Assembly: GCA_027340875.1 (NCBI GenBank)
Contig: DAIENX010000020.1
Span: forward strand, 1 to 39,962
DNA: 39,962 bases
Direction of reading: 5' to 3'
Origin: Elusimicrobiota bacterium
GTDB taxonomy: Bacteria > Elusimicrobiota > Elusimicrobia > Elusimicrobiales > UBA9959
Shown: one piece after another, positions 1 to 39,962 of the stretch
Numbering within the stretch: the first letter of the stretch is position 1
How the letters are laid out: every line of letters starts with the position of its first letter
Made by a program: the position numbers and the translations under genes
The notes under the pieces: generated by a model
What the model was told of the DNA's origin: nothing
Seen by the model: the letters and a program-made list of their open reading frames with translations, nothing else
Databases searched by the model: none

Positions 1-35
1 AAGGGTTGCTGGTTCGAGTCCAGCCCGGCGAGCCA
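1..35 (+). tRNA. 3' end of a tRNA gene, truncated by the window edge; possibly tRNA-Asn
   Basis: T-arm GCTGG-TTCGAGT-CCAGC (8-24), acceptor strand CCGGCGA (25-31), discriminator G32, encoded CCA (33-35). The anticodon lies outside the window; Asn is only inferred from A72/G73. Confidence 0.9.
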
Positions 36-71
36 AAATTTAAGACCCCCCTTGTGGGGGTCTTAAATTTT
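35..71 (+). terminator. Intrinsic terminator-like hairpin after the tRNA
   Basis: Perfect 16-bp inverted repeat AAAATTTAAGACCCCC / GGGGGTCTTAAATTTT with a 5-nt loop. Confidence 0.75.
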
Positions 72-262
72 GTCCCTCCGGGCTGATTGGCTTGCCCAAC
101 TTCTTTGGTTCGGGTGGAGTTTTCGCAACGCGAAAACGGCACTGCAGTGTCCAGCCCAAGCAACCAGCCCCTAATGGGGGTCTTAAATTTTGTCCCTCCG
201 GGCTGATTGGCTTGCCCAACTTCTTTGGTTCGGGTGGAGTTTTCGCAAAGCGAAAGCGACAC
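55..262. repeat. Two-copy direct repeat (about 88 bp, period 120 bp) with an internal hairpin
   Basis: 55-128 is identical to 175-248. Similarity extends to 142/262 with 3 mismatches. Each copy contains the hairpin GTTTTCGC-NNN-GCGAAARC. Confidence 0.9.
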
Positions 263-297
263 CTCCCCGGCCAACCCGGTCACCATTCCGTCCTCCC

Positions 298-327
298 TTG
301 ACCCCTGCGCCTTTATCCTCATATAAT
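298..327 (+). promoter_or_regulatory. Sigma70-like promoter for the M28 peptidase
   Basis: TTGACC (298-303), 18-bp spacer, TATAAT (322-327), then 12 nt to the ATG at 340. Confidence 0.6.
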
Positions 328-339
328 ACGCCTGTGCCT

Positions 340-1458
340 ATGAAACTTCGCCAGTGCATGCTGATCTCCCTGTTGCTCTGCTCATCCGCCGCCATGGCCG
401 CGCAGGACTCGCGCCCATACCTCCTGCTCTCCCACGACCCGGACTTCCTGCTGAGCATCGAGGGCCTGACGGATACCGTCTATGATAAGGGCCGCGTGCG
501 CCTGGTGACGCTCAAAGTGCCTGAAGCTGAAGTGCCGGCGGATATCATGCAGTTCCTGCGCCCTGTCGCAAGGGGAGAGATATCCTCTTACAGGCCCCAG
601 TCCCCGCAGCAGCCGGCCCCGGACCCCGCCGTCCAGGCCGTCACCGCTCTCGCGGACCAGTCATCCCTGCTTTCTTTTACCGGAGCCATAGTTTCCTCGG
701 GCAAGCGCAGCACCCGCCAGCTGGACCTCTCGCCCTCTTCCGGCAACAGGGCAGCCATGGACTATATCTACACCGCCTTCAAGCGCATGGGCTACGAGAC
801 CGAGCGGCAATGCTACAAGGACCGCAAGGCCGACAAGGAATGCAACATCGTGGCCCGCCGCCCGGCCGGCGCACCCGGCGCCAGGGCGGTACTGGTGATA
901 GGCCATATGGACTCGGTGGGTTACGAGAAGGCAGGCGCGGACGACAACGCCTCCGGCGCGGCGGGTGTACTGGAGATGGCCCGGGTACTCTCCCGTTTCC
1001 GCTCCGACCACGATCTCATCTTCGTCGCGGCCAACGGCGAGGAGACCGGGACCGCCGGCAGCAAGGCCTGCGCCAGGCTGCTGAAGGCTTCCGGCGAGCT
1101 CGCCCGCGTGGACTGGGCGATAAACATGGACATGATAGCCTGGAACCGCGACGGGACGATGAACATCGAGACCAACAAGGAGTTCTCCGCCCACGCCGAC
1201 TGGGTAGCCGCGCAGGCCTACACCTACACCAGCCTGAAGCCCGTCATAACCATGCCGGCCTGGGGCAGCGACCACGTGCCCTTCCTGGAGGCCGGTATCC
1301 CCACCTATCTCGCCATCGAGAACTGGGAGGACCATACCCCCTGCTACCACCAGGCCTGCGACACCATGGACTCCCTCTCCGGCTCCTACGCCGCCGATAT
1401 CGTCCGCCTGAACCTGGCCGTGATAGCCGGCAAGACGCGGCTCACCGCGGCGGATTGA
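340..1458 (+). CDS. Secreted M28-family Zn aminopeptidase
   Basis: Signal peptide from MKLRQ. Motifs GHMDS, GADDNASG, GEETG, NMDM, SDH, YHQACDT. Start moved from 190 to the ATG at 340. Confidence 0.88.
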   Translation: MKLRQCMLISLLLCSSAAMAAQDSRPYLLLSHDPDFLLSIEGLTDTVYDKGRVRLVTLKVPEAEVPADIMQFLRPVARGEISSYRPQSPQQPAPDPAVQAVTALADQSSLLSFTGAIVSSGKRSTRQLDLSPSSGNRAAMDYIYTAFKRMGYETERQCYKDRKADKECNIVARRPAGAPGARAVLVIGHMDSVGYEKAGADDNASGAAGVLEMARVLSRFRSDHDLIFVAANGEETGTAGSKACARLLKASGELARVDWAINMDMIAWNRDGTMNIETNKEFSAHADWVAAQAYTYTSLKPVITMPAWGSDHVPFLEAGIPTYLAIENWEDHTPCYHQACDTMDSLSGSYAADIVRLNLAVIAGKTRLTAAD

Positions 1459-1471
1459 AACCTCCGGCATA

Positions 1472-1509
1472 AAAAGAAGAACCCGGCCGCAGAGCCGGGT
1501 TCTTCTTTT
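1472..1509. terminator. Bidirectional intrinsic terminator
   Basis: AAAAGAAGAACCCGGC-6nt-GCCGGGTTCTTCTTTT between convergent genes. Confidence 0.85.
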
Positions 1510-1521
1510 CCGAAGGGAAGT

Positions 1522-2406
1522 TCAGTGGGACTGGAATACCGCGGCCCCTATCCTGGGGGCCATGGAAGTATCGTCCACGAAAGGATTGCGGTTGCCCTGA
1601 TAGCGCTCTATCAGGTCGTTGCGGCGGCGCTCGGCCGCGTCCGGCGGGTCCTGCCTGTCCCACTGCAGCAGCATCGGGACCCGGCTGGTCCAGAAATCCC
1701 TGTAGTTCATGCCGCTGCGGATGTCGCGGTCGTAATAGCGCACCACGAAATAGAGCAGGGCCCTCGCGATGTCGCCCTTCACCGCGTCCGCCGGCTCGAA
1801 GACCGCGCCGTCGAAGCGGCTGCCGCTGGAGGTGGAGTACTCCGCCCGGCCGGCCAGGCCGAAAGGCGACGAGCCCCGGGTATTGTTGGGCTTGATGAAA
1901 GTGGGGAAGATATGGTGCAGGTCGGCCCGCATGGGGAGGCCGCCGTCGAAGAAGCCCTGCGGCCAGGAATGTTCCGCGTTCATGCCGTCGGAGTCCACAT
2001 AGCCGTCGCCGTTGGCGTCGCCCAGCTCGCGGTAATCCTCGCCGTGCTCGCTGGAACCGGGGACACAGATCTGCGAATAGAAGGCTACGACCCCGGGGCG
2101 CCCGCCGCAGCCCGTGTTGTCCGCCACCGAGAACATGTACTTTTTGGCGTTCAGGTAAGCGGTGCCGCCCTTGGGCAGGGAGAACTCGGTGGCCTGGTGC
2201 AGGAACTGGAACAGCCGCTCGCCGGAAAGGCCTGAAGCCTGGGGCAGATAGGCGGCACGGGCGGGTAAAGGTACGGAAGGGGCAGATTGAGCGGGAATGT
2301 CCGCGAGGAACTGGTCAAGGTCCGGGATCCGGGGGGCAAGATCCCCTGCTGCTGAATTGGCAGCTGCGGTAAAGGCCAGTAGTAGCGACAGCGCGAAGCT
2401 TCTCAA
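1522..2406 (-). CDS. Secreted endonuclease I-family (His-Me finger) nuclease, paralog 1
   Basis: Signal peptide; NAEHSWPQ, DLHHIFPT, KGDIARALLYFVVRY, ERRRND, QGNRNPFVD. TTG start preceded by GGAGA. Confidence 0.88.
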   Translation of the reverse strand: MRSFALSLLLAFTAAANSAAGDLAPRIPDLDQFLADIPAQSAPSVPLPARAAYLPQASGLSGERLFQFLHQATEFSLPKGGTAYLNAKKYMFSVADNTGCGGRPGVVAFYSQICVPGSSEHGEDYRELGDANGDGYVDSDGMNAEHSWPQGFFDGGLPMRADLHHIFPTFIKPNNTRGSSPFGLAGRAEYSTSSGSRFDGAVFEPADAVKGDIARALLYFVVRYYDRDIRSGMNYRDFWTSRVPMLLQWDRQDPPDAAERRRNDLIERYQGNRNPFVDDTSMAPRIGAAVFQSH

Positions 2407-2441
2407 GATCTCTCCGTATTCCGCTGATCTACGTCGCTGAA

Positions 2442-2499
2442 ATTATATCATTATTCCCGTGATCATAGGTAGCCTTTCCGGCCGCCTGTATGCTATAGT
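2442..2499. promoter_or_regulatory. Divergent extended -10 promoters
   Basis: Minus strand TG-A-TATAAT (-10 at 2442-2447); plus strand TG-C-TATAGT (2491-2499). Confidence 0.5.
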
Positions 2500-2518
2500 C
2501 ATTCTCAGGTAGACGAAT

Positions 2519-3793
2519 ATGAAAAAACTCCTCACCGCAGTACTCCTGCTTTCCTGCACCGCCGTCCGCGCCAAGGGCCCGCTGGCCCAGCTGCTGGACG
2601 GCCGCGCCCTGCCGCCGGTACTGGCCCCGGCGCCGGCGCCGTCCGACCTCTCCTACCTGGAAGGTGACGACCGCTACTGGGCCACCGTCATGGCCGACGA
2701 CAAGTACGACCGCGCCGCCCTGCTGGCCGCCGGCATGGACATCATCGAGATAGAGGAGCACTCCGTCTCCGGCCTGATACCGAAGGGCGAGATGGAACAG
2801 CTGGCCGCCAAGGGCTTCATTGTACGCAGCTCCCAGCCTATAGCCGAATACGTCAGGAAGCACCTGAAGGACTTCCCGGCCTCTGACGCCGCCTACCACA
2901 ATTACTCCGAGACCGTGGCCGAGCTGCACAGGCTCGCCTCCGCGAACCCGGCCGAGACCTCGCTGTTCTCTGTCGGCAAGACCGTCCAGGGCCGCGACAT
3001 CTGGTGCCTGCGCATCAACCCGTCGGAGAAGGGGGAAGCCCCTTCTTCCAAGCCGGCCGCCTTCTTCATGGGCAACCATCACGCCCGCGAACATCTGACC
3101 GCGGAGGTCGCCCTGGCGCTGGCCAACGAGCTTCTGTCGCGCAAGAACGACCCGGAGATAAAGAAATACATCGACACCCTCGACATCTACATAGCGCCGA
3201 TGACCAACCCCGACGGCGTTGAGTACGACATAGCCACCGGGAAATACCGCTGGCACCGCAAGAACATGCGCGTCAACGACGACAAATCCTTCGGGGTGGA
3301 CCTCAACCGCAACTACGACTCCCGCTGGTGCGTTGCCGGGGCCTCCCATTACCAGGGTTCCGACACCTACTGCGGGCCCTACGCCTTCTCGGAGCCCGAG
3401 ACGCAGGCCATAAGGGATTTCGTCCTGGCCAGGCCGAACATAAAGACCCTGATGAGCTACCACTCCTATTCGAGCCTGGTCCTTTATCCCTGGGCGGGCC
3501 TGGACAACCCGGTGGAGAACGAGAAGGACCGCAAGGTGTTCACCGCGCTGGGCAAGGCCATGGCCTCCTTCACCGGCTACAAGCCGGAACAGTCCAGCGA
3601 CCTGTACATAGCTACCGGAGATACAACGGACTGGGCTTACGCCACCCGCGGCATCTTCGCCTTCACTACCGAGCTCGAGGGGCGCAGCTTCTATCCCGGC
3701 GCTTCGATCATAGAAAAGGCCTGCGCCTCTAACGTAAAGGCCGCGCTCTACCTTCTCAGCGTCACCGACGACCCGTACAAACTGGCGCGCTGA
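2519..3793 (+). CDS. Secreted M14 Zn carboxypeptidase (carboxypeptidase T-like)
   Basis: Signal peptide and prodomain; HHAREH, NPDG, WHRKN, GVDLNRNY, FSEPET, YHSYS, FAFTTEL. Confidence 0.9.
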   Translation: MKKLLTAVLLLSCTAVRAKGPLAQLLDGRALPPVLAPAPAPSDLSYLEGDDRYWATVMADDKYDRAALLAAGMDIIEIEEHSVSGLIPKGEMEQLAAKGFIVRSSQPIAEYVRKHLKDFPASDAAYHNYSETVAELHRLASANPAETSLFSVGKTVQGRDIWCLRINPSEKGEAPSSKPAAFFMGNHHAREHLTAEVALALANELLSRKNDPEIKKYIDTLDIYIAPMTNPDGVEYDIATGKYRWHRKNMRVNDDKSFGVDLNRNYDSRWCVAGASHYQGSDTYCGPYAFSEPETQAIRDFVLARPNIKTLMSYHSYSSLVLYPWAGLDNPVENEKDRKVFTALGKAMASFTGYKPEQSSDLYIATGDTTDWAYATRGIFAFTTELEGRSFYPGASIIEKACASNVKAALYLLSVTDDPYKLAR

Positions 3794-3807
3794 AAGCCGT
3801 TCAGGAC

Positions 3808-3844
3808 AAAAAGAAAAGGCCCCGCTCCGGGGCCTTTTCTTTTT
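3808..3844. terminator. Bidirectional intrinsic terminator
   Basis: Perfect 17-bp inverted repeat AAAAAGAAAAGGCCCCG-CTC-CGGGGCCTTTTCTTTTT. Confidence 0.85.
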
Positions 3845-3856
3845 TCTGCTGCTCGT

Positions 3857-4741
3857 TCAATGAGACTGGAACACCTGCGCCCCTATCCTGTCGGCCAGGG
3901 AGGGGTCGTCCACGAAAGGATTGCGGTTGCCCTGGAAGCCGGCTATCAGGTCGTTGCGGCGGCGCTCGGCCGCGTCCGGCGGGTCCAGGCGGTTCCACTT
4001 CAGCAGCATCTGCACGTTGCTGGTCCAGAAGGAGCCGTAGTCCATTCCGCGGCTGATATCCCGGTCGTAGTACCTCACGACGAAATAGAGCATGGCCCGG
4101 GCTACGTCGCCCTTGTCCCCGTCGTCCGGCTCGAAGCCCTCGCGCCCCAGTTTCGAACCCGCGGAGGTGGAATATACCGGGGCCGAAACTTCGGCGAACC
4201 GGAGGTTGCCGCGGCGGCCGTTGGGGACGGAGAGCGTCGATCCCAACTGATGCAGGTCGGCCACCATCGGTAGCGCGCTGTTGAAGTAACTCTGCGGCCA
4301 GATATGCTCCGCGTTCACGAAATCCCCGGAAACGCCGTCTCCGTCCTGGTCGCCCCTCTCCCTATAAGAATTCCCGTCGCCGCCGGTGCCGTTGATGCAG
4401 ACTTTCGAGTAAAGGGTGACTATGCCGGGCTTTCCGTCGCAGCTGGTATTGTCGGCCGAGGAGTACATGAAGGATTTCGCCTGCTTGTACGAGATGATGC
4501 CTCTTGCGGAAGAAGGGGCGGTAGCATCGTGCAGATACTCGAACAGGGCCTCGCCCTGCAGGCCTTCCGGCGCGCGGTCCGCCTGACCTGCCGCCAGCGG
4601 GGAGGGGATATCTGCCTGCGGCAAAGTGAAGCCCGCAGCGGAGAACTTGAGGGCGTCCAGGGCGGGTAACGCGGCCTTTTGCGCCGAAGCGTGGGCCGGG
4701 GTCAGGAGGAGGAGGAAGAATAACGCGGTTGAGAGGTTCAA
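3857..4741 (-). CDS. Secreted endonuclease I-family nuclease, paralog 2
   Basis: Signal peptide; NAEHIWPQ, DLHQL, KGDVARAMLYFVVRY, QGNRNPFVD. TTG start with AGGAG upstream. Confidence 0.88.
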   Translation of the reverse strand: MNLSTALFFLLLLTPAHASAQKAALPALDALKFSAAGFTLPQADIPSPLAAGQADRAPEGLQGEALFEYLHDATAPSSARGIISYKQAKSFMYSSADNTSCDGKPGIVTLYSKVCINGTGGDGNSYRERGDQDGDGVSGDFVNAEHIWPQSYFNSALPMVADLHQLGSTLSVPNGRRGNLRFAEVSAPVYSTSAGSKLGREGFEPDDGDKGDVARAMLYFVVRYYDRDISRGMDYGSFWTSNVQMLLKWNRLDPPDAAERRRNDLIAGFQGNRNPFVDDPSLADRIGAQVFQSH

Positions 4742-4756
4742 AATATCGCTCCTTGC

Positions 4757-4784
4757 TTGACGGCGGTCAATTGACTGCCGTCAA
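4757..4784. promoter_or_regulatory. Tandem TTGAC-N4-GTCAA palindromes (candidate operator)
   Basis: TTGACGGCGGTCAA followed directly by TTGACTGCCGTCAA, 16-43 bp upstream of nuclease 2. Confidence 0.45.
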
Positions 4785-4876
4785 CATATTTTAATCGCTG
4801 AGGCCTATCCTGCAAGGGCCAAAGGGCCTAGACCACCCATAGGCCCTTAGCCCTATCTGGTGTTGATCAGGGAATA

Positions 4877-4902
4877 AAAAAGGCGCCCTAGGGCGCCTTT
4901 TT
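4877..4902 (-). terminator. Intrinsic terminator downstream of the putative porin
   Basis: AAAAAGGCGCCC-TA-GGGCGCCTTTTT. Confidence 0.8.
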
Positions 4903-4919
4903 CATCAGTTGGGTAAGCC

Positions 4920-5660
4920 CTACCAGAGGTTAATGTCGACCTGCACGGTAAAGGTGTTCTTGCCGGTAACCTTGGTGTTGTTGTAGAAATCATAGCCGAA
5001 CAGGATGCTGGTACTGGGGGTGAAAGCCCAGGAAGCGCCCAGGCTCAGGGCCCCCAAGGCCGACTGGCCGCTCTGGTAATCTATGGCCGCCCAGAGCTTG
5101 TCGGAGATCTCGGTCATCGTCCGGTCGAGGGACAGCAGGACCCCGTTGTTGGCGTTTTTCCCGTTCTCGTCCACCAGCACCTTCGAATTGCCCACGTAGT
5201 ACCCGGCGGAAAGCCGCCCGATTCCCGGAAGCGCTTTCGCGCCCAGTGCATAGGCTATGTCCTGCGCCGTAGTGTCCTGGTTGGTGCCGAGGTTGTAGAT
5301 GCCCGCTGCGAAAGCGGGGGAGTTGGCGAAATACGCCCCGGCGGGCGCCCCTACCTTGGCGTGGAGATAGAGCGGGGAGCTGTCGGCCGCCGCGCCGGCC
5401 CGCATCACATCGAAACCGGCCTCGGCGCTGAGCTTCCGGCCTTGATAGATCCCCATGGTAGGGCCTATGACGAACAGCGGGGCCTTCCAGGCGCCGCCGC
5501 TCTCCTTGGAGGAGGAGATATAGTTGTCCACGTTAAGGTGCACCGACTTGTACTTCTGGACGTCCGTGGACGGGATCCAGATCTGCGTGGACGGCGTTGC
5601 GGAGACCGCGGCCGGCAGCAGGCAGAGAACGGCGAGAGAAAGGCATTTTCTGAATGTCAT
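4920..5660 (-). CDS. Putative outer-membrane beta-barrel (porin-like) protein
   Basis: Signal peptide, mature start TPSTQIWIPSTD, alternating amphipathic beta-strands, C-terminal aromatic residue (VQVDINLW), GGAGG SD. Confidence 0.65.
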   Translation of the reverse strand: MTFRKCLSLAVLCLLPAAVSATPSTQIWIPSTDVQKYKSVHLNVDNYISSSKESGGAWKAPLFVIGPTMGIYQGRKLSAEAGFDVMRAGAAADSSPLYLHAKVGAPAGAYFANSPAFAAGIYNLGTNQDTTAQDIAYALGAKALPGIGRLSAGYYVGNSKVLVDENGKNANNGVLLSLDRTMTEISDKLWAAIDYQSGQSALGALSLGASWAFTPSTSILFGYDFYNNTKVTGKNTFTVQVDINLW

Positions 5661-5703
5661 TATTTCCTCCAGACTGGATGGAGCTACCCCGATTCAGTTG
5701 TAC

Positions 5704-5739
5704 AAAAAAACGGCCCGCCCGGGCAACGACCGGGCGGGC
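5704..5739 (-). terminator. Intrinsic terminator after amtB
   Basis: 10-bp stem GCCCGCCCGG/CCGGGCGGGC with a T7 tract on the minus strand. Confidence 0.7.
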
Positions 5740-5751
5740 GGGGGAAGGCCG

Positions 5752-6960
5752 TTAGTGCAGGTAGGCGGTCTCGCCGTGCTGCACCTCGTCCATCCCGGTC
5801 TCTTCTTCCTTCTCCGTGGTCTTCACCGGGGTGATCACGTTGATGGCGTGAAGCGCCACGTAAGAGAAGGCGAAAGCGTACGCGGCCGTGCCGGCCACTG
5901 CCGCGAGCTGCTTGAAGAAGAACGACGAATCGCCGTGCCAGAGCCCGTTGGCCCCGCCGGAGTTGACCGCCGTGGTGGCGAACACGCCGAGCAGTATCAC
6001 GCCCAGCACGCCGCCCACTCCGTGCACGCCCCAGACGTCGAGCGCGTCGTCCCAGCCCAGCTTGTTCTTCAGCGTGACGGCCATGTAGCAGACCACGCTG
6101 GAGAGTATGCCTATGGCTACGGCGGCCTTCGTGGTGACGAAGCCGGCGCCCGGAGTTATCGTGGCGAGACCGGCGATGGAGCCGGTCAGCAGGCCGACGA
6201 ACTTGGGCTTCTTCTCCAGGAACCAGGCCAGGAACAGCCAGGTCACGGCCGCGAAGGAGGCCGCCACGTCGGTGTTGACGAAGGCGAGCGCGGTGACCGC
6301 GTCCACCTTCAGCTCGGAGCCGGCGTTGAAGCCGTACCAGCCGAACCACAGCAGGCCGGTGCCCAGGGCCACCAGCGGGATGCTGTGGGCGCCCTCTACG
6401 ATCTTGCGCTTGCCCACGAAGAAGACCGAGGCCAGCGCCGCGAAGCCGGCTGTCGCGTGCACCACTATGCCGCCCGCGAAGTCCAGCACGCCCCACTTGG
6501 CCAGCAGGCCGCCGCCCCACACCATGTGGACGAGGGGGAAGTAGACGAAGATCAGCCACAGCACCAGGAAGACCAGGTAGGCCTTGAAGTTGATGCGGTT
6601 CGTGAACGCGCCGGTGATGAGCGCCGGGGTGATCTGGGCGAACATCATTTGGTAGGCGAAGAAGACCAGCAGCGGGATGCTGCTGGACCCGGCGAACGGG
6701 GTCATCAGGTTCACGCCGTGCAGGAAGGCCATGTCGAAATTGCCGATCACGGCGCCCTCGCCCCCGGAGAAGCACAGCGAGTAGCCGAAGGCGTACCAGA
6801 TCACGGTGGTCACGCCGAGCGAGACGAAGCTCTGCATCATTATGGCCAGCACGTTCTTGCGGCCGACAAGCCCGCCGTAGAAGAAGGCGAGGCCGGGGGT
6901 CATGAGCATGACGAGGCTGGTCGACACGAGCATGAACCCGGTATTACCGGTATCGAACAT
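5752..6960 (-). CDS. amtB: Ammonium transporter (Amt family)
   Basis: MTPGLAFFYGG, QMMFA, HMVWGGG, DFAGGIVVH, LLWFGWYGFNAGS, DDALDVWGVHG; about 11 TM segments; GGAGG SD. Confidence 0.96.
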   Translation of the reverse strand: MFDTGNTGFMLVSTSLVMLMTPGLAFFYGGLVGRKNVLAIMMQSFVSLGVTTVIWYAFGYSLCFSGGEGAVIGNFDMAFLHGVNLMTPFAGSSSIPLLVFFAYQMMFAQITPALITGAFTNRINFKAYLVFLVLWLIFVYFPLVHMVWGGGLLAKWGVLDFAGGIVVHATAGFAALASVFFVGKRKIVEGAHSIPLVALGTGLLWFGWYGFNAGSELKVDAVTALAFVNTDVAASFAAVTWLFLAWFLEKKPKFVGLLTGSIAGLATITPGAGFVTTKAAVAIGILSSVVCYMAVTLKNKLGWDDALDVWGVHGVGGVLGVILLGVFATTAVNSGGANGLWHGDSSFFFKQLAAVAGTAAYAFAFSYVALHAINVITPVKTTEKEEETGMDEVQHGETAYLH

Positions 6961-7008
6961 AGGTTCCCTCCAGAATAATCAATGTACTGCAGCTACCCTC
7001 GAGAGATA

Positions 7009-7074
7009 ATTATAGGGTTTAAAGGTACGGCGGGATATCGGGGAATCCCTGAACGGGCAGGGGGAAAAACCTTA
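7009..7074 (-). promoter_or_regulatory. amtB promoter (-10 TATAAT) with two upstream candidate response-regulator boxes
   Basis: TATAAT at 7009-7014 with a poor -35. Near-palindrome TCAGGGATTCCCCGA (7038-7052) and related TAAGGTTTTTCCCCC (7060-7074), offset by 22 bp. Confidence 0.45.
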
Positions 7075-7078
7075 CCCG

Positions 7079-7726
7079 CTACAGGCTGACCAGGCCTTCC
7101 TTGACGGCGTAGCGCGTCAGGCCGGCTATGGTCTGGATGCCGAGCTTTCCCATTATGCGCTTGCGGTGGGTTTCTACGGTCTTAACGCTGAGCTCCAGCT
7201 TTCGCGAGATCTCCTTGGTGCTCAGGCCCTCGGCGAGGAGCTGCAGCACCTCCCGTTCCCGGTCCGACAGCAGCGTGAAGGCGCTGCGGGGGTCGCGCGA
7301 GGGTCCCTTTATGTAGTCGTCGAGGACTATGCTGGTTATGCCGGCGCTGAGGAAGTAGCGGTCGCAGGCCACGGTCCGGATCGCGTCCACCAGCTCGTCG
7401 AAAGCGGAGTCCTTGAGCAGGTACGCGCGGGCGCCGGCCTTGAAGATCTCCGTTACGTACTTGCGGTCGTTGTGCATGGAGAGCGCGATAACCTGAGGGG
7501 GGCGGCGGAGCTTGGCCAGCTTGCGGGCGGCCTCTATGCCGTTCAGCCCGGGCATAGAGATGTCCATTATCACCTGGTCCGGCGAGAGCTCCCGCACCAG
7601 CCGGACGGCCTCCAGGCCGTCGCGGGCCTCACCGGCCACCGAGATCCCCGGCTGCTGCTCGAGCAGGGAGCGGAGCCCCTCCCGGAATATCTTATGGTCG
7701 TCGCAGATAAGTATCTTCAGCTGCAT
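7079..7726 (-). CDS. NarL/LuxR-family DNA-binding response regulator
   Basis: Receiver (ICDDH, MDISMPGLNG, YLLKD) plus LuxR HTH (LSDREREVLQLLAEG...SVKTVETHR). Confidence 0.95.
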   Translation of the reverse strand: MQLKILICDDHKIFREGLRSLLEQQPGISVAGEARDGLEAVRLVRELSPDQVIMDISMPGLNGIEAARKLAKLRRPPQVIALSMHNDRKYVTEIFKAGARAYLLKDSAFDELVDAIRTVACDRYFLSAGITSIVLDDYIKGPSRDPRSAFTLLSDREREVLQLLAEGLSTKEISRKLELSVKTVETHRKRIMGKLGIQTIAGLTRYAVKEGLVSL

Positions 7727-8996
7727 CTTCCCTCCTGTCCAGCGGCGCCGTTATGACCGCGAGAGTTCCCGCCCCGCGGCTGGAGCTTATCCGGAAGGCC
7801 CCGCCCAGGTGCGAGACCTTCTCCCGTATGGAGAACAGCCCGAACCCGCCGTTGCGGCTGGCGCAGTTCCGGTCTTCTCCGGAAGAGAAGCCGCGCCCGT
7901 CGTCCCGGACCGTCACCACTATGCGGCCCCGGGTGCGCCGCACCCTGACGCGTACCGCCGACGCCCTGGCGTGCTTGAGCGAGTTGTTCAGCAGCTCGCG
8001 CACCGCCTTGAATATCATGACGCTGGTCTCCGTAGGAAGGGGTTTTCTGAGTCCGTCGCTCCGGAATTCCGTTTTAAGCCCGTGCCGGCGCTGGATGTCC
8101 TCGGCCAGCCGCTCAAGGGCGCTCTCGAGGCCCAGCTCGTAGAGTATGGGTGAGGCCAGTTGGAAAGTCAGGTTGCGCATGGCGAATATCGCCTCGTCGA
8201 GGAAAGAGGTAAGGCCCTTAAGGTCCTCCGTCGGCGCCGGGGCGAGGCCGCGGCCGCGCAGAGCGCCGGCCTTCATCTTCGCCATCGCCAGGGTCTGGCC
8301 TATCACGTCATGGAGGTCCGTGGCTATCTCGCGGCGCTCGCGCTCCTCGGTCAGTATGACCTCGGCGGAAAGGGCGCGAAGCTGGCGCTGGTAGGTCAGG
8401 ATCTCCTGCTGGCGCAGTTCCCTTTCGTGCACTTCAGCCTTCAGCGCGGCGTTGAGCTTCTCCAGCTCGGCGGTACGTTCGCGGACCCGCTTTTCCAGGT
8501 CGCGGTGCGCGTCCATCAGCGCCGAGGAGGCCTGGCGGCGCTCGAAGTAGGCCCTGAGCATGTCCGCCAGAGAGTTTATCAGGTTGCGCTCCTCGGCGAG
8601 GAACGGGCCTTCCGCTTCAGGAGGCATCTTCTTAAGGTAATAGACCTCTATCCTGCCGGCAAGTGCCGGACTTACGCGGAAGTCCGCGGCCTGAAGCCAG
8701 CGCGTCTTCCTGAAACCGCGCGTGCGGCTCTCCAGATCGCCGAGGATGACCCGTCCGGCCGTTATCTGAGGGTACTGCCAGGCCGGCGGGATCAGCCGCA
8801 CCACGCGCTCCAGCACCTCCCTTACGGGCAGCGTGTCGTCCTGGAGTATGCAGACGGTCGAGTGGAGGGCGGTCAGCTCTTTGACGCGCTCCCTCAGGGC
8901 GTGTATGACCTCGTTGCGCGGCACCTGCGGGTGCAGGGCGTGCATAGCCTGTTCGGGAGGTAGTATGCTCTTGTGGCTGCGCCGGGCTGACGGCAT
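7692..8996 (-). CDS. Cytoplasmic HisKA_3-type sensor histidine kinase with an N-terminal GAF-like domain
   Basis: ERERREIATDLHD H-box, ELLNNSLKHA, DDGRGF, GFGL. N-terminal LRERVKEL...PPAWQYP...GPFLAEER domain. No TM segment. Confidence 0.92.
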   Translation of the reverse strand: MPSARRSHKSILPPEQAMHALHPQVPRNEVIHALRERVKELTALHSTVCILQDDTLPVREVLERVVRLIPPAWQYPQITAGRVILGDLESRTRGFRKTRWLQAADFRVSPALAGRIEVYYLKKMPPEAEGPFLAEERNLINSLADMLRAYFERRQASSALMDAHRDLEKRVRERTAELEKLNAALKAEVHERELRQQEILTYQRQLRALSAEVILTEERERREIATDLHDVIGQTLAMAKMKAGALRGRGLAPAPTEDLKGLTSFLDEAIFAMRNLTFQLASPILYELGLESALERLAEDIQRRHGLKTEFRSDGLRKPLPTETSVMIFKAVRELLNNSLKHARASAVRVRVRRTRGRIVVTVRDDGRGFSSGEDRNCASRNGGFGLFSIREKVSHLGGAFRISSSRGAGTLAVITAPLDRREDAAEDTYLRRP

Positions 8997-9101
8997 AACC
9001 AGAGTTTACCAAATAAACCCGCCGGCGAACTAATTTTGTATCATCAGTACTGTTGCCCGCCGCGCCACCAGTTACTGCCGGCGGGATACCGAGGAGAACC
9101 G

Positions 9102-10508
9102 ATGTCCGACAAATTCACGTTAAGCTTCCACGGCGCCGCCGGCGAAGTGACAGGCTCCCGCCATCTCCTTGAGACGCCCTCCGGCACCCTGCTGCTGGAC
9201 TGCGGCATGTTCCAGGGGCACCGCAATGACGCCCAGCAGAAGAACAGGGACTTCAAATTCCCGCCGGCCTCCGTGGATTCAGTGGTCCTCAGCCACGGCC
9301 ACGTCGACCACTGCGGCCTGCTCCCGCTCCTCTACAAGTACGGCTGCTCCGCCCCGATACGCACCACCCCGAGCACCGCGGAGATCGCGGGCATCATGCT
9401 GGCCGATTCCGCCCGCCTGCAGGTCTCGGACGCGAAGTTCTACAACAAGATACACGCCGCGGAGGGGAAGACTATAGAGCCGCTCTACGACGAGGAAGAT
9501 TCGGCCCTCGCCCTCTCCAGGCTGTCCCCGGTCAGTTACAACGAGGACTTCTCGGCCCTCGAGGGGGTCAAGGCCCGCTTCCTGAACGCCGGCCACGTGA
9601 TGGGGTCGGCCATGACGCAGCTTGACCTGCGTACCCCAGCGGGGCCGCGCCGCCTCCTCTATACCGGCGACCTCGGCCGCCAGGAGGGGCTGCTGATGGA
9701 GAGCCCCGTGGCGCCGGAGGGGGTGGACTACCTGGTGATAGAGAGCACCTACGGGGGCCGCTTCCACGAGAAGCTGGCCGACGCCGGCGAGAAGCTGGCC
9801 GAGGTGATAGAGCGGGCGGCCGCCTCCCGCGGAAAGGTGGTGATCCCCAGCTTCGCGCTGGAGCGCACGCAGGAGATAGTCTTCATCCTGGACAGGCTTT
9901 ACCGGGAGAAGAAGGTGCCGCAGCTGCCGGTCTACGTGGACAGCCCGATGGCCGTCAGCCTGACCGAGATCTTCGACAAGCACCGCGACAGCTTCTGCTT
10001 CGACGACAAGTTCCAGGCCTACGCCCGCATGGACGGCGACCCGTTCGGCTTCGACTATATCCGCTACCTGCGCAGCAAGGAGGAGTCGCAGTCCCTGAAC
10101 AACAAGAAGGGCCCGATGATCATCATCTCGGCCTCCGGCATGTGCGAAGGCGGCCTCGTGCTGCACCACCTGCGCAACTGCATAGAACGGGACGAGAACA
10201 TCATCCTGCTCGTCGGCTACCAGGCCCAGGGCACGCTGGGCCGGCGCCTGCAGGAGGGGGAGAAGAAGGTGAAGATCTTCGGCCTCGAGCACGAGGTCGC
10301 CGCCAGCGTGGAGACCATGCACGTCTTCTCCTCGCACGCCGACCACGGCGACCTGGTTTCCTTCATCAAGGCCGTGAACCCGGCCAGGGGCGTATTCCTG
10401 GTCCACGGAGAGAACGACGCGCGCGCGGCGCTGGCGGAAGCGCTCGCGAAGGAGGGCGTGAAGAACGTCTTCCGGCCCGGGATGTACGAGCGCTTCGACC
10501 TGGCCTGA
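9102..10508 (+). CDS. MBL-fold beta-CASP hydrolase (putative RNase)
   Basis: GAAGEVTGS, LLDCG, SHGHVDHCG, NAGHVMGS, YTGDLG, ESTYG, SASGM, FSSHAD. GAGGAG SD before the ATG at 9102. Confidence 0.92.
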   Translation: MSDKFTLSFHGAAGEVTGSRHLLETPSGTLLLDCGMFQGHRNDAQQKNRDFKFPPASVDSVVLSHGHVDHCGLLPLLYKYGCSAPIRTTPSTAEIAGIMLADSARLQVSDAKFYNKIHAAEGKTIEPLYDEEDSALALSRLSPVSYNEDFSALEGVKARFLNAGHVMGSAMTQLDLRTPAGPRRLLYTGDLGRQEGLLMESPVAPEGVDYLVIESTYGGRFHEKLADAGEKLAEVIERAAASRGKVVIPSFALERTQEIVFILDRLYREKKVPQLPVYVDSPMAVSLTEIFDKHRDSFCFDDKFQAYARMDGDPFGFDYIRYLRSKEESQSLNNKKGPMIIISASGMCEGGLVLHHLRNCIERDENIILLVGYQAQGTLGRRLQEGEKKVKIFGLEHEVAASVETMHVFSSHADHGDLVSFIKAVNPARGVFLVHGENDARAALAEALAKEGVKNVFRPGMYERFDLA

Positions 10509-10584
10509 CACTCGGGTCCCTGGCCGCGCGGGTAATTTCCCCTGACGTCATAGGGGAAAATAACTATAATATAGTCAACGATCT

Positions 10585-11853
10585 ATGAAAAAACTGCTAA
10601 CGAAAATCGGGACCAGTGCGCTGCACGCCCTCGGTCTCAAGAAGAAGTCCGGCTTCTACGGGCTCGGCATCGCCCCGAAGCTCATGGACATACTGGACGA
10701 GAAAGGCTTCGTGAAGCCCACGCCGATACAGCACAAATCCATACCCATAGCCACCGAAGGCAAGGACATGGTCGGCATAGCCCAGACCGGGACCGGCAAG
10801 ACCATCGCGTTCTCGATACCGATGATACAGCGGCTGGCCGCCGGCCCCGGCAAGGCCGTGGTGCTGCTGCCCACCCGCGAGCTCGCGCTGCAGGTGGCCG
10901 AAGTGTGCCGCGATTTCGCGCCGGCCTTCGGGATGGGAGTGGCCTGCCTGATCGGAGGAGAAGGGAAGGAGCACCAGCTGCGCGACCTGCGCAAGAAGGC
11001 CAGGATAATCATCGGCACCCCCGGCCGCGTCTACGACCACATCGAGCGCGGCGACGCCAAGGTGCATGACGCCCGCATCCTCGTGCTCGACGAAGCCGAC
11101 CGCATGTTCGACATGGGCTTCGCCCCGCAGATCAACCGCATCATCCGCTGCCTTCCGAAGGAGCGCCAGACTATGCTGTTCTCGGCCACCATCCCGGACG
11201 AGGTCATGCGTCTCGCCAGCCAGCACATGAAAGGGCCCGTGCGCATCGAGGTCGCCAAGTCCGGCACGGCCGCCCAGAACGTGGTGCAGGAACTCTACGT
11301 CGTGCGCTCCAGCTCCAAGCCGATGCTGCTGATGAAGCTGCTCGAGAAGTACACCGGCACCGTGCTGGTCTTCGTGGAGACCCGCTACGACGCGATGAAG
11401 GTGGCCGGCTTCCTCAGCTACGCCCACTACGCGGTGGCCGAGCTCCACTCCGACCGCAGCATGGGCCAGCGCAAGGAGGCCATGGAAGGCTTCAAGAGCG
11501 GCAAGTACCGCATCATGGTCGCCACCGACATCGCCGCCCGAGGCATAGACGTGACCGGCATAGAGCTCGTGGTCAACTATGAGATGCCGTCCGAGGACGA
11601 CGCCTACGTGCACCGCATCGGCCGCACCGGCCGCGCCGGCCAGCCCGGCCGCGCCGTCACGTTCGCGATGCCCGAGCAGGGCGGCGACGTGCGCAGCATC
11701 GAGACCCTCACGGGAATACCGATGACCCAGGTCACCCACCCGGACGTTCCGGCGGAGACCCTCTGGGGCTACAATCATGCCGCCACCAACCGCGGCTGGA
11801 ACCAGCGCGCCTCCCGCAGGCCCGGCGGCGGGGGCGGCAGGCGCCGCCGCTGA
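10585..11853 (+). CDS. DEAD-box ATP-dependent RNA helicase
   Basis: Q motif PTPIQ, AQTGTGKT, PTRELA, TPGR, LDEADRM, SAT, ARGID, HRIGRTGRAG; R/G-rich tail. Confidence 0.96.
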   Translation: MKKLLTKIGTSALHALGLKKKSGFYGLGIAPKLMDILDEKGFVKPTPIQHKSIPIATEGKDMVGIAQTGTGKTIAFSIPMIQRLAAGPGKAVVLLPTRELALQVAEVCRDFAPAFGMGVACLIGGEGKEHQLRDLRKKARIIIGTPGRVYDHIERGDAKVHDARILVLDEADRMFDMGFAPQINRIIRCLPKERQTMLFSATIPDEVMRLASQHMKGPVRIEVAKSGTAAQNVVQELYVVRSSSKPMLLMKLLEKYTGTVLVFVETRYDAMKVAGFLSYAHYAVAELHSDRSMGQRKEAMEGFKSGKYRIMVATDIAARGIDVTGIELVVNYEMPSEDDAYVHRIGRTGRAGQPGRAVTFAMPEQGGDVRSIETLTGIPMTQVTHPDVPAETLWGYNHAATNRGWNQRASRRPGGGGGRRRR

Positions 11854-11867
11854 GAACAGCAGGCAAT

Positions 11868-11897
11868 AAAAAAGGCCGCCGGAGGGCGGCCTTTTTT
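11868..11897. terminator. Bidirectional intrinsic terminator
   Basis: AAAAAAGGCCGCC-GGAG-GGCGGCCTTTTTT between convergent genes. Confidence 0.85.
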
Positions 11898-11910
11898 TGT
11901 CCCCGGAAGT

Positions 11911-13050
11911 CTACTCCTTGGCTGTGCCGTAGAGCTTCTCGAATTCGGCCCTGTACGGCCTGACGTAGTCCGGGTCCATGGTGAAGATGGTGTTCTCGGT
12001 ATTGCTGTTCTCGGCCATGTTGGTCCAGTTGAACGAGCCGTTTATCAGCAGCCGGCCGTCGAGCACCGCGAACTTATTGTGCATCTGGCCCTTGTCCTGG
12101 CCGCGGCCGGGCTTGAAGCGCAGCTCCATCCGGCTCTTCCTGGCCTCTGCCGCGAACGGGAAGTCCTGGCCGGCGAACACCATCAGCTTGACATGCACGC
12201 CGCGCCCGGCGGCCCGCTTCAGCGCGCCCATGATGCTCTCCGAGGTGAAGGTGAACATGGCCACGTCCGCCTCGCTGCGGGCGGCGTCTATAGCCCTCAC
12301 TATGGCCTGCTCGGTTCCGCCGCGTGGGGAGAAGATGTAGTCGGGCAGCAGCGTCCCGTTGAAGTCGAGCTCCACCGTCGGATCGGCCGGGGGAGGCGTA
12401 TTGGAGGCCGCTGCGGTTCCCGGGCCGGAGACGGGGCGGGACTGGCCCCACAGCCAGTCGAAGTCCCGCTGGTAGCCGCCTATCAGCTCCCGGGACGCCG
12501 TGAACATGATGTTCTCGTAGCTGTAGTCCTGGGCGAAGCCGCTCCAGTTGGCCGAACCGGTCTCGAGCAGGGAGCGGTCGAAGATCGCGAACTTGCAGTG
12601 CATCGTGCCCATGCTGCCGCGGCCTTTCATCGCGCGGGTCTCTATGCCGGAATCTATCACGGCCTGGATCTGCGGACCGGCCTTCGGGAAGACATGGGCG
12701 TGATCGAAGATGACCCGGACCTTTACCCCGCGGGCCTTGGCCCTCACCAGCGCGGCGGCGGCCTCGTCTATCTGGAGGTTGTAGAGGGCCACGTCCAGCG
12801 TGCGGTCCGCGCGGTCTATGGCCTTGATTATCGGCGCGGCCAGGCTCTCCTCGTCCGTGAAGACGTAGGCGGGCAGGCCGGAGAGATCGTAGGAACCGTA
12901 GGAAAGGGCGGAATAGGCCGGGGCAGGCACGGCCGGGGAGGCGGGGCGCTCGACGGAAGGGGCGGAGAAGTCAGGGGGACTGACAGGGGGCGCGCAAAAG
13001 GAGGGGGCAGCAAGGAAAACCAAAAGAAGGGCTCGGATGGCTACTTTCAT
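11911..13050 (-). CDS. Secreted phospholipase D-superfamily protein with two HKD domains
   Basis: HCKFAIFD...GSANWS and HNKFAVLD...GSFNWT. Signal peptide from MKVAIR with GGAGG SD. Confidence 0.88.
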   Translation of the reverse strand: MKVAIRALLLVFLAAPSFCAPPVSPPDFSAPSVERPASPAVPAPAYSALSYGSYDLSGLPAYVFTDEESLAAPIIKAIDRADRTLDVALYNLQIDEAAAALVRAKARGVKVRVIFDHAHVFPKAGPQIQAVIDSGIETRAMKGRGSMGTMHCKFAIFDRSLLETGSANWSGFAQDYSYENIMFTASRELIGGYQRDFDWLWGQSRPVSGPGTAAASNTPPPADPTVELDFNGTLLPDYIFSPRGGTEQAIVRAIDAARSEADVAMFTFTSESIMGALKRAAGRGVHVKLMVFAGQDFPFAAEARKSRMELRFKPGRGQDKGQMHNKFAVLDGRLLINGSFNWTNMAENSNTENTIFTMDPDYVRPYRAEFEKLYGTAKE

Positions 13051-13208
13051 CTGTGGCCGACCTCCGCTTGTATCATGTATATACTCTAGCGCTTCCTGCA
13101 GCGGTGCGGCAGAGGCTTTGGACCCCCGCGGCACCCGTCTTACGGCCCAGGCCGGGATGGGGCTTTGGGGAGATGATTGCGCGCCCCCTTTATCGCTATA
13201 ATATGGAC

Positions 13209-13697
13209 ATGAAGGCTCCGGCCGGCATATCCATACGCAAGATCACGCGCGAGTCGGGCGAGTGGAAGACTCGCTACGCGGCCTTCTACGCCGATTTCGA
13301 CCTCAAGGACGTGGACGGGCTGGACCACGCCTTCTTCGCCGCCTACTCCGGCGAAGAGATCGCCGGACACAGCGTCGTATATCTAGAGGAAGACCGCTGG
13401 GTGCTGGATGGGCTGAGGGTAAAGCCGGAGTTCAGGGAAAGGGGCATAGCCAAGGCGCTGACCGCAGCCCGCATCCGCTACGCGGCCGGCAGGGGGGCGA
13501 AAGAGGTGTGGTATTCCTGCGAGGACGGGAACCTGGTCACCACCTGCTGCCACCTGCGCTTCGGCTTCGAGAAGATGCGCAAGGAAGGCCCGGCCTGCCG
13601 GGCCGGCACCGCCAACTGGTACCGGCTGAAAATAACTCCGTCCCTCTTTAAGAAATTCCCGGACCTCAAGCCACCCGCCGGTCACTCTGTCCCGTAG
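13209..13697 (+). CDS. GNAT-family N-acetyltransferase
   Basis: Acetyl-CoA motif LRVKPEFRERGIAKAL and C-terminal RFGF. Start placed 6 nt after TATAAT (13197-13202). Confidence 0.82.
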   Translation: MKAPAGISIRKITRESGEWKTRYAAFYADFDLKDVDGLDHAFFAAYSGEEIAGHSVVYLEEDRWVLDGLRVKPEFRERGIAKALTAARIRYAAGRGAKEVWYSCEDGNLVTTCCHLRFGFEKMRKEGPACRAGTANWYRLKITPSLFKKFPDLKPPAGHSVP

Positions 13698-14182
13698 GCT
13701 TCCTGCTTCTTCAGGGCGACCGTTATCTCTTTGGCTTTGACGAACTTCAGGTAGGGCTTCGGCTCGCTCGTCAGCACTCCCACCGACACTTCCACCTTCT
13801 CTCCTGGCGCGAGTGGCTCGCTGTGGCCGTAAGGCTTGCTCCAGATGACGGCGCCAGTCTCGTCGCGGAAGACCAGCACGCCGTTGAACGCCAGCAGCCT
13901 GCGGTTGCCGAGGTTCTCGAACCGCACATAAAGCCGTATCCCGGCGCGCTCCTGTCCAACCAGCTGCTTTTTCCTGAGGAAAGTTACCCCGACCGGTTCG
14001 GACGGCGGACGAACCTCGGCCCTCTCGGCGGGCCTGGGAGCGCCGCCTTCCTCCAGCTTCGTGACGCGCTTCTCCACCTTGGTCATGCGCTTTTCCAGGC
14101 TGGTGACCCTCTTCTCGGTAGCGCCTTGGGCGGCGGCAAGGGGCGGGACGCAGAGCAGGGCCGCCAGCAGGACATACTTCAT
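13682..14182 (-). CDS. Exported hypothetical protein (short coiled coil plus beta-rich domain)
   Basis: Signal peptide MKYVLLAALL; heptads EKRVTSL/EKRMTKV/EKRVTKL; extended -10 lies 6 nt upstream of the ATG. Confidence 0.75.
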   Translation of the reverse strand: MKYVLLAALLCVPPLAAAQGATEKRVTSLEKRMTKVEKRVTKLEEGGAPRPAERAEVRPPSEPVGVTFLRKKQLVGQERAGIRLYVRFENLGNRRLLAFNGVLVFRDETGAVIWSKPYGHSEPLAPGEKVEVSVGVLTSEPKPYLKFVKAKEITVALKKQEAYGTE

Positions 14183-14269
14183 GACTAAATTATAGCAATG
14201 TGGCCATGGACTGGCCATACGTCATACCCCCGGCGCGCCAATTATGGTATATTGCGGGGGAGGGTTAAT

Positions 14270-17200
14270 ATGGACGGGGAACAGGATAAATACAGGACCT
14301 TTTTCGGCAACGTACCGGCCATGGTGTGCTTCGTGGATTTCGACGGGCGCATCCTGGAGCTCAACCGCGCCTGGGAGACCTCCACCGGCTTCAGCCGCGA
14401 GGAGCTGGCCGGCCAGCCGTGGGCCGGCTTCATACACCCCGAGGATATCGAGGCGGCCTGGGCCGGGCAGAAGAAGGCGATGAGCGGAGAGCCGGCCACG
14501 GCGCAACTGCGCATCCGCTGCAAGGGCGGTTCCTACAAGTGGTTCCTCATCTCCGGCTACGCCGACAAGGACCGCAGCGTCCTTTACACCGCCGCTTCCG
14601 ATATTTCCGCCCTTAAAGAGACCGAGACCTCCCTGCGCGCCAGCGAGCATCAGCTACGCCGCATCATAGACAAGGCCCCCATCTCGATGGCCATCGTCGG
14701 GATGGACGAAAAGATAGAGTACATAAACCGCAGGGCCGAGGAGACCTTCGGCTACCCCAGTTCCGAGATCCCGACGATGAAGGACTGGTGGGAGAAAGCC
14801 TACCCTGACGAGGCCTACCGCAAGGAGGTCCTAGCGGACTGGATGGGCCGGGTGATGGACGGCATAAAGCGCAACGGAGAGATAGCCGGCAACCAGTACC
14901 GCGTCACCTGCAGGGACCGTTCGGTAAAGACCTGCTTCATCTACGGCGTGATCGCGGCGGGCAAGGTCTTCGTGATGTTCGAGGACATCTCCGAGCGGGT
15001 CAAGACCGGCGAGATGCTCCAGACCAGCGAGAAGAGGCTGAAGAGCATACTTGAAGAGGCGCCGGTGGCCATAGCCGTAAGCTCAAAGGGAGGGAAGCTG
15101 GAGATGCTGAACAGGAAGTTCACGCAGATCTTCGGCTATACCCTGGAGGATATCCCGGACCTGGAGACTATGGGGCGAGAGGTCTATCCGGACGAGAGAT
15201 ACCGCCAGGAAGTGATCTCTTACTGGGCCGAGGTCCAGAGCGCCTCCCACGATCCCGGGGAGGAACTGCATCCCAGGGAATTCCGGGTGCGCTGCAAGGA
15301 CGGGACATACCGGACGGTCATCAGCTCTACCGTAGTGACCGATGACGATAAGATCGTGACCATAAACGAGGACGTCACGGAGCAGGTTGCCGCGGAGCAG
15401 GTCCTGCGGGAAAGCGAGACGAATCTCCGCAGCGTGCTGGAGCAGGCCCCTATCGGCATCATGCTGCGCACTTTGGACGGAGGTATCGAATTCCTCAACC
15501 GCAAATTTACGGAGCAATTCGGCTACACGGTGGAAGACATCCCCACGGCCGGAAAATGGCAGGAGTGCGCATTGCCGGACGAGACTTATCGCCGGGAAAT
15601 GATGGTGCCTTACCTCCGCAGGCTGGGGGAGGTGCGCGAGACCGGCGGGGAACTGCCGCCGATGCAGCTGCGCATCACCTGCAAGGACGGCACGGTGAAG
15701 CAGGTCAGCCTGACGGGCATGATCACGCGGGACAAGAAGGTCCTCACTCTCCTGGAGGACATCTCCGAGCGGGCCAGGGCGCAGGAGGAACTGCGCTTCA
15801 GCGAGAGCACCCTGAGGAGCGTCATAGAACAGGCTCCTATCTCGATAGCCGTCTATAGTCTGGAAGGCAAGCTGGACTTCCTGAACCGCAAGTTCACGCA
15901 CACCTTCGGCTACCTTCCGGAGGAGATCCCGACCGCCGGGGACTGGATGCAAAAGGCCTATCCGGACAAGGCGTACCGCGAACAACTGAACGCCAAATGG
16001 GCCGCTCTTCTTGAAAAGGCCGTAAGGACAAACGGCGAGATAGAGGGCGGGGAATATCGCGTCGTGGCCAAGGACGGCACTGACCGCACGGTCTTCATCC
16101 ACGGCGTGGTCACCGCCGGGAAGAAGGTGGTCTGCCTGCTGGACGACGTCACTTCGCGGGTTCGCACGGAACGCGCCCTGCGCGAGAGCGAAAGCACGCT
16201 CCGGCGCATACTCGACCAGGCGCCGATAGCCATCGCGGTCCACACCCTGGAAGGCAACATAGAGTTCACGAACCGGAAATTCACCGAGGCCTACGGCTAC
16301 CAGCTGGAGGATATCCCGACCCTGGAGACGTGGATGAGGCGGGCCTATCCCGACCCCCAGTACCGGGAAGGCCTGCTGGACATGTGGAAGCAGTGGATGG
16401 ACAACTCACTGCGGACGGGGCAGGCCATGCCCGGCACCGAGGTGCGCGTCCGCTGCCGCGACGGCCGGACCAAGTACGTCTTCGTCACGGGCGTGGTCAC
16501 TCCGGACCGCAAGGTGGTCTCCATACTGGATGACATAACCGGCCGGGTCGAGTCGGAGCGTGCCCTGCGCGAGAGGGAATCCCTTTACCGCGCGTTGGTG
16601 GAGACCACCCGTACCGGCTATGTGGTGATCGACGGGCAGGGCCGCGTGGTGGACGCCAACAGGGAATACGTGCGGCTGGCGGGTTTCACCGACCTCAAGC
16701 AGATCATGGGGCGCAGCGTGCTGGACTGGACCGCGCCGCACGAGAAGGCCCGCAACGCCGCCGCCGTGGCGAAATGCGCCAGGGACGGGCACATACACAA
16801 TTTCGAGGTCGAGTACGTGAACCCGGAAGGCGAGACGACTCCGATAGAGATAAACGCCACCGTGGTCAGCCGCGACGGCGTGAACAATATCCTCACGCTG
16901 TGCCGCGATATCTCACAGCGCCGTCGCCGCCTCGAGGAACTCAGGGCTTTCAACGAAGAGCTTGAGAAACGCGTCGCCGAGCGCACGGCCGAGCTCAAGA
17001 AGGCCAACATCGGGCTCAGCATGGAGATCGCCCAGCGCATGGACGCGGAGAGGAACACGCAGAAGCTCCAGCAGGAGCTGCAGCGCGCCCAGAGAATGGA
17101 AGCGCTGGGCCAGCTGGCCGGAGGCATCGCCCACGACTTCAACAATATCCTGGTGGCCATCAGCGGCTACGCCGAGTTCCTGATGAGCACGCTGCCCGGG

Positions 17201-17827
17201 GACTCTCCGGGCAGGGCGGACCTCTCCGAGATCATGCACGAGACCGAGCGCGGCGCGGCCCTGACGCGCCAGCTGTCCACGATAGGCCGCAAGGAACCCG
17301 AGAACCCGCGGGACGTGGATCTGAGCCATGACATCGAGGACGCCTGCCGCATGCTCAAGCGCCTGATAGGCGCGGATATACGCCTGGAGACCAGGCTGGT
17401 CCCCGGTTTGCCGCGGGTCTGCGCCGGTGTCGGCCAGATATCCCAGCTGGTCATGAACCTGGTCCTGAACGCGCGCGACGCGATGCCGGACGGCGGGCGC
17501 ATAATCGTTACCACGGGCCTGCAGGACTTCACCGGCGGCGACGGCATGCCCATCACCCCGGCGCCGGGGAAGTACGTATTCATGGAAGTCCAGGACGACG
17601 GGCAGGGTATGACGCCGGAGACGGCCAGGCAGGCCTTCGAGCCCTTCTTCACCACGAAGGAGTCCGGAAAAGGCACCGGCCTGGGGCTCTCCGTGGTCTA
17701 TTCCATAGTCAAGCAGGCTGGAGGAGGGATAGCGTTGACCAGCTCCCCGGGCTCCGGCACCGCCATCAGGATCCTGCTGCCGCCCTGCGCAGCCGACCGG
17801 ACAGCCCCGTCCCGCCGAAAGCCTTAA
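14270..17827 (+). CDS. Cytoplasmic multi-PAS (7 PAS) sensor histidine kinase without a receiver
   Basis: Seven PAS/PAC-like segments; GQLAGGIAHDFNN, NLVLNARDAM, DDGQGM, FEPFFTTK, GTGLGL. GGGAGG SD before the ATG at 14270. Confidence 0.93.
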   Translation: MDGEQDKYRTFFGNVPAMVCFVDFDGRILELNRAWETSTGFSREELAGQPWAGFIHPEDIEAAWAGQKKAMSGEPATAQLRIRCKGGSYKWFLISGYADKDRSVLYTAASDISALKETETSLRASEHQLRRIIDKAPISMAIVGMDEKIEYINRRAEETFGYPSSEIPTMKDWWEKAYPDEAYRKEVLADWMGRVMDGIKRNGEIAGNQYRVTCRDRSVKTCFIYGVIAAGKVFVMFEDISERVKTGEMLQTSEKRLKSILEEAPVAIAVSSKGGKLEMLNRKFTQIFGYTLEDIPDLETMGREVYPDERYRQEVISYWAEVQSASHDPGEELHPREFRVRCKDGTYRTVISSTVVTDDDKIVTINEDVTEQVAAEQVLRESETNLRSVLEQAPIGIMLRTLDGGIEFLNRKFTEQFGYTVEDIPTAGKWQECALPDETYRREMMVPYLRRLGEVRETGGELPPMQLRITCKDGTVKQVSLTGMITRDKKVLTLLEDISERARAQEELRFSESTLRSVIEQAPISIAVYSLEGKLDFLNRKFTHTFGYLPEEIPTAGDWMQKAYPDKAYREQLNAKWAALLEKAVRTNGEIEGGEYRVVAKDGTDRTVFIHGVVTAGKKVVCLLDDVTSRVRTERALRESESTLRRILDQAPIAIAVHTLEGNIEFTNRKFTEAYGYQLEDIPTLETWMRRAYPDPQYREGLLDMWKQWMDNSLRTGQAMPGTEVRVRCRDGRTKYVFVTGVVTPDRKVVSILDDITGRVESERALRERESLYRALVETTRTGYVVIDGQGRVVDANREYVRLAGFTDLKQIMGRSVLDWTAPHEKARNAAAVAKCARDGHIHNFEVEYVNPEGETTPIEINATVVSRDGVNNILTLCRDISQRRRRLEELRAFNEELEKRVAERTAELKKANIGLSMEIAQRMDAERNTQKLQQELQRAQRMEALGQLAGGIAHDFNNILVAISGYAEFLMSTLPGDSPGRADLSEIMHETERGAALTRQLSTIGRKEPENPRDVDLSHDIEDACRMLKRLIGADIRLETRLVPGLPRVCAGVGQISQLVMNLVLNARDAMPDGGRIIVTTGLQDFTGGDGMPITPAPGKYVFMEVQDDGQGMTPETARQAFEPFFTTKESGKGTGLGLSVVYSIVKQAGGGIALTSSPGSGTAIRILLPPCAADRTAPSRRKP

Positions 17828-20345
17828 GCACCTCGAACCATGCCAGGCTCACGGCCCCGCCGCCCAGCGCGACGAGCAGGTCGTGACCGTGCATGAACCC
17901 GAAGTGGAACAGACCGCGCAGGAAAGGCACGTAGAGCGTGAGGCCCATGACGGCCAGCGCTCCGGCGCAGACCCACCACAGCGTCAGGTGAGCCTCTTTC
18001 AGCGTCCTGGCGAAGTTGTCCTTCCAGGACAGATTGGTGATTATGAGCATCAGGTTGGCGAAGACCAGGGCCGTGAACGAGAGCGCGCGGGCCTCCTCCT
18101 CGCCTTTACCCAGCCGCAGCGAGAGCAGGAAGATCCCGAAGACCACGGCCAATACGCTGAAGCCCTGAAGCAGGCTGAGCATCGCCATCCCTTTGGAGAA
18201 CAGCGGCTCGTCGGGGGAGCGGGGCGGCCGCGACATGATGTCGTGCTCTTCGCGCCCGGCCTCGAACACGACGGAGCAGGCCGGGTCTATTATCAGCTCC
18301 AGGAAGGCGATGTGCGCCGGCAGCAGCACCACCGGCATGCCGAAGAGGACGGGCAGCAGCGACATGCCGGCTATCGGGACGTGCACGGAGAGAATGTAGG
18401 CGATGGCCTTCTTCAGGTTATCGTAGATCCTGCGGCCCAGGCGTATCGCGTGCACTATGCTGGAGAAATCGTCGTCCATCAGCACTATCGCGGCGGCCTC
18501 GCGGGCCACGTCCGTGCCGCGCCCGCCCATCGCCACCCCGATATGCGCGGATTTGAGGGCCGGCGCGTCGTTGACGCCGTCCCCGGTCATCGCCACTATC
18601 TCGCCGTTGGCCTTCAGCGCGTCCACGATGGCGAGCTTCTGCTCCGGCACCACCCTGGCGAAAACGGATATTCCTTTTATCCTCTCACGCAGCTCCGCCG
18701 GGGCCATCCCGGCCAGCTCCGGCCCGGTCAGGACTTTCTCCGGATCGCGCAGCCCGATCTCCCGGGCTATGTAAGAGGCCGTGCCCGGATAATCCCCGGT
18801 GATCATCACCACCCTGATGCCGGCCGCTGCGGCTTCCGCCACGGACGCCGGAACCCCGTCGCGTACGGGGTCCATGAACGCGCACAACCCTCCGAACTCG
18901 AACTCGAAATCATGCTGGGCCTGCGGCAGGCCCGTCTTGTCAGACCACGCGCGCGCCACGGCCAGCACCCGCAGTCCCCTCGAGGACAGCCCGGCCACCG
19001 CCTTCATCACCCCGGCGGCCGCTTCCGGCCCGAGATGGCAGAGGTCTATTATCGCCTCCGGCGCGCCCTTGGCGGCCACCACGTAGCGCATATGGTCGGG
19101 AGACTCCCACGCGTGCGCCAGCGAGAGCAGCTCTTTGGACAGCGGATATTCGCGCACCACCTTCCAGTCGCGGTGCAGGTGCTCGGTCCCCGTAAGACAG
19201 CCGGCGCCGAAGCGCTTCAGCTCCTTCTCTATCGGGTCGAACGGGTCCTCCTGGCTGGCCAGTATGGCGTATTCGGCCAGGGCGTGGAACTCCTCGGGCA
19301 GCTCGTTGGCGCCGTCGCTGACCCTATGGAAGCCGCCGTCGGTCCAGAGCTCCCGCAGGCGCATGGAGTTCAGCGTCAGCGTCCCCGTCTTGTCGGTGCA
19401 CAGCACCGTCGCCGCGCCCATCGTCTCTATGGCCTGCATACGGCGCGTCAGCACGTTCTTGCGGGAGATGCGCCAGGCGCCAATGGTGAGGAAGATCACC
19501 AGCACCACCGGGAACTCCTCCGGCAGCATAGCCATGCCCAGCGTCAGTCCGGAGAGGAAGCCCTTCAGCCAGGTCCCGCGCGAAAGCCCCATGACCAGCA
19601 CCACCGCCGCGCAGAGGACGGCGCCGGTCACCGCGAAGATGCGGACTATGCGCCCGGTCTCCCGGTTCAGCGGCGTCTCTTCCTGCGCTATGGATTCCAG
19701 CGCTCGGCCTATGCGGCCGATCTCCGAGCGGGGGCCGGTGGCGGCCGCCCTCACCAGAGCCCTGCCCTGCACCACGAGCGACCCGGAGAAGACGTAGGGG
19801 AGATCGTCGCCGCCGGGGCGGGGTACGGGCGCGGCGCCGTCCCACGGGGCTTTACGGACCGGCACGCTCTCGCCGGTAAGGAGCGATTCGTCGGCGCTGA
19901 AGTTCACGCAGGCCAGCACGTGAGCGTCCGCGGGCACGCGGTCGCCCTCGGTCAGGTAGATCAGATCGTCCCTGACCACCTCCCGGCCCGGCACGCGCAG
20001 CTGGCGGCCGCCGCGGATGACCAGAGCCCGGGGGCTGGCCAGGCCGCGCAGGGCGTCCAGGGCGTTCTCGGTCTTGCGCTCCTGGTAAAAGGTGATGCCG
20101 ATCACCACCAGCACGAAGGTCAGCAGCATCATCGCGTCCTTGACCCCGCCGAGAACGAGGTAGATGCCGCCGGCGGCCAGCAGCAGCAGGAGCATGGGCT
20201 CCTTCAGCACGCCTAAAGCGAGGGAGAGGATGGACCGCTTCTTCTGGGAGGGGAGCTCGTTCAGGCCTTCCTCGGAGCGCCGGGCCAGCACTTCGGCGTC
20301 GGTCAGCCCCTTGGCGGAAGCCAGCAGTTCGTTGAGGTCGGGCAT
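17766..20345 (-). CDS. Cation-transporting P-type ATPase (type II-like)
   Basis: LTGES, PEEFP, CTDKTGTLT, KGAPE, MITGD, TGDGVNDAPAL; about 10 TM segments. Start at 20345 (GGAAGG upstream) or 20357. Confidence 0.95.
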   Translation of the reverse strand: MPDLNELLASAKGLTDAEVLARRSEEGLNELPSQKKRSILSLALGVLKEPMLLLLLAAGGIYLVLGGVKDAMMLLTFVLVVIGITFYQERKTENALDALRGLASPRALVIRGGRQLRVPGREVVRDDLIYLTEGDRVPADAHVLACVNFSADESLLTGESVPVRKAPWDGAAPVPRPGGDDLPYVFSGSLVVQGRALVRAAATGPRSEIGRIGRALESIAQEETPLNRETGRIVRIFAVTGAVLCAAVVLVMGLSRGTWLKGFLSGLTLGMAMLPEEFPVVLVIFLTIGAWRISRKNVLTRRMQAIETMGAATVLCTDKTGTLTLNSMRLRELWTDGGFHRVSDGANELPEEFHALAEYAILASQEDPFDPIEKELKRFGAGCLTGTEHLHRDWKVVREYPLSKELLSLAHAWESPDHMRYVVAAKGAPEAIIDLCHLGPEAAAGVMKAVAGLSSRGLRVLAVARAWSDKTGLPQAQHDFEFEFGGLCAFMDPVRDGVPASVAEAAAAGIRVVMITGDYPGTASYIAREIGLRDPEKVLTGPELAGMAPAELRERIKGISVFARVVPEQKLAIVDALKANGEIVAMTGDGVNDAPALKSAHIGVAMGGRGTDVAREAAAIVLMDDDFSSIVHAIRLGRRIYDNLKKAIAYILSVHVPIAGMSLLPVLFGMPVVLLPAHIAFLELIIDPACSVVFEAGREEHDIMSRPPRSPDEPLFSKGMAMLSLLQGFSVLAVVFGIFLLSLRLGKGEEEARALSFTALVFANLMLIITNLSWKDNFARTLKEAHLTLWWVCAGALAVMGLTLYVPFLRGLFHFGFMHGHDLLVALGGGAVSLAWFEVLKAFGGTGLSGRLRRAAAGS

Positions 20346-20370
20346 CGTTCCTTCCATAGATTAGCCCGCG

Positions 20371-20451
20371 AAAAAGCCGCGGGGGGTATAGTCCCGCGGC
20401 TTTCCCGCTGCCTTCCGGCCCGGCCGCGCCCCAAGGGGGCCGCCTGATCTG
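20371..20451 (-). ncRNA. Candidate riboswitch/attenuator in the ATPase leader (Na+ / DUF1646-motif-like)
   Basis: Leader AGAUCAGGCGGCCCCCUUGGGGCGCGGCCGGGCCGGAAGGCAGCGG followed by terminator AAAGCCGCGGG...CCCGCGGCUUUUU. CGCGGC in the upstream part can sequester the terminator 5' arm. The class assignment is from recalled consensus only. Confidence 0.55.
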
Positions 20452-20457
20452 TGCGAT

Positions 20458-20486
20458 ATTCTAAGAAAAGCCGCGCGTCTTTGCAA
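20458..20486 (-). promoter_or_regulatory. Sigma70 promoter of the P-type ATPase leader
   Basis: TTGCAA (20481-20486), 17-bp spacer, TAGAAT (20458-20463). Confidence 0.7.
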
Positions 20487-20496
20487 CCGCCGGCGT

Positions 20497-20541
20497 TTGC
20501 CCCGGGATAGTTAGAAAACATATAATATGGTTCCTAACTAT
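20497..20541 (+). promoter_or_regulatory. marR operon promoter overlapped by a palindromic operator
   Basis: TTGCCC-18-TATAAT. Inverted repeat ATAGTTAGAAAACATAT-A-ATATGGTTCCTAACTAT (20507-20541, 15/17 match) spans the -10. Confidence 0.7.
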
Positions 20542-20543
20542 TT

Positions 20544-21077
20544 ATGCGCCAACCAGAAGACCGTAGAAAACTGCTGCTGCGGAACATGCCCAGAGGCGCC
20601 CGCCTGCGGGGACTGGCCGCGTTATACCCGGAGACCGACCCCGGGGCCATGGAGGTCTACGGCGCGCTGCTGGAGATCTCCTCCGACATACTCGCGGCCA
20701 GCAACTCCGCCCTGGCCCGCAGCGGCATGTCCCAGGCACGCTTCCGCCTGATGCTGCACCTGCGCAGGGCCGGCTCCGACGGCCTGCACCCGATGGACCT
20801 CGCCAGCGCCCTGGGAGTGGAGCGGGCCACCGTGACCGGCCTGGTGGACGGGATAGAGAAGGACGGACTGGCCAGGCGCCTGCCGTGCCGCGGGGACAGG
20901 CGTTCCATACTCGTGGCCCTTACGCCGAAGGGCGCGCGCCTGATGGACGAACTGGCCCCCGAGCGCCTCCGCCGGGTCGCGCTGCTGATGTCCGGCCTGA
21001 CCCCCGCGGAAAAGAAGGCGCTGGTCAGGCTGCTGGACAAGGTGGGGGAAAAGCTCCACGCCTTCGCTACGATATGA
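20544..21077 (+). CDS. MarR-family transcriptional regulator
   Basis: wHTH pattern DLASALGVERATVTGLVDGIEKDG...DRRSILVALTPKG. Confidence 0.92.
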   Translation: MRQPEDRRKLLLRNMPRGARLRGLAALYPETDPGAMEVYGALLEISSDILAASNSALARSGMSQARFRLMLHLRRAGSDGLHPMDLASALGVERATVTGLVDGIEKDGLARRLPCRGDRRSILVALTPKGARLMDELAPERLRRVALLMSGLTPAEKKALVRLLDKVGEKLHAFATI

Positions 21078-22372
21078 GAATACTTCTTCTGCTGCTGCTC
21101 ACGCTGCTGCCCGGCTTCGCCGCCGCCGAGGACCTTAGCCTCGGACGCGCCGTCAACCTGGCCCTGGACAACAACCTCCATATGAAGCTGGCCCGCGCCG
21201 ACGGGGAGACCGCCCGCGCGGAGGCCCTCTCCCGGGCCTCCAGGCTGCTGCCCCAGGCCTACTTCTCAGCCTCGCAGAGCCGGACTTTCAGGGAGAACCT
21301 CAGCTCCATAGGCTTCGGCGCTCCCGGCGGCGGCCCCAACCTGATAGGGCCGTTCGACACTTTCGACGCCAGGCTCGCCCTGGTCCAGTCGCTGCTCGAC
21401 CTCCCCTCGGCCAACTCCGCCCGTTCCGGAGCCGAGGCGCGCCGGGCCGCCGACCTCAAGGTACAGCTGGCCTCGGAGCAGGTCTCCGCGGCCGCCGCCC
21501 TCGCCTATCTGGACGTGCTGCGCTCCTCCGCGGCCCTGAATTCCGCCTCCGCGGGCTTCGAGCTGGCCGGCAGCCTCCGCTCCCTTGCCGAGAACAAGCA
21601 TGACGCCGGCACCGCCACGGGTCTCGACGTCCTGCGCGCCAGGACCCGCGAGGCGGAGGAGAAGCTCCGCGTCAGCAGGGTCTCCACGGCTCTCGACGAC
21701 GCCTGGCTGAGGCTCAAGCGCCTGCTGGGCCTGCCTTTCGGCAGGGACCTGCGCCTCACCGAGGACCTGGCCTACACCTCTTATGAGACCCCTGAAGCAG
21801 GAGCGGCCGTGAAAGAAGCCCTTTCGGGGCGCCTGGAGATACAGATCGCGGCCGCGGCGCTTTCCGCTTCCTCCTACGCCCTGAAGGCCGCCAGGGGAGC
21901 CAGGCTGCCGGCCCTGGCCCTCTCCGGCTCGGCGGCCATGAGCGGCAACAAGCCCGACGGCAACGCCAGGCTGGTCGGCGACATGGGCCTTTCGCTGAAG
22001 ATGCCGTTGTACGCCGGCGGCCGGGTGTCGGCCGGAGTGGACGCCGCGCTCTCCGCCCGTGAACGGGCGGAAAGCCTGTACGCCGACGCTTCCGCCATGG
22101 CGGAGCAGGAGACCCTTTCGGCCCTGAGCCGCCTGTCGGCGGCCGACGAGGAGGTGGCCACAGCTTCGATGACGGTGACGATGGCCTCCCAGGAGCTGGA
22201 GATGGCCCGCAACCGCTTCGCCGCCGGGGCGGGGGACAACATAGAGCTGGTAGAGGCGCAGACCTCCCTTTCGCGCGCCAGGGACGCCCTGGTGGACGCG
22301 CTGTCCCGCGGCAAGGAGGCCAACATCCGCCTTACGCTGGCCCTGGGCCGCATGAAGGACCTTAAGTTCTGA
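21074..22372 (+). CDS. TolC-family outer-membrane efflux protein
   Basis: Signal peptide MRILLLLLL; two OEP repeats (LLPQAYFSAS; RLPALALSGS...LKMPLYAGG); ATGA overlap with marR; C-terminal F. Confidence 0.9.
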   Translation: MRILLLLLLTLLPGFAAAEDLSLGRAVNLALDNNLHMKLARADGETARAEALSRASRLLPQAYFSASQSRTFRENLSSIGFGAPGGGPNLIGPFDTFDARLALVQSLLDLPSANSARSGAEARRAADLKVQLASEQVSAAAALAYLDVLRSSAALNSASAGFELAGSLRSLAENKHDAGTATGLDVLRARTREAEEKLRVSRVSTALDDAWLRLKRLLGLPFGRDLRLTEDLAYTSYETPEAGAAVKEALSGRLEIQIAAAALSASSYALKAARGARLPALALSGSAAMSGNKPDGNARLVGDMGLSLKMPLYAGGRVSAGVDAALSARERAESLYADASAMAEQETLSALSRLSAADEEVATASMTVTMASQELEMARNRFAAGAGDNIELVEAQTSLSRARDALVDALSRGKEANIRLTLALGRMKDLKF

Positions 22373-22399
22373 AGCCGAGCCGTTCTTCCTAGGAGAGAT

Positions 22400-23278
22400 A
22401 TGACCGACAATACCACTGCCGAGCCGAAGCATCACCGCAGGAAGCCGCACTGGGGCGTGCTGGTCCTCATAGCCGCCGCGGCCGCCATAGCGGGCGGCTA
22501 CTACTGGGTCCATTCAGCGGCGCACGAGACCACCGACGACGCCACGATAGAGTCCCACGTGCTGCCGGTCAGCTCCAAGGTCTCCGGCCAGATCGTCGAG
22601 GTAGCGGTGGACGACAACCAGCACGTCGAGAAGGGCGCGCTGCTGGCCCGCATAGACCCGCGCGACTACCAGGTGAAGCTGGACCAGGCCCGGGCCGAGC
22701 TCGCCGCGGCCGATGCCGAGGCCGCCCGCGCCGAAGCCGACGCCGAGCGCGCCAGGCAGCTTTTCGGGAAGGACAACGTTTCCCGCCAGGTCTACGACAA
22801 GGCGCTGGCGGACTCCGGAGTGATGAAGGCCCGGGCCGAGCTCGCCGGGAAGAAGCTGGCCGCGGCCGAGCTGGACCTCTCGTACACCCGCATCACCGCG
22901 CCCGAGTCCGGCAAGGTGACCAAGAAGAACGCCGAGCAGCGCGCCTTCGTCCAGGTGGGCCAGCCGCTGATGGCCATAGTCACCGACGAGGCCTGGGTGG
23001 TCGCCAATTTCAAGGAGACCCAGCTTACCCGCATCCGCCCCGGGCAGGAGGTCACGGTCGAAGTGGACACCTATCCCGGCCGGAAGCTCAAGGCCCACGT
23101 GGACAGCATCCAGTCCGGCACCGGCTCGCGCTTCAGCCTGCTGCCGGCCGAGAACGCCACCGGCAACTTCGTAAAGGTGGTGCAGCGGGTCCCGGTCAAG
23201 ATCGTCTTCGACGAGCCCCTTGACGGCCTGATGCTGGTGCCCGGCATGTCCGTGGTGCCTACCGTGCATCTCAAATAA
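22400..23278 (+). CDS. emrA: HlyD/EmrA-family membrane fusion protein
   Basis: N-terminal TM, ETTDDA, ANFKETQL, FSLLPAENATGNFVKVVQRVPVKI; AGGAG SD. Confidence 0.93.
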   Translation: MTDNTTAEPKHHRRKPHWGVLVLIAAAAAIAGGYYWVHSAAHETTDDATIESHVLPVSSKVSGQIVEVAVDDNQHVEKGALLARIDPRDYQVKLDQARAELAAADAEAARAEADAERARQLFGKDNVSRQVYDKALADSGVMKARAELAGKKLAAAELDLSYTRITAPESGKVTKKNAEQRAFVQVGQPLMAIVTDEAWVVANFKETQLTRIRPGQEVTVEVDTYPGRKLKAHVDSIQSGTGSRFSLLPAENATGNFVKVVQRVPVKIVFDEPLDGLMLVPGMSVVPTVHLK

Positions 23279-24846
23279 TGGCCGCCGAGGCACCTGCGCA
23301 GCGCGGCTACTGGAAGCCCGTCCACTCCCCGTGGCTGGTCAGCTTCTCCGTCATGCTGGGCATGTTCATGCAGGTGCTCGACACCTCCGTCGCCAACGTC
23401 TCCCTTCCGCACATAGCCGGCGGGCTTTCCGCCTCCACTCACGAGGTCTCCTGGGTGCTGACCAGCTACATCGTGGCCAGCGCGATAGTCCTGGCCGCCT
23501 CCGGCTGGCTCAGCGCGCTGATAGGCCGCAAACGCTACCTGGCCATCTCCGTCGGACTCTTCACGGTATCCTCCGCGCTCTGCGGCATGGCGCAGACCCT
23601 GCCGCAGCTGGTCTTCGCCCGCATCCTGCAGGGCATAGGCGGCGGCGGCCTGCAGCCGCTTTCGCAGGCCGTCATGCTCGAGAGCTTCCCGCAGGAGAAG
23701 CGCACGCAGGCCATGGCGGCCTACGGCCTGGGCATAGTCGTGGCGCCGATCATCGGACCTATACTCGGCGGCTGGATAACCGACAACTTCTCCTGGCGCT
23801 GGATCTTCTACATAAACCTGCCGGTGGGCATACTGGGACTGGCCTTGCAGCATATGTTCCTGGAGGACCCGCCCTACCTGAAGCGCGCTAATATCGCGAG
23901 CATAGACCGCTGGGGCCTGTTCTTCATGATGATAGGTCTCGGGGCCTTCCAGCTGGTGATGGACAAGGGTCAGGAGGTGGACTGGTTCGCGGACGCCTGG
24001 ATACGCTTCGGGACCTTCGCGTTCTCCGTCTTCCTGCCGCTGTTCGCGTGGTGGGAGGTGCGCCGGCAGCAGCCGCTGCTGAACCTGCGGCTGCTGAAGA
24101 GCCGCAACCTGGCGCTGGGCTCGTCGCTCTCCGCCGTGCTCGGCGCGGTGCTGATGGGCTCCACGGCCATCCTGCCGATCTTCATGCAGACGCTGCTGGG
24201 CTACCCGGCCTTCCAGAGCGGCATGGCCATGATGCCGCGCGGCATCGGCTCGCTGATCTCGATGATGGTGATCAGCCGGATGGTGCGGGGTTTCGGCAAC
24301 CGGGTGATGATAGTCGTCGGCTTCATCGGCATAGCCGTGACGCTGCTGATCTTCTCGAGGTACAACCTCGACATCTCCCGCTACAACGTGATGGCGCCGC
24401 TGTTCTTCAACGGCCTGATGATGGGCTTCATCTTCGTGCCGCTGACCACGCTGTCGATGGCCAACCTGAAGCAGGCCGACATACAGCAGGCCAGCAGCAT
24501 CTTCAGCCTGCTGCGCAACATCGGCGCCAGCTTCGGCATCTCGATCATGTTCACGATGCAGGCCAGGATGGCCCAGGTGCACCAGACCGCGCTGGCCTCC
24601 CACGTGACCGACTACGGCCAGCAGTTCCAGTACTGGTCGGCGCAGATAGGCCGCCTGTTCCACTCCGGCGCGGCCGCCTACGGCTTGGCCTACAAGAACA
24701 TCATGATGCAGGCCGTCCTGCTGTCCTTCCTGGACTGCTTCAGGTGGCTCTCCTACACCGCGCTGATCACCGCGCCGTTCGTGCTGCTGTTCCACGGCAG
24801 CCGCCACATAAAGACCCAGGCCGAGATCGAGGCCGTCTGGGAATAA
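23278..24846 (+). CDS. emrB: DHA2-family MFS efflux permease (EmrB/QacA)
   Basis: MQVLDTSVANVSLPHI, SWVLTSY, ARILQGIGGG, WRWIFYINLPVG; about 14 TM segments. Confidence 0.94.
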   Translation: MAAEAPAQRGYWKPVHSPWLVSFSVMLGMFMQVLDTSVANVSLPHIAGGLSASTHEVSWVLTSYIVASAIVLAASGWLSALIGRKRYLAISVGLFTVSSALCGMAQTLPQLVFARILQGIGGGGLQPLSQAVMLESFPQEKRTQAMAAYGLGIVVAPIIGPILGGWITDNFSWRWIFYINLPVGILGLALQHMFLEDPPYLKRANIASIDRWGLFFMMIGLGAFQLVMDKGQEVDWFADAWIRFGTFAFSVFLPLFAWWEVRRQQPLLNLRLLKSRNLALGSSLSAVLGAVLMGSTAILPIFMQTLLGYPAFQSGMAMMPRGIGSLISMMVISRMVRGFGNRVMIVVGFIGIAVTLLIFSRYNLDISRYNVMAPLFFNGLMMGFIFVPLTTLSMANLKQADIQQASSIFSLLRNIGASFGISIMFTMQARMAQVHQTALASHVTDYGQQFQYWSAQIGRLFHSGAAAYGLAYKNIMMQAVLLSFLDCFRWLSYTALITAPFVLLFHGSRHIKTQAEIEAVWE

Positions 24847-24872
24847 AAAAGGCCGCCAGGCGGCGGCCCTTT
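24845..24872. terminator. Intrinsic terminator between convergent genes
   Basis: AAAAAA-GGCCGCC-AGGC-GGCGGCC-CTTT. Confidence 0.7.
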
Positions 24873-24888
24873 CGGATATCTCCTCCCG

Positions 24889-25410
24889 CTATTTCCTGTT
24901 ATAGAAGCCCAGTATAAGGCCCAGAGCCACCGACCACAGCGCCGCCAGCCCTATGCGGTAGTGCACCGGGAGCATGAAGGTCACGGTGTGGGCCGGCACC
25001 CAGAACCAGAGCAGCGAAAGGAAGGCCTTGTCCAGGTTCGCCCAGTTCGGCGCGCCGTCGATGAAGTTGTCTATCAGCCGGTGCGAGATCACGAGGAAAG
25101 GCCCGAACTGCAGGTTCATCGCGAGGGATATGGCAAAGGCGGTCCCGAACGCGCCCAGCTCCGGCAGCAAGCCGTGCGCGGTCAGGGCGGGGATGAACGC
25201 CACGAAGCCGGTGAAGGCGTACTTGATGGCCACGGCCAGCAGCGCCCAGCCGGCCATGCGCAGCAGCGTGCCGCGCGCGCCGAAGGGGGCGAAGACGCGG
25301 CGGGCGGCCAGCCATCTGGAAGCGGTCTCTCCGAGTGTTCCCAGCACGGCGAACTGCGTCATGGCCGTAGTTATCGGGTGCGTTTTTACCAGTTCCACGT
25401 ACCATTCCAT
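24889..25410 (-). CDS. Small integral membrane protein, Mpv17/PMP22-like
   Basis: 4-5 TM segments; HPITT near the N-terminus; FWVPAHTVTFMLPVHYRI...WS C-terminal pattern. Start 25410 lies 6 nt after TG-G-TAACAT. Confidence 0.7.
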   Translation of the reverse strand: MEWYVELVKTHPITTAMTQFAVLGTLGETASRWLAARRVFAPFGARGTLLRMAGWALLAVAIKYAFTGFVAFIPALTAHGLLPELGAFGTAFAISLAMNLQFGPFLVISHRLIDNFIDGAPNWANLDKAFLSLLWFWVPAHTVTFMLPVHYRIGLAALWSVALGLILGFYNRK

Positions 25411-25430
25411 GCGCATATGTTACCATTTCC

Positions 25431-25498
25431 CAAAAGGTACCAGGTACCTTTTGAACTTTGAGCGAAAATCCATCAAAAAGGTACCTGGTACCTTTTTG
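25431..25498. repeat. REP-like palindrome doublet
   Basis: CAAAAGGTACC-A-GGTACCTTTTG (25431-25453) and CAAAAAGGTACC-T-GGTACCTTTTTG (25474-25498), mutually inverted with a 20-bp spacer. Confidence 0.8.
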
Positions 25499-25533
25499 TG
25501 GCTTTTGTATAATGGGGTAGAACAGGAGGGAAT

Positions 25534-27354
25534 ATGGCCAAGAACGAGCAGGGCGTGACCTGGGACCTTACCAGCTACTTTCCGGCCTTCAACGGCCCGG
25601 AGATGACCGCTTTCAAGAAGAAGCTGGCCGCGGACATAGCCGCGCTGCAGAAGAAGGCGGCGAAGCTCGCGCCCCTTTCCAGCAAGACCGCCAATGACTG
25701 GGAGAAGCTGATACTGGCGGCCGAGAACGCGGAAGCGCGGCTGAGCCATATCTTCTCCTATGTGGGCTGCCTCTCGTCCGCCGACGCGGCCAACGAGGCC
25801 TACCAGGCCGAGGAAGCCAGGCTCTCCTCTATGGCGGCCGAGTACTCGAAGTTCGCGGTCGACCTGCTGCGCGCCTTCAAGGACGTCCCGGAAAAGGTCT
25901 TCGCCGCCTTCATCAAGCGCGACAGGCTCAGGGACATAGCCTACTCCCTCAAGCGCACGCGCGAGAGCGCCCGCCGCACGATGACCCCGGCCGAGGAGAA
26001 GCTAGCCGCCGACCTCTCCGTGGACGGCTTCCAGTCCTGGAGCCGCCTGTACGACAAGATCTCCAGCAAGCTGACCTTCGAGATGAAGTGGCCCGACGGC
26101 AAGACGGAGACGCTGCCCATCTCCCGCTGGCGCGCGCTGATGTCGGACCCGGACCGCCGCGTGGGCCGCGCCGCCTTCGAGGGCGGCAACAAGGCCTGGG
26201 CAGGCATCGAGGACTCCTGCGCGGCAGCGCTGAACGCGCTGGCGGGCACCCGCCTCACGCTGTTCAAGCGCCGCGGCATGAAGCATTTTCTGGACGAGTC
26301 GCTGTTCGGCTCGGGGATAAAGCGCTCCACGCTGGACGCCATGTACAAGGCCGTCAACCGCAACCTGGAGCCCCTGCGCGACATCCTGCGCGCCAAAGCG
26401 GGGGCCATGAACCGCCGCGGCATCGCCTTCTTCGAGCGCGAAGCCCCGCTGCCGCTCAAGGACAGCAAGACCTACACCTGGGCGGAAGGGTCGGAAAAAG
26501 TGGCCGGCGCCTTCGGCCGCGTCTACCCGGCGCTGGGCGCCTTCTACCGCGATTTCGTGGCCAAGAAATGGCTGGAGAGCCAGGCGCGCGGCGGCAAGCG
26601 GCCGGGCGCCTTCTGCTCCACCTCGCATTTCATCGGAGAAAGCCGCGTCTACATGACCTTCAACGGCGCTCTGAACGACGTGACCACGCTGGCCCACGAG
26701 ATGGGCCACGCCTGGCATGGCGAGCTGCTCAAGGAGAAGCGCCCCTGGGCCGCCGGCTACCCCATGACACTGGCGGAGACCGCCTCCATCTTCGGAGAGC
26801 ACCTGCTGGCCGAGGGCATACAGGGCGACCCGGCCGTGCCCGAGGCGCAGAAGCTGATAATGCTGGACGAGTACCTCACCGGCGCGGCCGTCACCATACT
26901 GGACATCACGGTCCGCTTCGAGTTCGAGAAGGCCTTCCACGAGGAGAGGCAGAAAGGCGAGGTCTCCGTGGCCCGCCTCAAGGAGCTCATGACGGAGGCA
27001 CAGAAGAGGATCTTCGGCGACGCGCTGGAGCCCGGCGGCGAGGACCCGCTGTTCTGGGCCTCCAAGCTGCACTTCTACATCTCCGGGGTCTCGTTCTACA
27101 ACTACCCGTACACCTTCGGCTTCCTGCTGGCGGCCACGCTGTTCCGCAAGTTCAAGGCGGAGGGGGAGTCGTTCCTGCCGAAGTACGAGGCGTTCCTGCG
27201 CCTCTCCGGCTCCGATACGGCCGAAGGCGTAGCGAAGCGCGGCCTGAAGGAGGACCTGGGCAGGCCGGAGTTCTGGGAGACCGCGATAAAGGGCCTGGCC
27301 GAGCCGCTGGCCCGCTACCGGAAGCTGCTCGATGAGCTGAAGGCCGCGGCCTGA
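25534..27354 (+). CDS. pepF: Oligoendopeptidase F (M3B)
   Basis: N-terminal WDL, GKRPGAFC, TLAHEMGHAWH, MTLAETASIF, KLHFY, FYNYPYTFG; AGGAGG SD; TATAAT upstream. Confidence 0.93.
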   Translation: MAKNEQGVTWDLTSYFPAFNGPEMTAFKKKLAADIAALQKKAAKLAPLSSKTANDWEKLILAAENAEARLSHIFSYVGCLSSADAANEAYQAEEARLSSMAAEYSKFAVDLLRAFKDVPEKVFAAFIKRDRLRDIAYSLKRTRESARRTMTPAEEKLAADLSVDGFQSWSRLYDKISSKLTFEMKWPDGKTETLPISRWRALMSDPDRRVGRAAFEGGNKAWAGIEDSCAAALNALAGTRLTLFKRRGMKHFLDESLFGSGIKRSTLDAMYKAVNRNLEPLRDILRAKAGAMNRRGIAFFEREAPLPLKDSKTYTWAEGSEKVAGAFGRVYPALGAFYRDFVAKKWLESQARGGKRPGAFCSTSHFIGESRVYMTFNGALNDVTTLAHEMGHAWHGELLKEKRPWAAGYPMTLAETASIFGEHLLAEGIQGDPAVPEAQKLIMLDEYLTGAAVTILDITVRFEFEKAFHEERQKGEVSVARLKELMTEAQKRIFGDALEPGGEDPLFWASKLHFYISGVSFYNYPYTFGFLLAATLFRKFKAEGESFLPKYEAFLRLSGSDTAEGVAKRGLKEDLGRPEFWETAIKGLAEPLARYRKLLDELKAAA

Positions 27355-27368
27355 GCGCCTTAACGGCG

Positions 27369-27400
27369 AAAAAAAGCCCCCGGGAGACCGGGGGCTTTTT
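27369..27400. terminator. Bidirectional intrinsic terminator
   Basis: AAAAAGCCCCCGG-GAGA-CCGGGGGCTTTTT. Confidence 0.85.
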
Positions 27401-27418
27401 CTTTCCGGGCGCAGGACG

Positions 27419-28342
27419 TCAATCGTCCGTGGTCAGGCCGCTGAAGTAGTTGCGGTCGAGCACCGTGGAGCCCTCTTCGCCGGTGGCCTGGGGCTTCTCG
27501 CCTGTCCAGTAGCGGGGGGACAGCATCGTGCCGGTGTTCAGGTAGGTCTGGTCGTCGGAGAGGATCACGTTGCAGTCGCGCAGGTAAGGCATCGCCGGGC
27601 AGCCGTACTGGCTGAACACCGCGTAGCGGTAGTCGAAGCCGCCTTTGCCCACCTCCTTGCGCCCCTGCGAGGAGAAGTACTTGAACCCCACCACGTCCGG
27701 CCCGTACTCGGGCAGCATCTTCCCGGTGCCGCTGATGTAGCCTAGGAAGGTTACCGCGTGGCCGGTCTTCGTGGTGCGGTTGATATTGACGAAATCCCCG
27801 GGTTTGAGCTGGTCGAATGTCCGCCGCTCGCCCATGCCGAAGTTTATCAGCGCGTCCGCGGTGCCGTCGGCGTGGAAGGCGTGGTTGACCCAGATGTGGC
27901 CCTTGATGTCAGTTATGGCCAGGCCCTCGAAGCTGCTCTTCGGCAGGTAGTCGTAGACCGAATAGTCCCCGGTCTCCCCGGCGTAGATCTGGAAGGCGGT
28001 CAGGATGACCTCCATCTGCGCGGCCACGCACATGGTGAGCGGGGGATGCCTGGCGGGTATAGTGCCGTACTTGTAGTACTCGATGTCGTGCGTCAGTATG
28101 GAATTGATGTCGTAGCCCAGCTTGCCGTAGTTGTTGTAGAGGTAATCAACCGCCTTCAGCACATAGGCGTTGAAATAGCGCGGCTCGGGCTGGGGGTCCT
28201 CACGCAATGGGACCGGGATGGCAGTTGCCGGAGCGGCCATGCGTAGCTGCGGCAGCGTGAGCCGCTCGAGCTCGAAGCCCGGCTGGACGGCGCCGGCGGC
28301 GCCGGAGAGCAGCAGAAGGAGGGGGAGTATAAGCCTGGTCAT
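27419..28342 (-). CDS. Secreted hypothetical protein, possible NlpC/P60-like Cys-His hydrolase
   Basis: Signal peptide; TMCVAA...LKPGDFVNI...GHAVTFLG spacing resembles papain-like amidases; GAGG SD; TATAAT upstream. Confidence 0.65.
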   Translation of the reverse strand: MTRLILPLLLLLSGAAGAVQPGFELERLTLPQLRMAAPATAIPVPLREDPQPEPRYFNAYVLKAVDYLYNNYGKLGYDINSILTHDIEYYKYGTIPARHPPLTMCVAAQMEVILTAFQIYAGETGDYSVYDYLPKSSFEGLAITDIKGHIWVNHAFHADGTADALINFGMGERRTFDQLKPGDFVNINRTTKTGHAVTFLGYISGTGKMLPEYGPDVVGFKYFSSQGRKEVGKGGFDYRYAVFSQYGCPAMPYLRDCNVILSDDQTYLNTGTMLSPRYWTGEKPQATGEEGSTVLDRNYFSGLTTDD

Positions 28343-28414
28343 TTGACATTCCTCAAGTCGTCCGCCAGCCCAAATTATACAACTTAGGCGGCGGCTGTCA
28401 ACAGGAATGCCGGG

Positions 28415-28915
28415 CTATTTCTTCTTTACCTGGGGGATGTACTTCCCGTAGCCCTGCTTTTCCATCTCCTCCAGGGGGATGAAGCGCAGGGCCGCCGAGT
28501 TGATGCAGTAGCGCAGGCCTCCCGGGGCGGGGCCGTCGCTGAAGACGTGGCCGAGGTGGGAATCGCTGGAGCGGGAGCGCACTTCGGTCCTCTCCATGCC
28601 GTAAGAGGTATCGCCGCGCTCCTCAATATCGGCCCCGGCCACGGGCTTAGTAAAGCTGGGCCAGCCGGAACCGGAATCGAACTTGTCGGCGGAGACGAAC
28701 AGCGGCGTTCCGTCTATCACGTCCACGTAGATGCCCGCCCTGTGGTTGTCCCAGTACTCGTTGTGGAAAGCGGGCTCGGTGCCGCAGTTCTTGGTGACGT
28801 CGCGCTGCAGCGGGGTGAGCTTCCGGAGCTTCTCGTCCATGGGGGCCTCCGCAGGTGTCTTCGAAGTGCACGCGCCCAGCAGCAGCGCAGCCGCGGCCGC
28901 GTACAGCGCCCTCAC
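28415..28915 (-). CDS. msrB: Peptide-methionine (R)-S-oxide reductase with a lipoprotein signal
   Basis: [36 protein letters not shown]; lipobox LLGAC; GTG start overlapping the upstream TGA. Confidence 0.93.
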
Positions 28916-29274
28916 AGCGCCTCCAGCGGCCGGCAGGCCACCAGGTCGGCCCCGAGACCTAGGAAGTTCTCGGCTATCACCGAGCCTTCCCTGACCGGGG
29001 AAGTGACGGTTATGCGCCTGACCGCCTGCATGGCTTCGAAAAGCTTTTCCTTGGGGATCGGGGCGGAAGTGCGGACCGGGAGCATCTTCAGCTCCAGGCC
29101 TCTCGTCAGCACGCTAGTGGTCAGCGTGCGGGTCGGCGCCTCTATCTCCTGGCGGGCGTAGGAGGCGCCGCGGTTGCATTTGTGCCCGGCCAGCGAGATC
29201 AGCCTGGCGCCGTCGGCCTCTATCTCCAGCCGGCAGCCCTGCGGGCATTCTATGCAGGTCATCGTCCGTTTCAT
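28912..29274 (-). CDS. DUF1667-type small Cys protein (CxxCPxGC...C)
   Basis: CIECPQGC...[27 protein letters not shown]; the usual third gene of GlpA-like operons. Confidence 0.85.
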
Positions 29275-30269
29275 GTCAGTTCCTCGGGACGCTCCGGGGC
29301 GGCGCCGAGATATTCCGCGGCCATGCGGCCCGCCAGCGAGCTGTCACGGGTGACCCAGTCCACCAGATCGTAGACCCGGCACGCGTTGCCGCAGGCGAAT
29401 ACCCCCGGCACCGAAGTGAGGTTGACCTTCTCCGCCACCGGGGTATTGGTCTTCCTGTCGATATCGGCCCCGGCCATCTCCAGCAGCTCGTTCTCCGGGA
29501 TCAGGCCGACGGACACCAGCACGGTATCGCAGTCCATCTCGAAGCCGGAGCCCGGGATGTCCTTCATACCGTCGTCAACCCGCACTATCGAGACCTTCTC
29601 CACGCGGTCGCGCCCGTGTATGGCCGAGATCCGGTGTCGGAGATAGAGGGGGATGGAAAAATCCTCGAGGCACTGTACCACGTTGCGTACCAGGCCGCGG
29701 CTGGCCGCCTGTATCTCTATCACGCCCTTCACCTTCACCCCTTCCAGGGCCATGCGGCGGGCCATTATCAGTCCTATGTCCCCGGAGCCCACGATGACGG
29801 CCTCGGTGCCCGGTATCCAGCCCTCCATGTTGATCATCTTCTGGGCCAGCCCGGCAGGGTAGATGCCCGCGGGCCGCGAGCCGGGTATCGGGATCATCTC
29901 GCGGGTGCGCTCGCGGCAGCCGGTGGCGAGTATGACCGCGCCGGCCTTAACTTCCTCCAGCGCGCCGGGACGGAGGTAGGAAAGCTCGCGGTCCCGGGTC
30001 AGCCTGACCACAAAGGAGCGGAGGCTCACCTCTATGCCGTGGTCCTCTCGCACCTGGCGCACGAAACGGTCGGCGTACTGCGGCCCCGTCAGCTCCTCCT
30101 TGAAATGATGCAGGCCGAAGCCGGGATGTATGCACTGGTTCAATATGCCGCCCAGGTGCTGGTCGCGCTCGAGCAGCAGCACGTCCTTGACGCCCGCGGC
30201 GCGCGCGGCGAGGGCCGCCGCCATACCGGCGGGGCCGCCTCCGACGATGACCAGTTCCCTGTTCTTCAA
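29271..30269 (-). CDS. NAD(P)/FAD-dependent pyridine nucleotide-disulfide oxidoreductase-family protein
   Basis: VIVGGGPAG, LGGILNQCIHPGFG, ATGCRER, VGSGDIG, GVFACGN. Start re-assigned to TTG at 30269 (AGGA upstream). Confidence 0.88.
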   Translation of the reverse strand: MKNRELVIVGGGPAGMAAALAARAAGVKDVLLLERDQHLGGILNQCIHPGFGLHHFKEELTGPQYADRFVRQVREDHGIEVSLRSFVVRLTRDRELSYLRPGALEEVKAGAVILATGCRERTREMIPIPGSRPAGIYPAGLAQKMINMEGWIPGTEAVIVGSGDIGLIMARRMALEGVKVKGVIEIQAASRGLVRNVVQCLEDFSIPLYLRHRISAIHGRDRVEKVSIVRVDDGMKDIPGSGFEMDCDTVLVSVGLIPENELLEMAGADIDRKTNTPVAEKVNLTSVPGVFACGNACRVYDLVDWVTRDSSLAGRMAAEYLGAAPERPEELT

Positions 30270-30277
30270 GATAGGTC

Positions 30278-30511
30278 CTAGTTCTGGCTCAGGTTGGCCC
30301 AGCCGGCGCTCTTCCAGATGAAGTCCACCATCTCCGGCGTGACGTCGTTCACGAAGGTGACCAGGCGGTCCGAACTGCCGTCGTGGGCAGGGGCCAGGCA
30401 ACAGTCCCCGGCCTCTATGTCGTAGATAGAGGACGGCTCGTCGCCGCGCAGCTTCTTCTTGATGAACTTCTTCGCCTTGGGGGTATGGTTTCTCAGGTAT
30501 ATCAGCGTCAT
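30278..30511 (-). CDS. Small hypothetical protein (77 aa) inside the oxidoreductase operon
   Basis: ATGA overlap with the upstream stop; fills the gap between two operon genes; host-like codon usage. Confidence 0.7.
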   Translation of the reverse strand: MTLIYLRNHTPKAKKFIKKKLRGDEPSSIYDIEAGDCCLAPAHDGSSDRLVTFVNDVTPEMVDFIWKSAGWANLSQN

Positions 30512-31938
30512 TTCCTTTCGTCCTTTATGAGCTCGGAGCCGGGACCGCGCTTGGTGATGGCCGTGGCGGGCAGGCCCAGTTCCTCTTCCATGATCTTCAT
30601 GATGCGCGTGGTGCAGAAACCTCCGTGGCAGCGGCCTGCCTGCGCGCGGGTGCGGAACTTGATGCCGTCCATGGTCCGCGCCCCGCGCTTCACCGCGTCG
30701 CGTATCTCCTGCGCGCTTACCAGTTCGCAGCGGCAGACTATGTCGCCGTAGGCCTGGTTCTTCTCTATCAGGTGGCGGGTCTCTTCGAGCGGCACCTGGA
30801 ACAGGTGCACCGGCTTCGGCCGGAGGCGGTGGAACTGCTCCTTCGGCTCCAGAGCCAGCCCGTGCCGCTTAAGGATGTCGGCCGCCATCACGGCTATGGC
30901 CGGCGCAGCAGTGAGTCCGGGAGACTGTATGCCCGCCACGTTCACTAGCCCCGGGGCGGAGTCTTCGTGGCGGATGATGAAGTCCTTGCCGCTGGCGGGC
31001 CGGAGGCCGGCGAAATACGCTATGATGTCGTCCTTCGAGACGGACGGGATCAGGCGGCGCGCGCCGGCCAGCACCTCGGCCAGGCCCTCGTCGGTAGTGG
31101 TGAGGTCGCCCTTGTCGGCGGTCTCGTGCGCCGTCGGGCCTATCATCGGGTTGCCGTCCGAGGTCTTGATGACCAGTATGCCCTTGGTGTCCCCGGACGG
31201 AAGGGGGAAGATGATGCGGCCGGTCATGTGCTCGAGCTTCTTGTCCAGCAGGTACTCCTCGCCCTTCCTGGGGGTTATCTTGAAAGTGGGGGCCCCGGCC
31301 ATCGCGGAAACCTCGTCCGCGTACAGGCCGGCCGCGTTCACGAGGAAGCGGGTCTCCAGCACCTCGCCGCCGGCCTCCACGTAGAAGCCGCCCTTCTCTA
31401 TGCGCGTGATGCCGGAGACGCGGGAGGAGGTCCGCAGCTCCACGCCGTTCCTGACGGCGTTCTCCACCAGCGCGTAGACGAAGCGGTAAGGGCTGATGAT
31501 GCCGGCCGACGGCACCAGCAGGGCGGCCTTGACGTCTGGCCCGAGGTTCGGCTCGTTCGCGTCCAGCCAGGCCCGGTCAACCAGACTCATTCCCTTCACG
31601 CCCATGGCCTCGCCGTCGCGGCGTATCTCCTCCAGGCGCGGCAGATCGGCCTCGTCGAAAATGACTACCAGCTGGCCGCACTGCATGAAGCTGAGGCCCA
31701 GGTCGGGAGCCAGTTCCTCGCGCAGCAGGCGGTTGCCCTCCACGCACAGCCAGCCTTTCAGCGAGGTCGGCGGGTTCTGCGTCCCGGCGTGGACGATGCC
31801 GCTGTTCGATTTGGAGACGCCGAATGCCGGCTCGGCCTCCTTCTCGAGGAGGAGCACCTTCAGCCGGTAGCGGGAGAGCTCCCTGGCGACAGCGGCGCCG
31901 GTAACGCCTGCGCCCACTATCACGACATCGTACGCCAT
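30508..31938 (-). CDS. FAD-dependent oxidoreductase (GlpA/LhgO-like) with a C-terminal BFD-like [2Fe-2S] domain
   Basis: VIVGAGVTG, SKSNSGIVHAG, NAAGLYAD, FAGLRP, IQSPGLTAAPA, VCRCE...GRCHGGFC. Confidence 0.9.
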   Translation of the reverse strand: MAYDVVIVGAGVTGAAVARELSRYRLKVLLLEKEAEPAFGVSKSNSGIVHAGTQNPPTSLKGWLCVEGNRLLREELAPDLGLSFMQCGQLVVIFDEADLPRLEEIRRDGEAMGVKGMSLVDRAWLDANEPNLGPDVKAALLVPSAGIISPYRFVYALVENAVRNGVELRTSSRVSGITRIEKGGFYVEAGGEVLETRFLVNAAGLYADEVSAMAGAPTFKITPRKGEEYLLDKKLEHMTGRIIFPLPSGDTKGILVIKTSDGNPMIGPTAHETADKGDLTTTDEGLAEVLAGARRLIPSVSKDDIIAYFAGLRPASGKDFIIRHEDSAPGLVNVAGIQSPGLTAAPAIAVMAADILKRHGLALEPKEQFHRLRPKPVHLFQVPLEETRHLIEKNQAYGDIVCRCELVSAQEIRDAVKRGARTMDGIKFRTRAQAGRCHGGFCTTRIMKIMEEELGLPATAITKRGPGSELIKDERK

Positions 31939-32086
31939 AGGCCTATTCTACAAAATAACCCCGCGGCGCACCCGGCCCGGATATTTGCCTTGCCTTTTCG
32001 CGGGCCCTTTAATAGAATTTATCCGAGCCCGCTGGGACCCCCGGTCCGTGCCGGGTTTGCCGCCAGGGGGGCGCGCTGATTATTTA

Positions 32087-34048
32087 ATGAAAATATCCGT
32101 TATATTATTATCCCTGTCCGTTATCATCGCACGGGCGGCATCGCCCGCGGCCGCCGGTCCCGAGTTCAACCCGGAGGATGAGTTCTTCGACCTGGAGCGC
32201 GCCAGCCTCCAGGAGCTGCTGGACATAAGGACCTCGCTCGCCTCGCGCAGCGCCATGAAACTGCGCGAGACCCCGGGGCTGGTCACCGTGATAACCCGGG
32301 AGCAGATACAGGCTTCCGGGGCGCGCGACCTGATAGACGTCCTGGAACAGGTACCCGAGCTCTCTTTCGGTATGGACGTACAGGGCAACCTGGGCCTCGG
32401 GGTGCGCGGCAACTGGGGCAACGAGGGCAAAGTCCTGCTGCTCTGGGACGGCCAGCCCTATAACGAGCCGCTCTACTCCACCATCCAGTTCGACCGCTTC
32501 CCCATAGACCAGGTGGAGGAGTTGGAGATCATCAAGGGGCCGGGCTCCGTGCTCTACGGTGGCAACGCCGAGCTGGCGGTCATAAACATCAGGACCCGGC
32601 CGCCGGCAGGGCTGAACCGCGGCAGGGCCTACGCCGCCTACGGGCAGGGAGCAGCCGCCCGGTCAAGGACATACGCCGGCTTCGCCTGGGGGAAGGCCGA
32701 CGACGCTGCGGAATACTCGGCCCAGGCCTTCTGGGGAGAAGGCCAGCGCAGCGACAGGCGCTATACGGACTTCTCCGGGGTTTCCTACAACATGAACCGC
32801 ACCTCCGACCTGCGCCCGCGCGGGGTGAACCTCTACGGCCGCCGCGGCGGCACCTCGCTGCGCCTGATAGCCGACCGCTACCAGCTGCGGGACCGCGACC
32901 ATTTCGGCGATGTGCTGACCACCGGTTCCTCCAAGGTGGAGTTCCCGGGCTTCTTTTCGGAACTCCGTCACGACCTTCAACCGACCCCGGAGCTCAGCCT
33001 CCATCCTTACCTGAGCTACTCCGACCGAGGTTCCTGGATGGAGAAGGACGAGTACTTCACGTACGACAAGCACGTTCGCTCGCTCTCTGCCGGGCTCAGC
33101 GCGCGGTACGCGCTGTCGTCCGGGGCGGAAGCGTCCGGAGGGGGGGAGTTCCTCCACGAAGCGGTCTCCGTCGACTCCGCCACGGACCCGGACTCCAGGT
33201 ACGCGCGCGGCAACGGCAGGGCCTACGACAACGTGGCCATCTTCGGTCAGACCACGCTGAACTGGCCGCTGGGCATAGTTACTGGCGGCGTCCGCTACGA
33301 GAAGCACTCGCATTACGGCGCCTCGCTGGTGCCGCGGATCGCCGTTACCGGCCTGACCGGCGATCTCAACTTCAAGGCCATGTACAGCATGGCCTTCAGG
33401 GCTCCTTCCATCGAGAACATCCGCCTCAACCCGGCCATAGAGCCCGAGCGCACCCACACGCAGGAGCTCGAAGCCGGCTACAAGGCATCCGACACCCTCT
33501 ACCTGTCCGCCAACGTCTTCAACACGGTCATAAAGCACCCCATAGTCTTCACCTACTTGGCGGGCAAGGAGGCCTACGGCAACTTCTCCCGGACCGGCAC
33601 CGCGGGCGGAGGCCTGTCGCTGAAATACAAGGAGAAGGCCGTAATGGCCGACCTCGGCTATTCCTACCAGGAGAGCTGCGCGAACCGCGTCGCCCTATAC
33701 TCGGTGGCGGGGCGCCAGTCCTACATGCTCGCCTTTCCCCGGCATAAGCTGACCTTGGACTCGTCGCTGCCCCTCGGGAACGGTCTGAGCCTGAACCCTT
33801 CGGCCTTCTACGTCTCAAAACGCTACGGGTACGGCGGGGACGGGTCCCTGCGCGTTTTCGGCGAGCGCACCATCGCCAACCTCAACCTTCACGCCAGGAA
33901 CCTCGCGGCTAACGGGCTGTCGCTCAGCCTCGGAGTGCGCGACCTGTTCAATTCCGGCTATCGTCACCTGCAGCCTTACGACGGCGGCCACGCGCCGCTG
34001 CCCGCGCCGTCCCGCGAACTTTTCCTGAAGGGGGAGTACGGGTTCTAG
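32087..34048 (+). CDS. TonB-dependent receptor 1
   Basis: Signal peptide; SLQELLDI...ETPGLVTVITREQI plug; IEIIKGPGSVLYG-type motif (LEIIKGPGSVLYG); FRAPS; C-terminal EYGF. Confidence 0.9.
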   Translation: MKISVILLSLSVIIARAASPAAAGPEFNPEDEFFDLERASLQELLDIRTSLASRSAMKLRETPGLVTVITREQIQASGARDLIDVLEQVPELSFGMDVQGNLGLGVRGNWGNEGKVLLLWDGQPYNEPLYSTIQFDRFPIDQVEELEIIKGPGSVLYGGNAELAVINIRTRPPAGLNRGRAYAAYGQGAAARSRTYAGFAWGKADDAAEYSAQAFWGEGQRSDRRYTDFSGVSYNMNRTSDLRPRGVNLYGRRGGTSLRLIADRYQLRDRDHFGDVLTTGSSKVEFPGFFSELRHDLQPTPELSLHPYLSYSDRGSWMEKDEYFTYDKHVRSLSAGLSARYALSSGAEASGGGEFLHEAVSVDSATDPDSRYARGNGRAYDNVAIFGQTTLNWPLGIVTGGVRYEKHSHYGASLVPRIAVTGLTGDLNFKAMYSMAFRAPSIENIRLNPAIEPERTHTQELEAGYKASDTLYLSANVFNTVIKHPIVFTYLAGKEAYGNFSRTGTAGGGLSLKYKEKAVMADLGYSYQESCANRVALYSVAGRQSYMLAFPRHKLTLDSSLPLGNGLSLNPSAFYVSKRYGYGGDGSLRVFGERTIANLNLHARNLAANGLSLSLGVRDLFNSGYRHLQPYDGGHAPLPAPSRELFLKGEYGF

Positions 34049-34092
34049 CCGCTCCACCCGCACCCCGATAATTGGCTACAATAGAGCCGCTC

Positions 34093-36114
34093 ATGCGAAG
34101 ACCACGTCCATCCATCCTGACCTTGACCGGCGCCCTGCTGGTCCTGGGAACCTGCTTCGCCTTCGCGGAAGAGGGAACGGGGGAATTCTGGGATTTCATG
34201 GGGGAAGAGGCCCGCAACCTTACGGTAGCCTCCCCTATACCGGAGAACGTCTTCGACAGCGTTTCCAACGTGACCGTGATCGACCGCAACGCCATCGAGC
34301 ACTATAATTTCGGCTCCGTCTCCGAAGCACTGCGCACCGTGCCCGGCATGACCGTGACCCGCACCTATACCATCCATAACGTTCCCACGGCGCGCGGGGC
34401 GCTGCAGGAGCATTACGCCAACAAGGTCCTGGTAATGGTGGACAATGTCCCGATGTGGAACGCGGTGACCGGCGAAGGGGACCTGGACCGGGTGGATATA
34501 GACTCCGTAGAGCGCATCGAGGTGCTGCTGGGGCCCGCCTCGGTCCTGTACGGCTCGAACGCGCTGACCGGAGCGGTCAATATAGTGCTGCGCAAGGCCA
34601 GGACCGAAGGCTCTATCGGGCAGGTCGGGGGCGGCCTGGGCTCCGGCGCCGGCGTATACGGAGGGGCGCTCGGCGTCTCGCGCGCCGGCGGATCGTATGC
34701 CTGGAAGGGGAAGGACGCTTCCTACATGTTCTCCGCCAATTCGCGTGACGCCGTTCAGCCCTCCATAGCCTTCAGGGACGAGACCGGCCTCCAGCACTCC
34801 GTGCGGGAGTATCTCAACGCGAGGACGTTAAATTTCTCCGCCGCCGCCGGCGGCAACTCCCTGCTGGTCAACGCCTTCCGCAGCGACCAGAATTTTCTCG
34901 GCAACGCCATCTCCCTGGCCAGCGGAGAGCTGTTCAACGAGGCCAAGGAGGGAGCCGTGGCCTCCTATTCGTATACCTTCGCTCCGGGCTGGGGTGACCT
35001 TAAATATTCCGCCGCCTACGACTGGCAGCGGCGCAACATCCCGAGGGACTCCTCCAACAAGCTACGCTCAGACATAGTGGGGGCCAGGCTGAGCAATACA
35101 CTGAGCGCCGTGGCCCCTCTCGGCGGCGGCTTCTATCTGGAGAGCGGCGCCACGTACGAGTACCGCTCCGCGCAGCGCTACCTCAATTACGACAGCAACA
35201 CCGGCACCCCCCGGGACGACAACAGCATGAACGCCCGCGGCTCCCGCGAATCGTCCCTCTACGCCCAGCTCGGGCGTGAGGCGGGGGACTGGAAGTTCCT
35301 GGCCGGCAGCCGCTACACGAAGGACAGCAAGGCCGGCGACAATCTCTCGTCGCGCGCCTCCGTGATACGCCGCTTCGGCGACCGCGACAGCCTGAAGGCC
35401 ATGTTCAGCCAGTCTTTCCGCTCGCCCACTCCCTTCGAGCAGTATTTCCTCACCTCGACCGTAACGGTAGTAGGCAACCCGGACCTGAGGCCCGAACGCA
35501 CCGAGACGACGGAGCTTTCATACCTGACGGCGTTCGGCCCGCTGTTCTTCCATCTCACTGCCTATCACGCCCATTACATAGACACCATCTACCGCAACCG
35601 CGGGGATTTCACCCGCGACGGCGTCAGCTATCCCAACGCCAACCATTACCAGAACGCGCCCGGCTTCGCGGCCGACGGCCTCGAGCTCACCGCCCGCTAC
35701 GCCGTTCCGGCCACCAGCGCTTTCCTGACGCTGTCGCGCCTGCGCGGCACCCGCGGCGACGAACATCCTATACCCGCTTCCGGCTCCCTGCCCGCCTCCG
35801 CTTCGTGGAACTTCAAGTACTCGCCGGACTATACGGCCTCGGGCGGCATATCGCACGAGTTCGGCAGCTTCTTCGCGGCCGGCAATTTCAACCTCCTCGG
35901 CAGGAGCCGCTCGCTGCGGACCGCGCTGGGCTCGCAGTTCTGGGCCGACCTGAGCGCAGGCTATCATAAAGGCCCGGTGAGGCATACCATCTCCGTGAGG
36001 GACGTTACCGACCGCGAGGTGCAGGTACCCGAGTACGTGCGCCTGCGCGTGGTGGAGACCCTGCCGCTCTACACCGGCAGGCGGCTGGAATACACTTTCG
36101 ATTACCGTTTCTGA
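34093..36114 (+). CDS. TonB-dependent receptor 2
   Basis: Signal peptide; NVTVIDR, ERIEVLLGPASVLYGSNALTGAVNI, FRSPT, GNPDLRPE; C-terminal DYRF. Confidence 0.9.
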   Translation: MRRPRPSILTLTGALLVLGTCFAFAEEGTGEFWDFMGEEARNLTVASPIPENVFDSVSNVTVIDRNAIEHYNFGSVSEALRTVPGMTVTRTYTIHNVPTARGALQEHYANKVLVMVDNVPMWNAVTGEGDLDRVDIDSVERIEVLLGPASVLYGSNALTGAVNIVLRKARTEGSIGQVGGGLGSGAGVYGGALGVSRAGGSYAWKGKDASYMFSANSRDAVQPSIAFRDETGLQHSVREYLNARTLNFSAAAGGNSLLVNAFRSDQNFLGNAISLASGELFNEAKEGAVASYSYTFAPGWGDLKYSAAYDWQRRNIPRDSSNKLRSDIVGARLSNTLSAVAPLGGGFYLESGATYEYRSAQRYLNYDSNTGTPRDDNSMNARGSRESSLYAQLGREAGDWKFLAGSRYTKDSKAGDNLSSRASVIRRFGDRDSLKAMFSQSFRSPTPFEQYFLTSTVTVVGNPDLRPERTETTELSYLTAFGPLFFHLTAYHAHYIDTIYRNRGDFTRDGVSYPNANHYQNAPGFAADGLELTARYAVPATSAFLTLSRLRGTRGDEHPIPASGSLPASASWNFKYSPDYTASGGISHEFGSFFAAGNFNLLGRSRSLRTALGSQFWADLSAGYHKGPVRHTISVRDVTDREVQVPEYVRLRVVETLPLYTGRRLEYTFDYRF

Positions 36115-36116
36115 CG

Positions 36117-36995
36117 ATGAAGAAGGCTATACCCATACTGCTCCTGCTCGCCGGCACCCCGGCGGCCCACGCGGCCCCCGGGGAAGGTGAGGTCGTAGCC
36201 GTCCTTTCCCATCACGGTGGCGCGTACATGGAGGCTTTCTCCGCCTTCCAGGCCGGTTTCGGCGCGGAAGTGCCGCACCTGGACGTCTCGGACCAGCGCC
36301 CCGCCATCCCGCGCGGCGCCAGGCAGATAGTCGCTTTCGGCGCCCGCGCGGCCGCCCAGAAATATCCGTCCGACGTGGACCTTGTATACTGCCTGGCGCC
36401 CGGCTACTTCCTGGACACCGGCGCAAGGACCGCCAGCACCGTGAAGATCAGCATGCGCCCGGCCTCGGCCCAGTTCCTGACCAGGCTGAAGGCCATACAG
36501 CCCTCGCTGCACCGGCTCACCGTCCTGTGGGTAAGCGAAGGCTACACTCCCCACATGAACGACCTGAGCGCGGTCGCGCGTGCCTCCGGCATAGAGGTGA
36601 CGCTGATACAGGTCCAGCGCATCTCACAGCTCCCGTCGCTGCTCCGCAAGGCCCTCCCCGGCATGGACGCTTTCTTCCTGCCTCCGGACCCGCTGCTGGT
36701 GACCCCGGACACGCTGCAGATCTTCCGCCAGTTCTCCTGGGGTAACTCGGTCCCGATGTACGCCACCACCAGGGGCCTGGCGCAGGAAGGCGCCGTGGCC
36801 GCCATCGGCGTCAGCTTCAAGCAGGCCGGGGCGGCCGCCGCCCAGGCGCTCATGTCCCTCAGGGCCGGCGAGCAGGTTCCCGATATAGTCTACCCGCAAG
36901 AGGTGGAGATGACGCTCAACGCCTCCGCGGCGAAGAGCTGCGGGATAACCCTCTCCCGGGAGATACTCGGCCAGGCGGCCTACCTCTTCCCATGA
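36117..36995 (+). CDS. Periplasmic ABC-type substrate-binding-fold protein (no permease nearby)
   Basis: Signal peptide; DAFFLPPDP, VPMY...GAVAAIG...G..AA, MTLNASAAKSCGITL pattern of the ABC_sub_bind family. Confidence 0.75.
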   Translation: MKKAIPILLLLAGTPAAHAAPGEGEVVAVLSHHGGAYMEAFSAFQAGFGAEVPHLDVSDQRPAIPRGARQIVAFGARAAAQKYPSDVDLVYCLAPGYFLDTGARTASTVKISMRPASAQFLTRLKAIQPSLHRLTVLWVSEGYTPHMNDLSAVARASGIEVTLIQVQRISQLPSLLRKALPGMDAFFLPPDPLLVTPDTLQIFRQFSWGNSVPMYATTRGLAQEGAVAAIGVSFKQAGAAAAQALMSLRAGEQVPDIVYPQEVEMTLNASAAKSCGITLSREILGQAAYLFP

Positions 36996-38836
36996 AGCTC
37001 TACGCCAAGATCATCCTGCTGCTGCTGGCCCTGATAAGCATAGCCTTCTGGGCCAACATCCATTTCTCCCGGAAAGCCGTCGCCACCGCGATGAGCGGCC
37101 AGATAGGCGACGCCGCCGACGGCGTCGCCGGGCACATGTCGGAGGATTTCAGGATCGCGCTGGTCTCCGGCAGCGAGATGAAGGGGCTGCGCGCGCTGCA
37201 GGCCTATGTAAAGAGGACCGGCGCGCTTTACTGCGGCCTGCTGGCCCCTGACGGCACCGTGCTGGCCCACACCAACGTGGCCGTCACCGGCACCAAGCTG
37301 GACGACGCGCTCTTCCACCGGGCCAGGGACTCCCGCGCCATGGCGTGGGACCGCACCGTCTTCAACGGCGAGGAGATCCTGGACGCCGTCATCCCGGTGC
37401 AGCCCAAGAGCGCTTCCGGCGAGGACCTGATGTTCGTGGGGCTGGAAGGCACCACGCCGGCGCCCGGCTTCCTGCGGGCAGGACTGCCGCTGGCCCCCGC
37501 CAGGAAGGCCGAGGGGCAGATACAGTACCATCTGCTCGTCATAGGCCTGGCGGCGGCGGTGATAGCGGTTATGCTGGGGGCCCTCTCCGCCCATTTCATA
37601 CTGCGCCAGGTGAACCTGCTGGCCGGCGGCATACAGAAGGTGCGCGGCGGCCATTTCGGCGTCACGGTCCCGGTGGTATCGGGGGACGAGCTGGGCGAGG
37701 CGGCACAGAGCTTCAACAAACTCTGCCGCGACCTGGCCGACACCACGGTCTCGCGCAACTACCTGGACTCGGTGCTGGAAAGCCTGCCGGACCCGCTGCT
37801 GATAACCGACGAGGAAGGGTGGATCATCAAGCACAACCGGGCCGCCGCCGAATTCTCCGGCTACGACTTCGCCGGACCGGAGAAGATAAACCTCAAGGAC
37901 ATCCTGGAGCAGCACACCGACGGGGCCGGCGAGCCCTTCGCGCTGCTCTCCTGGAGCGGGCGCATAAACGAGCTCGACCTCTGGGTCAAGACCAAGGACG
38001 GCCGCCGCCTGCCCGCCATGCTCTCGGCGGTCTTCATCGGCACCGAGGGGCACCGCCAGGTCGTTTCCCTGCTGAAGGACACCTCACGCCACCGGGAAGC
38101 GGAGGCGCGCATGTCGCAGTACCTTAAGGACCTGGCCGCCGTCAACAGCGAGCTTGACGCCTTCGCGCACACCGTTTCGCACGACCTTAAGGAGCCGCTG
38201 CGCGGCATAGAGATGTTCTCCGGCATGCTGCTGTCCGACCACTCCGCCCCGCTGGACCCGCAGGCCGCCGACTACCTGGGCCGCATCGCCCGGGCCGCCG
38301 GCCGCATGCGCACTCTTATCGACGACCTGCTCAGCTATTCCCGCATCTCCCGCATCCGCAACCCCTACGAGACGGCCTCCACGCGCCAGCTGGCCGCGCA
38401 GGCGGTCTCCGAACTGGCGGCTACCATAGAAGAGCACAAGGCCGCGGCGGAGGTCTCGGACTCGCTGCCGGAGATCTACTGCGACCCGGTCAAGCTGCGC
38501 CAGGTCTTCCACAACCTGATCACCAACGCTATAAAGTACAACGACCGCCCCGTACCCAAGGTGAGGGTCTCCGCCGAGAAGTTCGGCGAGTACTACTGGA
38601 AGTTCGCCGTAAAGGACAACGGCATCGGGATCCCCGCCCAGTACCTCGAGGAGATATTCACGATGTTCAAGCGGCTGCACGGCCGCGGCGAGTACGGCGG
38701 CGGCACGGGCGCCGGGCTGGCCATAGTAAGGAAGGTCATAGAGGAGCACAACGGAAAGATCTGGGTGGAGTCCGCGGAGGGGGAGGGGAGCACGTTCTTC
38801 TTCCTCCTGCCGGAGGACCTGCGCCGCAAGCCATAG
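36992..38836 (+). CDS. Membrane sensor histidine kinase (2 TM, HAMP, PAS, HisKA, HATPase)
   Basis: Two TM helices flanking a periplasmic domain; DELGEAAQSFN HAMP; PAS; SHDLKEPLR; NLITNAIKY; DNGIGI; GTGAGL. ATGA overlap with the binding protein. Confidence 0.93.
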   Translation: MKLYAKIILLLLALISIAFWANIHFSRKAVATAMSGQIGDAADGVAGHMSEDFRIALVSGSEMKGLRALQAYVKRTGALYCGLLAPDGTVLAHTNVAVTGTKLDDALFHRARDSRAMAWDRTVFNGEEILDAVIPVQPKSASGEDLMFVGLEGTTPAPGFLRAGLPLAPARKAEGQIQYHLLVIGLAAAVIAVMLGALSAHFILRQVNLLAGGIQKVRGGHFGVTVPVVSGDELGEAAQSFNKLCRDLADTTVSRNYLDSVLESLPDPLLITDEEGWIIKHNRAAAEFSGYDFAGPEKINLKDILEQHTDGAGEPFALLSWSGRINELDLWVKTKDGRRLPAMLSAVFIGTEGHRQVVSLLKDTSRHREAEARMSQYLKDLAAVNSELDAFAHTVSHDLKEPLRGIEMFSGMLLSDHSAPLDPQAADYLGRIARAAGRMRTLIDDLLSYSRISRIRNPYETASTRQLAAQAVSELAATIEEHKAAAEVSDSLPEIYCDPVKLRQVFHNLITNAIKYNDRPVPKVRVSAEKFGEYYWKFAVKDNGIGIPAQYLEEIFTMFKRLHGRGEYGGGTGAGLAIVRKVIEEHNGKIWVESAEGEGSTFFFLLPEDLRRKP

Positions 38837-38844
38837 GAGAGTAC

Positions 38845-39291
38845 ATGACGAAGGAATCCGAACAGTTCACCATCCTGCTGGTGGAGGACAACGAGGACGA
38901 CATACTGATAGCCAAACGCGCCTTCTCGGAGTTCAAGTTCTTCACCAACGTCGAGGTGGCCCGCGACGGCCACGAGGCGCTGGACATGCTGACCGGCGGC
39001 GGTTCCCGCGCCGGCAAGAAGCCTCTGCGCCCGGCGATGATACTGCTGGACATCACGCTCCCGCTGATGGACGGCATCGCCCTGCTCAGACGCCTGAAGT
39101 CGGACCAGGCCCTCAGGGCCATCCCCGTGGTGATGCTGACCACCTCCTCGCGCGCCGAGGACATCGCGCGCAGCTACGACGGCGGCGCCGCCTCCTACCT
39201 GACCAAGCCGGCCTCGCTGGAGGAGTTCCTGCAGCTGGCCCGGAACTTCGAGGCCTACTGGATCTCGATCTCCAAGCTCCCCGCACCCTAG
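38845..39291 (+). CDS. Single-domain response regulator (Rcp1-like receiver)
   Basis: ILLVEDNEDD, ILLDITLPLMDG, IPVVMLTTS, YLTKP, terminal YW; AGGAG SD. Confidence 0.92.
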   Translation: MTKESEQFTILLVEDNEDDILIAKRAFSEFKFFTNVEVARDGHEALDMLTGGGSRAGKKPLRPAMILLDITLPLMDGIALLRRLKSDQALRAIPVVMLTTSSRAEDIARSYDGGAASYLTKPASLEEFLQLARNFEAYWISISKLPAP

Positions 39292-39300
39292 AGAGGCCCC

Positions 39301-39962
39301 ATGGACAAGAAGAAACCCCTTAAGCTGCCCCCGATAGCCGTGGCCAAGTGGCGCGCCATAGCGGACCTGCTGGCCGAGCTGGCCCGGGTCCCGGCGGCCA
39401 CCATAAACATCCTCGACGAAGAGGACTCCATGCGCGTGATCGGCGGAGAGCGCGGAGGCGAGGCGCAGGGCGCCCCGGACCCCCGTATCAACCTCGGCCT
39501 GAAGACCTACTGCAGCGCGGTGGTGAACTCCAGAGAACCGCTCACCGTTCCGGACGCCACGAAGAGCGCCTTCTGGAAGGACAGCGAGGGGGCCAAGGCC
39601 GGCTACATCGCCTACGCCGGCGCCCCCATCTTCCGGCCCGACCAGGAGATCTTCGGCAGCATCTGCCTGTTCGACAAGAAGCCGAACGACTTCTCCGGCC
39701 CCATCCAGAGGGTGCTGAAAGAGTTCTCGGAGATCATCACCGACCACCTCGAGCTGATACAGGCCAATATCAAGCTGGAAGAGTCGCTCAAGGAGGTCCG
39801 CACGCTGCAGGGGTTGATCCCCATCTGCGCGCAGTGCAAGAAGATCCGCGACGACAAGGGCTTCTGGCAGAAGGTGGAGACCTACCTGGAGGGGCATTCG
39901 CAGGCCCGCTTCACGCACGGCCTCTGCGAGGACTGCATGGAGAAGCTCTACGGCCACGAGAA
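39301..39962 (+). CDS. GAF-domain protein with a C-terminal Cys4 (CxxC...CxxC) domain; truncated by the window end
   Basis: Manually translated (absent from the ORF track): MDKKKPL...YCSAVV...YAGAPIFRPDQEIFGSICLFD...LQGLIPICAQCKKIRDDKGFWQ...THGLCEDC; GAGG SD. Confidence 0.85.
   Translation, partial: MDKKKPLKLPPIAVAKWRAIADLLAELARVPAATINILDEEDSMRVIGGERGGEAQGAPDPRINLGLKTYCSAVVNSREPLTVPDATKSAFWKDSEGAKAGYIAYAGAPIFRPDQEIFGSICLFDKKPNDFSGPIQRVLKEFSEIITDHLELIQANIKLEESLKEVRTLQGLIPICAQCKKIRDDKGFWQKVETYLEGHSQARFTHGLCEDCMEKLYGHE

Follow-up and report, generated by a model that had tools for sequence, protein, structure and literature searches.

The leader of a P-type ATPase gene in the analysed window, a 39,962-nt stretch of Elusimicrobiota DNA (contig DAIENX010000020.1), is, with a probability that we put at roughly 0.85, a compact NiCo/czcD riboswitch with Fe2+, Co2+ or Ni2+ as its likely ligand and a predicted role in switching the ATPase on by blocking a terminator. 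Among 4227 Rfam families, NiCo/czcD (RF02683) gave the best match to the leader, at 35.8 bits (E = 1e-6) over full model positions 1-96 (20387-20461), which is 1.2 bits short of the family's gathering cut-off of 37 bits. The next matches had E-values of 3.4 and 4.2, and these three were all that the 261-nt region yielded at E ≤ 10. At the gathering threshold, Rfam returned no matches across the whole window, and the NiCo leader appeared only in E-value mode. Genome-wide there was one good NiCo leader site, none of 14 control genomes gave such a signal, and the NiCo core pattern occurred once in the window versus in 0 of 100 shuffles. Our own lineage-specific model recovered the Elusimicrobiota leaders at 45-79 bits and scored the window leader at 73.8 bits, the latter by construction. 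Folding of the whole leader had a z-score of −1.6 at the given GC content, and the aptamer part alone of about +0.5 to +0.9; since such stability is unremarkable at this GC content, the evidence beyond chance lies in the family match and in conservation, not in folding energy. The window RNA is most likely a further member of the known NiCo/czcD class and not a new class. The initial annotation had proposed an ON-type metal-ion riboswitch with an intrinsic terminator 5′ of a cation P-type ATPase, for which the predicted layout gives support, while the yybP-ykoY and SRP models, which it had named as alternatives, failed to match the 261-nt region at E ≤ 10.

The promoter is of the sigma70 type and was present as previously described (TTGCAA-17-TAGAAT, 20486-20458, minus strand). 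Specifically, the −35 hexamer TTGCAA (20481..20486, minus), conserved in position among relatives, is followed after 17 nt by the −10 hexamer TAGAAT (20458..20463, minus), with consensus agreement at 9 of 12 positions. Two promoter-like sites were found in 19500-21500, versus 0.1 expected from shuffles, and a −35/−10 pair lay 5′ of the aptamer in 24 of the 26 leader loci examined, the remaining two being unparsed by the script. Judged from the −10 spacing, transcription would start near A20452, the first base of P1, giving a leader of 107 nt (~20452 to 20346, minus), close to the 105 nt originally estimated. A Shine-Dalgarno-like GGAAGGA and the start codon ATG (20345-20343) occupy 20343..20355 (minus); ORF finding gave an ATG at 20357 and the starts of orthologs correspond to 20345.

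The aptamer (20387..20452, minus), the RF02683 match of about 65 nt, is a four-way junction. P1 (20388..20452, minus) joins ACAG (20452-20449) to CUAU (20391-20388) with one C.A mismatch, and adds C20446-G20393; U-A forms its third pair in 10 of the 14 genus leaders that were parsed, its predicted pairing probability without metal is at most 0.14, and in relatives above the RF02683 cut-off it consists of only 2-4 contiguous pairs. P2 (20422..20444, minus) comprises GGC/GCC, an internal loop and then GCCCC-CUU-GGGGC, the second outer pair being C-G in 6/14 and U-A in 8/14 of the parsed genus leaders. The CCCC-CUU-GGGG hairpin noted earlier was recovered as part of P2 (20439-20429) and grows to 5 bp through G20440-C20428. 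P3 (20410..20419, minus) is the GCC-GGAA-GGC hairpin that had been described as GNRA-capped; the hairpin itself stands, but its GNRA loop is not conserved (2/14 parsed genus leaders), and only the two junction-side pairs are. P4 (20396..20408, minus; GCGG-GAAAG-CCGC), the 3′ strand of which doubles as the terminator 5′ arm and is the switching strand, was invariant among Elusimicrobiota leaders and took the forms GUAG/CUAC, GAAG/CUUC and AUAG/CUAU in other phyla. In transcripts 59-71 nt long, from which the 3′ arm of the terminator has yet to emerge, P4 paired with a probability of 0.92-0.97, and P2-P4 also formed in the predicted ensemble.

The predicted metal-binding junction (20393..20448, minus) comprises A20448, G20421, G20420, G20419, G20395, G20394 and G20393, with C20446, A20445, C20410 and A20409 as partners on the same strand. 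The class is represented by the crystal structure 4RUM, from an Erysipelotrichaceae bacterium (RF02683; Xu and Cotruvo 2022, PMC9389577). When ligands were mapped by position onto 4RUM nucleotides via the Rfam alignment (bioRxiv 10.1101/2025.08.02.668262; PMC7689651), every nucleotide reported as a metal ligand in the 4RUM junction appeared to have its counterpart in the window leader. The J2/3 GGG, the J4/1 GGG, the A before the P1 inner pair, and the terminal C-G and G.A pairs are all in the window, and the junction ligands and these terminal pairs varied little or not at all in MAFFT alignments. As in NiCo/czcD RNAs, the four-way junction of P1-P4 with all named metal ligands carries the junction sequences GA-N-CA-GGC, GCC-GG-GC, GC-A-GC and GC-GGG-AC, the switching strand overlaps an intrinsic terminator with predicted ON logic, and sister copies precede CDF exporters. 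In contrast to typical members, the window RNA is shorter (about 65 nt versus a 96-position model), with short P2 and P3 and a weak P1. Cooperative binding of Fe2+, Co2+ or Ni2+ is a further mark of the NiCo/czcD class.

The intrinsic terminator (20371..20404, minus) consists of GAAAGCCGCGGG / CCCGCGGCUUUU with a 9-nt loop and a U5 tract, and sequesters the P4 3′ strand together with G20395-20393. Its stem (20404-20393 / 20383-20372) had a folding energy of −21.4 kcal/mol (z −5.04), equalled by none of 200 shuffles, and the five U's (20375-20371) end 25 nt 5′ of the start codon (20345), in agreement with the initial annotation. A simple terminator scan missed the hairpin because its loop limit was 8 nt. 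Hairpin and U tract were found in 12 of 14 relatives' leaders, and the stretch running from the 3′ strand of P4 up to the end of P1, which is the czcD switching strand (bioRxiv 2025.08.02.668262), overlaps the terminator. Additionally, a possible post-read-through hairpin (20365..20383, minus; −11 kcal/mol) pairs the 3′-arm segment CCCGCG with CGCGGG past the U tract and was in the MFE structure of 8 of 13 terminator-bearing leaders; it would possibly lock the ON fold. On secondary structure alone, the terminator fold reached −40.5 versus −19.3 kcal/mol for the bare aptamer, and since it is so much more stable the choice of fold is likely kinetic.

The predicted ON switch pits P4, the closing G's and P1 against the terminator. 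RNA synthesis would begin near 20452, with P2, P3 and P4 folding as they emerge. Metal on G20421-20419, G20395-20393 and A20448 would then close the weak P1, which would retain GCCGCGGGAC (20400-20391); with the terminator blocked, polymerase would pass the U5 tract and the freed 3′ arm could pair with the downstream CGCGGG. Were metal absent, the 3′ arm CCCGCGGC would invade P4, the terminator would form, and the transcript would end near 20371. The czcD mechanism as outlined in PMC7689651 is identical, with termination in the absence of metal and read-through in its presence. By analogy with the RNAs described in PMC9389577, Fe2+ is the most probable physiological ligand, in which case an excess of metal would likely induce the pump, be it an exporter or a compensating cation pump.

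Comparison within the genus gave support to the four-way junction P1-P4. Leaders were found in 14 of 16 same-genus relatives with an orthologous ATPase (74-92% identity), directly 5′ of the ATPase in 13/16, while one precedes a bestrophin-like gene that shares the orientation of the ATPase gene. Seven of these 14 leaders scored above 37 bits (42.2, 41.1, 39.9, 39.0, 38.5, 38.3 and 37.5). Across the genus orthologs, 2/17 were without a leader, G031 had lost P3 and the terminator, and G017 was without a U tract. The invariant columns were the junction and its flanking pairs, with loop lengths ranging from 2 to about 30 nt. In a MAFFT alignment of 16 sequences, 89.8% of cells were paired, versus 29-42% in slid controls, and two-sided changes occurred in 5 pairs. 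The shuffle control on the 16 sequences was modest (8/500 for percent paired, 17/500 for covariation score, and 44/500 for pairs with two-sided changes), owing to the lack of variation in the core pairs and the relatedness of the sequences; a model-fitted alignment gave stronger pair counts but contains three chance matches. Across phyla, P4 pairs changed from C-G to U-A or A-U in 6/24 and from G-C to A-U in 6/24, and a P2a pair from C-G to U-A or U-G in 5/24, in a parse (n = 24) that requires the junction bases and so cannot prove their conservation.

Beyond the genus, the same leader lay 5′ of a CDF exporter (PF01545+PF16916) in G278, G343, G128 and G353, which belong to the same family or order. 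The CDF exporter is the gene type after which the czcD class was named. These matches came from a loose DNA pattern run on 401 Elusimicrobiota genomes; it matched 55 of them, most as chance hits in GC-rich DNA, and the full-core matches kept were those of the window's own genome, five genus genomes and these four. A match in G120 was dropped (18 bits, within coding sequence). Our own model, applied to 151 genomes of the class with 32 candidates scored in each, found only G000 and G128. NiCo leaders also preceded the same ATPase subfamily, marked by a PEEFP motif and an invariant His, in Omnitrophota, Spirochaetota and Atribacterota records (6/72 loci). A narrow pattern run on 301 genomes of G441's phylum gave 7 matches versus 9 control matches, and 2 of the 7 (G441 and G457) carried a full leader, both 5′ of the ATPase. 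In a metagenome pattern scan with at least 80 loci, one of the matches listed scored with our own model, ending at the contig end.

The regulated gene (17766..20345, minus) encodes a P-type ATPase of 859 aa, P2-like and belonging to an uncharacterised subfamily, with PEEFP in TM4 (E276, E277), DKTGT (D318), H655 in TM5, and E683, D687 and C690 in TM6. Across the subfamily, H655, E276, E277 and C690 were invariant (71/71), as nearly were D687 (70/71) and E683 (69/71). Apart from the general HAD-IC model, no equivalog or subfamily model scored the protein above its cut-off, TIGR01522 (431 versus 798) included; assignment as P1B (at most 222; TIGR01525, 222 versus 346) or as MgtA (P3B; TIGR01524, 288 versus 611) was rejected on these scores. 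Its best PDB sequence matches were the P2A pumps LMCA1 (6ZHF), SPCA1 and SERCA1a (E = 1e-118 to 1e-96), with which it shares domain layout, DKTGT, TGES and a ten-helix type membrane part, whereas it has PEEFP in place of PEGL/PEAL. In SERCA, E309, N768, E771, N796, T799 and D800 bind Ca2+. By gap-free sequence alignment, on which these equivalences rest, N768 is replaced by His, E771 by Ile, N796 by Glu, T799 by Ile, and P803 by Cys, while E309 (E276, the PEG/PEA glutamate) and D800 (D687) are the only Ca2+-site equivalents kept; with four of six replaced, a P2A Ca2+-ATPase was rejected on these residues. An alignment-based AF2 model had a pLDDT of 79 and a single-sequence fold one of 38, and the ESM Atlas held only generic Ca2+/cation ATPase clusters.

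Members of the subfamily, annotated only in generic terms, are spread over many bacterial phyla and also occur in methanogenic archaea. Among pump neighbours outside Elusimicrobiota, for which 86 out of 126 candidate ORFs were scanned, no steady metal context was found, GDT1, VIT1 and hemerythrin occurring once each and MarR four times, which lends little support to a reading as transition-metal export. The recurrent pairing of NiCo leader and pump subfamily may nonetheless hint at such export. We tentatively propose, as a possibility that we hold to be less probable than its negation, that members of the subfamily are transition-metal pumps, with Fe2+ as the likeliest substrate (or Mn2+, Co2+ or Ni2+) and with transport through a His-plus-carboxylate site on a SERCA site-II scaffold. 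The czcD-regulated P-type ATPases described in PMC9389577 are Listeria LMO3448 (P1B4) and Clostridium cellulolyticum Ccel_1038 (annotated as MgtA-like); the window pump shares with them its predicted control by czcD, and differs in scoring below the MgtA and P1B cut-offs, its gene being neither a CDF, a P1B4 nor an annotated MgtA gene. A literature search did not find a PEEFP-type motif with a P-type ATPase, or COG0474 with a czcD riboswitch. The class was reportedly discovered by Furukawa et al. in 2015, whose gene list is said to hold 'mgtA/COG0474' entries and may include such ATPases.

The initial annotation had assigned the leader to the Na+-I (DUF1646) class, with CGCGGC (20428-20423) as an antiterminator mutually exclusive with the terminator, a reading that we now regard as close to negligible in probability. 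The 6-bp complementarity to GCCGCG does exist, its partner lying at 20400-20395, and Na+ riboswitches, as presented in PMC9337991, likewise combine an ON-type overlap of aptamer and terminator with a downstream cation transporter. However, that class is described there as a two-stem motif and the window RNA has the four stems of NiCo/czcD, and RF03071, which has conserved bases at the base of P1 and in the P2 loop, at E ≤ 10 matched neither the 261-nt region nor any of 128 candidates scored genome-wide. Moreover, the CGCGGC pairing had a probability of 0.02 (at most 0.1), against 0.92-0.97 for P4; it showed no compensatory change, was broken in relatives (at the fourth pair in 4/16 sequences and at the sixth in 12/16), and its segment is absent from minimal-P2 leaders of other phyla.

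Two other explanations keep the NiCo fold, and both appear unlikely to us. One would have it retuned to Mn2+, Zn2+ or Ca2+/Mg2+ in keeping with a P2-type pump, as might be suggested by the nearness of the regulated gene to the Ca2+/Mn2+ pumps LMCA1, SPCA1 and SERCA, by the GDT1 gene right 3′ of the ATPase in one Omnitrophota operon (L085), and by some assays covered by PMC7689651 in which czcD sensors responded weakly to Mn2+ and Zn2+. Yet all named junction ligand nucleotides are unchanged, sister genomes have the same leader type before CDF exporters, and in the ITC work presented in PMC9389577 three native czcD RNAs did not respond to Mn2+. The other, similarly improbable, takes the window leader for a decaying copy, nearly fixed as mostly terminated or mostly leaky through its weak P1 and short U tract. 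The C.A mismatch in P1, the tract of only five U's, the terminator's advantage of 21 kcal/mol, and the degenerate leaders of G031 and G017 would fit, but junction bases, promoter, terminator and spacing are all intact, and P1 is also short in relatives that pass the cut-off. Furthermore, in G020, the nearest relative, P1 and the P2 loop are different while three P1 pairs and all core bases are kept, which suggests selection.

The NiCo/czcD reading of the leader extends the class to Elusimicrobiota, whereas the papers cited here describe it mainly from Firmicutes; our literature search, by titles and abstract starts, did not find NiCo riboswitches in Elusimicrobiota, and the leader was missed only through a score 1.2 bits under the cut-off. 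As the riboswitch class is already known, the main use of the finding lies in the controlled gene, a lead on an orphan pump. The class of a riboswitch is among the better hints to the substrate of a transporter. If the proposed substrate were true, the subfamily would represent an iron exporter on a calcium-pump rather than a P1B chassis, with NiCo riboswitches 5′ in at least four phyla. The ion sensed by czcD riboswitches in cells is called unsettled in PMC11672702, and the window leader and its pump are an added data point on it. Together, the invariant His/Glu/Glu/Asp membrane site and NiCo control would allow a direct, cheap test of Fe2+ export by P2-type pumps.

With a probability that we put at about 0.95, the minus-strand leader of the P2-like P-type ATPase (the pump; P0001, 859 aa, 17766..20345) is a new member of the known NiCo (czcD) riboswitch class, RF02683. 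The window returned no Rfam match at curated thresholds. In E-value mode, a 261-nt region gave one strong match among 4227 families, to RF02683 (model positions 1-96, 35.8 bits, cut-off 37, E 1e-6), and the remaining two matches had E above 3; because only the best member per clan is listed, RF02683 also outscored its own clan mates. The initial annotation had proposed a Na+ (DUF1646) switch, a reading that found no support: RF03071 gave no match at E<=10 in the 261-nt region or in 128 scored candidates of the genome, and passages of PMC9337991 describe the Na+ motif as two-stemmed.

The elements reported in that annotation were all located on the minus strand where it had placed them. Specifically, the promoter TTGCAA-17-TAGAAT precedes a leader of about 107 nt (about 105 nt had been claimed) that contains the CCCC-CUU-GGGG and GCC-GGAA-GGC hairpins, and an intrinsic terminator with a strong stem (z -5.04 versus shuffles) and five U's ends 25 nt before the ATG at 20345. 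Folding stability of the whole leader was not above that of shuffles (z -1.6). In the NiCo junction, the CCCC-CUU-GGGG hairpin corresponds to the outer part of P2 and GCC-GGAA-GGC to P3; P1 pairs ACAG 20452-20449 with CUAU 20391-20388 (one C.A mismatch, plus C20446-G20393), P2 comprises GGC/GCC plus GCCCC-CUU-GGGGC, and P4 is GCGG-GAAAG-CCGC, all on the minus strand. For the crystal structure 4RUM, sections of a simulation preprint (10.1101/2025.08.02.668262) list ion-binding nucleotides (A9, G40, G41, G42, G82, G83), helix-terminal pairs (G83-C11, G40.A12, G42-C55, G81.A56), and a switching strand (C74-A84), and sections of a review name G45, G46, G47, G87, and G88 in crystal numbering (PMC7689651), such that the two numberings would be offset by +5. 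By position, we infer their window counterparts to be A20448, C20446, A20445, G20421-20419, C20410, A20409, and G20395-20393, all of which are present.

The leader very probably follows the predicted NiCo-type mechanism, in which the metal-bound aptamer blocks the terminator. The terminator and the metal-bound aptamer would be mutually exclusive because the P4 3′ strand and G20395-20393 both lie within the terminator 5′ arm, and such exclusivity is published for the class, according to the portion of PMC7689651 consulted. In growing transcripts of 59-71 nt, P4 had a predicted pairing probability of 0.92-0.97, and the terminator prevailed from 77 nt (0.99). Predicted secondary-structure energies were -19.3 kcal/mol for the aptamer, -30.3 with a downstream CCCGCG/CGCGGG hairpin added, and -40.5 for the terminator fold; since the latter is the lowest, OFF would be the default state, with the decision likely taken during transcription. 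The CGCGGC antiterminator initially envisaged is complementary to GCCGCG in the leader, but had a predicted pairing probability of 0.02 in growing transcripts, and across 16 aligned leaders the helix was broken at several positions and had no two-sided change. As to the ligand, parts of PMC9389577 give a Kd of about 1 uM for Fe2+, Co2+, and Ni2+ and argue for Fe2+ in cells; a statement in PMC11672702 calls metal selectivity unsettled.

The closest named records of the pump were from Elusimicrobiota (73-79% protein identity). An orthologous ATPase was encoded in 17 of 43 same-genus genomes, the window's included, with the leader directly upstream in 14; in G039 a bestrophin-like gene intervenes, and in G021 and G018 no leader was found within 3.8 and 6.2 kb upstream. 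Half of the relatives' leaders (7/14) passed the Rfam cut-off. That of G031 (L018:4063-4158) is degenerate, having a collapsed P3 and no terminator but retaining the promoter, while that of G017 (L027:1404-1503) lacks a U tract, and CCGC of its P4 3′ strand could pair with a GCGG that lies downstream and overlaps the ribosome site; perhaps this is a translational variant, in which case control would have switched from transcriptional to translational within one genus. Four genomes (G278, G343, G128, G353) have the same leader in front of a CDF exporter, where it scored below the Rfam cut-off. In the MAFFT alignment of 16 leaders (G010, G027, and G031 omitted for long insertions or P3 loss), 89.8% of cells were paired versus 29-42% with slid partners; shuffle controls were modest (8, 44, 24, and 17 of 500) because core pairs are invariant.

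Several features adjoin these loci. A 35-bp imperfect palindrome (20507-20541; 17-nt arms, 88%), likely a MarR operator, covers the -10 of a divergent promoter (TTGCCC-18-TATAAT, 20497-20526) that drives a MarR gene heading tolC-emrA-emrB-like genes; similar sequence occurs in G020, G017, and G022. This block (20544-24846) separates the NiCo promoter from a 175-aa membrane gene (24889-25416; no Pfam or NCBIfam match) and looks inserted, since the membrane gene directly precedes the promoter in G004, G027, G029, and G039. A 1209-aa histidine kinase (14198-17827), which contains seven PAS stretches, is convergent with the ATPase, overlapping its 3′ end by about 60 nt. Elsewhere, a Group I intron (86 bits) lies near a small ORF in G353 (L159:535-781), and a TerC-family gene (L160:596-1516, G000:C97) directly precedes the ordinary P2A-type ATPase of that genome in a stretch without an Rfam match at cut-off.

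Beyond the phylum, our model from the 16 leaders was run on 80 ATPase loci and five other sources (648 kb). At E<0.001 it recovered 10 matches, all upstream of the ATPase on the sense strand: the window, six Elusimicrobiota loci, L084 and L096 (Omnitrophota), and L047 (Spirochaetes). L086 (Atribacterota) emerged without filters, and a core pattern added L072 and L085 (Omnitrophota), giving 6 of 72 non-Elusimicrobiota pump loci (7 of the 72 had under 300 nt upstream); a phylum sample contributed one more case, G457. In these leaders P2 is minimal and both P4 and P1 are compensated; the L096 leader scored 34.2 bits on RF02683. L084 also carries an nhaA-I (Li+) riboswitch (1863-1912, 54.2 bits, cut-off 37) about 480 nt before its NiCo leader, just behind a gene that looks ClC-like by motif, and L085:1920-6212 is operon-like, running from NiCo leader through DedA/VTT gene and PEEFP ATPase to GDT1 (Mn2+/Ca2+ antiporter family). 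For most pump-subfamily members in the loci and genomes searched, no NiCo leader was detected. In a FastTree reconstruction of 88 proteins (six short ones dropped), NiCo-bearing pumps fell into three well-supported groups. A single origin with many losses is possible; separate recruitment is suggested because Elusimicrobiota pump leaders are closer to Elusimicrobiota CDF leaders than to Omnitrophota pump leaders.

The pump passed no specific family cut-off. Its TM4 motif is PEEFP, and a gap-free SERCA1 alignment over 739-831 equates N768 with H655, E771 with I658, N796 with E683, T799 with I686, D800 with D687, and P803 with C690; these residues are conserved without exception, or nearly so, across the 71 members aligned, whereas 13 paralogous P2A pumps lack them and keep PEALP, N, and N..TD. 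The AF2 model was confident overall (pLDDT 79). On general coordination chemistry, a first-row transition metal would fit a site composed of one His and three to four carboxylates, and export of such a metal, the lead given by NiCo control, is a tentative possibility to which neighbouring genes add little. Alternatively, the pump may transport a monovalent ion, Ca2+, or Mg2+, its induction serving to offset metal stress, as part of PMC9389577 suggests for Ccel_1038, the czcD-regulated ATPase of Clostridium cellulolyticum that is annotated as MgtA-like. Plasmid homologs bear generic names only, and the motifs were absent from the literature searched, of which portions mention ten uncharacterised bacterial P-type families (PMC5615198, PMC3924187). 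Among other pump loci, a MarR gene precedes the pump in L052, L055, L058, and L059 (Bacteroidota and Smithella), a VIT1 gene lies directly upstream in a gammaproteobacterial record (L099:1777-2874), and a hemerythrin gene lies downstream in a Thermoleophilia record (L120:5702-6961). The significance of the locus is mostly that its NiCo leader would provide a lead on the substrate of this pump.
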